A DNA stretch of 64,000 nucleotides from Macrostomum lignano (Eukaryota). This document shows positions 1 to 64,000 of this stretch, piece after piece; position 1 is the first letter of the stretch; each line of letters starts with the position of its first letter. The notes beneath the pieces are model-generated. The model was not told the origin of the DNA and searched no databases. It saw only the letters and a list, made by a program, of their open reading frames with translations. Made by a program: the position numbers and the translations under genes. The stretch spans positions 171,218 through 235,217 of the forward strand of contig NIVC01000343.1 in the NCBI GenBank assembly GCA_002269645.1, read 5' to 3'.

Positions 1-339
1 TGGGTCATAAATCATTGCTTTCGAGCTGGCCTGACAGCCACCTGCGCCTCACTCAATGCTGAGACTGGCGCCAGATGGTCCGAGAGGATGCGGGCGGTAG
101 CTTTTTTTCTCATCATTTTGACAGGCCATCAAGATTTATGAGGTCAGGGCCTATTGTTCGTGTTCACTCAAGCGTGTGACAGCTTTGACAGTTATGCGTT
201 TTACCCCTAAAAGTACGTTGGGATTAGCGATTAGCGATTTCTCTTCATTATCTTCAGTTTCTATTTAATAAGAGCTTTCTAATGTATATTTTTTTCATTA
301 ATTTTTGTCATTCCTACGCGAAAGGTCTTAAATCATTAT

Positions 340-1030
340 GATTTTGAGTGATTTATGACCGCACCTGCCGTATTTTTATGGCCCCGAGGGAACTGATAGG
401 ATCTTCTGGTCACGTGATTTTGAGTGGCAACAAGCTCAGCCAATTAGAAAATTCGACGTGCGTTATAACAAATCGGCTCAGCCAATCAGCGTCGAGGTGT
501 TACATTATAACAAATTGCGGTCCAGTTTGCGGCTATTTAAACTGGTGTTTTTGGCCCGCTCGGACTCAACCTCCTGCTCCGCCTCCTGGGACTTTGGCTT
601 AACTTAGAACTCCCCGAGCTCGACCGTCGTCTCTTGATCCCCGGATCGCGACTCCCCCATCATCATCAAGGACGAATCCCCCGGTCGTCAGCAGCGAACA
701 TCAAGATTAAGAACATCAAAGTGCTAAGCCCCCTCTACTCGGAAGCCCGATTTCGAAAGTTCCGGTTTGGTGAGCCAGGACGCACGGGCTGTATGGTGGC
801 AGCGGGTTAGTTAATCTGTGGATTAGCTGATCTATACCTTCAAAATTCTCCCTGCTTGTCTCTCGCTGTCCCTCTCTTAGCTATAGGACCTAGACTGCTC
901 GCCACAAGATCAAGCTACCATGGGGCTGACCATGTGACAGGAGTGGGGGCCAGGACTCTAATTTATTTATTTCTGAGACCTGAGGCCCGAAGGCTTCCCG
1001 AAAGGTGCCGAAAAGGCCGAAACCCATCAA
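340..1030 (+). mobile_element. LTR-like/promoter-like repeat fragment (unclassified)
   Basis: Duplicated GCTCAGCCAAT (CCAAT) boxes at ~434 and ~476, a duplicated TTATAACAAAT, and TATA-like GGCTATTTAAAC at ~531, followed by GC-rich transcribed-like sequence. No TSD or partner LTR found. Confidence 0.3.
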
Positions 1031-1072
1031 CTTTTTGATTATTTTATACGATAACTCGACACACTGCATGGA

Positions 1073-1139
1073 TAGGCAGGCAGGCAGGCAGGCAGGCAAG
1101 CAGGCAGGCAGGCAGGCAGGCAAGCAGCAGGCAGGCAGA
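1073..1139. repeat. (GCAG)n microsatellite
   Basis: Direct inspection. Confidence 0.95.
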
Positions 1140-1560
1140 GGCGTATACGGCGACTGCTACGTGCGTCTCGTCACCTTCGACTTCTCGGGACGATGATGGC
1201 GTCGCCTTCAAAGTGACGCGCAGCGTAACCAGCGACACCGGTCGGAATCCCACACCGTATGCGCTCAGGTACGATTGCAATGAAGAGAAAGTGCAGTGGG
1301 CGACAGGATATTACATGTATAAGGGTCATGGAAACCGAAAATGGTCAACTTCGTAGTGAACTCGGAGTCTGATGGAACTGGATGCATGGCGAGGCTGGAC
1401 AAGTCCGTGTAGCTAACACCGCTACACTGGAGACTGTCCAGGGTTACTGCAAGCACATTTTAACGTGCCAATAAGCCTCGATGAGTCGAAGAAGGCGAAG
1501 GCGAAGGATCGGGTGAAGGCGCGACGAATCGTTATGGGTCACGTCCAAGCTGCCGAAAAT

Positions 1561-2586
1561 TAGAGAGAGGCCGACTTCCGGAAACTGTGAAGAGTTTGAT
1601 CGAGTGGTGATCAGTCACTCGAAAACTCCCACTTCCAGACACTTAAGCCTGGGAACAAAGTCAATGATCACTTACTGTTGCGGGCTCCTCTTCTTTGTAG
1701 CGCGCGTCTGTAGAGCTCGTCTCCTTGAAGCTTCTTTCTTCTGAGTAGTCTTCTTGATTTCTAAAATCGGCCGAAAGTGAGAGCGTAACAATTAAATCGA
1801 CGTCGCAGTATTCCTCGAGTGCAGAAATCAATATCAACGATGCGCCCTAATAACAAAATCAACTTCTATAATAATACGAGGTCCTCCAAAAAGGGCGTCT
1901 TCTTCTAGAACTAACGGAATCGGAGTCGTGTGCTCCTATCGGTTAATCTAGGAAAAAATAAAATCAATAACTCGATAATCCTCTAAGTGTATCGGAATCG
2001 GTCCGCAGATCCTATCCTATCCCTTAGGAAAAGGGAGGCCTCAAACTCAATAGTCTCAATAAAATCAACTGAACATTAACGGCCGGCAATAACAATAGCT
2101 CTCAATAATCAAAATAACGAAGACTCGAACAAAGCTTACCAATCGGTGTTTATCTCTTCCTCAGAGATGTAGCCTCGTTTGGCTGCTCTTGCAAAGCCCA
2201 AGATCTTTGGAGGCTGCTCCGAGTCTGAGATTTCAGCTCAGATTTTGCGTTTGTTTTGATACACAATTTGTAAGCCTTGAGTCGACCTTGAGCTCAGAAC
2301 CGGTTTTTTGATGAGTTCATGAAAGGAATTTTATTATTTGACAGGTGGGGATTTGGAATAGAAAGGGGTGAGACTTGGGTCACATTCAGGTTAACATTTA
2401 CTATATTTGGAAGTTCTAAAATAGATGTCGAGAACCGTTTTTTCGGACAATAGCATAGTCACTCGCTGTTTGCGGGATATTAGTGGTATTACTAAAAATA
2501 GAGTATGACGCATAGCTATTTTTAAATTTGTGTTCATAATTTTATCTTACTACTTCTAGTTGGCTACCATGTTTGGAGATCTCTAC
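1561..2586. repeat. Dispersed ~1.0-kb repeat, copy A (inverted homologue of 16284-17341)
   Basis: Collinear blocks match the reverse complement of 16284-17341, e.g. AACTCCCACTTCCAGAC, TTACTAAAAATAGAGTATGACGCAT and GTTTGGAGATCTCTACA. Shared ends are TAGAGAG...CTCTACA. Identity is roughly 75-80% by eye. Confidence 0.85.
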
Positions 2587-2639
2587 AACTGGAACTCGCG
2601 CAAAAAACGCCTGCGCAGACGCCTGCGCATGCTCCGGTG

Positions 2640-3040
2640 CCCGGTATCCGGGGAAATCGGAGTCGAATTCCGGGTCGTGGAAAATTTATGGAACAATGAC
2701 CCGTTCTTTATTTAATTTTATACTACGTTGTTAAGCACAAGGTCCACTCATCCAGAACAAGAAATTCATCCGGATTCGTCTGCAGATCCGGTTCACTCGC
2801 CCCGAATTCACTCGGAACTGTCACCGGAATTTTTATAGTGATTCGGGTCTATTTTCCGGAATTTTTCATTCTGATCCGGAAAACTCGCCCGGATTCTGTA
2901 AACTTTCGTTACAGATCCGGAATTTCCACCGGGATCTGATCGTATTACCCGAATAGTAAAAAATTCTGGATGAACCCCAAAAAAGTCCGGATGAGATACC
3001 AGGTAAAAATTTCAACGGGAATTCTGACTGGTGAGGGGTT
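2640..3040 (-). mobile_element. Short derivative of the CCGG-rich TIR element at 57750-61362
   Basis: GTCGTGGAAAATTTATGGAACAATGACCCGTTCTTTATTTAATTT and CCCGGATTCTGTAAACTTTCGTTACAGATCCGGAATTTCCACC are reverse complements of ~58575-58620 and ~57835-57880. Confidence 0.8.
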
Positions 3041-3740
3041 TGGTGGTCCGGCCCCTTGGCTTGTTGAGCCCAGCCCAAACACAGTGCCAGGCTAAGTTTG
3101 TGCGTCCCAAGGCCTGGCAGTATCTACGTGTATAAAATACGATCAGGAGGAGCAGGAGCAGGAGGCCAAACCGACCACAGGTACCAGACGTGTACGCGGA
3201 CTAATTAAGTGTCGTTTATATTCTAATTAAGTAGTCCGTGCTGACGTGCACGGGTAAACATAACATTCTACATGGAATTCGTTCATTTTTAAAGCCTAGT
3301 TCAGTGTTCAAAATTACCAACATACAGTATATTATCCCGTCCACATCTTAAAATGCCGGAGTCTCAATGGTTTACTTTCGTTAGCTATCAGTGGGCTAGA
3401 AAACGTTTTTCTTCAATGAAAATTTTAAGATGGGCCCAGTACTTTAGATCCATTGCGGCATCTGTGTCAGCATACTGTAGAAATAAAATATTTACGTGAA
3501 AAGTCTTATGTCAACAACTGATGCAGCCCGAGAGGTATGACGCCATAAGCCTTAATTATACTCAAACTAGAATCCACAGTTTGCCCACATGTAGGGCATC
3601 GGGCCTGCATGTTTACCAGTTATGTACACAACACATGTAAGTAAATTCACACTCTCAGTATATATACAGGCCCTCCAGTGACTTGGCGCTGACAATATAA
3701 GCTTATTTCAAATTAGGTGGCCATTTTTCTTGCGACCAAA

Positions 3741-7460
<3,720 letters not shown>

Positions 7461-8460
7461 TGAATTCAATATGATGTGCGAGCTTAATTCATTTACGGAT
7501 TAAAAAAATAATTGAGCTAAATAGCTGCAAGCTGATATGATATATAGGACTAAAAATGGTTGACTGTCTTATGAGTTGTGGCTGCTTGACAGTTAAAACT
7601 AAGTAAGCGCTTCATATAGTAGCAATTCTCTTTCGTCCCCTTTTCTTCCACTAAGTTCTCTTTACCTCTAGAATACTAGATGGTCCTGGTCACATGATTC
7701 AAGTCAGGAAATCCAGACGTATGCAAGAGATGCCTCTGGCTTCTGCCGTGCATCTTCTATTGCCGGCTGACTGGCAAGCAGTTTGCCTCAAAACTACTTC
7801 TGCTATTGTTTTCAAACCAGTCTGTTCAAGCGTCAAAGGCTCTTCAGTTTTTTCTCGTATGCTTTCTCTAGGAATCAGGAATATTGAGCCGTGAGCCTTC
7901 CATTTTTTGGGATTCTCAGAGGCTCTTCATTTTCTCAGACGAGCTTTCCCTTACACAAGGATTGTCAAGTGCTAAACACTTGCGTTTTTTCATTTTAAAC
8001 GTGAGTAAACTCTAGTAGCCACAAAGATGGCGGCCTAAATGGGCACACGGCGTGTACAACGCACCCAAACAGCCCCCCCCCTTGCACTAAGTCGGTCAGC
8101 ACTTGCGGGCTCGTGCAAACCGATGCAATTTGGTATAGCTGTACTATTTGACTCCTATAGGTCGATTACGGGGAACTTTTCTACACTAAAGAAGACTTTC
8201 TTCATTCCAAGTTGAACACTGACATTCAAATTTCTGCCATTGGACGACGCGGCTCCCACATCTACAGGTATGACCTTGGTTTCGTAGCAACTATATTGAC
8301 ATCTCCGCATGGACAATATAAATCAGCCAGAAACCAATAAGAATTTTTCAGCGCTGTCTTTACTCAGTGACTTCTTGGCTATTTCCTAAATTCTAGTTTT
8401 GAAACCGGTTCTTTGAGGACGGAAGGATTCAGCAAAGAAAGAAGCAAAAAGACTGTAGCA

Positions 8461-11400
8461 ATGATCTTGCTATCGGTGATCCTTGCTCTGCTTCAGTGGG
8501 CTCTACACACTGCGATAGTAGCAGAGTAGGCTCTGGTCATTGTGAATGGAGTTCAGTTGAAATGTTTAGATAAATCTGGTGGACGGTACATCTTGTCTGA
8601 TCCATACGTGATTGTGAGAAAGGGCGACGAGGTGCTTTGTAAGACTCCTTACATCGAATGTGAGTATTTTGACGAATCACGAATGCATAATTACTGGTTT
8701 CAATAAATGTATGAATAATTTTTATTGTAGCTGGTGTAGCTACAGAATTTTTTACGAAGTAGAACGATTAATTGTAGACGAATTTAAGCTTTGTACTTCG
8801 GGTGTGTCATAAGTAATGTCGCTGATGTGAAAACAGACGAACTTGCAATCGCAGATGAACAAAACTGTATCAATCAACAACATAGTGTCCCCCAATATCA
8901 ATCACCTCTGGCAGTGCTCGTACAGCTTCTTCAGCTCAGCTTGCTGCTGTTTTTCCTCCAGCTGCCGGAACCAGTGCAACGCGGCCTGTTTGACCTCTTC
9001 ATGGTCTGCGAAACCCCTCTTGGAAAAGTCAGCCTTCAGCCATTTGAACAGAAATCTGTCGCACAATTTAAAGTCAGTCCGGGCTGTAGGGACTCTGCCA
9101 AAGCAGATTCACTCGCCGTCCAGCAGGAAAATCCTAAACAGTCGGATTTACAGATGTGCGGTCGTGCGTTGTCCATCTGCCACAACACCTCGTCCAGGTG
9201 AATTGGATTTGACCGGAGAGTGCACCAGAGATCCCCAGTGTGCCAGACAAAGTTGATAAAATACTGACCATCGACCTTGGTCTTTGGCGGATTTGTGCAG
9301 ATGGAGACTATAGTTTGTTTGACGTGAAGGCCACAAGCAGCATGGTCTTCTTGTCCGAGATGGACTTCTGGTCACGGTCGCCCAGGAGTCCCTAGCTCCC
9401 AGCCAGCAGCGATTGTCTGCCTTGCTGCCCTTGCCATCCAGGTAGACCCAGGCTTCATCCTCAATATAAACAGCTGGCAGTTTAGGATGTCATCCAAGCC
9501 CCGGCTGCTGATCACCTTGTGGATCTGCTTGGCGCAGGCGTCTTGTCGTGATTTATTCAAGGATTTTATTGTGATTTTCATTTGCTGCATAGACAAGTTG
9601 TTATCGCGTTGCGCTTGCTAAATGTAAATCTGCTAAACGAATTCTTGAATTAGGTTGGGCCATAAACATCCGAACTTCTTGAACTTTAGGTAGATAAAAA
9701 AGTTTAATTCAGTTTTGATAGAATCATAATTTTGTCTCTTCAGGGGTTTTTGATGGTGCTGATTCCAAATTTGAGCTTCATTTTTTCGTAGCTTAAAGCC
9801 AACCACCGGGGCATGGGGAATGGGGGGCTTTAGGGTTGGGACCCTCAGCATGGTGTCCCCCGATATCAATCACCTAACATCCTATGCACGTCTCAAATGC
9901 ACTGGCATTGTATCACTAATACATGTAAGTATACTTTGCAGCTGCAATACAAACAAGTGCATATGCTTACACACTTTAGACAGGGGCATGCAGTGACATT
10001 ATTTATGAGTTTATGACACACCCAAAGTAGAAAATTATACTTAAAATGAACAGCTAACTATAAATTTACTCAACCATGTCACAATGCCAGCTGGTCTTCC
10101 TCACCAATGAGCTGCAAATCGCACATTTTTATTACAGTACTAATGCGCCAAACTCTAAAATTTTAGACAAATGCGGCATATACGCGGCAATTTGGAATTA
10201 CAACTGCCCGATCAGTCCCGACTGGGAGTCCGGCAACTTCAGTGTTGCCGCCTATGATTTTGATTCTGGAAGCCCTGACCAGCTTATTGGCAACTGCACT
10301 GTGAGCAGCTACGTGAGCGGTTATCAGCAGTGCATACTAAAGAAGAGCGGCATGATCACTGGCTACGTCACCTTCTATCTGCAACGTGAGCTCTATACTT
10401 TTGTTTATGCATTAGGATTTAATATTGTATCTTTGATTAAATTTATATATAAATATACTAAAAACACATTTGCAGAAGCCCAATTGAGTTTCTACACAAT
10501 CAAAGTAGTATCAGCTACTGGCTTGCCACGACTGGATACAGGATTGGGAGACAACACCGATCCCTACGTACATGTCTCCCCTATGCCAGCCTGCGCCGAA
10601 CAGCTGATCCAGGAGACACCGACTGTCAGCAGTGAGCCAATGCTGCAATGCATAGACGCAATTTTGTCCGAAATCCCTACGTAAATCCCTGAATCCCTGA
10701 ATCCCTGAATCCTGACTGTTTGGGAAAAGTTGGGAAAAAACTTCCCTTGCAGAAAGTTTTTTAAAGATGACTTTTCGATAGTCTAAAAGCTTCTAAAGTT
10801 GTCTAGGATAGCAGGACGAATAAATACGATTAAATTGTTATAGAGTTGACAGCTGAAAATTTTTGTCACGTAAAAATGGCTGGAAAGCTATTGTGGGTAA
10901 TAAATTTCTCCGTAATATCAAGCTCTTACTCGTAGCATCAGTAGGATGCAGTGGTACGCTCGTACTTTTTAACTATGGATGTTCGGATGGTGACAATAGT
11001 CAGATCCCGTCCCGCCTGTCCCATCATCCGGATCCCAAAATTTTATCCGGTCCGAGCACTACAATGCTGTGCTTAAATTCCTGCTTAATAAAGATGAATA
11101 ATTGGAATTTAACCATTGACTTCTGAGTTGATTGATTGATTTAAGAAGACTGAAAGATTTACCCTACAGGAAGTCTACTATGTTTTTAATTAATATTCTC
11201 GAGTTTAATCCCCTATCTACATGGACACTCTACGATTTGTAGGCAATAACAACCCGAACTACAACTACATTCTGCCTATAAACTATCCTGGTGGATTCAT
11301 TCGATTTGAAGTGTTTCACGACTACGGAAGCCAGAACAAACGGCTCACTCTGGGATTCTGTGTCAAGAATCTGACTGTTGGCAGCAATCAACAGTGTGCT

Positions 11401-12139
11401 GTTAGCATTCGGGGGGTATTGAACTACTCGGTTGAAGAAGCTTCAGGTGAGAAATGAGAATTTTACTTGGCAAAGTATATACATGTTTTAAGCCGAAGCT
11501 AAGTCGAAGTACTACGAAATACTAATAGTCCTTTTTCAATTTATCCCATGCAGAAACTTTTAGAATCACTATACAGTCTGCAACCAACTTGGCGATTTTC
11601 TCCAGCGGAACCATAACGAGTCCGCTAGTAGCGGCTGCCACATATGATCCTAAGTGTGGCGGAAAATCCGAAATAATCAGAGGTCAGCTTACAGTCTTTT
11701 TACTAGTAGAAGCTCTTATATGGCGAAAGCGAAGATTTTTTCTCTTTGTTTTACCTGGGACTCAACTTTGTACGGTTTTTAGTTGCTTTTAGGCGATTTA
11801 GTGTGTCACGCCTCAGGAGCGAGAGGCTCAGAGAAGCCACCATGCATTGAGTTAATGTTTGATATTTTGATTGCAAGTGTAGGGTTTCCCTAATTCATAA
11901 AAGCAAAAACTGGCTAAGAGAATTGAGATTATCTGCTTCAGATACCCAGTATCCCAGCTGGAATGAAGTTCTGGATTCGATGTACTACCCGGGACAGCAG
12001 GTGAATCTGTCCGTTATCGATGACGACTTAATATCTGGCACAAGGGACACGCTAATTGGGTCCTGTATCGTGACTGAGCTGCAGCTGGGCTCTTTTACCT
12101 GCAATCTGGCCGGTCAAGGTGGCTTCACTTACATTGTGG
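8461..12139 (+). pseudogene. Triple-C2 paralogue 2, probable pseudogene (in-frame TAG at codon 23)
   Basis: Exons 8461-8659, 10167-10385, 10476-10631, 11243-11446, 11554-11682, 11942-12139. The internal exon sizes 219/156/204/129/198 match paralogue 3. TAG at 8527-8529 replaces the Ser of the AE-S-ALVIV motif. The other exons are open. Last exon not identified. Confidence 0.8.
8796..10027 (-). mobile_element. Decayed Tc1/mariner DNA transposon (~1.23 kb) in intron 1 of paralogue 2
   Basis: TIRs CTT(C/T)GGGTGTGTCATAA are flanked by TA at 8794-95 and 10028-29. Minus-strand frameshifted transposase motifs EDEAWVY, KKTMLLVAF, MDNARPH, PYSPD and CDRFLFKWLK...EEVKQAALHWF. Confidence 0.9.
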
Positions 12140-13725
12140 GTGAGTATAACTAATTAGGATGATTGGTGCTTTAAATATGCTAAAAGAGACTCAAAAAATA
12201 AAAAAATCGCTAAAAAACAGTGCAAATCGAACGTGTATCAAATTTCCAAATGTATTGACACACCTTGTCGTTTTGAAAATAGGAATATAAGGGAAATAAA
12301 AACGACGAAATATGATTTGTAAAACGATGTGCGCAGCCATTCGGTTCCTATCCGGCTTAGTACTTGGTCAGGTTACTTTGTACTACTGTAGAACTTTCAG
12401 CACATATTGACAATTACACATTGCGGAGCTGCTATAATTCAAGCTGCAGGTAGGTTTTTGGTAAGTTTAATATGCATTAAAGTAGACTTGCACTATGTAA
12501 GACTAACAACTATCATTTTTAAATTTGCATTTTGACCCACCGATTTAATACGTTTATCGAGTTGTATTTCAAATTTATATTTATTTCAAATAAAAATGTT
12601 ATTAATTTCTTATGCAATTATGCGATGTTTAGACCAGTATACTAATTCGAATTGTACAAAAATTAATGTTAAGAACAAGATGAAACTTATTCTCGATTAA
12701 ACCCTTTTTTCTTTTAATAACATAGTATGCTTGGAAAACTAGAAATGCACATTGATCCGCCCAAATGGAGGTCTTCCATTTTTAAATACATTTTGTATCC
12801 CACATTTACCTTCTTGTCAACACCAGACTCTAAGACTGAGAACTTGGCGTCACTTTATTATGCGATTCAAAAAAGGCTACTTCAGTTCAATGAATTCAAG
12901 CAGAAACGATATGTTACAAAAGAGTTGAGGGTTTGTTGTTGAAAACCAATGAAAACACGCCAATTGAAGCAGCTGGTAACTTTCACGCTACTTTATTAAA
13001 TAGTTTGTACCTACCTGTATCCGTCTCAGCTGCATCTCTAATTATCAAATACATTCGTATTTGTTTCGATCAAGCCTGGAGCGTACAGGCACCTCATACA
13101 TACAACAGACATTCGAGAAATTTAAAATCTTTAAATACGAAAAACTTTAAAATGATATACCAGTTAGATGGTGAGAATCAGGAGAATCAATTAGACGTTT
13201 TTCTGTCCTCCTTAAGTATTCCTGGCTCTCCTTCCCCAAAGGGAAATCCAGATGCATCCCCTGCTAAGAGTGGCCAATACCCTTGCACCCGTCGCTCATC
13301 TCGGGTGCCATCAGCAAACAGTAAAACTCAGAAAAATCGCAAGCTTAAACAATTTGGCGCTCATTTGTCATTGCTTGGAGAAATTGAAGCATCCGGAGCT
13401 GCGAATAAGATGAGGCTGCAAAGCTGTGGGGGGAGTAGGATATCATACAAACATGGGGAATTCCGACAACCTGCATGTGGCTACTTCTTCGGTTCACACA
13501 AACTGCAAGCCAAATCGTAAACATGTTTACTCTTTCCGTTGTTGAAGGTAGAAGAAAGCTGTCACGTGCATGAAAATCGATTCTTTTTGCTTAAGATAGG
13601 CAACTTCCATTTATTAGCAATCCATGGCATACAGTACCGCCATGCAGGCCAACCAATACTATTGAAAAGATGAATTTACGCAGAGCGCAGAGCGTCTTCT
13701 GAGGTAATAAACGTCAGCTGGTAAA

Positions 13726-14049
13726 CTATAGAGCCGGCAGCAGCAATAACTCAATACCAGGCGCAATCAACAGTGTTACGTTTCTTCCCGAGTTCTTGAT
13801 GATGTATCTAAATTTGAACTCGCTGCTCTGGAAGTAGCTAGTTAGTACCGTTGTACTACCTATCGATTTGCCTGTGAAAAACCTAAACGTTAGCCTTAGA
13901 CTTGGTAGGGTGCTGCCACCTTCGTTTGCGGACTCGACGCGTCGACTGAGTTGTCTATCCGTAACCTGAAATAAAATAACGAAGTCGCTCGGAGCAGGCA
14001 AATCTGAAAATGTCTCGACAGTTGATCGGATGATAGTTGCTGCTCGAAC
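13726..14049 (-). CDS. Possible orphan terminal exon (~107 aa, hydrophobic C-terminus)
   Basis: Stop-free frame preceded by three tandem TTT(T)CAG acceptor-like sites, all phase 0. It ends NSGRNVTLLIAPGIELLLLPAL-stop. Upstream exons not identified. Confidence 0.3.
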   Translation of the reverse strand, partial: VRAATIIRSTVETFSDLPAPSDFVILFQVTDRQLSRRVESANEGGSTLPSLRLTFRFFTGKSIGSTTVLTSYFQSSEFKFRYIIKNSGRNVTLLIAPGIELLLLPAL

Positions 14050-14299
14050 CTGAAAAACCTGAAAATCCTGAAATGAGAGAGGAGAGCTCGGAGGCAGAGA
14101 GATGTCTGACTGGTAACTAATTAATGTGGGGAGCACGAGAATTTCCCGCAGGAGATTTGCCCGCAGGAGATTTGCCCGCAGGAGATTTGCCCGCGAGCGA
14201 ATTGCCCGCCGAGTTTTTTCGCGCCGAGGTTTTCCCACAATTTTTTTTCCTATTGCTGTTGGGGATTGCCAAAATGTCAAGGCTTTTGTGGGGGTGAAC

Positions 14300-15480
14300 G
14301 CCAAGGCTCATGGGTGGAGTTGTTGAGATGCCAAGGCTCATGGGTGGAGTTGCAGAGATGCCAAGGCTCATGGGTGGAGTTGTTGAGATGCCAAGGCTCA
14401 TGGGGAAGTTGCAGAGATGCCAAGGCTCATGGGGGAGTTGCAGAGATGCCAAGGCTCATGGGGGAGTTGCTGAGATGCCAATGCTCATGGGTGGAATTGC
14501 TGAGATGCCAAGGCTCATGGGGGGAGTTGCAGAGATTCCAAGGCTCATGGGGGATTGCTGAGATGCCAATGCTCATTGGTGAATTGCTGAGATGCCAATG
14601 CTCATGGGTGGAGTTGCAGAGATGCCAAGGCTCATGGGTGGAGTTGTTGAGATGCCAAGGCTCATGGGGAAGTTGCAGAGATGCCAAGGCTCATGGGGGG
14701 AGTTGCAGAGATTCCAAGGCTCATGGGGGATTGCTGAGATGCCAATGCTCATTGGTGAATTGCTGAGATGCCAATGCTCATGGGTGGAGTTGCAGAGATG
14801 CCAAAGCTCATGGGGGAGTTTCAGAGATGCCAAGGCTCATGGGGAAGTTGCAGAGATGCCAAGGCTCATGGGTGAATTTCTGAGATACCAAGGCTCATGG
14901 GTGGAGTTGTTGAGATTCCAAGGCTCATGGGTGGAGTTGCAGAGATGCCAAGGCTCATGGGGAAGTTGCAGAGATGCCAAAGCTCATGGGTGAATTTCTG
15001 AGATACCAAGGCTCATGGGTGGAGTTGTTGAGATTCCAAGGCTCATGGGGGATTGCTGAGATGTCAATGCTCATTGGTGAATTGCTGAGACGCCAAGGCT
15101 CATGGGTGGAGTTGCTGAGACGCCAAGGCTCATGGGGGGAGTTTCAGAGATGCCAAGGCTCATGGGGGAATTGCTGAGATGCCAAGGCTCATGGGTGGAG
15201 TTGCTGAGACGCCAAGGCTCATGGGGGGAGTTTCAGAGATGCCAAGGCTCATGGGGGAATTGCTGAGATGCCAAGGCTCATGGGGGAATTGCTGAGATGC
15301 CAAGGCTCATGGGTGGAGTTGCTGAGACGCCAAGGCTCATGGGGGGAGTTTCAGAGATGCCAAGGCTCATGGGGGAATTGCTGAGATGCCAATGCTCATT
15401 GGTGAATTGCTGAGATGCCAAGGCTCATGGGAGGAGTTGCAGAGATGCCAAGGCTCATGGGGGAATTGCTGAGATGTCAA
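14300..15480. repeat. ~30-bp degenerate satellite (GAGATGCCAAGGCTCATGGGTGGAGTTGCT-like), ~40 copies
   Basis: Direct inspection. It generates the spurious overlapping ORFs in the track. Confidence 0.95.
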
Positions 15481-15536
15481 AATTCCTAAGATTTCAATTC
15501 TTTTGGGGGGCTTTCTAAGATGTCCAGGCTCGCGAG

Positions 15537-15800
15537 GTAAATTGCTAAGATGTCAATGGCTCTTTTGAGAAATTGCTAAGATGTCAATGGCTCTTTTGGG
15601 AAATTGCTAAGATGTCAATGGCTCTTTTGGGAAATTGCTAAGATGTCAATGGCTCTTTTGGGAAATTGCTAAGATGTCAATGGCTCTTTTGGGAAATTGC
15701 TAAGATGTCAATGGCTCTTTTGGGAAATTGCTAAGATGTCAATGGCTCTTTTGGGAAATTGCTAAGATGTCAATGGCTCTTTTGGGAAATTGCTTAGATG
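15537..15800. repeat. 31-bp tandem repeat (AAATTGCTAAGATGTCAATGGCTCTTTTGGG), ~8 copies
   Basis: Direct inspection. The unit is alignable to the adjacent 30-bp satellite. Confidence 0.95.
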
Positions 15801-16283
15801 TCAAGTGTCATGCGGGAATAGCTACAACAACAACATAACACGCAGTTAGCGTCACAGGGCGCGCTTCAAGGCCAGGTCCTATGATAAGGGGTACAACAGT
15901 TGATCAGATCCGGAACAACCCATAAAAGGGGGAGAAAGGGGAAAAGCAGACCCGAAGGACACATATGAAGGGGCTTAGTAGAGACCACAGAGTCCACGAA
16001 AGACCGCGTAGACAGCAGAGACCCGAAGGACCAATGGGAGGGTTGTTAAACAGCCAAGATACCTGCTGGTCAGTCTAAGCAAGCTTACAATCGGCCAAGT
16101 TAGTGACGGTTGAATTGTAGAAACTGGCCGTTAAGCAGAATTGATCGGATGCTTTTGGTGTCAGGGCGCAGTAGGTGGCCGCAATATCCTCTCGCTGCAA
16201 TGCCAGCCGGTGGACACGCCTGTACAGTACAGCGGCATGGAGACTACGACTGTTAAGCCGCACTCAGGCATACACTGGTCAAC

Positions 16284-17341
16284 TGTAGAGATCTCCAAAC
16301 ATTGTAGACTACTAGAAGTAGTAAGATAAAATTACGAATACAAATTTTAATATAGCATGCGTCATACTCTATTTTTAGTAATACCAGTAATATCACGAAA
16401 ACAGCGACTGATCATTCCATAGTTCGAAAAACCAGTTCTCAACATCTATTTCCAAATATGGTAAATGTTAACCTGAATACAACCCAAGTTTCACCATTTT
16501 CTATTCAATAACCCCACCGGTAAAAAGACAAAATTAATTTCTTGATCTCATCAATAAAACCGGTTTGGGCTCAAAGTTCGACTTAAATTGTGTATGAATT
16601 GTATGAATACAAGTGAAAAACCCGAGCTGAAACCTCAGACTCGGAGCAGCCTCGGAGCGGCCTCAAGAGCTCTTGGGCTTTACCAGAGCAGCCAAACGAG
16701 GCCATATCTCTGAGGGAGACAAATACCAATTGATAAGTCTTTGTCAGAGTCTTTGTTATTTGATTATTGAGAACTGTGTTATTACCGGCCGTTACTGATC
16801 AGTTGTTTTTATTAAGTTATTGAATTTGAGGCCTCTCGATTCCTAGGGGATTGGATAGGATCTGCATACCGATTCCGATACTATTAGGGGGTTATTGATT
16901 GATTGATTTTGGTACCCTAGAGTAACAGATAAGGGCACACGACTCTGAGATTCTGTTATTTCTAGAAGAAGACGCCCTTCCTGGAGGACCTCGTCATTGT
17001 TATAGAGTTGATTTATTATTACGGCGCATCTTTGATTTTGAACACGAGGAATATAATATATATATTGAATTACTGAACTCGAGGAATACATTGCCGTCGA
17101 CGGATTAAACTGTTACGCTCTCATTCTCGGCCGACCTTAGGATTCAAGAAGACAACTCCGGAAGAAAGATCATATTGAGGAGACGAGCTCTACTGACCCG
17201 CCCGATAAAGAAGAGGAGCCCGCACCAGTAAGTGATCACTGAATTCTGTTCCCAGGCTTGAGGTCTGGAAGTGGGAGTTCGTGCGTTTAGACAATTCTCT
17301 CTCCTCTTTCTCTCTCTCTTTCCCACTCTCTCTCTCTCTAG
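16284..17341. repeat. Dispersed ~1.06-kb repeat, copy B (inverted homologue of 1561-2586)
   Basis: See copy A. Confidence 0.85.
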
Positions 17342-18727
17342 TGTGCTAAAGTGAACTCTTCACAACAATGGCCTCGAGTTGCTCTTCCGGAGCAACGTCG
17401 CTAGCGGATACGCTCGTAAGTAGTGGCACTCGCTTGTTTTCGTCGGCGCGGTGCTCGAGTGGACTACGGCGTCGTTTGCAGTTCTGAGGACGAAAAGAAC
17501 TTTTGACAGAGTTCTGTACAACCTAGCAACACAATGCATATACATACATGTACTGAAAGTACTCTCTTTGGGGTTAGAATTTGAGTTCCGACTATGTTTC
17601 ATCTCGTGGCGAACTGATTTTCTACATTAGCGTATACAAGTTTAAGTTTGTAGAAAGTGAAAAAGTGCTGGACAGGTGGGAAGAAATCTGATTTTCAAAT
17701 CTTATTCATCTCACACGACACATCCTTCAGAATTTCTACGCATTAAGAACTTTTCAAAGTGGTTGGTTAGGCTAACTAGCTGGGCAGAAGTCTAAGACAA
17801 ACATTAAAGCTTCCAGGAAATACATGGATTATACAGTAAACTTATGTTTACGCTCTTATTGCTATCCACTTAGAAGCTTTGGTATACAAATTCTCCATAA
17901 GTTGAGCAAAAGACAATAATTAAACTAACGAAACTTACATTAGTGCAAAACTTTCCTTAAAAGAAAAGCAGCAAGTCTCACTGTCTAACTGGGTGTCTTA
18001 TTGTGTTCTCAGGCTTGAGTAAGCCGGGAGAGAGACGGAGCGACTCAAAATTCAACAAACGGTATTCTTCAATTCTTCTTTAATGTTTTGCTGGGGAAGC
18101 GATTCTGGCAAGCAACTCCTAGAAGCAACGTCTAGCAAAGCTTAATTACGTATTCTCAAGATGCGACGACACAATGTAGGCATTGAAAAAATTTTGCCGG
18201 AGGCCTCCAAGCCAACCTAAGTTTCACCCAAAAATTGGTAATGCTAACTAGAAGCGTTGAGAACATGCAGTGACATTTTATCTACTTTGCTAAAGCTAAG
18301 GACTTAGTTCGTTTCTTTTTTCCTCATTTATTTTCACATGCCATAGCCTGTGCCACCACATAGGAATTCAGTTTGTCAACCTCAAAATTGAGGCATTGAG
18401 AGTAGATACGCTCCTAAATTATTCAATGATAGTCCAGCTTCTCTTACGGACTTATGGAAAAAAATTGCATTGCTTTTAGTCTTGCTTTGCTTGCCTCACG
18501 GATGTGCCCTCATTGGCTAGGCATCCACAAGACTGAGGATTGTCAATTCCTACTTTTACAAGAGGTATATATGTAGACCTTTACTTTTTACAAGAAGCAG
18601 CAAACTTGTCAAGTTTTGTTTTCAAGGAAAATTTGGTTAAGTTTTGTTGACACCTATAAGATTGACAACGTATCTTACGCGTCTAAGCAACAATCTAATA
18701 GCTCTAATCTAGCAATTTCAGATAGAA

Positions 18728-21700
18728 ATGTTATTAGCCATCATCGCACTGCTGCACCTGTCACCCGCTGCTGTCACGTTGGCAGAGTCGGCTCTAGTGA
18801 TTGTCAACGGGTTCCAATTAGAATGCTGGGACAGCGGCTCCGGTTCGGATCCCTATGTGAAGGTAACCAAGAGCGGCACTGTGATTTGCACGACACCTTA
18901 CATCAACTGTAAGTTCTATTTCTGAACTAATAGCAGACTGGTACATTCTAACAAAATTGAAATCGTTCTTCTTTTATTAACTTGCCACTTAAACTCCGAA
19001 ATATGATGAAATCTGGCAGACAAATGCGGCACAAACGCGGCGATTTGGAACCATAACTGTCCGAACAGCCCGGACTGGGAGTCTGGAAGTTTCACTCTCT
19101 CTGTCTATGACTATGACTCTCACAACAGCGATGACTACATTGGCGACTGCACTGTGAGCAGCTATGTGAACGGATACAGCCAGTGCAAAATTGAGAGGTA
19201 CAGCAGCGTTAGAGGCTACATCAGTTTCTATCAACATAGTAAGTTTTACAGTTTTATTTCGTGAGCAGTGAAAACTAATTGCGGACTTAAACCCTAACAC
19301 AAAATAAGCAGAATGCAACCAGATCCAAATGACCATTTTCAAACTCTGCTTTTAACCTGGCAGATAGCGCACTGAGCTTCTACACAATCAAGGCTACATC
19401 AGCTGCTGGTCTGCCGAACCTCGATTCCGGAGATGGTCAGGCCACCGACCCCTACATGAGAGCCGTTCCGTCGCCAGTCTGCGCTGGGCGGCTCATCCAG
19501 CAGACACCAAAGATTGATGGTGAGTCAAGCTACGAGTAGATGATGTACTTTTTTCGGTAAAAATTCAGTCACCTGGCCGAACATAAGTGTTCAAGGCAGT
19601 TAGAGACATAGAAAGGCAAGGTAGCAAGACCCTCCTTCTAAGAAGCATCCTCAGCATTCACACAAAGCAGGCACAAGGACAAAAATTCAAAGATCGTGTA
19701 ATTTTTGGAGGCCGATTTCTTGGAAAAAGTACGCTGCGGAGATAGGGAAAAATCAAAATTGTACGCAATAACTGTGTATGCATGTATGTAGGAACTAATA
19801 TGCATTGAAATGGAATTATATCTACAATAATGGCTTAAGAGTAGCAACATTTCTATGATCAATATACTTTATTGAAGTAGGAACTTTCGCTGTACAACTA
19901 TATAAAATAGACGAGTAACATGTTGTGCATGCAAAATTAAAAGAATGTTAACCTTCACTGCCCCAAATTAAATGCAATCAGTGACTTTGTGACGAAACAA
20001 AACATTTCTTCCTATCTCCGCAGTGTATTTTTCCAGGAAATCGGCCTCCAAAAAATTACACTATATTTGAACTATATTTGACCTTGAGTTTGACGTCCTG
20101 CTATACTACAGTGGTCCTTGAGCAGAAACGCACACGCGAGCACGCAAACGGGCCAATCGCGTTTGCAGGGGCAAGAAACACCTGAAGTGAAACCTAAAGG
20201 TGAGGAAATATCGTTCTAAACTAAACCCTAACTACGAGTAGGATTCGTGGCTACAGCGTATTCTACGAGTATTCTTTGTTTAGGTTCGGTATAACGACAA
20301 CTAAACCATTTTAACACCAATAAGTTGATTGGTGATTCAGCTTGCTCCAAAGCATCCGGTTGGAGATCAAGGATGCGACGACGAGCGGCGGCATTTTTAC
20401 ATGCTGAACTCAAATTTTACTGAATCATGGTTGGCAAGGCAGCCACCCAAGGACATCTGTAGTAGAGTGCACTGTACGGCAGTGGTCCTTGCAACCACCT
20501 TGTCCAATTTTTTTGGACACGACTTCGCATAACCTTAATGTACATTTTATCGTTATAATATTGGAATCGATAACTTGTGTTGTGTCGATCTTGTGTGTAA
20601 GCTTAAGTAGAGAATTAATTGATAGCTGTAATGCGTCCCCTTGTATGCAAACATTACATTTTTTGCCGACATTGACTTGTTTCATTCCATACGGCAACAG
20701 TAACAAAAGATCCTGTCAGATAGGTCTTGAAAACTCGTGCACAGCATCAATACAAGCTTAAATATTGATACAACACAAATATGGAATAAAAATAATCAAT
20801 GCAATATACTTGTAGACAGACGCCACCCGACGTGGAACCACCTATTGCCAGTCAGCTACCCCAGCGGTCACGTGAGATTCGAAGTCTTTGATGACGACGG
20901 CAGCTACTACAGACGGGAGAGACTTGGCTACTGCGTTAGGACTCTGAAGACTGGCACTTACCGGTGCGCGCTTAGTATAAAAGGGACATTGGAATATACG
21001 GTAACAGCAGCCACTGCAGGTGAGTTTCAGCTTAAGTCGGTCAGCAGACTAATGATGACCGCCAGAATTGAAAGAAATACTTTTCAGTCGAGGTCACTTT
21101 CTTATGATTGTTTATGATTAACACAGAAAAATAGTAAAACATCCTGCATTGCTTATAATCTATCATCTAATAATAATAGCTATAAATGTTAATTAAGGCA
21201 GCTGTGCAACCGACAGCTCAGCCGCAGCTATTGCGCGGCGCATCTGAAGGCTGCGTACGGCTGTTCAGTCCTGCAAGGGCTTGGGGGTCGCCACACACAC
21301 CCTCAATTTACCCCAGCTAATGCTGGCACCCATTTAACAGCTGAGTGAACTGAAGCAATGCAGATCGAGTTAAGTGTCTTGCTCAAGGACACAAATTGTC
21401 CCCAGTGGGATCGGGAATCGAACCCCCGACCTTTCAGTCGTGACTCCGACGCTCTAACCACTAGGCTAGCTACTACCCCTTAGTTGACAAGGGGTAGTAG
21501 ATTGAATTGACACTTTTCCTTCCCTGTCAGGCACCTTCAGCATCACTATTAAATCTGCAAGCAACCTGGTTGTTACCAACTCTGACGACTGGCCAGACCC
21601 GCTGGTGGTGGCAGCCGCCTACGATCCCAACTGTGGCGAAAACTCCACAGTTGTATGGAGTGAGTACGGCTGGGAACTCCATGGAGACCATTGCCTAAAT

Positions 21701-22874
21701 GGTTCATGCTTATAACTTGAGTTTGAGTAAAATTAAAGCTCTATGCTCCTGAACATTGCAGATAGCATGTCTCCGGTCTGGAACGAAGTGCTCCAATCCT
21801 TCCACTACCCTGCACAGCAAGTGACTCTGTCCGTCTATGACGACGACGCATTCTTCGATACGCCCGACACGCTTATTGGCTACTGTGTGGTGGCTGAGCT
21901 GCAGCTGGGCAACTTCACCTGCAGTCTGACGGGCCAGGGCAGCCTCACCTACACTGTGGGTGAGTAGTGAACTTGGCTGCATGTAGAATTTGCTACCAAA
22001 AGTTTAGACATCGCCAGCTAAATTCTCCTCCAAATTTCGTTATTCGGACTGAAGTCTTGGGTAGGTTTTTACGGTAAGTCCTTATTCGTATTGTTTTTGT
22101 TGTTGTTGTTAAACGGGGTGGGAAGCTGGGCTTACCCGCGGATCAGCCCTGGGGGGGGGGGGCTCTGCCGCTGTGGGGCACTATCCTAGGGCACTTTCGT
22201 GGACCCGAGATACCCTCCTCGGAAGACCGAGAGCCAATTTAGTTGGGCCCTGACTTAAGCCAGGGGAGAGCAGAAGGACCTCAAGCCTACGGTACAAGAC
22301 ACCGCCAACCCAATATTAGTGGAATCAGGGACGGTACTAGGACTGAATCCACCCAGACCATCCCCCCAGCTAGCGAGTCTTTGGGAGTGCGCAGAAAAAT
22401 TGGAGAGCAAAATGCTTGGGATACTACTGAAAAAGCGGTCCGAGTGAGGAGTTACTCCTAAACCTGCGGAAATGGCTTGACTATTGGAGTGAGTCTGGAA
22501 GGCTTGTATCCGAGGGCGAGTCTCCTATCAGGCCAGCGACCAAAAGACCTATAGGGATGCAAGCCACAAGGGGTATCGCCTATCCAGCTCAATATTGGGG
22601 GCCAGGCCAAGGGGTCGGAAGAGAGGCACCCGGGGCAAGAGGACTCCAGACTCAGCCGGTAGTCCCCGGTACGGGACGAACATCCTTCCCAGGACACCAA
22701 TCCACTGTCAGGATGAGAGCCAGAGACACACAAGCAGGGACCTTCAGCAGGAGCCAGGAGAAGTATAAGTATTGCTTTTACGAAATCCGAACGTGAGCAT
22801 CAGAGAGCGTAGGTCTAATGTTAAATTTGTTTTTATCATTTTTCTATGTTTTCATTTTAGTACGAGGACTATAA
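18728..22874 (+). CDS. Secreted triple-C2-domain protein, paralogue 3 (intact, 366 aa)
   Basis: Exons 18728-18908, 19020-19238, 19364-19519, 20816-21019, 21531-21659, 21762-21959, 22861-22874 total 1101 nt with an open frame and only phase-1 GT-AG introns. Signal peptide MLLAIIALLHLSPAAVTLA. Motifs SDPYVKV, YDYDSHNSDDYIGDC, TDPYMRA, FDDDG, YDDDAFFDTPDTLIGYC. Confidence 0.9.
21198..21470 (-). mobile_element. tRNA-derived SINE with V-SINE-like central domain
   Basis: Minus-strand head TAGCCTAGTGGTTAGAGC (A box) ... GGTTCGATTCCC (B box), then TGTGTCCTTGAGCAAGACACTTAAC. Homologous to 32227-32422 and 47820-48038. Confidence 0.85.
22110..22790. mobile_element. Unclassified GC-rich insertion in the last intron of paralogue 3
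   Basis: Sharp GC step against AT-rich intron flanks, with no recognisable protein motif. Confidence 0.3.
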
Positions 22875-24051
22875 ATTTGTTTTACTGATTTTAGCTAACA
22901 CCAAATGCGAAATGAAGTAGTCAATAAATATACATGTACGTGTCACATTTGTTATTTTTAAGTCACTACAATTTTGTGTACTAAAACTAAAGTTCGCTTG
23001 AAAACGTCAGGTTTTTTTATTTTATTTTATTTTAGTAAAACGAATAATAATGGTAATATACTTCTATTCTGCTAATAGCTTAATAAGAGCACGTGAAAAT
23101 AGAGGTAGGAGTGTAGGGATGCTGAAACGGAGGCTGTAGAAGTCTTCGTGAGATTCGAGAAATGGCCTACCAGAATTTTGTGCCAGTTTTTGCGCATTAT
23201 AACAAAATAAACAAACCCAAAGTACAGTACGGAAACTAAAATTAAATAACACTACTAATTAAATGCTGATAAATTTCCTATGCGCTAATAGTGTTGTGAC
23301 GAATTATTCTGGAAAATGGTGGAAATTTAACGTAGAGAGAATTTTACTGAACAGTACGCTAAAAATATTACCGGTAGTCCCTTCATCAGAAGATTATCAA
23401 CCTATCAATCAATTTTTTGGAGCGTTTGCTCAGCCCTGTAAAAGCGAATCCTAATGCTTTGTCTCTGTTGTATTACAGAAAGTGTGAAGAGAACTGGATA
23501 ACTCGGTACGCTCAAACAGAGAATAAGTTGTAAATCTTTTATTTGTTAGGAACATTCTTTCGCGAATTTTTATCGATGAAATTGGATGACACGAAGCGGA
23601 ATGGTTTAACAGCTTGTGCTGACATGGTGGGCGGACAACCTGCGACATACAGATACTAGAAAGCAGAGGTCATTCATAGGAGGTCAATTATTCCAGCAGA
23701 TTGAATTGCAGTTTGGAATTCACTCAATCGAAGTTACCATGGCTACTAAATCATACACGTGGTTGTAGCCAGCCAGCCTACGTATGCTGCAAGAAGGATG
23801 AAACTCGGCATGTAAAAATGTATTTAAAAACATATGTAAAAACTGGCTCAAAAACTGGCCTGTAAAGACTGAGTCTGAGTTTGATCCGTAGCACGAGATG
23901 CATAATTTTTAATACAGATCTTATAGTGGTATGTATTTATGAGCAGCAGTAAAATTTATAAGGTATAATTAGTACTCTTAGTAATAGCACAGAATCTTGC
24001 GCGATGACCAATAAATACGTCGAAATATATAAGTACACTTACCAAATCTAC

Positions 24052-27000
24052 TTACCAGAGTGCAACTTCAAATTGATTATAATTAGTCTGTCAAACAAGA
24101 TTTATGAGCACAAGCACTAATTTGCCTGCGCAAACACTTGCCTGGATTGGACCAGCTGGCAGCGCGGATTTCCGCCGGCTCAACCAGATAGGTGAAGTTG
24201 CCGCCGCTGCTGATGCTGCACGTGTGCTGGCCCGGGCTCAGCTGCTGCAGGCTGGTGCACGAGCCGATCATCTGGTCGGAACTGCCGTCCCGATCCGACA
24301 GGGTGAAATTAACGGACGCATTGGCTGCGAACAGGCCATTCAGGGTCTGGTTCCAGCGCGGGTGCAGGCTGTCTGGCTCAGGTGGTGGCGGTGAGATTAA
24401 TGTCAGGGTCGAAAGTATTAGAGTCGAAGTTGAGACTTATTTTGTCTCAACCTGAGATGATTGCGTTTGCCACACCTTCCCTTGCCGCACTTCCCTTGCC
24501 GCACTTTCCCTTGCTGCACCTTCCCTTGCCGCACCTTCCCTTGCCGCACCTTGCCACACAATACGCACGTGACGTTATTCTGCCATGGGGATTCCAGTCA
24601 TCAAGGCTATCGTTTAAGTTTGTTCGTTGTTGTTTCGTTTTCATACGCAAGCGTAAAAACTTACCAGTAAAAGCAACATAATGGCCAGATAATTCACTGA
24701 TATTCAGACCCCAAAAGACGAATCTTCATCGCTGCCTCTATTGCGCTCCAACCCATCTTCTGGCTGCAAAAAGATAGTGCAGCTCACAAAAGCTAAGTCT
24801 AGCTATAGATTTACCTGGCGCAATGCCACTGATAGCGCCACAGAATAAGCCAACTGACGAGGCCAGCACAAAGGGATCGGACGGTCCGCTGCTGCTGTCG
24901 GTATCCTCCAGATCCCATGCGGACACTATCTTCAGTGTGTAGGTGTCTGCAAATAGTATCGATTATTAGCAATATTCGGTGAAACCTACAAGCATAGTTT
25001 GACTGATTCTTTATTCATGAATTAACTTGAACTTAATTAGTTCAGAATTTGTTGTTCAGTACTCGTCACTTTAACAGAATGCAGGACACGGTTCTTCTAT
25101 AAAATATGCTATTGAGTTGATTTAGCCAACATTTTTACGACTATTTCTGCAAGCTTACGAGCGCCAACGAGACTCAACGAGAGATGTGATGCAGCAAATG
25201 AGAGAGTCTCTAAAAAAATGAGCTACACGTACCAACCTTGCCTAAAATTGTCATCAACGCTTTTACTGCTAACTGTCAAAATAGGCGTCCCATTCAACGA
25301 CCAGTTTGTTCTTTACCATTTGTGGTGTATCGCACACTGAGATGCACTATAGTTTATATAAGTTCAAGTTCGTTATTCTATGCCGTTTGTTTGCACTAAT
25401 CGCCTCTAAGCATTCTATCGCTACAGTTTCTTCTATGGTAATTAACCCAGCCCAAAGTTCCTAGAGCTCACCCTTCTGATCTCTTTCAAATAAGAAATAT
25501 AAAGAATCTTAAGCTCATGAGTTAAATACTTCAGCCGGAGTTCAATTCACAACAATGGCGTCGCAGCTCGGCGAACTGCCGCTGGATAAACCTGACCGAG
25601 CACAGGTTTGGCTGACTGCCTTTCAAGCGCTGGCCAGAGCGAAAGGCTGGTCTGATTCAACCGAAAAAAAAACGATCGCTGACAACTTTCTCGCTATCTG
25701 TGGACTCACCGCGCTTGAAAAGCTGCAGAGTCTGGTGTCGCCACGCCCACTCACGGAGCTCTCATTCGAGGATATTCAGACGACATTTGTCACGTATCTG
25801 CGCCCCAAAGAGAAACTGATAATCGCTGAGCGCGCGCGATTCTTCAAGACGCAACAACTGCAAGGAGAAAGCATTTCTGATTTCGTCAGTCGTCTCCGCC
25901 AGGCGGCCACTGACTGCAAGTTCGACGACCTCAAGGCATGCAGAAGCCCTTCCGAGGAGCTAATCAGTACGGCACTCATCGCAGGACTGCGCGATAGCCG
26001 GGAGCAGCAGCGCGTACTCGAAGCAATGCAGCTGAAACTGATGTCCGTCTCAGAAATCACGGACTTCATACGCAACCTAGAGCAAGTCGATGGCTTCGTC
26101 GCCAGGCAGATGGACAAGGCAACCGGCCAATCTAAAACACCATGCACCTACGAAGCCACCCTTCATTACGCTCAATCCGGTCGGCCTGAGACATCGCAGC
26201 ATGCAAGCTCTCGTCGCACAATCAGCGCCTGTCGGTACTGTGGCAAGTCACACCCTGAAGGCAGATGCCCGGCTTTCGGAAAAAGCTGCTCCAAGTGTGG
26301 AAAGAAAAACCACTTCAGTACTGTTTGTAAGTCTCGATCCATGCACTACACGACTACTTGTGAGGAGGATTCAGATTCCGCCCAACAAAAAACAGACGTA
26401 CTGCATCTCATCGATGCGCTCAATTCGATTGAAGTATCTATGGAGACTGTGCGCATCAACGATAAGCCCTTCAAAATGCAGATCGACACGGGAGCATCGG
26501 TCTCCGTGCTCTCCAGTGCGCAGTGGGCTCTACTGGGTAAGCCACCACTCATGCGTTCCAATCGGCGCTTGGAGGCCTTCGACGGGCACGTCATGAAATC
26601 GCTTGGCAAAGTGACTGCAACTGTGGAGCTACGAGGACGCCTTCAACCAGTGGAACTGATTGTAGTCTCTTCGGAAAAGACGTACGGGTTGCTTGGCCGC
26701 GACCTCCTCGAGTCTGACGGTGTCTTCCATGCCAGCGATGTTCAAGCAGAAAAAACTGCCATCGAACCTCTGCCCTGTATCCGAGGCGTTAAGGCCCGAA
26801 TGGAACTGGTGGACGGTGCTAAACCACAATTTTGCCGCGCTCGTGCTGTGCCACTCGCCCTAGAAAGCCAAATCAGCGCAGAACTGGATCGCCTCCACCA
26901 ACTTGGTGTCATCGAGCCAACAGAGGGTCCGGTTAGTAACGCTTCACCCGTAGTGTGGGTAAAGAAGAAGGATGGAACTCTCCGCATGTGCGCGGACTAC

Positions 27001-30000
27001 AGCGTGCACGTCAATTCGAAGATCAAATCAGACTCATATCCCATTCCACACATCGAGACCATGTTCTCCAAGCTAAAGAACGCCAAAACTTTCGCCACAG
27101 TCGATCTACGTTCGGCGTACTGGCAGATCGAGCTTGATGAAGCCGCGAGAGACCTATCGGTAATAAACACGTCCCGCGGGCTCTATCGTGTCAACCGGCT
27201 GCAAATGGGGATGAAGAACGCCTCCTTCATCTTCCAACGCACCATGGAATCCATTCTAGGAGACATCAAAGGACTGCTTATCTACCAAGACGACATTCTC
27301 ATTCACGCGCCAGACAAACCCACGCTGGAGAAGCGCCTCGCTGCTGTGCGAACGCGTCTATCTGAGAAGCGCGTGACTATCAACGAAGCGAAAAGCATCA
27401 GCTATTGCGATTCGGTTTCGTTCTTGGGCTTCCGAATATCCGCGGCTGGTATTCAGCCCGATGATCGCCTAGTGGAGAAAATTCGCCATGTGTGCCCGCC
27501 AGCAAATAAATCAGAGCTCGCTCACTTTCTTGGCTTGGTAAACTTCTTCGGCCGCCTCATCCCAAACTTTGCAGGCAAAACTGCACCGCTTAATAGACTA
27601 CGACAAGCAAGCGTTCCGTTCGTGTGGTCGGAGGAGTGTTCCAAAGCGTTCGAGAGCCTAAAGCTGGAAATCGCTTCAGCGCCTGTGGTCCAGCCCTACA
27701 GCTTGACAAAGGAACTGACGCTGACCACTGATGCTTCCAAAGGAGCCCTCGCCGCCGTGGCAACACAAGATGGCCATCCCGTGATATACGTGTCACGTAG
27801 CCTGTCCTCCGCTGAATCCAATTATTCTAACATCGAGCGGGAGGCCTTGGCTATTGTTTGGGCCATCGCACGCTTGAAGCACTACTTCCATGGCCGACCA
27901 TTCACAATACGCACAGACCATCAACCGCTCATCCGATTTTTTGGCTCCGGATCCGGCGTCCCAGTGGATGCCTCAGCCCGAATCGGACGCTGGGCCTTGT
28001 ACCTGATGCAGTTTGATTACCGAATTCAGTATGCACGTGGCAGTAGAATTCCACACGTAGATGCCTTATCCAGACTCAGATTCGATGACAGCTCATCAGA
28101 CGACAAGGCCACATTCGAGACGATTAATTCAATCGCATTTGAATCACCTGTGATCGACGCTAAACGAATCACAGCGGAGATAGAGTTAGACGCGCTCACC
28201 CAGAGAATTCTCAATCGCGTCCGCCAAGGCGATTGGCGAAACTGCAGCCAGGCAGAAGCGCAGTTCAAAAAAGTCTCAAACAAACTAACGCTAGAAAATG
28301 GACTACTCTACATGCAAAGAAGAGTCTTCATTCCACCAAGACTGCGCAAGCCCGCGTTCGATGCCATTCACGACACGCACACGGGCATGCATGCAGCGCA
28401 CAGTCTAATGTCTACCAGCTGCTGGTGGCCCGGAATGCAACAGGACGTTGCCCAGTTTGTTCGACGCTGTCCAGACTGCTGCAGGCTTCGGCCTCAACTC
28501 GGCCACGACAGGGATCGCTGGCCTCCATCAACGTATCCGTTCCAGCGCGTACACATGGACTGGGCATACGTAAAAGGCGCTGGAAACATCCTGGTCATCG
28601 TGGATTCCTTTTCCGGCTGGATAGAAGCATTTCCTTGCCGCGATCGCACAGCTGATTCAGTCATTCAGTGCCTGCGTACCGTATTCACACGGTTCGGCGT
28701 CCCCGAGCTGGTGGTTTCGGACAACGCCCCAGAGTTCACCACTGAAGTGCTCACGTCGTGGCTCCGCGCCAATGGTGCCAAGAAGCTCGAGTCACCCACC
28801 TATTACCCGCAGGCGAATGGAGCCGCAGAAAGGGCCGTTCAGACCGTCAAGTCCGCACTAAGGGCCTGGTCTGAAAAAATTACGCACATGGAGTTTAGCC
28901 GCTTCTTGCAAAAGGTCCTCCTGCACCACAGAAACTCAGCCTCTTCGCGGGGCTGCTGCCCAGCCGAAATTCTTTTTGGACGGCGACTCAGAGTCCCGGT
29001 GGTGACCAACTTCGAACAGGGTGACAGCGTGATCTATGCGCCAAGCAGCTCCTCAGTCGGCAACCCGGCAAAGTTCGTGATGACGGCAGGTCAAAACACG
29101 GCATGGATCCTCGCTGACGATGGGCTTCGCCTTGCAAGCACGAATCAACTTGCCCCAATGGCCACCCGGCCATCGGAATTCGAGATGGAGGACGAAGATG
29201 AGACTAACAGCGTGCCAGAAACCGGAAACGAGCCAGTCGCAGGGATTCAGACACCCGTGCCTGAAGAAGCCGTTCAGCTGAGAAGGAGCCTCAGAAACCG
29301 ATCCGCTCCTGAGCGCTTTGTGCCTTAAACTGGTATCCGAGGAGGGTTGAAAAAAAACGCGAAACTAATGAAACGACATGAAACGACTTCACTGTTCCAA
29401 TTGACATCTTCTGAATATAGGGAGGGGCATGTGGTGTATCGCACACTGAGATGCACTATAGTTTATATAAGTTCAAGTTCGTTATTCTATGCCGTTTGTT
29501 TGCACTAATCGCCTCTAAGCATTCTATCGCTACAGTTTCTTCTATGGTAATTAACCCAGCCCAAAGTTCCTAGAGCTCACCCTTCTGATCTCTTTCAAAT
29601 AAGAAATATAAAGAATCTTAAGCTCATGAGTTAAATACTTCAGCCGGAGTTCAATTCACAACACCATTTTTATGTTGCTCTTGTTGTCTGCTTTGTTCTA
29701 GTAAAAGTTAGAGTTTTTGTAGATACGTGAGATTGTCTATCTAGTCATCTAATGTACATGTGTACTAATTGCTGTACTCAACTAATCTACGTCTCTGAAA
29801 CAAACTGCTAATCCGAAGCCATTCGTTCAGCTGTTTTAATGAAGAGACTTGCCGCTTAAAAAACACTACGGACACCTCTCGTAATTTATATTGGCCTCTT
29901 TAAATTGGTGAATTGCGATTCCATGCGATGACACCCTACTTTTTCGCCTACTCCGCAGTTTCTAGCACTCTGTGAGCGTACAACATGAGATTCCCCTCCG

Positions 30001-33000
30001 ACTCAACGACGCCCGTCCCGGTGTCTGTCTCAGTCAGGAAGTAGATATCCCTATCTGATTGTTCACTTTATCGGTGGCACGCCGAGCATCTCCAGAAACT
30101 CGGACGGGTGAAGCACGGAGACCTGGGCGAAGGTGCTTCATCGTGGCGACTTGCTCCTTCGGCCTTCCTTTGGCGCATCAAGATTCCAAATTGAATGGTG
30201 CTTCGTGTTCGAGGGGTGAGAGGGACGCTCCCGGTCGGGCAGGTGCCCCTTCATCAGAGAGGTGCTTTATGCCACAGACTACTCTAAGTTGCTCTCGCGG
30301 AAAGTAGCCGCCTGACCGAATGAAAGCCCAATGATGATTAATTCATTCATCCACTCTGCAGACAGTCAGGCGGCGATATACGCCCTTGAGTGCACCACCA
30401 CCAGCTCGCGTACATTGCGCAGCTTGACGCATAGGCGCCTCCAACAAGGTGTCCCTAAAAAGTATCCCCGGGCACTCGGGCCACCCCAGCATCAAGTTGG
30501 TTGATCGCCTGGCTAACGCTGGCTTGACCGGATCCTTCACTGGTCCCCTGCTCGTGGCCCCCACCCCATCACTGTTTTCACCACTCGGATCAACCTGTGG
30601 GTGGCTTCAAAGCACAGGGAGAGGTGGGCTAACGCCCCCGGCTGCCGGAAATCCCGCGCGGCTGTCCCCTGTCCTTCCTCCGCCCTGCGCAGGGCCCTGC
30701 TTGGACTCAACCGCAGGGACATCAGGGTGGTAATCATGGCCCTTTCAGACCATAGCTGCTTTGCCAGGCATCGCTCACCTCCAGGGAAAAAATCCGCAGT
30801 GAGGAATTACCCGTTCTGCCTCTCCGGTGTTGGGAATGCGGAGAACTTCATCTGTGACTGCTCTGCCTTTACTCAGGACATGCTCACCTACTTCGACCCA
30901 AACCCGGACCTTTCCGACGATTTCAGGCCCGAAAATCTCTGCCAGCTCGTCCGCTACCCAAAGGGTACAGGGCGAGCGACAATCCACCTCCTGGACTCTC
31001 CGGAGGGGGACCGCTCTGCGGACACCGGCACCACCGGATCTCCCTGCGCGACACCAAAGCACCAGCTGCCCATGGTCGCTAGGGGTTAGCGGAATGGACG
31101 GCGACGCTTCCCTCTGTGAAAGATTTCCAGCCTGTGGAAAGCGACAACCCAGTGACTCAAGGAAGGAGGGCTCGTCAAGGAATGATACTTTAGGTATTTA
31201 AAGCGAAATGTACTGGAATCCAGCTGTTCAAGTAAAATCGGATTTCTTCAACTTAGCTGCTTGTACAGCATGTTTGGATTTGAGAGCCAGATGTACTCAC
31301 TATTTCCCGCCTCATGAATGGTAAAGTTGAGGCCGCCCTGCCTGCTCAGCCAGCAGCTGCCGTTGACAGGCGACAGGGTGGTCCAGCAGAAGCCCAAGTA
31401 ATTCGGCACGTAGTTGCCATCGTGGTCGAACACTTCCAGTAGTAAGTCGCCAGCCGGGTAGGCCCGGGGCAGGGTGATGTCCCACACGGGATTGAGCGAG
31501 TCTGCGGGATTCGAATACGGCTTTGGTTGCCATAATAGCGTCATTTCAATTGCTAAAGCGCCATGCAAGGAAAGCACTAATAGTATATTAATTGAAAGGA
31601 GAGCTGAAAATGTTGATGCAGTCAGGGACAACTAGTTGTCCCAGGATGCACTACTTGTATGTGGGTTTACAGTTCTACCCCGTGGTTGAAGAAGTTGTCT
31701 ACTTTACTAAAGAGAGTTTTTTTGTAAGTGCTTCCCTGGGAGCGGGGCCACGTGATGTAAGGCACGTGTGGGTGGCTGTGCCCTTCAATGCCCACTTGCC
31801 ACTCAATGCAGCTTTTGAGACATCTCTGACTGAAGTAGCCAGCCAAGCGTGTGCCGTGCCTGGCGCTGTATGAGGCTGCTGGCCACAGGCAAGCGCGCTT
31901 GTTAAGCCATCTGTGACCGCGCCAGCAGCTGCTTCAAGACCTTGCTAAAAGACATTTTAGCAGAATAATTAAATGCCTTAGCTAAATGCTTGACAACTTC
32001 GCCTAGCTTTTGTCAATTTTCTCGCCCACATATATACCTTATAATTTAGTATGACCGTGGCAATCGCGCGGCAGGATGCAAGGATTCAAGAAGCTTCTAG
32101 AAGTTGATGGCTGAAACACGCTTAGGGTTTGACTAAAGATGCTTACGGGCTAGCCCAGAAGCTCACGGATACCCTGTGCCTCGGGTTTGTACCTTAATAC
32201 TATAATATTTATAATAATATCAAATACAGCTCAGCCGATGGAAGCGGGGTCGCCACACACATCCTCAATTACCCCAGCTAATGCTGGCACCCATTTTACA
32301 GCTGGGTGAACTGGAGCAATGAAGAGTTAAGTGTCTTGCTCAAGGACACATTGTTCCGAGTGGGTCGTGAATCGAACCCCCGACCTTTGAGTCGTGAGCC
32401 CGACGCTCTAACTACTAGGCTACAACCCCCCCCCAGTTGTTGGACCCCAAAAAGACTTTAATTGCACTCGATAAGCCCCAGGAAGACTTCCGTTCACGAA
32501 TACCTCGTTGCGCGAATTTTGGCTATTCGTGGGTTGCTTTTTCGCGCAAGAATGTCACACATTTCACATTGAAAATTGAACACCACATGCACGTATTGTT
32601 TTCAACAGATAGCAACTCACCAGAAACTTTTTCCGTGCTTTGGATGACAGTCGCTGCTGAGCAGGCTCCGCTCACGGCCAGAACGTACGCGTCGGAATTG
32701 GATCCCGAGCCCGAACCGTCCTTGCCCAAAATATTGTTGGCCTCCATGACCTTGACGCGGTACAGCATGTGCGGCAGGTTGGCTGGAACCGGATGATAAG
32801 AAAGTAATAGATTTATTACTTATTGATGTCAATTCTCAAATGCACTTTTAGTCTCTTTACTGAGCCATATGCTTCTCTCATTTGCTTGAACTGGTAAAGT
32901 TTAAAGGAAAAAATAGAATTTATTTTCACAGCCAACTTTAGTAGCTCGGAGGACACAACTTTTCCTGAACTGGCCTGACAGTAATGCTGACATGCGGGAG

Positions 33001-34574
33001 GTAGCCAGGGAGGGGACAAGAATTCTGGTGCCCCTTCGCAACAACTGTGGCGCCCCCCCCCCCAACCAACCAGGTTTAGCGCCCAAGTTTCAAATTTTTT
33101 TTTTAATTACACAACAAATACTGGTGTCCCTTGGTGCTGGCGCCCCTGGTGCTGGCGCCCCTGGTGCTGGCGCCCCTGGTGCTGGCGCCCCTGGTGCTGG
33201 CGCCCCTGGTGCTGGCGCCCCTGGTGCTGGCGCCCCTGGTGCTGGCGCCCCTGGTGCTGGCGCCCCTGGTGCTGGCGCCCCTGGTGCTGGCGCCCCTGGT
33301 GCTGGCGCCCCTGGTGCTGGCGCCCCTGGTGCTGGCGCCCCTGGTGCTGGCGCCCCTGGTGCTGGCGCCCCTGGTGCTACTGCGTAGCTAACTAAAACTC
33401 CGTTTGATTTCACCAAGTATAAGAAAACCCAGAATACTATATCCCAACAATAAAACAGGTTATTAAGTACATAACTAGCTGTACAAACGCACTTATCCAA
33501 TAGTAAGTGAGCACGCCCCGGTAAGCAGATGAGTTTGTTAGCCGCAGGCGACACTGGTGGAATCCGTCACCAATGACTCCTGAGCATCGGCCGATTTCCA
33601 AGTGAGCGCTTGTGGCATTGAACCGGTGCAGCGCAACCAACTCAAAGCTCAGTGCCGACCAGGAATCTATGCCGCAGATTGAATTCCACACAGCTGCCTC
33701 CTTGGAGCATTTGCCTGCCAAGGAAAAGGCAGCAGAACAGAGCTTTGATTATTAATCATATCAACCGTAGCAAACTAAGGGCTTCATAGAAATTCTGTTT
33801 TAAAGTCCACACTGGGTCATTCTTGCTCATTGTACGTCTGGTCTGTCTCTGGCATACAGAGTAGATCTTTTAAATCCCTGCTTTCAAACTTTCAGGGTCA
33901 TAAAAAAGGCCATAGACGCCACAGCGGGCTACTCTCTTTGCTCTCTTTGTGTTATTCGCGAAACCCGCAAGTTCACCCGCTCACAAAATAAAAAAACGCA
34001 GCCTCTCTCATGTTTCCCTTTTACGAGTAGTTGACCTTTTCAACTAGGTGAAAGCGAGACCATAGACATTTAATAAAGTGATATTCACTATGCTAACATG
34101 TGGGGGCTCCGCCCCCACATCCCCGCAGGGGACTGCGTCTCCTTGACCCCTCTTTACACTGCATTCAGTGTCTATGGTCTAAACTGTTTTGCGGTTTGTT
34201 TCTAAATACATCCCGGAGTTTGAAAGCATCGATTTAGTTGAGGTTATACATAGTTTTTACGGGTTGTATTAACTTTAATCCCTCCACCCGGCTTTCGGGA
34301 TTTTAAAAAATACAACCCTAAAAACCATGAATTATCTTCTACATACTTGTTTATCAAACTACGAGTATAGTTGCAAAAGGCACCAACCGCTAAGCACAGT
34401 AGTGTTGCACACAGCATTTCCATCAAGCAGAACCTGCACAAACGGATTGGAGCTGCCCTGCTCAAGGCATGTCAGGCCAAAGCCGCTGTTGACTATCAGA
34501 GCAGCTTCTGCAGAGGAGCAGAAGCGAAGCAAAATCAGCAGGAGCAGCTTCTCAGTCAGCGTTATTGACCACAT
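24052..34574 (-). CDS. Secreted triple-C2-domain protein, paralogue 4 (divergent, ~382 aa)
   Basis: Minus-strand exons 34574-34388, 33714-33493, 32782-32621, 31501-31301, 24946-24815, 24372-24142 and tentative 24065-24052 total 1149 nt, open and all phase 1. The last donor is GCAAGT. Signal [24 protein letters not shown]. The 12 Cys match the other copies. Motifs [46 protein letters not shown]. Confidence 0.85.
24476..24556. repeat. 14-15-bp tandem repeat (CTTCCCTTGCCGCAC)
   Basis: Direct inspection, about 5 copies. Confidence 0.9.
25321..29663 (+). mobile_element. Full-length Ty3/gypsy LTR retrotransposon 1 (Mag-like), 4343 bp
   Basis: 234-bp LTRs at 25321-25554 and 29430-29663 (TGTGG...CAACA) are identical by eye. 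5-bp TSD CCATT. PBS-like TGGCGTCGCAGC from 25556. PPT AGGGAGGGGCA before the 3' LTR. Confidence 0.97.
25555..29328 (+). CDS. Single gag-pol polyprotein of element 1 (1257 aa)
   Basis: Paired knuckles CRYCGKSH..C / [11 protein letters not shown], protease IDTGAS, RT YQDD, RNase H DASKG/ERE/TDH, integrase H-H-CPDC and DDE core. Confidence 0.97.
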   Translation: MASQLGELPLDKPDRAQVWLTAFQALARAKGWSDSTEKKTIADNFLAICGLTALEKLQSLVSPRPLTELSFEDIQTTFVTYLRPKEKLIIAERARFFKTQQLQGESISDFVSRLRQAATDCKFDDLKACRSPSEELISTALIAGLRDSREQQRVLEAMQLKLMSVSEITDFIRNLEQVDGFVARQMDKATGQSKTPCTYEATLHYAQSGRPETSQHASSRRTISACRYCGKSHPEGRCPAFGKSCSKCGKKNHFSTVCKSRSMHYTTTCEEDSDSAQQKTDVLHLIDALNSIEVSMETVRINDKPFKMQIDTGASVSVLSSAQWALLGKPPLMRSNRRLEAFDGHVMKSLGKVTATVELRGRLQPVELIVVSSEKTYGLLGRDLLESDGVFHASDVQAEKTAIEPLPCIRGVKARMELVDGAKPQFCRARAVPLALESQISAELDRLHQLGVIEPTEGPVSNASPVVWVKKKDGTLRMCADYSVHVNSKIKSDSYPIPHIETMFSKLKNAKTFATVDLRSAYWQIELDEAARDLSVINTSRGLYRVNRLQMGMKNASFIFQRTMESILGDIKGLLIYQDDILIHAPDKPTLEKRLAAVRTRLSEKRVTINEAKSISYCDSVSFLGFRISAAGIQPDDRLVEKIRHVCPPANKSELAHFLGLVNFFGRLIPNFAGKTAPLNRLRQASVPFVWSEECSKAFESLKLEIASAPVVQPYSLTKELTLTTDASKGALAAVATQDGHPVIYVSRSLSSAESNYSNIEREALAIVWAIARLKHYFHGRPFTIRTDHQPLIRFFGSGSGVPVDASARIGRWALYLMQFDYRIQYARGSRIPHVDALSRLRFDDSSSDDKATFETINSIAFESPVIDAKRITAEIELDALTQRILNRVRQGDWRNCSQAEAQFKKVSNKLTLENGLLYMQRRVFIPPRLRKPAFDAIHDTHTGMHAAHSLMSTSCWWPGMQQDVAQFVRRCPDCCRLRPQLGHDRDRWPPSTYPFQRVHMDWAYVKGAGNILVIVDSFSGWIEAFPCRDRTADSVIQCLRTVFTRFGVPELVVSDNAPEFTTEVLTSWLRANGAKKLESPTYYPQANGAAERAVQTVKSALRAWSEKITHMEFSRFLQKVLLHHRNSASSRGCCPAEILFGRRLRVPVVTNFEQGDSVIYAPSSSSVGNPAKFVMTAGQNTAWILADDGLRLASTNQLAPMATRPSEFEMEDEDETNSVPETGNEPVAGIQTPVPEEAVQLRRSLRNRSAPERFVP
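30060..31200 (+). mobile_element. Decayed 3' end of a non-LTR retrotransposon with RNase H and a C-terminal zinc finger (I/LOA/R1-type)
   Basis: Frame-broken motifs [31 protein letters not shown] (RNase H W-PGH-G-GNE-AD-LA) and [10 protein letters not shown]...[19 protein letters not shown]. Confidence 0.75.
32227..32422 (-). mobile_element. tRNA-derived SINE (same family as 21198-21470)
   Basis: Shares GTTAAGTGTCTTGCTCAAGGACACA and ATCGAACCCCCGACCTTT with the 21.3-kb copy. Confidence 0.85.
33133..33378. repeat. 15-bp perfect minisatellite (GGTGCTGGCGCCCCT) x16, probably within a MITE-like element, in intron 2 of paralogue 4
   Basis: Direct inspection. The GAPGA and VLAPL ORFs in the track are artefacts. 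Confidence 0.95.
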
Positions 34575-34667
34575 TGTCGCTAGCTCGGGTGGAGCGTTGC
34601 TATGGAAGAGATCTAGAATAAATGTGTTTGTATAAAATGAGCAGTTGTATTTAAGCAAACAAAGAAG

Positions 34668-35596
34668 TGTAGTGCATGCGCCCTTGTCAGTTGGCAGGGC
34701 GCGTTGCACTTTGGGGCTGGTTGGGGGGGTTGGCGGGCGTGGCAGGGTTTGGCCGCCGGCCGGGCTTTGCGCGTGCCCCTCCCCAGCCGTGCCCCTGCCC
34801 CGTGCTCAGGGCTGGTTGGCTGCGGCCGGGCCAGCTTTGGCGCGGGTGCTGCCCCTCCCCCCTTAGGCGGGGTTTTGATTGGCTGGGCCGGCGTGGTTTG
34901 TTTTGGTGAGCTTAGCCGGTGGGCCGTCTGCCCCAGGGTTTGGGTGCTATTTATGGTGCGACTCTGGCTCTTGCCCACCTCCTGCGTGCTTTTTGTGTTT
35001 TGGTGTGCTCCGAGAGTGCAAGCGCGAGACCTGATAAAAGAAACAGCAACATTAGCTACTTCGATAAAAGAAACAGCAACATTAGCTACTTCGATAAAAG
35101 AAACAGCAACATTAGCTACTTCGATAAAAGAAACACAATAGCCTAATTGAGAAGAGTCTTGGAGAATTAAGAAGAAGTCGGAAACTGCGCTTGAGACCTG
35201 CGAATAATAAACGGTGAACAGTCATCTGGCCACTGGTAAGCCGCCTGCTGTTTGAGTCCTTTCTTTTCGGGAAGCTTGCTAGGCCGAATTCTTGCCAGAG
35301 CGTCATAACGCCGGGAGACCATATAGCTTCTGTAGTACGGTACCGTTTACCATATATATTGCGTACGCCCTACGGTATAGAGAATAGAAGCACTCCAGAG
35401 TGTCACCACACCTCGAGCCGCAGCGTGAACTCTGAGTGTCACAACACCAGAGGGATCGAATTATTATCGCAGAGCGTCGCCACGCCTGCTCGTCGTATTC
35501 ATAAAAGTACAGACAGAGCGTCACAACGCCTGTTATATCACATATAATATATATTGTACTCGGGACTGGGCACCCAAGCCGACCCGGGTTACGACA
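34668..35596 (+). repeat. 5' LTR of element 2
   Basis: GC-rich U3 with reverse CCAAT (GATTGGCTG), TATA-like GCTATTTAT (~34946), a 30-bp triple repeat at ~35033-35130, AATAAA at 35206 and donor-like CTG|GTAAGC at 35235/35236. Confidence 0.95.
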
Positions 35597-35599
35597 AAT

Positions 35600-35617
35600 T
35601 TGCGCCCGAACAGGGAC
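35600..35617 (+). other. Primer-binding site for tRNA-Lys(UUU)
   Basis: TTGCGCCCGAACAGGGAC matches 17/18 of TGGCGCCCGAACAGGGAC, the complement of the tRNA-Lys3 3' end. It lies 3 nt after the LTR. Confidence 0.9.
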
Positions 35618-35841
35618 CCTGTCCCCAAAGATTGAAAGTCGGCTCAGTTGCTTTCTATGAAAATTGCTGTCATATTGTGAGCGTTTTTTCTTATTAAAAC
35701 GACTTTTGCTTATCGCCTGCGGCTACTGCCCTACCGCAAAAGACATTGATCACGGTGACAGACAACTGATTGGTTATCAGAGATTGATAGCTATCACCAC
35801 CTCAGAGTAAAGAGTAGCAACGGTATTCAGTGACTTCGGCC

Positions 35842-36762
35842 ATGGGTGATCAAGCTATGGACCAACTGATCGATGCGCTGGCTGCGCGCCTCAGAGCCAA
35901 CGCCGACCGAGCAGCGCCACGACTCTCGAAGCCGCCCAAGTACATACCAACGATGAATTTCAGCCTATGGCTGCAGAGTTTCAACGAGTACTGCGAGGCT
36001 GTCGGTATAGAAGAAGAAGCCAGGCGGCCGCACCTGATCGGCCTACTCGACCTCACAACAGCCTACGCTGCCGTTGATAAGCTGGACTTGGCAGACGACA
36101 TCGAGTACGGGGAATTCACGGATGCACTGCTGGCGCGGTTCACCATGAACAGAACAGCCCAGGACTACCGTTTTGAATTATCGAATCGAGATCAGCTAGA
36201 CAAGGAGTCTGTGGAGACCTACGGGGACGAGCTGCTGGAGTTGGTGCGCAATGCCTTCCCCACCGCGGATGCCGACACCAGGACAGAGCTGGCGAAAGAC
36301 AGATTTCTAAAAGGCGTTCGAGTAACCGACACTGTCCGAGAAAGACTGTACCTGCAGCAGCCGGCCAACCTCACCGATGCCATTCGAACAGTAAGACAAC
36401 TTGAAGCAGCCCAGAAGGCGTCTTCGACCCAGTCCAAAGCCAGACCCAGGGCTGGGCTGAATGCCTTTGCCACCGAAACGTCGACAGGTGACACCGGCAA
36501 AGACGAGGAGCTACGGCAACTGCGTCAAAAAGTAAAGGAAATGGAAGAAAAGATCCGACGGATGGAGCAGATCCAGCAGGGCCAGCAGGAGCCGCCCGAA
36601 CCCGGTCTTCAAGACAAGCAACAATCCAAGCAGGCGGCTCCGTCCAGCTCGAAGCAGCGTAGCGGTGTCAAGTGCTACAACTGCGGGGAGATAGGCCATC
36701 TCTCATTCCAGTGCCCAAAGCCGGGAAAAGGCAAGAGGGGCCCACCAGCTGGAGGCAAGTGA
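35842..36762 (+). CDS. gag: Gag of element 2
   Basis: First ATG at 35842. Capsid-like region and CCHC knuckle CYNCGEIGHLSFQC. Confidence 0.93.
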   Translation: MGDQAMDQLIDALAARLRANADRAAPRLSKPPKYIPTMNFSLWLQSFNEYCEAVGIEEEARRPHLIGLLDLTTAYAAVDKLDLADDIEYGEFTDALLARFTMNRTAQDYRFELSNRDQLDKESVETYGDELLELVRNAFPTADADTRTELAKDRFLKGVRVTDTVRERLYLQQPANLTDAIRTVRQLEAAQKASSTQSKARPRAGLNAFATETSTGDTGKDEELRQLRQKVKEMEEKIRRMEQIQQGQQEPPEPGLQDKQQSKQAAPSSSKQRSGVKCYNCGEIGHLSFQCPKPGKGKRGPPAGGK

Positions 36763-39700
36763 GCCCCTGCAATTCGTCAGCCTCCGAACAAGTCGTCATC
36801 TCATCTCATCATCATCAAACGCCCGGTACTGCGTCTCATCAGCCTCCAGTGTCCGGTACTGCGCCTCATCAGCATCCAGTGTCCGGTACTGCGCCTCATC
36901 AGCATTCAGTGTCCGGTACTGCGCCTCATCAGCCTCCAGCGTCCGGTACAGCGTCTCATCAGCCTCCAGTGTCCGGTACTGTGTCTCATCAGCATCCAGT
37001 GTCCGGTACAGTGCCTCATCAGCCTCCAGTGTCCGGTACTGCGCCTCATCAGCCTACAGTGTCCGGTACTGAGTCTCATCAGCATCCAGTGTCCGGTACT
37101 GTGTCTCATCAGCATCCAGTGTCCGGTACAGTGCCTCATCAGCCTCCAGTGTCCGGTACTGCGCCTCATCAGCATTCAGTGTCCGGTACTGCGCCTCATC
37201 AGCATCCAGTGTCCGGTACTGCGCCTCATCAGCCTCCAGCGTCCGGTACAGTGCCTCATCAGCATCCAGTGTCCGGTACTGCGCCTCATCAGCCTCCAGT
37301 GTCCGGTACAGTGCCTCATCAGCATCCAGTGTCCGGTACTGAGTCTCATCAGCATCCAGTGTCCGGTACTGCGCCTCATCAGCCTACAGTGTCCGGTACT
37401 GAGTCTCATCAGCATCCAGTGTCCGTTACAGTGCCTCATCAGCCTCCAGCGTCCGGTACTGCACCTCACCATCAACTAGCCGGTTTTGCACAGTCGCAGC
37501 GCCCAATCACCGTCAACGCACCTCAGTCAATTCAAATCAATCCTGCGTCGATATATGTTACGGCCTCAATCGCAGGGCGGAGGGTGAACGCGCTAGTGGA
37601 CTCGGGAGCTTCCTGCACCATTATCTCACGGGAAGCTTACCAAAGTATGCCGAAACAGAGCGTCAGAGATTTGGCCGGTGCTGAAGGCTACGTTAGCTTA
37701 GCAAACGGCAGCCCGATCGAAATCGAGAGAACAGTCCTGTTGCGACTGTCAATCGCTGATAAAGTAATAGATACTCCAGCCTTGGTAGTCAGCGGAGTGA
37801 AGTACCAACTGGTATTGGGATCCGACTTCTGCAGGGACAACAGTTGCGTCATCGACTACAAGACAGCTGTCTTTTCAGTGCAGGACACTGCAATCCCGTT
37901 CCGATGGCAAGCTGAGCGCCCGATCGTTTGCAGAATTTTGGCGACAAGGTCCAGCACAATACCGCCAGGTCATCAAGCAGTTCTGTCAGCAAGGCTGGAG
38001 AGCAAAGGACGACGGAACAGAGGGTGTGTCGGCCTAACTGAGAATCTCGGGGCGAACGATTTGGCAGCTGGCCGCTGGCTTGCTAAGGCCTTAGTGATCC
38101 CAAATAGCGGCAGCCGTCTGCCGACTCGACTCATCAATATCACGGAGGAGCCAGTCAGAATTCGCCAAGGTTGTACGCTCGGGTGGTTCTGCCCCCTAGA
38201 ATCCACCGAACCGTTGAACACCATCAAGCTCTTAGCCGTAGAGTCAGGAGACGATCCACAGGAAGAGCCGAAGGTCCAAGGCAGCAACAGCCCTTCGGAA
38301 GCAGACTTGCTACCAAACTCGTACGGCGACTGTGGACTGTCGACGAAAGAAGACGAAGAATTTAGAATCCTTGTCCGGAGTTACAGCGATGTGTTCACGA
38401 CCAAGCAGACTTCAAGCAAGTTAACTACCGTGGTGGAGCATGAAATTAACACCGAGAATGCGCGCCCAATCAAGATCCCACCGCGTCGTCTGCCTCCCCA
38501 CTTACAGCCAGAAGTAGATCGTCAAGTCAACGAGTTGCTGGAAAAGGGGCAGATCGAAGAAGCACAGTCACCATGGTGCTTTCCTTTGGTGTGTGTAAAG
38601 AAGAAATCAGGGGAAATGAGGATGTGCGTCGATTATCGGAAGTTGAATGAGGTCACCGTCAAGGATGCAGTGCCGATGCCGAGGGTCGATGATGCGCTGG
38701 AGGCAGTACACGGCGCCAAGATCTTCTCGACAATGGACCTTCACAGCGGGTTTTGGCAAGTAGGGGTGAGACCTCAGGATCAGGACAAGACGGCGTTTGC
38801 AGTGCCGCATCGCGGACAATTTCGATGGAAGGTTATGCCGTTCGGCTTAGTGAACAGCCCAGCAACATTCACCAGGTTGATGGCAGCCGTTCTGGACAAG
38901 CAGATGTGGAAAACCTGTCTCGTCTACATCGACGATCTACTGGTTTGGTCAACCGACGTGGATGAACACCTGAGAAGACTGGAGGAAATATTCAGCAAGT
39001 TGCGGCAAGCAAATTTGTGCCTGAAGCCCCAGAAGTGTCACTTTTTGCAAAAGCAAGTGAAATTTCTCGGTCACACGCTGTCGGCTGCTGGCATCAGTAC
39101 CGATGAGGAGAAAGTTCAAGAAGTGAAGAACTGGCCAACACCGCGATCCTCGACGGAGCTGCATTCATTCTTGGGCCTGTGTGGCTATTACAGAAAGTTT
39201 ATTAAAGATTTCGCCGCAATAGCAGCGCCTCTAACTCGATTGACAACAAAAGACGCAAAGTTTGAATGGAAAACGGAACAGCAGCTGGCGTTCGAAACAT
39301 TGAAGGAACGAATGACAAGTTCAGAGGTTATGGCTCATCCGGATTTCTCCCCGGATGCCGGAGAGTTTATCCTCGATACTGATGGCAGTTCGAAGATGGG
39401 CATAGGAGCGGTACTTTCTCAAGTCCAGCCAGATGGAGCAGAACGAGTGATCGCCTATGGGTCCAAGACACTAAATCAAGCCGAACGCAACTATTGTACG
39501 ACTCGTTTAGAACTACTAGCGGTTGTGACTTTCATCATGAAGTTCAGATACTATCTGCTTGGAAAAGCGTTCTGTCTGCGAACGGACCACAGCAGCCTGC
39601 AATGGTTAAAAAACTTCAGTGACGCCGAGGGACAGGTTGCTCGCTGGTTGGAGAAGTTGGCTCCATTTCAGTACCGCATCGTTCACAGACCAGGTCGATC

Positions 39701-41369
39701 GCATGGCAACGCGGACGCAATGTCGAGGAAGCCAGTACGGAGACATTTCGGAGCGGAGACATGCCCGGCATGTGCGCAGCATCCAGAAGGACTAAATGCA
39801 GTCGAATTTGAACGATTCTCAGCCGGCAATCTGGCAAGCGAGCAGGATCAAGACGACGATTTGAGAACAGTAAAGGAAGCGCTTGGCTCAAACCCAGTTC
39901 CAGATAAAAGCGAGACAGCTTGGAGTCCACTGGCTAGAGCCGTCTGGACTCGAAAAGACGACCTGGTGCTGCAAGAGAACGTGCTCCTTGTGAGAAACAA
40001 AGACAGGCGCGATGAGTATCAAATGGTGCTGCCACGAAAGGCATTGGATCGTATCTTGAAAACCCTACACGAGGGAGTGGGAGGTGGCCACATGGGCTTT
40101 GCGAAGACAAAATTTAAAGTGCTTCAGCGCTACTGGCGTCCAGGATTGTCTCGTGCCATTGAAGAATATATTCGCGGTTGTGCCACCTGCTGCAAGTCAA
40201 AGCCGGGCAAGCGAAACCGAGCACCCCTGCAACCGTTGACATTCGCAGCACCATTCGATTGCGTCATGATGGACATTGTCGGGCCGCTACCGCGGAGTAA
40301 GGCTGGAAACATTTATCTCCTGACAGTCCAAGATTCGTTTACGAAGTGGCCTGACGCGTACCCGCTTCGCAACCAGAAGGCAAGGACGGTGGCAAGGGCG
40401 CTTTTCAATCGATGGATTAGCCAGCATGGGTGTCCGAGTACTTTGCACAGCGACCAAGGAAGAAACTTCGAATCGCAAGTGATGCGCGAAATGTGCAGGA
40501 TACTCGAGATCCGCAAGTCCAGAACAACAGCTTATCATCCGAGCGGAAATGGACAAGTAGAAAACTTCAATAAAAGTTTAAAATCCATCCTCAAGTGCTG
40601 CCTAGAGGACTCAGGACGAAACGACTGGGAAGAATTCGTCAGCTCTGCGTTAATGGCGTACCGATCAAGCGTGCATCGAGCAACGGGTTATACTCCCCAC
40701 TACATGGTCTATGGCACGGAGATGCGCCTACCGATAGACTTGACTGACCAGCCGCCACAGCCTGTCGATTCGCATGTAAATTTCGTCAAGGAGCTAGAAG
40801 ACAAATTGCAGACAGCTCATCGCGCTGCTCGACAGCAGTTGAATACTTATCAGCGGCGACAGAAGGACCAGTACGATAAAAGAACCCGAGGATCCGATAT
40901 TCAGGAGGGTGACCATGTCTTCGTCTACAGCCCCGCCCTGAAACCAGACGAAGCCGCAAAGTTTCACGTAAGCTGGCTCGGCCCAGTGAAGGTGCTCGAA
41001 AGAAGATCCGAGGTGCTCTTCAAAGTGGAAAACCCGTCAAATCGTAAAAAGTCGAAGTTCGTCCACTTCAACAACCTCCGGAAGTTCGCTCGACCGGCCG
41101 CCCTGGAAACACCAGTTAGGACCGCGGCACCGCCGGAAGTGGTCGACGAGACGGACTCGGAGGCAGATGCGGAAGGCGAGACTTGGACTCGGCCTCAACT
41201 GATGCCGCCACAGGACGCTGAGGAAGTCGCCGAGGTGCTGGAAGAGCAGATGGAGTTGGTTGACGACCCGCAGCCTACTCATAACCCGGTGGAAGCTGCA
41301 CCTGAGCCTCGAAGGTCCGGAAGGTTGCGACGGCCGCCGGATCGCTACGGCCAGCCAGTGACATTCTAA
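36672..41369 (+). CDS. pol: Pol of element 2 (PR-RT-RNase H-IN) in the -1 frame relative to gag
   Basis: LVDSGAS, YIDD, DTDGSSKMGIG/RLE, HEGVGGGH..CATC, MDIVGP..SDQGRNFE..ENFN and GPY/F-like WLGPVKV. No in-frame stops. Confidence 0.97.
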   Translation: MLQLRGDRPSLIPVPKAGKRQEGPTSWRQVSPCNSSASEQVVISSHHHQTPGTASHQPPVSGTAPHQHPVSGTAPHQHSVSGTAPHQPPASGTASHQPPVSGTVSHQHPVSGTVPHQPPVSGTAPHQPTVSGTESHQHPVSGTVSHQHPVSGTVPHQPPVSGTAPHQHSVSGTAPHQHPVSGTAPHQPPASGTVPHQHPVSGTAPHQPPVSGTVPHQHPVSGTESHQHPVSGTAPHQPTVSGTESHQHPVSVTVPHQPPASGTAPHHQLAGFAQSQRPITVNAPQSIQINPASIYVTASIAGRRVNALVDSGASCTIISREAYQSMPKQSVRDLAGAEGYVSLANGSPIEIERTVLLRLSIADKVIDTPALVVSGVKYQLVLGSDFCRDNSCVIDYKTAVFSVQDTAIPFRWQAERPIVCRILATRSSTIPPGHQAVLSARLESKGRRNRGCVGLTENLGANDLAAGRWLAKALVIPNSGSRLPTRLINITEEPVRIRQGCTLGWFCPLESTEPLNTIKLLAVESGDDPQEEPKVQGSNSPSEADLLPNSYGDCGLSTKEDEEFRILVRSYSDVFTTKQTSSKLTTVVEHEINTENARPIKIPPRRLPPHLQPEVDRQVNELLEKGQIEEAQSPWCFPLVCVKKKSGEMRMCVDYRKLNEVTVKDAVPMPRVDDALEAVHGAKIFSTMDLHSGFWQVGVRPQDQDKTAFAVPHRGQFRWKVMPFGLVNSPATFTRLMAAVLDKQMWKTCLVYIDDLLVWSTDVDEHLRRLEEIFSKLRQANLCLKPQKCHFLQKQVKFLGHTLSAAGISTDEEKVQEVKNWPTPRSSTELHSFLGLCGYYRKFIKDFAAIAAPLTRLTTKDAKFEWKTEQQLAFETLKERMTSSEVMAHPDFSPDAGEFILDTDGSSKMGIGAVLSQVQPDGAERVIAYGSKTLNQAERNYCTTRLELLAVVTFIMKFRYYLLGKAFCLRTDHSSLQWLKNFSDAEGQVARWLEKLAPFQYRIVHRPGRSHGNADAMSRKPVRRHFGAETCPACAQHPEGLNAVEFERFSAGNLASEQDQDDDLRTVKEALGSNPVPDKSETAWSPLARAVWTRKDDLVLQENVLLVRNKDRRDEYQMVLPRKALDRILKTLHEGVGGGHMGFAKTKFKVLQRYWRPGLSRAIEEYIRGCATCCKSKPGKRNRAPLQPLTFAAPFDCVMMDIVGPLPRSKAGNIYLLTVQDSFTKWPDAYPLRNQKARTVARALFNRWISQHGCPSTLHSDQGRNFESQVMREMCRILEIRKSRTTAYHPSGNGQVENFNKSLKSILKCCLEDSGRNDWEEFVSSALMAYRSSVHRATGYTPHYMVYGTEMRLPIDLTDQPPQPVDSHVNFVKELEDKLQTAHRAARQQLNTYQRRQKDQYDKRTRGSDIQEGDHVFVYSPALKPDEAAKFHVSWLGPVKVLERRSEVLFKVENPSNRKKSKFVHFNNLRKFARPAALETPVRTAAPPEVVDETDSEADAEGETWTRPQLMPPQDAEEVAEVLEEQMELVDDPQPTHNPVEAAPEPRRSGRLRRPPDRYGQPVTF
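36830..37470 (+). repeat. 30-bp coding tandem repeat (~21 x PHQ(H/P)PVSGT(A/V)) at the start of pol
   Basis: Unit CCTCATCAGC(A/C)TCCAGTGTCCGGTACTGCG, in frame upstream of the protease. Confidence 0.95.
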
Positions 41370-41792
41370 TGGGTTACTCGTCATCGTGAAGTCTCATCAG
41401 TTTCATATGCGATTATCGTTAAAAGCCAGAAAAATATTTCGCGAATGCGTCATTCATCATAAATACGAGTACTTCATCAATGCATCATTCATCATGAGTA
41501 CGAGCAGTTCGCCAATGCGTCATTCAAGAAATTCGTTAATGCGTCATTAAGTCATTTTAATCGCATCTTCATCGAAGTTTTGACGAGAATCAAATTTTGC
41601 CTACAAAATCTATGCATCGGTGGAGGGTATTCGGACTGGCATCCGGTGACAACTCGAATTTGCGCTGGGACTTTACGATGCAGGGTACCGCGGGCCACGG
41701 TCCGAGGAGATGACGCTCTGGCAAGAGGGGAGCAGGAGTAGAATCTGGAGTCAGGGACAGTGTGTCGCAGGTTTGAGTACGTTGCTTTGCAG

Positions 41793-42701
41793 ATGGATTT
41801 GTACGCTGTCCTCCAAGTCGGACACACAGCCGAACGTGCCGAGATCAGGCGAGTCTATCGACAGCTAGCGCTCTTCTGGCACCCGGACAAGCACCCGGAC
41901 AAGGAACTCGCAGGACGCCGTTTCCAAGAAATTGAGACTGCTGGTAGAATTCTATCGTGTCCATATCGCCGAGCGATGTACGACCAGTTGGGCGATAAAT
42001 CAATCCCGTATGACGAGGCTGTAACCTTCGCAATGACGTTCATACCTCCTACTGGTGTAAGAATGCCGGCGGACATCGAAGAGGGAGTACAGCAAAGGCG
42101 AGAAGTTGAAGAAGCTCAGCGCAAGGAAGCTGGTCTCAGGCAGGGGAGACAGGGACAGAGGAACGATTACGAAGCGGATGGCTACATTCTAATCTCGGAC
42201 GACGATGAGAGCGAGGAGTCGGATGAGTGTAGCATCGACACAGAAGAAGAAGACGAGTTGCTGGCATCGGATGGCTCCTCCGGAAGTAGTGAGTCAGAAG
42301 CTATGGAGATCGATGTACCGGAAAGCAAGGAGGTTGTCTCACATCGCGCGTCGGGAGCAATATGGGATGATGAAAAGCTGTCGTTATCGGCAGCTGCGCG
42401 TCAGCTCCGCCATCGTTTGATGAAGCATATTTTGGCTGGACAGTCGGACGGAATCGTGTCAGTGCTCACGGCTATGAGACGGCTGTTTCGAGACTCGCAG
42501 CGAGAACCGAGGAGCGCACTGTCAATGGTCCTGCTGCAGGCGTTGTTCTTCATCCGCAGAGATATCGCTCCGGTAAAGCGTCAGAGAGCAGGCCGCCGTT
42601 ACTGGTCTAGGCAGAGTTTTGATTGTTTCGTCCGACAGCTCTGTCACGAGCTCATCCCGCTTTCGGTTTGCGCCGGCCCGGCAGGCTGCTCGAGGTCCTG
42701 A
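41793..42701 (+). CDS. ORF3 of element 2: DnaJ/Hsp40 J-domain accessory protein (302 aa)
   Basis: MDLYAVLQV...EIRRVYRQLALFWHPDKHPDKELAGRRFQEIETAGRILSCPYRRAMYDQLG fits the J-domain consensus, with HPD at 41880. It is followed by an acidic linker and a basic helical C-terminus. It lies between pol and the PPT/3' LTR. The ATG is directly preceded by TTGCTTTGCAG. Confidence 0.92.
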   Translation: MDLYAVLQVGHTAERAEIRRVYRQLALFWHPDKHPDKELAGRRFQEIETAGRILSCPYRRAMYDQLGDKSIPYDEAVTFAMTFIPPTGVRMPADIEEGVQQRREVEEAQRKEAGLRQGRQGQRNDYEADGYILISDDDESEESDECSIDTEEEDELLASDGSSGSSESEAMEIDVPESKEVVSHRASGAIWDDEKLSLSAAARQLRHRLMKHILAGQSDGIVSVLTAMRRLFRDSQREPRSALSMVLLQALFFIRRDIAPVKRQRAGRRYWSRQSFDCFVRQLCHELIPLSVCAGPAGCSRS

Positions 42702-42844
42702 AAAGCTGCGTCGGTCTCCCTGGACTTCGGGTTCGCTAGGGTGACCAGTTCCGATTCATACTGTATTTTCTGCTTACTTGTATGTATGTTGTTACGCTCG
42801 TACTGTATGGGTTTATTTGCATGCTAGTGGGGTCAAGCTTCCTG

Positions 42845-43530
42845 GGGGAATGGCTCAGCGGCTTCTGCGGCGGCCACCTGCGCTTCCTGCCGGCTTCTGC
42901 GGCGGCCACGTGCGCTTCCTGCCGGCTTCTGCGGCGGCCACCTGCGCTTCCTGCCGGCTTCTGCGGCGGCCACCTGCGCTTCCTGCCGGCTTCTGCGGCG
43001 GCCTCGTGCGCTTCCTGCCGGCTTCTGCGGCGGCCACGTGCGCTTCCCGCCCGGCCATATGCGCGCCTCGCCCGGCCGCCTTCGCATCTTGCCGGCCACC
43101 TGCGTGCCCTGCCGGCCATCTGCGCGTCCTGTCGGCAACCTGCGCTTCCTGCCCGGCCATCTGCGCGTCCTGTCGGCAACCTGCGCTTCCCGCCCGGCCA
43201 TCTGCGCTTCCTGTCGGCAACCTGCGCTTCCCGCCCGGCCATCTGCGCTTCCTGCCGGCCACCTGCGTGCCCTGCCGGCCATCTGCACTTCCTGCCGGCC
43301 ACCTGCGTGTCCTGCCGGCCACTTGCGCGTCCTGCCGGCCACCTGCGCGTCCCGCCCGGCCACCTGCGTGCCCTGCCGGCCATCTGCACTTCCTGCCGGC
43401 CATCTGCGCTTCCTGCCGGCCACCTGCGCGTCCCGCCCGGCCACCTGCGTGCCCTGCCGGCCATCTGCACTTCCTGCCGGCCACCTGCGCGTCCCGCCCG
43501 GCCACCTGCGCGTCCTGCCGGCCACCTGCG
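42845..43530. repeat. GC-rich degenerate tandem repeats (GGCCACCTGCGCTTCCTGCC core) in the 3' UTR of element 2
   Basis: Direct inspection. Open in most frames because of its composition. Confidence 0.9.
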
Positions 43531-45414
43531 ATGGTTTTCTGTGGCGCCAGCTTTGATGTAAAGCCTATTCCGTGCCCCGTGGTTGCTCTGACGAACTTGC
43601 GTGCAGAAAACCAGTATTTTTTTTCATATTTCTTTTGCGGCAACCATTTTTCTTTTTCCCCTTTGCATTAGTGTGTTTCCAATTTTTTTGTTGTTTTTGA
43701 TTTTTTTGCTTTGTTATTTAAAAAATTTGGAATCCCAGTCGCCGTGGTTCGAGCTCCGCCCTGTTTTTTTTAGGAGGGGAGGGTGTAGTGCATGCGCCCT
43801 TGTCAGTTGGCAGGGCGCGTTGCACTTTGGGGCTGGTTGGGGGGGTTGGCGGGCGTGGCAGGGTTTGGCCGCCGGCCGGGCTTTGCGCGTGCCCCTCCCC
43901 AGCCGTGCCCCTGCCCCGTGCTCAGGGCTGGTTGGCTGCGGCCGGGCCAGCTTTGGCGCGGGTGCTGCCCCTCCCCCCTTAGGCGGGGTTTTGATTGGCT
44001 GGGCCGGCGTGGTTTGTTTTGGTGAGCTTAGCCGGTGGGGCCGTCTGCCCCAGGGTTTGGGTGCTATTTATGGTGCGACTCTGGCTCTTGCCCACCTCCT
44101 GCGTGCTTTTTGTGTTTTGGTGTGCTCCGAGAGTGCAAGCGCGAGACCTGATAAAAGAAACAGCAACATTAGCTACTTCGATAAAAGAAACAGCAACATT
44201 AGCTACTTCGATAAAAGAAACAGCAACATTAGCTACTTCGATAAAAGAAACACAATAGCCTAATTGAGAAGAGTCTTGGAGAATTAAGAAGAAGTCGGAA
44301 ACTGCGCTTGAGACCTGCGAATAATAAACGGTGAACAGTCATCTGGCCACTGGTAAGCCGCCTGCTGTTTGAGTCCTTTCTTTTCGGGAAGCTTGCTAGG
44401 CCGAATTCTTGCCAGAGCGTCATAACGCCGGGAGACCATATAGCTTCTGTAGTACGGTACCGTTTACCATATATATTGCGTACGCCCTACGGTATAGAGA
44501 ATAGAAGCACTCCAGAGTGTCACCACATCTCGAGCCGCAGCGTGAACTCTGAGTGTCACAACACCAGAGGGATCGAATTATTATCGCAGAGCGTCGCCAC
44601 GCCTGCTCGTCGTATTCATAAAAGTACAGACAGAGCGTCACAACGCCTGTTATATCACATATAATATATATTGTACTCGGGACTGGGCACCCAAGCCGAC
44701 CCGGGTTACGACAGAAGCACTTGCAATATTTTAACTGCCTATTTAAGCTTCTCAAAATGACGAGTCACATGCGCAGACTTCTTAGGGCTGGAAAGGCATC
44801 ATGGATATCAGGGATGGCTAAGCAGGTTAGTCTCGAGAACCCAACAGTAATGACTACACAAGACCTTTTGCACTTATAAATTTAGTGCCCTCGTAGGGAC
44901 GGTTGCAGCACTAAGAGAGCGATATTCCTGTTACGAGACGTATTACGAGAAGGCTGGTATTAATAAAGACTTTAATGGACTTATTGATTTGCCTTAAAGA
45001 TTTCATCTCCACTGAAAACTTGAGGGTTAAAGAGTTTCAAGAGTGAGCAAGTTAAACATAAACTGTTTATCGCTGACTAAAATATTTGATGAAAAAGCAC
45101 GCATTTTTTGCTCACCAAAGTTGTAGTGACAGTGCAGCTTAATACATGAAATTTTAGGATTGATAGCTGGGCAGTTTTTGTCATGCAAGTCCGTAGCTGG
45201 CGACTGGACTCTTATGCCCTTCCTTTCTGCTAACCAAAGCAAGAGGAAAACCTGAGAGCCAATGACACGATGCCAAGCTGTAGTATCCTACTTGTAGTTT
45301 GATAGGATTTGCAGTGGTACCTGAGAGCTGCAGTACCTGTTCTCACTCAATCACTCACTCAATCACTCACTCACGGAGAACACAATTGTTAGCGGTTCAC
45401 AAGGTTCTAGTGAA

Positions 45415-47540
45415 ATTATCCCAGTTCACATGATTCTAGAAGTAGCAAAATGATCCCAGTTGACATGATTCTAGCAGTAGCAAAATGATCCCAGTTTACA
45501 TGATTCTAGCAGTATCAAAATGATCCCAGTTCACATGATTCTAGAAGTAGCAAAATGATCCCAGTTCACATGATTCTAGAAGTAGCAAACTGATCCCAGT
45601 TCACATGATTCTAGAAGTAGCAAAATGATCCCAGTTCACATGATTCTAGAAGTAGCAAAATGATCCCAGTTCACATGATTCTAGAAGTAGCAAAATGATC
45701 CCAGTTCACATGATTCTAGAAGTAGCAAAATGATCCCAGTTCACATGATTCTAGAAGTAGCAAAATGATCCCAGTTCACATGATTCTAGAAGTAGCAAAA
45801 TGATGCCAGTTCACATGATTCTAGCAGTAGCAAAATGATCCCAGTTCACATGATTCTAGAAGTAGCAAAATGATCCCAGTTCACATGATTCTAGAAGTAG
45901 CAAAATGATCCCAGTTCACATGATTCTATCAGTAGCAAAATGATCCCAGTTCACATGATTCTAGAAGTAGCAAAATGATCCCAGTTCACATGATTCTAGA
46001 AGTAGCAAAATGATCCCAGTTCACATTATTCTAGAAGTAGCAAACTGATCCCAGTTCACATGATTCTAGAAGTAGCAAAATGATCCCAGTTCACATGATT
46101 CTAGCAGTAGCAAAATGATCCCAGTTCACATGATTCTAGAAGTAGCAAAATGATCCCAGTTCACATGATTCTAGAAGTAGCAAAATGATCCCAGTTCACA
46201 TGATTCTCGCAGTTGTAAAATGATCCCAGTTGACATGATTCTAGAAGTAGCAAAATGATCCCAGTTCACGCGATTCTATTAGTAGCAAAATTATCCCAGT
46301 TCACATGATTCTAGAAGTAGCAAACTGATCCCAGTTCACATGATTCTAGAAGTAGCAAAATGATCCCAGTTCACATGATTCTAGCAGTAGCAAAATGATC
46401 CCAGTTCACATGATTCTAGAAGTAGCAAAATGATCCCAGTTCACATGATTCTAGAAGTAGCAAAATGATCCCAGTTCACATGATTCTAGAAGTAGCAAAA
46501 TGATCCCAGTTCACATGATTCTCGCAGTTGTAAAATGATCCCAGTTGACATGATTCTAGAAGTAGCAAAATGATCCCAGTTCACGCGATTCTATTAGTAG
46601 CAAAATTATCCCAGTTCACATGATTCTAAAAGTAGCAAACTGATCCCAGTTCACATGATTCTAGAAGTAGCAAAATGATCCCAGTTCACATGATTCTAGC
46701 AGTAGCAAAATGATCCCAGTTCACATGATTCTAGAAGTAGCAAAATGATCCCAGTTCACATGATTCTAGAAGTAGCAAAATGATCCCAGTTCACATGATT
46801 CTAGAAGTAGCAAAATGATCCCAGTTCACATGATTCTATCAGTAGCAAAATGATCCCAGTTCACATGATTCTAGAAGTAGCAAAATGATCCCAGTTCACA
46901 TGATTCTAGAAGTAGCAAAATGATCCCAGTTCACATGATTCTAGCAGTAGCAAAATGATCCCAGTTCACATGATTCTAGAAGTAGCAAAATGATCCCAGT
47001 TCACATGATTCTATCAGTAGCAAAATGATCCCAGTTCACATGATTCTAGAAGTAGCAAAATGATCCCAGTTCACATGATTCTAGAAGTAGCAAAATGATC
47101 CCAGTTCACATGATTCTAGAAGTAGCAAAATGATCCCAGTTCACATTATTCTAGAAGTAGCAAACTGATCCCAGTTCACATGATTCTAGAAGTAGCAAAA
47201 TGATCCCAGTTCACATGATTCTAGCAGTAGCAAAATGATCCCAGTTCACATGATTCTAGAAGTAGCAAAATGATCCCAGTTCACATGATTCTAGAAGTAG
47301 CAAAATGATCCCAGTTCACATGATTCTAGGAGAAGCAAACTGATCCCAGTTCACATGATTCTAGCAGTAGCAAAATGATCCCAGTTCACATGATTCTAGA
47401 AGTAGCAAAATGATCCCAGTTCACATGATTCTAGGAGAAGCAAACTGATCCCAGTTCACATGATTCTAGGAGAAGCAAAATGATCCCAGTTCACATGATT
47501 CTAGGAGAAGCAAACTGATCCCAGTTCACATGATTCTAGT
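45415..47540. repeat. 35-bp satellite (TGATCCCAGTTCACATGATTCTAGAAGTAGCAAAA), ~60 copies
   Basis: Direct inspection. Head-to-tail with no spacers. Isolated related units occur at ~47780 and ~48130. Confidence 0.98.
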
Positions 47541-47819
47541 GTGAGCCATTGATTTGCTATAGAGCGCCCACCCCATTTTCCGGCCCCGCGCGTCAGCCGG
47601 CTCTCTCTCTCACTCTCGCCCACTTATCTGTACTCGTAGTAAGCAAGTGTACATTTACTACCACCACCCCACGCAATGCAGTAGTCGACTAAATATTAAA
47701 TAAATAGCATCGTTTCGCCCACTGCGGCTTTCGATACTTCTTCGTGCAACTGCCAAATCATGCATTGAACTCTTACATCTAGGAGAAGCAAAATGATCCC
47801 AGTTCACATGACTCCAGCA

Positions 47820-48038
47820 GTAGCGAGTAGGCCAGGGTTCGATTCTCGACCCACTCGGAAAAATTTGTTTCTTTAAGCAAGACACTTAACTCTGCATTGC
47901 CCAGCTGTAAAATGGGTGCCAGCATTAGCTGTGGTAATTGAGGCTGTGTGTGGCGACCCCCCAGTCCTTGGACTGAACAGCCGTACGCAGCCTTCAGATG
48001 CGCCGCACAATAGCTGCGGCTGAGCTGTCGGTTGCACA
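47820..48038 (+). mobile_element. tRNA-derived SINE (5'-truncated, same family)
   Basis: GGGTTCGATTC B box, AGCAAGACACTTAACTC, and a tail matching the reverse complement of 21198-21300. Confidence 0.85.
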
Positions 48039-48470
48039 TCTGGCCATTACGGCAGGTGCAATCATTTTCACAAGCGTCTCGAAATATTCAAACTTGTGCA
48101 GCTAAGGACTCAATTCTTTGAAATCAGTACTCACATGATTCTAGCAGTATCGATATTTTGATGCTTTCTACCTATAAATTATGTTTACCAGCGGGAAAAT
48201 CAGTTAGAGAAAAAGTACGAGCGTAATTAAGGGATGAGAAAACAAGCTTTATTTTTCCATTTTTTCATCTGCCTTTCATTCCTAGTGATTTTATTAAAAT
48301 GAAACAAAATCTCAGCAGTCAAACACTCAAATTTCAACTGAAGCTGAAGTCTGACTAGAAAAAACTAACTAATAAAATTTAAAAAAACTATTCTTAATAA
48401 CCTGATTCAACCAATAGCCTTTTAAATATGCATTTTATTAAATGCCAACATAAACATGCTTCTACGCTGC

Positions 48471-48612
48471 GCTACCCTACTTGTATTCAACTCAAATCAT
48501 TGCGTAACATATAGCCAATCTGCTACCCTACTTGTATTCAACTCAAATCATTGCGTAACATATAGCCAATCTGCTACCCTACTTGTATTCAACTCAAATC
48601 ATTGCGTAACAT
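48471..48612 (+). repeat. 51-bp unit x3 at an inversion breakpoint (about 10 nt non-LTR plus 41 nt LTR)
   Basis: GCTACCCTACTTGTATTCAACTCAAATCATTGCGTAACATATAGCCAATCT is repeated three times. The third copy runs on into LTR sequence. Confidence 0.92.
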
Positions 48613-48754
48613 ATAGCCAATCTTCCAGGTGTATACACCCAACGTGCACGCTTCATTGACTAACAAATATAAAGCGGCGGAGTCAGTCGAGACTCCACAA
48701 TTCTTATTTCTCAACTCTCGCTCGCACAAAAACCCACGCGTTCAATACACAACA
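48583..48754 (+). repeat. Distal part of the 3' LTR of element 3, inverted relative to the element
   Basis: Reverse complement of ~53294-53465, ending CACAACA and followed by the TSD ACCAC at 48755-48759. Confidence 0.92.
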
Positions 48755-48759
48755 ACCAC

Positions 48760-49140
48760 CTTCAACCGTAGCCTTCAGCACTGCTTCACTTCTCGTAACA
48801 TGCGAGAAGTCTCCACAAAGTCTTCCACCTCCGTTCCGAAGATTATTGTCAATTCCTTTTTAATCCAGCCGTTAGTCTTCTCCTTCCAGGAAATGGCCAG
48901 AAGCAATCTGTAGATCTTCATCTCGAAAGCTCTCAGTTTCTTTTCATCTTTCTTCTCTGCTGTCCAGCTCTCACACGCAGAAAGAGAAGTTGCCATGACT
49001 ACTGATCTCATCAGCAAGCATTTTATTTTTACATATGGATTTTTTGCCCAAAAAGATGTTGTCCAGTTTCTCCAGCGTACTTGTTATACTCTTCCAATCC
49101 GTATCCGAATCTCCATGCCTGACTTTCCATTGTCTTCTAT
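48760..49140 (-). mobile_element. RTE-type LINE relic, upstream part (inverted)
   Basis: EIRIRIG...LEKLDNIFW...LLMRSVVMATSLSACESWT...KKLRAFEMKIYRLLLAISW matches the RTE RT C-terminal pattern (CE(S/T)WT..KL.AFEM..YRR.L.I.W). Confidence 0.8.
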
Positions 49141-49256
49141 TCTCGATTCACTTGTGTGAATACCGTGCAAAGACCAGTTTGCTAGCATCCAATTCTTGCT
49201 AATCGATACGCCTTGTTTACTTTGCTTTTTCCTTCCTTTTTTGAGGGTTTGCTACT

Positions 49257-52200
49257 TACAATACTGTTGAAACATAAATACGGTACGACTGAAGTACTCA
49301 ATACTTGTACTTAGTACTCACGCCACAACATCCTCCCCACATGAGATTCCCCTAAGTAATCGCATGTCAGTTCAGTGCATCATACACGGTTCAGTTCGGG
49401 TAGCGCATTGGCGGGCGACGCTCGCGCTCTGACCTTCTCAGCACCGGCAGGGGTGCCGGCGGTTCCCCAGCGAGATCATCAGGCGGTCCTGGCGGATCCA
49501 CCTCCGGGCCGCCGCCACCTTCGTCGAGCTGCGCGTCGCCGTCGTCGTCGCTGCCTTTGCCCGGTCCGGCCGGCACGCAGCGCCGCAGGTGCCACCGCTT
49601 GCCGTTTTCGAGCAGCACAGTTGTCTTGAATCGCTTGCGAACCCGGAACGGCCCGGCGAGCTTCGGCTCCAGCTTGCCAGGTGCCACCGGCTTGGAGATG
49701 CGCACCCAGGAGCCGTCTTGGATGACCGCGGTCCGCGTCGCCGATGCATGCCGCCGACGGTCGGTGTCGCTCTTTGCTCGCTGCTTTGCCGTGGCGACCC
49801 GGTCATGAGCCGACGTCGGCCGCTTGGCTTCCGAGTCCGGTTGGAGTGCGAGCAGCAGGGTGCGCATTGGTCGGCCAGTCATGAGCTCGTGTGGACTCGA
49901 ACCCGTGACGTGCGTTGGGGTCGCCCTATAGGCCGCGAAGACAGCTCGGACGGCCTTGCAGAAGCTCCACCCGGCGACCAAGTGCGCTGTCACGCCCTCG
50001 CCGAGAGTGCGGTTGAATCGCTCGACGTTGCCGTTTTGTTCTGGACAGTACACTGCCGTTCGCTTGTGTTCGATCGCCAGGCTCGCCAGGTACTCGTCGA
50101 ACTCGCGGCCGAACTGGGGTCCATTGTCGGTTGTGATGCTTTTCGGGATGCCCCACCTCGACCAGATGACCTCAAGGAAGTCGACGACTACCTTGGTTGT
50201 GACCGATTCTACGAGCGCGACTTCTGGCCATCGGCTAAACTGATCGATGAGCACGATCGCGAATCGCTGGTGACGCGGCGCCGCTCTGAACTCTCCGCAG
50301 ATATCGAGTTGCAGCTCCTCCCAGGCTCCTGCTGGCGTGCTGGTGATCGTCATGGGCGGAACGCTTGGTCGAGACGCCTTGCCAGCCAGCGCGCAGGCCG
50401 TACAGTCCTTCACCGCCGACTCGATGCCCTTGTCGATACCGGGCCACCAAGCTGCAGATCGGCACCGCTGCTTGGTCCGCACAATTCCGTGGTGGCCTTC
50501 GTGCGCCATATTGAGAACCCGGTTCTGCAGTGTAGCTGGGATGACGGTAGCCTGGCCACGAGCCACGCAGCCGTCGCCGAACAGGTAGAGTTCGTCCTTT
50601 GCGCGGTAGTAGGCCTGCAGCTCCGGTGCCAGTTGTTTGGACGCCGGCCACCCCTCCTTGATGAAGCGAGAAACCGCTTGCAGGACTTTGTCGCTGGCCG
50701 TTTCTTGGCGCACCTCGTCCAGGTTGACTGCTGGAGCCAGCTGCGCCATCAGGATTCGGCCGATCTCCTGGTCGTCCGTGTTGCTCTGCGGATCCTCCTG
50801 GACGTTTGGTTGTTGCCTAGACAGCAGGTCGGCGATAGTGTTGTCTCGGCCGCGCACGTAGCGAATGGTCACCAGGGGGTATGCCCTAAGACGCTCTGTC
50901 CACCGAAGGATGCGCAGCGGCCGGACTCCTTGACTGCCCGCGGTCAGCAGAGTGCTCAGCGTGCTATGGTCTGTGTAGACGGTCACTGGCCGGCCATAGG
51001 TGAACAGGTGCCACTTCTCGACCGCCCATACGACAGCCAGCGCCTCCTTCTCCCCGACCGAGTAGTTCCGTTCCGGTGAAGTGAGGGACCGCGAGCTGTA
51101 GGCAATCGGGTGCTCCTCGCCGAGCTGTATCTGTGCCAGCACGGCGCCGATGCCGTGGGCACTGGCGTCGCATCGGATGATTGTCTCGGATTTGGGGTCA
51201 AATGCCTTTAGGACTGGCGCCATGGTCAGCTGCCTCTTGATTTTCTGGAAAGCGCCATCTTGCTCTGGACCCCACGACCACGGCTCATCTTTGCGTAGCA
51301 GCCGGCGGATCGGCTCCGTGGTTTCCGAGTAGGCATGGACGAACAGGCTGTAGAAGTTTGTCGCTCCGAGGAATGCAGCTGCCTCCTTGGTGTTACTCGG
51401 CTGAGGCGTCTCCTTGATTGCCTTCACGTACGAGTCGATCGCTTGGATGCCGTTGCCGGAAATGCGGAAACCATGGAAGTCCACTGCCGGTTGGGCGAAG
51501 ACGCACTTATCGTTGAGCACGATGTTGTTCTCTCGAAGACGTTCTAGTGTCCGGCTCAGGTTGTCGTCGTGCTCCTTCTTTGTCTTGCCGTGCACCAGGA
51601 TGTCATCGACTGCGCTGACCGTTCCTGGCAGGCCTTGCAGGATGCGAGCCATGGCCTTCTGGAAGAACCCTGCCGCGCTGCTGAGGCCGAACGGGACGCG
51701 GCAGAACTGGTACAGGCCTTCGTCCGTGATAAAAGCTGTTAGGTATCGACTGTCGTGGTGAAGTTCGAACTGGAGGTACCCTGTCTTCATGTCCAGCTTC
51801 GAGAAGACTTGTGATCCACGGAACTCGGCCGCCAACTCATCGATAGTCGGTGTTGGGTAGGCGTCCGCGACGATCGCCTTGTTGACGTCTCGTAGGTCGA
51901 TGCAGAGTCGGATTCTACCGTCGCTCTTGGGGGCGATGACCATGTTGCTCACCCAGGCACTGGCGCTGATCTTCTCGATGATTTTCTCCGCCTCCATTCG
52001 GTCAAGTTCCGCTTTTACCGCCTCCTTCATGGCGAGCGGGATCTTGCGGCGAGCCTGGATCACCGGGTGGGCATCCAGTTTCAACTTCGGTCGGTGCACG
52101 ATGCCCTTGGCTCGCCTGATTGGCCCGAAGAGGTCCTTGAAGCTGTCCTGGGGTTTTGAGCCCTCGTCACCGAGATGGTTGATTTGAAGCGACACGCCAA

Positions 52201-53534
52201 ACTTCGGGAAGTCGGAGCGCCCAAGAAGGCTTGAACTGCCCTCTGCGACTTGAAAACAGACTGAGGCCGTCTTGTCCTTGAACGTGATCGGGAGCGTCGC
52301 TGTCCCGTAGGTCCTGATGTGCGAGCCGCCGTAGGCCACGAGCCGTGCTGGAGTTCCGCTTCCCTTGGTTGCGTGTCGTCGAACTCTCTGGAAGTCGGAC
52401 ATGCTGATCACCGACACGGAGGCACCGCTGTCCAGCGTCAGCGTCAGCAGCTCGTCGCGGACCGCGCATTCGATGTTGTGGACGGCAGTCGGATTCTGGT
52501 TCGCGACTTGCAGGATGGTGCTCACCTCCTCGCCGACTGTTGCCACCGTCTTGCTTCGGCATACAGCGGCAAAGTGGTTCGGCTTATTGCAGTTGTTGCA
52601 CTTTTTTCCCATTGCTGGGCACTTGTGCTCCTTGCTGTAGTCGCCGCCGCATCGCCTGCACTTCTCGCTGTCCTTGCGCGTTTTGGGCTTGGCTCTGACT
52701 TTCTGCTTTGAGACGGCGTGCACTGTCTTTTGAGACGCCCCTGATGTGCCGTTGAGGACCTTGGCTTCGTTGATGGCTGTCTCGATTTGGTTGGCGAGCT
52801 GCAGGGACTTCTCCAGTGTCAGGTCGTCTGGTTCCATCAGCAGCCTCTCACGGATACGTGGCATGCACGTTTTCTCGATAAGCTGATCGCGGACCATCTC
52901 CTTCGTCAGGTCCTTGAACGCGCAATCGGCCGCGAGCTGCTGCAGATCTCTGACGAACTGCTGCACCGGCTCCCCTGGTCGCTGCTCCCTGCACCGAAAC
53001 CTGTAGCGAGCTCCGATGACGCTCTTGTTCGGCACGAAAATTTTGTCCAGTTCTTCGAGCAGCTTCTTCATGTCGTTCGCCTCCACGCTTTCCGCCTGCC
53101 GTTGGCCTTCCGGCCCGAGGCAGTGTCGAAGGACGGCCATTTGTCTCGCCTCCGACATTTTGTCCAGTTCCGTTGCTGTTGAATAGATCGCGAACTGACT
53201 TTTCCACCTTGGCCACGGGCAGCTTGGCTCGCCCGGGCTAGCCAGGTACGGCGTTGGTGGGTTGAGACTGAAGTCTGCCATCTTCGTCGCCAGAGTTGTG
53301 TATTGAACGCGTGGGTTTTTGTGCGAGCGAGAGTTGAGAAATAAGAATTGTGGAGTCTCGACTGACTCCGCCGCTTTATATTTGTTAGTCAATGAAGCGT
53401 GCACGTTGGGTGTATACACCTGGAAGATTGGCTATATGTTACGCAATGATTTGAGTTGAATACAATACTGTTGAAACATAAATACGGTACGACTGAAGTA
53501 CTCAATACTTGTACTTAGTACTCACGCCACAACA
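49257..53534 (-). mobile_element. Ty3/gypsy LTR retrotransposon 3 (Mag-like), 3' LTR split by an inversion
   Basis: 5' LTR 53534-53294 (TGTTG start). PBS TGGCGACGAAGATGG is a 14/15 match to tRNA-Ser(GCU). PPT GTGGGGAGGA. Proximal 3' LTR piece 49330-49257. TSD ACCAC at 53535-39 (reverse complement) and 48755-59. Confidence 0.95.
49391..53281 (-). CDS. Single gag-pol polyprotein of element 3 (~1296 aa, start MADFSLNPP)
   Basis: The ATG overlaps the PBS end. Knuckles CRRCGG..HKC / CNNCNKPNH..VC, LDSGAS, RT AVDD, RNase H DASAHG/EKE/TDH, HEGHHG..CTAC, DDE and GPF. Confidence 0.95.
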   Translation of the reverse strand: MADFSLNPPTPYLASPGEPSCPWPRWKSQFAIYSTATELDKMSEARQMAVLRHCLGPEGQRQAESVEANDMKKLLEELDKIFVPNKSVIGARYRFRCREQRPGEPVQQFVRDLQQLAADCAFKDLTKEMVRDQLIEKTCMPRIRERLLMEPDDLTLEKSLQLANQIETAINEAKVLNGTSGASQKTVHAVSKQKVRAKPKTRKDSEKCRRCGGDYSKEHKCPAMGKKCNNCNKPNHFAAVCRSKTVATVGEEVSTILQVANQNPTAVHNIECAVRDELLTLTLDSGASVSVISMSDFQRVRRHATKGSGTPARLVAYGGSHIRTYGTATLPITFKDKTASVCFQVAEGSSSLLGRSDFPKFGVSLQINHLGDEGSKPQDSFKDLFGPIRRAKGIVHRPKLKLDAHPVIQARRKIPLAMKEAVKAELDRMEAEKIIEKISASAWVSNMVIAPKSDGRIRLCIDLRDVNKAIVADAYPTPTIDELAAEFRGSQVFSKLDMKTGYLQFELHHDSRYLTAFITDEGLYQFCRVPFGLSSAAGFFQKAMARILQGLPGTVSAVDDILVHGKTKKEHDDNLSRTLERLRENNIVLNDKCVFAQPAVDFHGFRISGNGIQAIDSYVKAIKETPQPSNTKEAAAFLGATNFYSLFVHAYSETTEPIRRLLRKDEPWSWGPEQDGAFQKIKRQLTMAPVLKAFDPKSETIIRCDASAHGIGAVLAQIQLGEEHPIAYSSRSLTSPERNYSVGEKEALAVVWAVEKWHLFTYGRPVTVYTDHSTLSTLLTAGSQGVRPLRILRWTERLRAYPLVTIRYVRGRDNTIADLLSRQQPNVQEDPQSNTDDQEIGRILMAQLAPAVNLDEVRQETASDKVLQAVSRFIKEGWPASKQLAPELQAYYRAKDELYLFGDGCVARGQATVIPATLQNRVLNMAHEGHHGIVRTKQRCRSAAWWPGIDKGIESAVKDCTACALAGKASRPSVPPMTITSTPAGAWEELQLDICGEFRAAPRHQRFAIVLIDQFSRWPEVALVESVTTKVVVDFLEVIWSRWGIPKSITTDNGPQFGREFDEYLASLAIEHKRTAVYCPEQNGNVERFNRTLGEGVTAHLVAGWSFCKAVRAVFAAYRATPTHVTGSSPHELMTGRPMRTLLLALQPDSEAKRPTSAHDRVATAKQRAKSDTDRRRHASATRTAVIQDGSWVRISKPVAPGKLEPKLAGPFRVRKRFKTTVLLENGKRWHLRRCVPAGPGKGSDDDGDAQLDEGGGGPEVDPPGPPDDLAGEPPAPLPVLRRSERERRPPMRYPN

Positions 53535-53539
53535 GTGGT

Positions 53540-53700
53540 GTTGAGTGACGAATGGGCAGTCAGGTCAAGGTGCTTGGGCAGGCAATCGGGAGGAGTGGAG
53601 TGGAGAGAGGGTGGTGCAGCTGAGCAGGATGGCCTTGGATCGGAGGTGCAAGTCGCTGTCGAGTAGTGAGTTCACCAACGGCCACACTGGCTACGCACCT
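53540..53700 (+). mobile_element. RTE-type LINE relic, downstream part
   Basis: WAGNREEWSG...LSRMALDRR resembles the RTE tail W.DNI.EW.G...L.R.A.DR. It continues the 48760-49140 fragment across the gypsy insertion. Confidence 0.65.
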
Positions 53701-54767
53701 GATAAAAAATATAATAAGCTAATTGTACTTCTCTTACTTAACTGCACCTTGACCACATTCCGTCTTAAGCAGCATATTACTCTTTATGCATACGTAAGCA
53801 AACAAACAATAGACACACTGGTATACTTTTTGCCAGCAAGAGTACTAAGCGGACAATTCACAGATTTGTAAATTTAAACCTGTTGCGAGCCTTTTGAATC
53901 GATATTTAGCAATTGCCAGGGCAGCTTTTAATTCCTTAGAGCACTTTTAGAGTAGCTTAGCTTGTTTGCAGTCAAACTCTTACAGTCTTGAAAGCCTCTG
54001 AGTTTGCAGTACAGGGCCGGGACTCCTTCATTTTAGGCCTACTTTGAAACGATTTTGTCAAAGCTAACAGTTGCATTGTCAACACGCTTTTTTTCGGCAA
54101 TTGGCATTTCCTGGAAACCCAATTAATCAATCTATCCATGCACACAAGCCTTTCCAGATACCAGCTTTAAATTGACTATTTCTATATGAGGCGCTATGTA
54201 TTCTATTAGGCCTGAGAGACGGATCGGACAATGGGCTGGTTTGGGTAGGCCAAAACCAAAGCTTCAGCTACCACACTGACCCACCCAGTGCGATAGACTG
54301 AAACCAAGCGACTGATTAATGGTGGAAGATTACCGGATGGTCAAAAACAGTGCCCGCTCGTATGCCGCTGTCAGGGGGGTGGTTTTAACAAATTAACTAG
54401 TAGTAAAAGGACGATACGCATTGAAATGTGGAAAGAGAATTGAGTACAGGAAAAAAAGAGGAAGGTGGATGAAGGTGGGCAGAGAACAAACATACGAGAG
54501 TAAACTTCCCAGCCCGCAGTTCTGCGCTGGCACAAGCACTCTCCTACCTGTCTGTCCATTGCCTATAATGCGTGCTATATAACTGCACTAATTGACAATC
54601 AAACTCACACAGCTTTGTAGTTCAATACCGGACCGTTGCCCCTGACAGCAAGGATTCGGCTTGGAAGAGAATAAAAAAGAGAATCAAGTCACGCAGCATA
54701 TTTTCTATAGCTGGCATCTGGCACTCGTAATTCTGCTTCGAGCCGGCTTGCATCAACACCAGAAACA

Positions 54768-56697
54768 ATGCCTGAATCTGCGGTATCGGCCGAGTGGAGA
54801 ACGTTTATCGAGGCCTCTTCGGTCCGCGGCCTGAAGCGGACCGTCTCATCGCCGACGATAGTTCAGCGGGTGTTCTGGATCAGCTTCCTGCTCTGCTCTG
54901 CGGCGGCCATGCTAACCCAGGGCTATTTTGTCATCCAGAACTATCTGTCGCTGAAGGACATATCAATGCTCCGGTCGCGTAGCAACTTCGGTCAGGTGAG
55001 CAGCTTCCCCTCAATAACGCTGTGCAATCGGAACATGCTGAAGCCGCACGCGAACAAGGGCCACATTACCATCGCTAACTACAGCGCTAGGATAAGAGAC
55101 CTTGCCAGACAGGCTGTTAGTATGAGAGAAAAGGAGATACTGCTTGATATGGACAAATTGCACGCCTACTACGCTCAGTTGCCACAAGAGAGCATGACAG
55201 ATTATACCGTTGACCTAAAGGATGTTGCCGTACTTATCAACTTAGTCTTTAATAACGGCAGCATGGAAACAGTGCACAAAAACTTCGAGATTCTTAACGT
55301 GTTTCAACGGATTCGTGGCAAACCTCCAGGTAAGACTTTTTTTCGAGATTTTTATCTAATAGAATGATGAACGATTTAAGGGCAAAGTAGGTGGTGCGCC
55401 AAAATAAGGTTCGATTCCGTGCGCACTGACCGGCCACAATAATTTTTAGTGTGAGCGTATGTCTGCGTTAATACGTGTGCATGGGTCAGCAGAATGAGAA
55501 TGACGCCTCCCTGGCTGCGGGACTACTGTCGCTTTGATTCTAAAGCCCCCGCTGCAAATTAACTGCTCGTGCTATTAATAATTTTCATTCAAAACATTTT
55601 TTCAAGGACCAAACAGGCCGGTAGAGACATCTGATTCGATTATCATCACAAAGTTCTACCATCCGGAGTTCTCTCTGTGCCACTCCCTGCACCTGAACAT
55701 ATCGGACCAGTCTATGAAGGAATTGCAGGCTCTCCGCATTGATTTGGCAATGTCTAGTCACATCTTCAACACGTCTATTGATTCAATTTCGCAAAATTAT
55801 CGCGGCTTCCTAGCGGAAAGCATGTCAACAGCGACCGAATTCGTAGTAGCGCTGCACGACCGTAGCGTGTACCCGTTGAACCTGGTGGCGCAGCGAGGCA
55901 TTACGGTCCAACCCGGCGGGATCACGGCCGTGCGATTTAACACGAACGAGTACACCTATAGGCAGTGCCTTAAAAACGCCCAGATATCACACGGTCGGCT
56001 TGGAACCTACCGGCACACGCCCGAGGACTGCTCCGACAGCATCGTGGAAAAGTGGCTTAACAAGCGACTCAACTGCACTGACGACCCGTTTGCCTTCAAC
56101 CGGCTTGGATGCCTAAAAATACCCGAGTCGAATAATTACTTAGATATGCTGGCCAAGCTGCACAACTACGTACAGGTGCGCCAGGGAGCTCTCAACTCGG
56201 AAGAGCTCCGCTCGGGGTGCAATCTGCCTAACTGCGAGGAGACGCACTACGGCACGTCCTTCTCATATTCTCCCTGGCTCATTAACGACTTCCAGTGGCA
56301 ATGGGCTATCCACAAGCTGCTGTTTAATCGGAAAGGCACACTGGACTACCTGCAGCACGCTGAAAATGAATCCTACATAGAAAATCCAACGTATGAGTTC
56401 AACGAGTACAGTAGCATAATGCGGAGTGTTAACGTCTACCGCGAGAACAGCTACGTTACCATTAACGAGGAGGTTGAGCTGACAACCGTGTCAAATCTGA
56501 TCTCCTCGGTTGGTGGCATCATGTCCATCTACGTTGGCATCACGTTCACTCTGGTGGCGGAGTTTTTTGACTTTCTGTTCTGCGTGGCCAGGGCGGCCGC
56601 CCTACGCTCAAGAAAGGCGGCTCCAGCTGAACCGTCTGATGACAGAGTGTTCACCATGCGGGAGGAATCAGTGGATACGGTGAAGACAGAAACTTAA
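54768..56697 (+). CDS. DEG/ENaC (amiloride-sensitive sodium channel family) subunit, ~550 aa
   Basis: Exons 54768-55329 and 55607-56697, phase 1, 1653 nt open. SSVRGL pre-TM1, TM1 VFWISFLLCSAAAMLTQGYFVI, FPSITLCNRN, FYHPEFSLC, Cys-rich thumb, and TM2 LISSVGGIMSIYVGITFTLVAE. Confidence 0.93.
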
Positions 56698-57959
56698 CCA
56701 TCAAGGATAAATGAAACCTGGCTAATGAAACGTTAATAAAAAGCTAACCTGCAGTGACTAACGACCCACTGATAAACTACAAAAGAATGGATGCAGTTAT
56801 GTAGTACAATGATATTATTCAATTCCAAATATAGAAAGTTATGCAATGAATAATAAAGGCAAATACATCTGAAATTACTTTTAAACTAGAGTACATCAGT
56901 ATCAAAAGCAAAGTATATTTTAGCTCGTAACCATCGCGGTACAGTATTAACTGCGGCAACTTTTTTTTGTTTAAAGCGAGAGCCATGAAAAAAGCATTAC
57001 ACTAAAGTGTGACCAATTATCCACCAGTACAGGCATATAAACATTCAAAGTACACGAAAAACAGTATTAGCAAGTCTCGGATGGGATGAACTATCGCAAC
57101 TGATACGGTAGTCATATTCAAATATTTGCACTAAGCTTATTCAACTGCTGAAATTGATGCATATGAGCATCCTTATTCATCGTAAAATCAATGACTATTA
57201 GACAAATTATCTCATAAAATATTTATTATTAGCAGAAAGACACGAATCAATCCATTAACGTGGCGCTGCCATATAGATATCCATGGAAACGGCACGTTTT
57301 TAAACTCTCGTTTTCCATGAAAGTAAAATAGTACGACAGAATTGGGTAGACAAAAATAAACTGAATCAGTACAAAACCTAATAGAAAGCCCACAGGAAAC
57401 TTTCTGTTAGAAGAGCAAAGTACAAGGATTTGCCAATCGAATTAACTGGTGCATGCGGCACCCAAGTTTAGTTGCAGAAGGCACTAAGCAAGCAAAACTC
57501 TATATTTACATTGCAGTTGAACTTTTCCAGAGGCAGCAATAAAACAGCCGACTTCCAACCAGAAGACCAACAGAGAGAAATCATTTTCTGAACGGAATAA
57601 ATGCAATCCAAATGTCCGTGCCACATAAAAATGTCCCTCGCTTCTGTAGCAGCAATTCATTGCATAATCCGCTCAGCTGTGATGGGCATTTGTACCGGTA
57701 GCGAGAAATTCTGACTATTCAAATCTATATCCATTTGGCTGTCTGTCTGCCCGTCGAACTTTTCACCCGGAATTTCGCCCGGAATTTTTTGCGTTCACCC
57801 GGAATTTTTTCCTATTCCAGTAATGCAATCTGATCCGGGTGGAAATTCCGGATCTGTAACGAAAGTTTACAGAATCCGGGCGAAATTTCCGGATCAAAAA
57901 GAAAAATTCCGGAAAATAGACCCGGATCGCTAAAAAAAATCCGGTGACTGTTCCGGGTG

Positions 57960-58520
57960 CGATCCGGGCGAGTGGAACGGATCAGCACACAAATCCGGGC
58001 TAAATTCCGGGCGACGAAAACCGGATCAACACACAATTCCGGGCGAGTGAACCGGAACAGCACACAAATCCGGGCTAATTCCGGGCGAGTGAACCGGATC
58101 AGCACACAAATCCGGGCTAATTCTGGGCGAGTGAACCGGATCAGCACACAATTCCGGGCGAGTGAACCGGATCAGCACACAATTCCGGGCGAGTGAACCG
58201 GATCAGCACACAATTCCGGGCGAGTGAACCGGATCAGCACACAATTCCGGGCGAGTGAACCGGATCAGCACACAAATCCGGGCGAGTGAACCGGATCAGC
58301 ACACAATTCCGGGCGAGTGAACCGGATCAGCACACAAATCCGGGCTAATTCCGGGCGAGTGAACCGGATCAGCACACAAATCCGGGCTAATTCCGGGCGA
58401 GTGAACCGGATCAGCACACAAATCCGGGCTAATTCCGGGCGAGTGAACCGGATCAGCACACAAATCCGGGCGAATTCCGGGAGAGTGAACCGGATTAGCA
58501 CACGAATCCAGGTGAATTCT
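57960..58520. repeat. 31/42-bp CCGG-rich subterminal tandem repeats
   Basis: Unit CCGGGCGAGTGAACCGGATCAGCACACAATT, with a 42-bp variant containing CCGGGCTAATT. Confidence 0.93.
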
Positions 58521-59100
58521 GGATGATTGAACCGGATTTGCAGCCAAATCTTAGGCTTATCACAGTAGCAGAAAATTAAATAAAGAACGGGTCATTGTTC
58601 CATACATTTTCCACGACTACGAATTGAATCGAATTCGATTTAGCCGTCCACGAACAGAAATACTGAATTCAGTTGTGCACAACTGCAAATCGTATATTTC
58701 TATGCACTTCTACGTACTTTCAGAAACAAAAAATGCTGACCTTCTGAATGTCACTCGGATGGGCAGCTGGACTTCGATGCTACCATCAACTTTTTTTGAA
58801 GCCGTATACGGTTTTATATACCTTATCGCGACATTGGCTGCTCTTCAGGGATCCCCATCGCCTACCTCTGATTGCATCTGTCAGGTGGGTCACTCGCTAT
58901 ACAGCTAATTAGCTAGTTAACTCAAGTCAGCTGACTTGTCTATTCACTTGCTTAAGAATTGTAAAGATCTCCGCAAAAATTAAGGAACGACTTTTGTCTC
59001 ATTTTCCAGGACCTATCAGGGCTCATAAATGTAGACAGCCAATGTCTCGAAGAGCGTTTCTAATGAAATCGAATCCAGCAAATTTGGCCTTAACAAAAAG

Positions 59101-59720
59101 CTAGAAATTAATTGCAAATAAATGCGGTGGTGGTGTTATGCACTCGATCTTGGACATCGCCCGCATTTCACTCCTCGAGTAGCTCGCGGTCTGGAAATAT
59201 ATGTTTCCAGAAGTCGGCCCCTCATTTTCGGCAGCACTGGCGATTCGTCGCGCCTTCACCTGGTCCGCCTTCTTTTGCCGCTCTGCGGCTGGCCGAGATT
59301 GAAAGAGCACTGCCTGGCTTCTCGCCACGGTCGTGTCGGATTCCGACGAGCTCGTAGCGGAGATAGCTTCCAATCGAAGAACTTCAGCTTTCATCTGACG
59401 ATTTTCGGCTTGAGCCTCCGACAGCTTTTCACGAACTCCGCTCAATTGATGGCCTATTAAGTACATAAAAATGAGGAGAGTGGCGAAGCAGATTCAAACT
59501 TAAGAATCAACAACACTTATATATATACGAGGCTGCTAACGTCTTCTAGTATATGCATAAAAAACTTACACAGTTCGTCCTCGGCTTCGCCTTGGGCCCG
59601 AATCTGATCCATCATTGTGGTGCATGACGGGCATCGTGACGGCTGCGGTTGCTGCGATGGCACACGCGCCAAAGCAGTCGCTTCAATCGCTTGGGCCTTT
59701 CTATCCAAAGGCCCCTTCCA
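59101..59720 (-). CDS. Possible spliced exons of an internal gene of the TIR element (coiled-coil-rich, unknown function)
   Basis: DRKAQAIEA..RCPSCTTMMDQIRAQGEAEDEL ends at a GTAAGT donor (~59570). An AT-rich intron ends CTTAATAG, followed by HQLSGVREKLSEAQAENRQMKAEVLRLE. Confidence 0.45.
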
Positions 59721-60348
59721 GAGAGTGGCGGAATACCGGGATCCGGTACTCTTGTTAGCAGCCGTGACAACGTGATCTGCTCACGGCTGGTGCAACTGCA
59801 AACGCCTTAGACAAACCAATGGAGCATGTACCGACAAAAATCGGATTAGCGTCTATCTTAATAGGAAAGCTGCTTTGCATACTGGGCCAGTTAGAGCTAT
59901 TTGGAACCATGCCACAGTCTCCGTCTAGACACCCAGCTGTGCCAAACAATATGGTTGGCTGATTTTATGCTTCTAAGCGTCAAATATGACGATAGAATCA
60001 TTCAGCCCGTTGACACACTAAGCAGCTGTGATAGACTACATGCCAGTGGAAGTCAAACCTCTCGCACACAAACAGGGCGCAACAATTTTTCAATTGTCAC
60101 CTGTACGGAGGATGGGCTCAGCCTCACATTACGGACGCTACAGAGCCGCCGAAAAGCAGATCAATTCACATTGCAATTTCGAGGCTTTATTACCCCTCGC
60201 TTTCCAAGAGGAATTAGCGCCGTTGACCAAATGGATGCCAGGGATTGCCTGATGGGATAGCCATTTGCTGGGGTCTGTATTCAGCGGTTTTCCATCGGAG
60301 GCTTCCTCTCAAAATCCCCATGGAACTTATATAATGGATGCCGGATTG

Positions 60349-61080
60349 ATTCCGACTCAAGTCCCAAAATTTTCCCGGATCAGCTTCGCCCGGAACTTGG
60401 CTGAAATTCGGGTCAAGGGAGCTGATCCGGGTGAATTTTCCGGATCAGTTGGTCCGGATCACTAGGGAATTCCGACTCAAGTCCCGAAATGTTCCCGGAT
60501 CAGCTTCGCCCGGAACTTGGCTGAAATTCGGGTCAAGGGAGCTGATCCGGGTGAATTTTCCGGATCAGTTGGTCCGGATCACTAGGGAATTCCGACTCAA
60601 GTCCCGAAATGTTCCCGGATCAGCTTCGCCCGGAACTTGGCTGAAATTCGGGTCAAGGGAGCTGATCCGGGTGAATTTTCCGGATTATTTGGTCCGGATC
60701 GCTAGGGAATTCCGACTCAAGTCCCGAAATTTTCCCGGATCAGCTTCGCCCGGAACTTGGCTGAAATTCGGGTCAAGGGAGCTGATCCGGGTGAATTTTC
60801 CGGATTATTTGGTCCGGATCGCTAGGGAATTCCGACTCAAGTCCCGAAATTTTCCCGGATCAGCTTCGCCCGGAACTTGGCTGAAATTCGGGTCAAGGGA
60901 GCTGATCCGGGTGAATTTTCCGGATCAGTTGGTCCGGATCACTAGGGAATTCCGACTCAAGTCCCGAAATGTTCCCGGATCAGCTTCGCCCGGAACTTGG
61001 CTGAAATTCGGGTCAAGGGAGCTGATCCGGGTGAATTTTCCGGATCAGTTGGTCCGGATCAATGGAGAATTCCGACTCAA
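60349..61080. repeat. 120-bp tandem repeat x6 (subterminal)
   Basis: Exact 120-nt periodicity is visible in the line layout. The 317-aa ORF is an artefact. Confidence 0.95.
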
Positions 61081-61362
61081 TTCCCGAAATCTCACCCGGA
61101 ACATTTTCACCCGGAACACTACTGAAATTCGGGTCTACACCCAGAATTCCATAGTGTTCCGGGTGAAAAATTCCGGAAAATCAGACCGGAACAGCTTTCC
61201 TTTTCCCGAAAATTTTCCGGATCATATTTCCGGATTTTTTTCCGGAACAAGGGGCTGTTCCGGGCCAAAAAAGCTGATCCGGGCCTTCACCCGGAAATCA
61301 ATTAAAAATCGGGCCCGGATCACAAAATTCCGGAAAAAATTCCGGGTGAAACGTTCGACGGG

Positions 61363-61735
61363 TGTCTTAGTGTTTGTCTGCTGATCTTCCTGTCTGTCTG
61401 TCTGTCTGTCTGTCTTCCTGTCTGTTGTCTGTCTGTCTGTCTTCCTGTCTGTCTGTCTGTCTGTCTGTCTTAGTGTTTGTCTGCTGATCTTCCTGTCTGT
61501 CTGTCTGTCTGTCTGTCTTCCTGTCTGTTGTCTGTCTGTCTGTCTTCCTGTCTGTCTGTCTGTCTGTCTGTCTTAGTGTTTGTCTGCTGATCTTCCTGTC
61601 TGTCTGTCTGTCTTCCTGTCTGTCTGTCTGTCTTCCTGTATGTCTGTCTGTCTGTCTTAGTGTTTGTCTGCTGATCTTCCTGTCTGTCTGTCTGTCTTCC
61701 TGTCTGTCTGTCTGTCTGTCCGTCCGTCCGTCTAT
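61363..61735. repeat. (CTGT)n-based compound microsatellite
   Basis: Direct inspection, with recurring TTAGTGTTTGTCTGCTGATCTTC interruptions. Confidence 0.95.
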
Positions 61736-61789
61736 CTGCCCGGCTATCTGTTCGCACATTGACACCCGGCTTTCAGCTATGAATTGGAA

Positions 61790-62633
61790 TCAGTTCCCAG
61801 CGGCGGTGGCAGACGCGGACACAATCAGCGCGGCCAGGCGAGCGCAGAACAAATCGCAATCCTCGCCGCACTCGTCAATCAAACGGCGAGGCGCATCGCC
61901 GAGTCGAACGGCGGCGTCGCCGTCTGTCAATAGCAGCGAGTCGGGTGACGTCCGGCCGACTGCCCAGAGCTCGGCGGCCAGCTGGTCCCGAAGCCGGTCG
62001 TGGCCGCCGTCAAGCAGAGCGTCGATCAGCAGGCGGGCCAGGCGCGGCAGCAGGCGCTGGCGGACAGCCGGCCGATCGTGCAGGCGACGGCGCTCGCGCA
62101 GCGATCGGAACAGGCCGAGCGCCAGCTGGCAGGTGGCCGGGTGCGGATCGGACAGGCCGGCGCACAGGCAGTCCAGCAGGCCGAACAGCTCCTCGGGTGG
62201 CGGCGGCTCGCTGGCTGACTGCTCCTGCTGCTGCTGCTGCAGAAGTACAAAAAGTGCACAAGAAAGTGTCAGTACATAATGCGATTCCCACCCGTGAGGG
62301 CCAACCTCCATAGCACAGAGGATGTACATGCCAAACGATTAGAAAGTCAAAGAATCATTCAGGTACACCCTGTGTGAGCGCGTGTACAAGTGCGTGCCTG
62401 CGTACAGTATTGGCGCGCTTGCGTGTGCTCAGGAGTCAGCGGGATGTGCAGAACTGCCGTCAGCGCGCAGCCTCACTGCGAATACTGATTTTCTATCAAG
62501 TTAAGATGCCGCATATAAAACTGGAGCATGGCTACCTCATTATTAAACTATCAAGCGAAGAAGCCTAAAAATTATTTATTGTATTCTTTGTAAGCTTGTA
62601 CTGCAGTACAAGAGGATTTTAAATTTTACACAA

Positions 62634-62674
<41 letters not shown>

Positions 62675-62693
62675 GGCAGACAGACAAACAGAA

Positions 62694-62738
<45 letters not shown>

Positions 62739-62813
62739 GGCAGACAGACAAACAGAAAGACAGACAGACAGACAGACAGACAGACAGGCAGGCAGACAGA
62801 CAGACAGACAGGC

Positions 62814-62878
<65 letters not shown>

Positions 62879-62897
62879 GGCAGACAGACAAACAGAA

Positions 62898-62938
<41 letters not shown>

Positions 62939-63345
62939 GGCAGACAGACAAACAGAAAGACAGACAGACAGACAGACAGACAGACAGGCAGGCAGACAGA
63001 CAGACAGACAGGCAGACAGACAGACAGACAGACAGACAGACAGGCAGGCAGGCAGGCAGGCAGACAGACAGACAGGCAGACAGATAGCTAGCTAGATAGA
63101 TACAAGTAGCTTAGGTCAGCCACAATATCAACACAAACCTCGCCACCCTCAGCCCGCTGCAGCTGCAGCAGGCGCCGCGAAGCCAGCGTTGATCCTCCGG
63201 CCGTGCCAGACGCCTCCAGCTGGAAGAACAGCGGCCAGTGTGACAGCAGACAGTCGTGCGCCAGGCTGAGCAGCTTGCAGCGCAGGTCCGGATCGCCGCT
63301 GGACCAGGCCGCCTGGCGCATCGGGCCGAGGGCCGCGCGGATCAC
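61790..63345 (-). CDS. XPO6: 3' end of an exportin-6-like gene (last two exons; gene continues beyond the window)
   Basis: Exons 63345-63139 and 62236-61790 are phase 0. DPDLRCKLLSLAHDCLLSHWPLFF..STLAS and LLDGGHDRLRDQL resemble the remembered human XPO6 C-terminus (SPDVKAELFELLFRTLHHNWRYFF..TVLAS; LVHKSHDLLQEEI). Recalled, not searched. Confidence 0.7.
62633..63085. repeat. (GACA)n compound microsatellite in the XPO6-like intron
   Basis: Direct inspection. Confidence 0.97.
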
Positions 63346-63464
63346 CTGAGAGAAATAACGGCTTGACTCATTAATCTCTGCTTTTAATTCGCTCTTTCAC
63401 CAGCATGAATGGATTCAATTTTTCCGATACATCCTAAATACTCCGTATGTTTATTTGCTACTCC

Positions 63465-64000
63465 CTGTCTTCATTCATTCCGCTACTGTCTGTCTTCATT
63501 CATTCCGCTACTGTCTGTCTTCATTCATTCCGCTACTGTCTGTCTTCATTCATTCCGCTACTGTCTGTCTTCATTCATTCCGCTACTGTCTGTCTTCATT
63601 CATTCCGCTACTGTCTGTCTTCATTCATTCCGCTACTGTCTGTCTTCATTCATTCCGCTACTGTCTGTCTTCATTCATTCCGCTACTGTCTGTCTTCATT
63701 CATTCCGCTACTGTCTGTCTTCATTCATTCCGCTACTGTCTGTCTTCATTCATTCCGCTACTGTCTGTCTTCATTCATTCCGCTACTGTCTGTCTTCATT
63801 CATTTCGCTACTGTCTGTCTTCATTCATTCCACTACTGTCTGTCTTCATTCATTTCGCTACTGTCTGTCTTTATTCATTCCGCTACTGTCTGTCTTCATT
63901 CATTCCGCTACTGTCTGTCTTCATTCATTCCGCTACTGTCTGTCTTCATTCATTCTGCTACTCCCTGTCTTCATTCATTCCGCTACTGTCTGTCTTCATT
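63465..64000. repeat. 25-bp minisatellite (CGCTACTGTCTGTCTTCATTCATTC), >20 copies, runs off the window
   Basis: Direct inspection. Confidence 0.97.

Follow-up and report, generated by a model that had tools for sequence, protein, structure and literature searches.

A third gene in a flatworm Ty3/gypsy clade encodes a J-domain protein with a recurrent SIM-like motif, a possible SUMO-directed Hsp70 co-chaperone

The third-ORF slot of animal LTR retrotransposons can hold cargo other than env, as described for LTR elements of bdelloids, in which ORF3 encodes a GDSL esterase and a DEDDy exonuclease (PMC5408684). A J-domain joined to a docking motif is found in the large T antigen of polyomaviruses, where it is followed by a disordered region carrying an LxCxE motif and a nuclear localization signal (NLS); T antigen is reported to recruit Hsc70 and to need both the J-domain and LxCxE against pRB (PMC11720896). 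Among the papers found, the known example of counter-silencing encoded by a transposable element (TE) is the plant protein VANC21 of VANDAL21 (PMC8616336). Chromatin J-proteins of plants include the activating SUVH1/3-DNAJ1/2 (PMC12902148) and the repressing SILENZIO (PMC8616336). In Drosophila, though not in Macrostomum lignano, it has been shown that Su(var)2-10 deposits SUMO, to which SetDB1/Wde is recruited via SUMO-interacting motifs (SIMs), leading to H3K9me3 and piRNA silencing (10.1101/533091).

The gene described here, ORF3, lies in a 64,000-nt stretch of Macrostomum lignano DNA (contig NIVC01000343.1, positions 171,218 to 235,217 of the forward strand; hereafter the window). Like the bdelloid ORF3s, as far as these are described, it is an accessory gene captured into the position of the third ORF of an animal LTR element and is modular between lineages. 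Unlike them, the flatworm cargo consists of a J-domain, a linear motif and a helical domain of no known family, to which chromodomain and TatD-like parts were added within a single clade. As a works-like model, T antigen offers the same succession of an HPD-bearing J-domain and a disordered region carrying a linear motif for docking to the host; ORF3, however, has neither LxCxE nor an origin-binding or helicase domain, carries a SIM-like motif instead, and has only the generic J-domain in common with it. The relief of silencing by a TE accessory protein, known for VANC21, is for ORF3 a proposed role, and VANC21 differs in coming from a plant DNA transposon and acting on DNA methylation, whereas the only Pfam domain of ORF3 is DnaJ. 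SUVH1/3-DNAJ1/2 and SILENZIO are likewise described as cases in which a reader directs a J-domain to repressively marked chromatin, as proposed for ORF3, but these are host-encoded, have a separate reader and respond to DNA methylation, while the proposed reader of the TE-encoded ORF3 is part of the same chain. SIM-type docking on SUMOylated proteins would be shared with SetDB1/Wde and Su(var)2-10 (10.1101/533091) and with SUMO-targeted ubiquitin ligases (PMC12751080); the effector of ORF3 would be an Hsp70 activator rather than a methyltransferase or ligase. Our literature search found no LTR element with a J-domain ORF3. Neither 'dnaj' nor 'hsp40' occurs in the main texts of PMC8775202 and of PMC12801592, which treats the LTR elements of M. 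lignano and whose supplements 2-5, or the earlier classification that it cites, could carry such an annotation.

The ORF3-bearing element is a complete, young Ty3/gypsy LTR retrotransposon, with LTRs, a target-site duplication, a polypurine tract, gag, and pol in the order PR-RT-RH-IN (Table 1). Its LTRs are 99.8% identical over 931 columns (1 mismatch, 1 gap), and ORF3 is situated between pol and the 3' LTR. The host genome (G000) contains at least 22 copies with 98-100% identity over ORF3 residues 1-292. ORF3 reads as 315 aa in 13 of the 22 copies, as 344 aa in four and as 496-566 aa in three, and stops at residue 179 in one. The 302-aa reading is that of the window copy only (1/22), which departs from the common reading after residue 292, so that its last ten residues are unrepresentative; among eight presumed-RNA runs, the contigs of the seven that cover this place all differ from the window beyond that residue. 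The pyrimidine-rich stretch directly preceding the ORF3 start codon is a possible splice acceptor. AG stands immediately 5' of the ATG in 8 of 15 ORF3 frames, with TTGCAG a few bases upstream in some others; the contigs of the eight runs covering ORF3 and pol showed neither a joint nor a loose end at this possible acceptor, which is uninformative.

Table 1. Features of the ORF3-bearing element and of ORF3 (positions within the window)
Feature	Position	Strand	Remarks
5' LTR, TG...CA ends	34668..35596	+	preceded by target-site duplication GAAG
gag (retrotransposon gag, zinc knuckle)	35842..36762	+	
pol from first ATG (RT, RNase H, integrase)	37647..41369	+	
Pyrimidine-rich stretch ending CAG, directly 5' of ORF3 ATG	41775..41792	+	possible splice acceptor
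ORF3	41793..42701	+	302 aa in window copy, 315 aa in most copies
J-domain, residues 1-64, HPD at 30-32	41793..41984	+	pLDDT ~97
HPDKHPDK, 12-nt unit twice	41880..41903	+	ordinary J-domain loop
SIM-like core YILI, residues 131-134	42183..42194	+	
Ser/acidic tract with CK2-type sites S135 and T150, in predicted disordered region	42195..42260	+	
Basic five-helix domain, residues 200-292 in window copy	42390..42668	+	common to all ORF3 families
Basic loop between helices 3 and 4, RRDIAPVKRQRAGRR	42555..42599	+	KRQR at 42576-42587 (residues 262-265)
3' LTR	43784..44713	+	polypurine tract before, GAAG after

Several further features of the element and its surroundings were recorded. The pol frame is open upstream of its ATG through a DSG protease motif and a 30-bp tandem array into the end of gag (36640-37647), the array (22 copies, 36805-37468) preceding the protease motif; the overlap with the gag end and the array suggest frameshift expression with a repeated 10-residue spacer. 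The primer-binding site (35597-35620) starts AATTTGCGCCCG, not TGG, and may resemble a tRNA-Lys site, a primer type associated with the Gmr1/Osvaldo cluster; one pattern search for this likeness gave no match, and no primer tRNA was found. The 5' LTR has no full three-unit heat-shock element, and nothing therefore connects it with the heat-induced families of PMC12801592. The 3' untranslated region (42859-43530) is filled by GC-rich tandem arrays with units of 32 bp and 20 bp, whose length varies between copies. The window also contains, at 49391-53281(-), another gypsy element that is unrelated to this one and has its gag-pol in one frame of 1,296 aa. A related element, L050, is 90% identical to that of the window in the RT region (dS 0.19), with ~75% identity in the integrase and a dS of 1.0-1.7 in ORF3, a divergence pattern that suggests recombination swapping the 3' cassette.

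ORF3 has a three-part build of J-domain, disordered acidic linker and basic five-helix domain. Its sole Pfam match is DnaJ (residues 2-64, E 5e-18), and the J fold together with the HPD tripeptide places it among class C J-domain proteins; the modelled J-domain superposes on solved ones with an rmsd of ~1 Å. Family-specific helices follow up to about residue 121 (AlphaFold2 is confident for residues 1-121), the linker is predicted to be disordered (pLDDT <50 for residues 124-161 and 163-193), and the five-helix domain spans residues 200-306 of the model with pLDDT mostly ~95. The pTM of 0.42 for the full protein leaves the relative placement of the domains undefined. An env-type ORF3 was rejected, there being no transmembrane stretch (maximal hydropathy over 19 residues 1.33) and no Pfam domain apart from DnaJ. 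The double HPDK to which the earlier note drew attention is indeed present but appears to carry no meaning: the loop that follows HPD has the length usual in cellular J-proteins, which rules out a meaningful duplication, and HPDKHPD recurs in the homologues L031 and P0027 and in the cellular protein P0002. DNAJC11, considered as donor because of an apparent likeness, was unsupported (~5 bits), and no donor emerges from the J-domain tree (support 83). An unrelated multi-copy frame of 1,449 aa (L126:1226-5572(-), L127:4245-8591(+)) also begins with a J-domain, followed by SIASDELSEE and a long unassigned sequence.

The basic domain, when folded alone, is modelled with a pLDDT of 87.5 and a pTM of 0.81, and its net charge is +6 to +15 in all 15 homologues. 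The structural comparison of the ORF3 tail proposed in the earlier note thus found a confident AlphaFold2 fold, for which Foldseek returned no match at E 0.001 in the PDB or among viral models, an absence that is not decisive. The best VIA-align match (Z 7.9, rmsd 2.1 over 79 residues) was to generic helical bundles, and designed helical proteins came out on top when the domain profile was compared with the PDB. A DnaJ-X domain (PF14308, Djp1/Caj1-type) was indicated by an atlas feature score of 0.86, to be taken as a lead only; Pfam gave no DnaJ-X match in 15 members at E <=10, and there was none in the host genome. As a selected module without a known family, the domain is noteworthy whatever the purpose of ORF3.

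Classical monopartite NLSs follow the consensus K[KR]x[KR]. The basic string containing KRQR that had been described as NLS-like exists, but it forms a loop inside this folded domain, and of 15 aligned homologues just two have K[KR]x[KR], so that a conserved classical NLS was rejected. The loop itself has 5-9 K/R residues in all 15 homologues and conserved flanks (R256-D257 and W271). We infer that it is part of a nucleic-acid-binding surface; it may nonetheless contribute to nuclear import.

ORF3 is a conserved third gene of a flatworm Ty3/gypsy clade. Further ORF3 families in the host genome share ~25-60% identity and are mostly located directly downstream of gag-pol; one related ORF3 has a sequence identical to that of an M. 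lignano protein at NCBI. The C-terminal-domain profile retrieved eight proteins at E <=1e-10 among 1.84 billion, of which two are gene models of M. lignano and the remaining six come from Logan or JGI; within the P0001 cluster, the full-length protein is P0027. A metagenome scan with P0036 for outside context gave 146 pattern matches, none of them confirmed, and thus placed none of the seven Logan/JGI homologues in an LTR element. In the RT-RNase H tree, the eleven ORF3-bearing elements form one clade (support 98/99) relative to four other elements of the same genome used as outgroups, one of which (L045) stands beside an ORF3 fragment. That fragment (L045:3438-9900) lies ~2 kb downstream of a pol outside the ORF3 clade, an arrangement that may reflect nesting or the acquisition of ORF3 by another lineage. 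F1+F1b, F4+F4b and F5+F5b+F7 come out as groups in the C-domain tree. ORF3 dN/dS was 0.08-0.34 in 13 of 14 comparisons, the remaining one being saturated (values are rough at dS 1.0-3.6), and 0.15 and 0.17 in the linker. Codon comparisons thus indicate that ORF3 is under purifying selection.

Parallel SIMs are described as hydrophobic-hydrophobic-X-hydrophobic cores followed by acidic or phosphorylated residues, with position 4 contributing most to selectivity and position 2 next (PMC12751080). The earlier note had reported a SIM-like motif and an acidic tract after the J-domain, and both strings were found, even though the consensus that it quoted, V/I-x-V/I-V/I, has no strict match in the window linker. 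YILI nevertheless agrees with the parallel-SIM pattern: it is a four-residue core with at least three hydrophobic residues and V/I/L at position 4, it is followed by the acidic and phosphorylatable SDDDESEE with a CK2-type site (S135-D-D-D), and it falls in a region predicted to be disordered.

The motif derives its weight from its recurrence across lineages and not from the window linker alone, for which 5,000 shuffles gave borderline values (p=0.024 with a relaxed and p=0.10 with a loose pattern). One frame was counted for each of 17 lineages, leaving aside near-duplicates (L032, L034, L048, L055, L056), decayed fragments (L033, L045, L053, L054, L109, L110) and P0035, which is without a full linker. 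The pattern x-[VI]-x-[VI]-[SED]3 was found in 13 of the 17, against 0.88 expected from shuffled linkers; the relaxed pattern was found in 11 (0.48 expected) and the strict V/I/L pattern in three (0.28 expected). Since the patterns were written after the sequences had been inspected and the lineages are related, these counts describe recurrence and yield no true P value. Examples are YILISDDDE, YIWISDDEE, CIIISDDET, YITISDSDE, FVVISDDEG, IVVISDDED, VVTIEDETE and QVEISSESE, and P0027 has three such motifs in tandem, recalling multi-SIM readers. Positions 2 and 4 are V/I, positions 1 and 3 vary and acid follows, in keeping with parallel-SIM selectivity (partly built into the pattern). Among the excluded fragments, L033 and L109 have the motif, and L053 has a degenerate GYVVTDEE beside its chromodomain. 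Conservation among ORF3 homologues, on which the earlier claim hinged, thus held at ~25-60% identity and in linkers of 34-126 residues. As background, 136 other long frames with 72,152 residues in total gave seven matches (five of them one repeated gag-pol string), and 25 cellular J-proteins with 10,470 residues gave two; x[VI]x[VI] preceded none of 156 acidic runs in these two sets.

SIMs are loose motifs, and SIM-like strings arise easily (PMC12751080), so the motif could have arisen neutrally in a linker that is acidic and has hydrophobic residues scattered through it, a reading with which the shuffles of the window linker agree. It is nonetheless very improbable, considering the presence of the motif in 13 of 17 lineages separated by near-saturated synonymous distances and by differences in linker length, and its absence before the background acidic runs. 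The linkers of 16 of the 17 lineages contain 18-43% D/E, and this long acidic tract next to a J-domain, together with the basic domain and a chromodomain variant described below, could also make ORF3 a histone co-chaperone like DNAJC9, which binds H3-H4 (PMC11775587), or a trans-activator, the linker binding histones or transcription co-factors and the hydrophobic patch being part of that surface. We regard this as quite improbable: similarity to DNAJC9-type proteins does not extend beyond the J-domain, and V/I at fixed spacing before an acidic run exceeds what bulk acidity needs.

A third possibility, improbable in our estimate, is that the motif serves as a LIR/AIM (ATG8-binding) or as a different acidic-hydrophobic dock of a cytoplasmic ORF3, which could, for instance, shield particles from autophagy. 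SIMs and LIRs have one pocket type in common (PMC12751080), and [WFY]xx[LIV] overlaps 8 of 13 relaxed matches, YILI included. The other five, such as IVVI, VVTI and VIEI, are however without an aromatic residue. LIRs habitually have acid ahead of the aromatic, whereas here acid follows the core (3-8 of 8 residues) rather than preceding it (1-2 of 5), and the chromodomain branch points to the nucleus.

SUMO is encoded by the host genome as a single-frame gene (G000:C1551, locus L071). Complexes predicted between it and ORF3 residues 118-157 scored 0.45, 0.45 and 0.46 in three runs (best of three controls 0.01), which the tool rates as weak support; the partner had a pLDDT of 51-52 and the runs shared at least 85% of contacts, no interface being given. 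Among 78 solved pairs 51 reached the mark for this score, as did 2 of 108 mismatched ones, with only 5 of the 78 passing at <=0.60; a value of 0.45 thus falls in a range where, by the tool's own rating, predictions are wrong more often than they are right, its calibration does not cover peptides, and the prediction may recall solved SUMO-SIM complexes. On balance, the modelled linker motif probably binds SUMO.

The four lineages in which the motif is absent from the frames examined are three that bear a chromodomain (L047, L051, P0037) and family F7, which is without HPD; the 13 carriers are all from families that retain HPD. The chromodomain (Pfam E 1e-12) occupies the linker slot, and its best PDB matches are Swi6 and HP1. 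The residues of its aromatic cage are Y/W/V in L047, in which Val replaces the third aromatic, and F/W/F in L051. This family of J-domain, chromodomain and helical domain (L047:2499-3482(-), L051-L054, P0037) is represented in the host genome by 18 copies that are nearly identical over 320 residues or more. An HP1/Swi6-type chromodomain in the slot of the motif in a sister branch therefore indicates chromatin. In F7, both HPD and the acidic linker have been lost, and a C-terminal extension shares homology with the TatD-like extension found in the sister families; with 17 matches, 10 of them with open frames of 571-575 aa, F7 is multi-copy, so that the J-domain and SIM pair is dispensable in that family. 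The complementarity of motif, chromodomain and HPD loss amounts to two data points, because the two losses are single events. The TatD-like domain follows the helical domain in one ORF3 sub-clade (L046:1575-2930(-), L063:1058-2140(-), L100-L103, L114, L115; Pfam E 1e-7 to 1e-8; RT support 99/96).

The earlier note had proposed a nuclear J-protein that brings Hsp70 to SUMOylated complexes. Apart from the classical NLS, which did not hold up, this idea is consistent with the recurrence of the motif, the predicted disorder, the CK2-type site, the host SUMO gene, the weakly supported complex and the chromodomain of the sister branch, and we tentatively favour ORF3 as a SUMO-directed Hsp70 co-chaperone on chromatin. 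In such a mechanism, the YILI core and the CK2-phosphorylated acidic run would probably add a parallel strand to SUMO, while the basic domain would keep ORF3 on nucleic acid. HPD would then fire Hsp70 on the docked SUMOylated complex and loosen it, by analogy with the J-domain and neighbouring linear motif of T antigen. If the target complex were the silencing machinery on the element, transcription would be relieved; the chromodomain branch would reach the same chromatin via methylated histone H3. Anti-silencing would be the likeliest purpose of ORF3, yet the chain in its entirety is doubtful. It is rather unlikely that the clade as a whole encodes a SUMO-targeted Hsp70 activator stripping SUMOylated piRNA/heterochromatin complexes off the element, its aiming module being swapped between SIM and HP1-type chromodomain. 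The effect on silencing might have either sign, because plant J-proteins act both ways.

All the evidence for SUMO is blind to purpose, and the motif might bind SUMO for another step: steering of the integration complex or of element RNA in the nucleus, particle remodelling, or self-limitation. LTR-element chromodomains are known from integration-targeting chromoviruses, which offers a precedent, and the basic domain of ORF3 could bind RNA; SILENZIO, moreover, is described as a repressive J-protein (PMC8616336). The chromodomain here sits on ORF3, however, and not on the integrase, and an HPD J-domain beside a docking motif, to argue from T antigen, would fit disassembly better than tethering. 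We therefore consider such another step unlikely.

A SIM-aimed J-protein would, if true, represent a novel means of countering transcriptional silencing that depends on SUMO and would establish a further class of effectors targeted by SUMO, and the anti-silencing reading would add an animal anti-silencing factor made of chaperone components. M. lignano is a transgenic model with LTR reporters (PMC12801592), which makes the idea directly testable, and ORF3s with a SIM, a triple SIM, a chromodomain, a TatD fusion or no HPD form a natural series for comparison. Further SIM-like strings, outside the patterns used here, are present at the ORF3 C-terminus of L056 and L058 (DVLVLDAEEED) and after the helical domain in L046 and L063 (DVLDLD, DILDLE).
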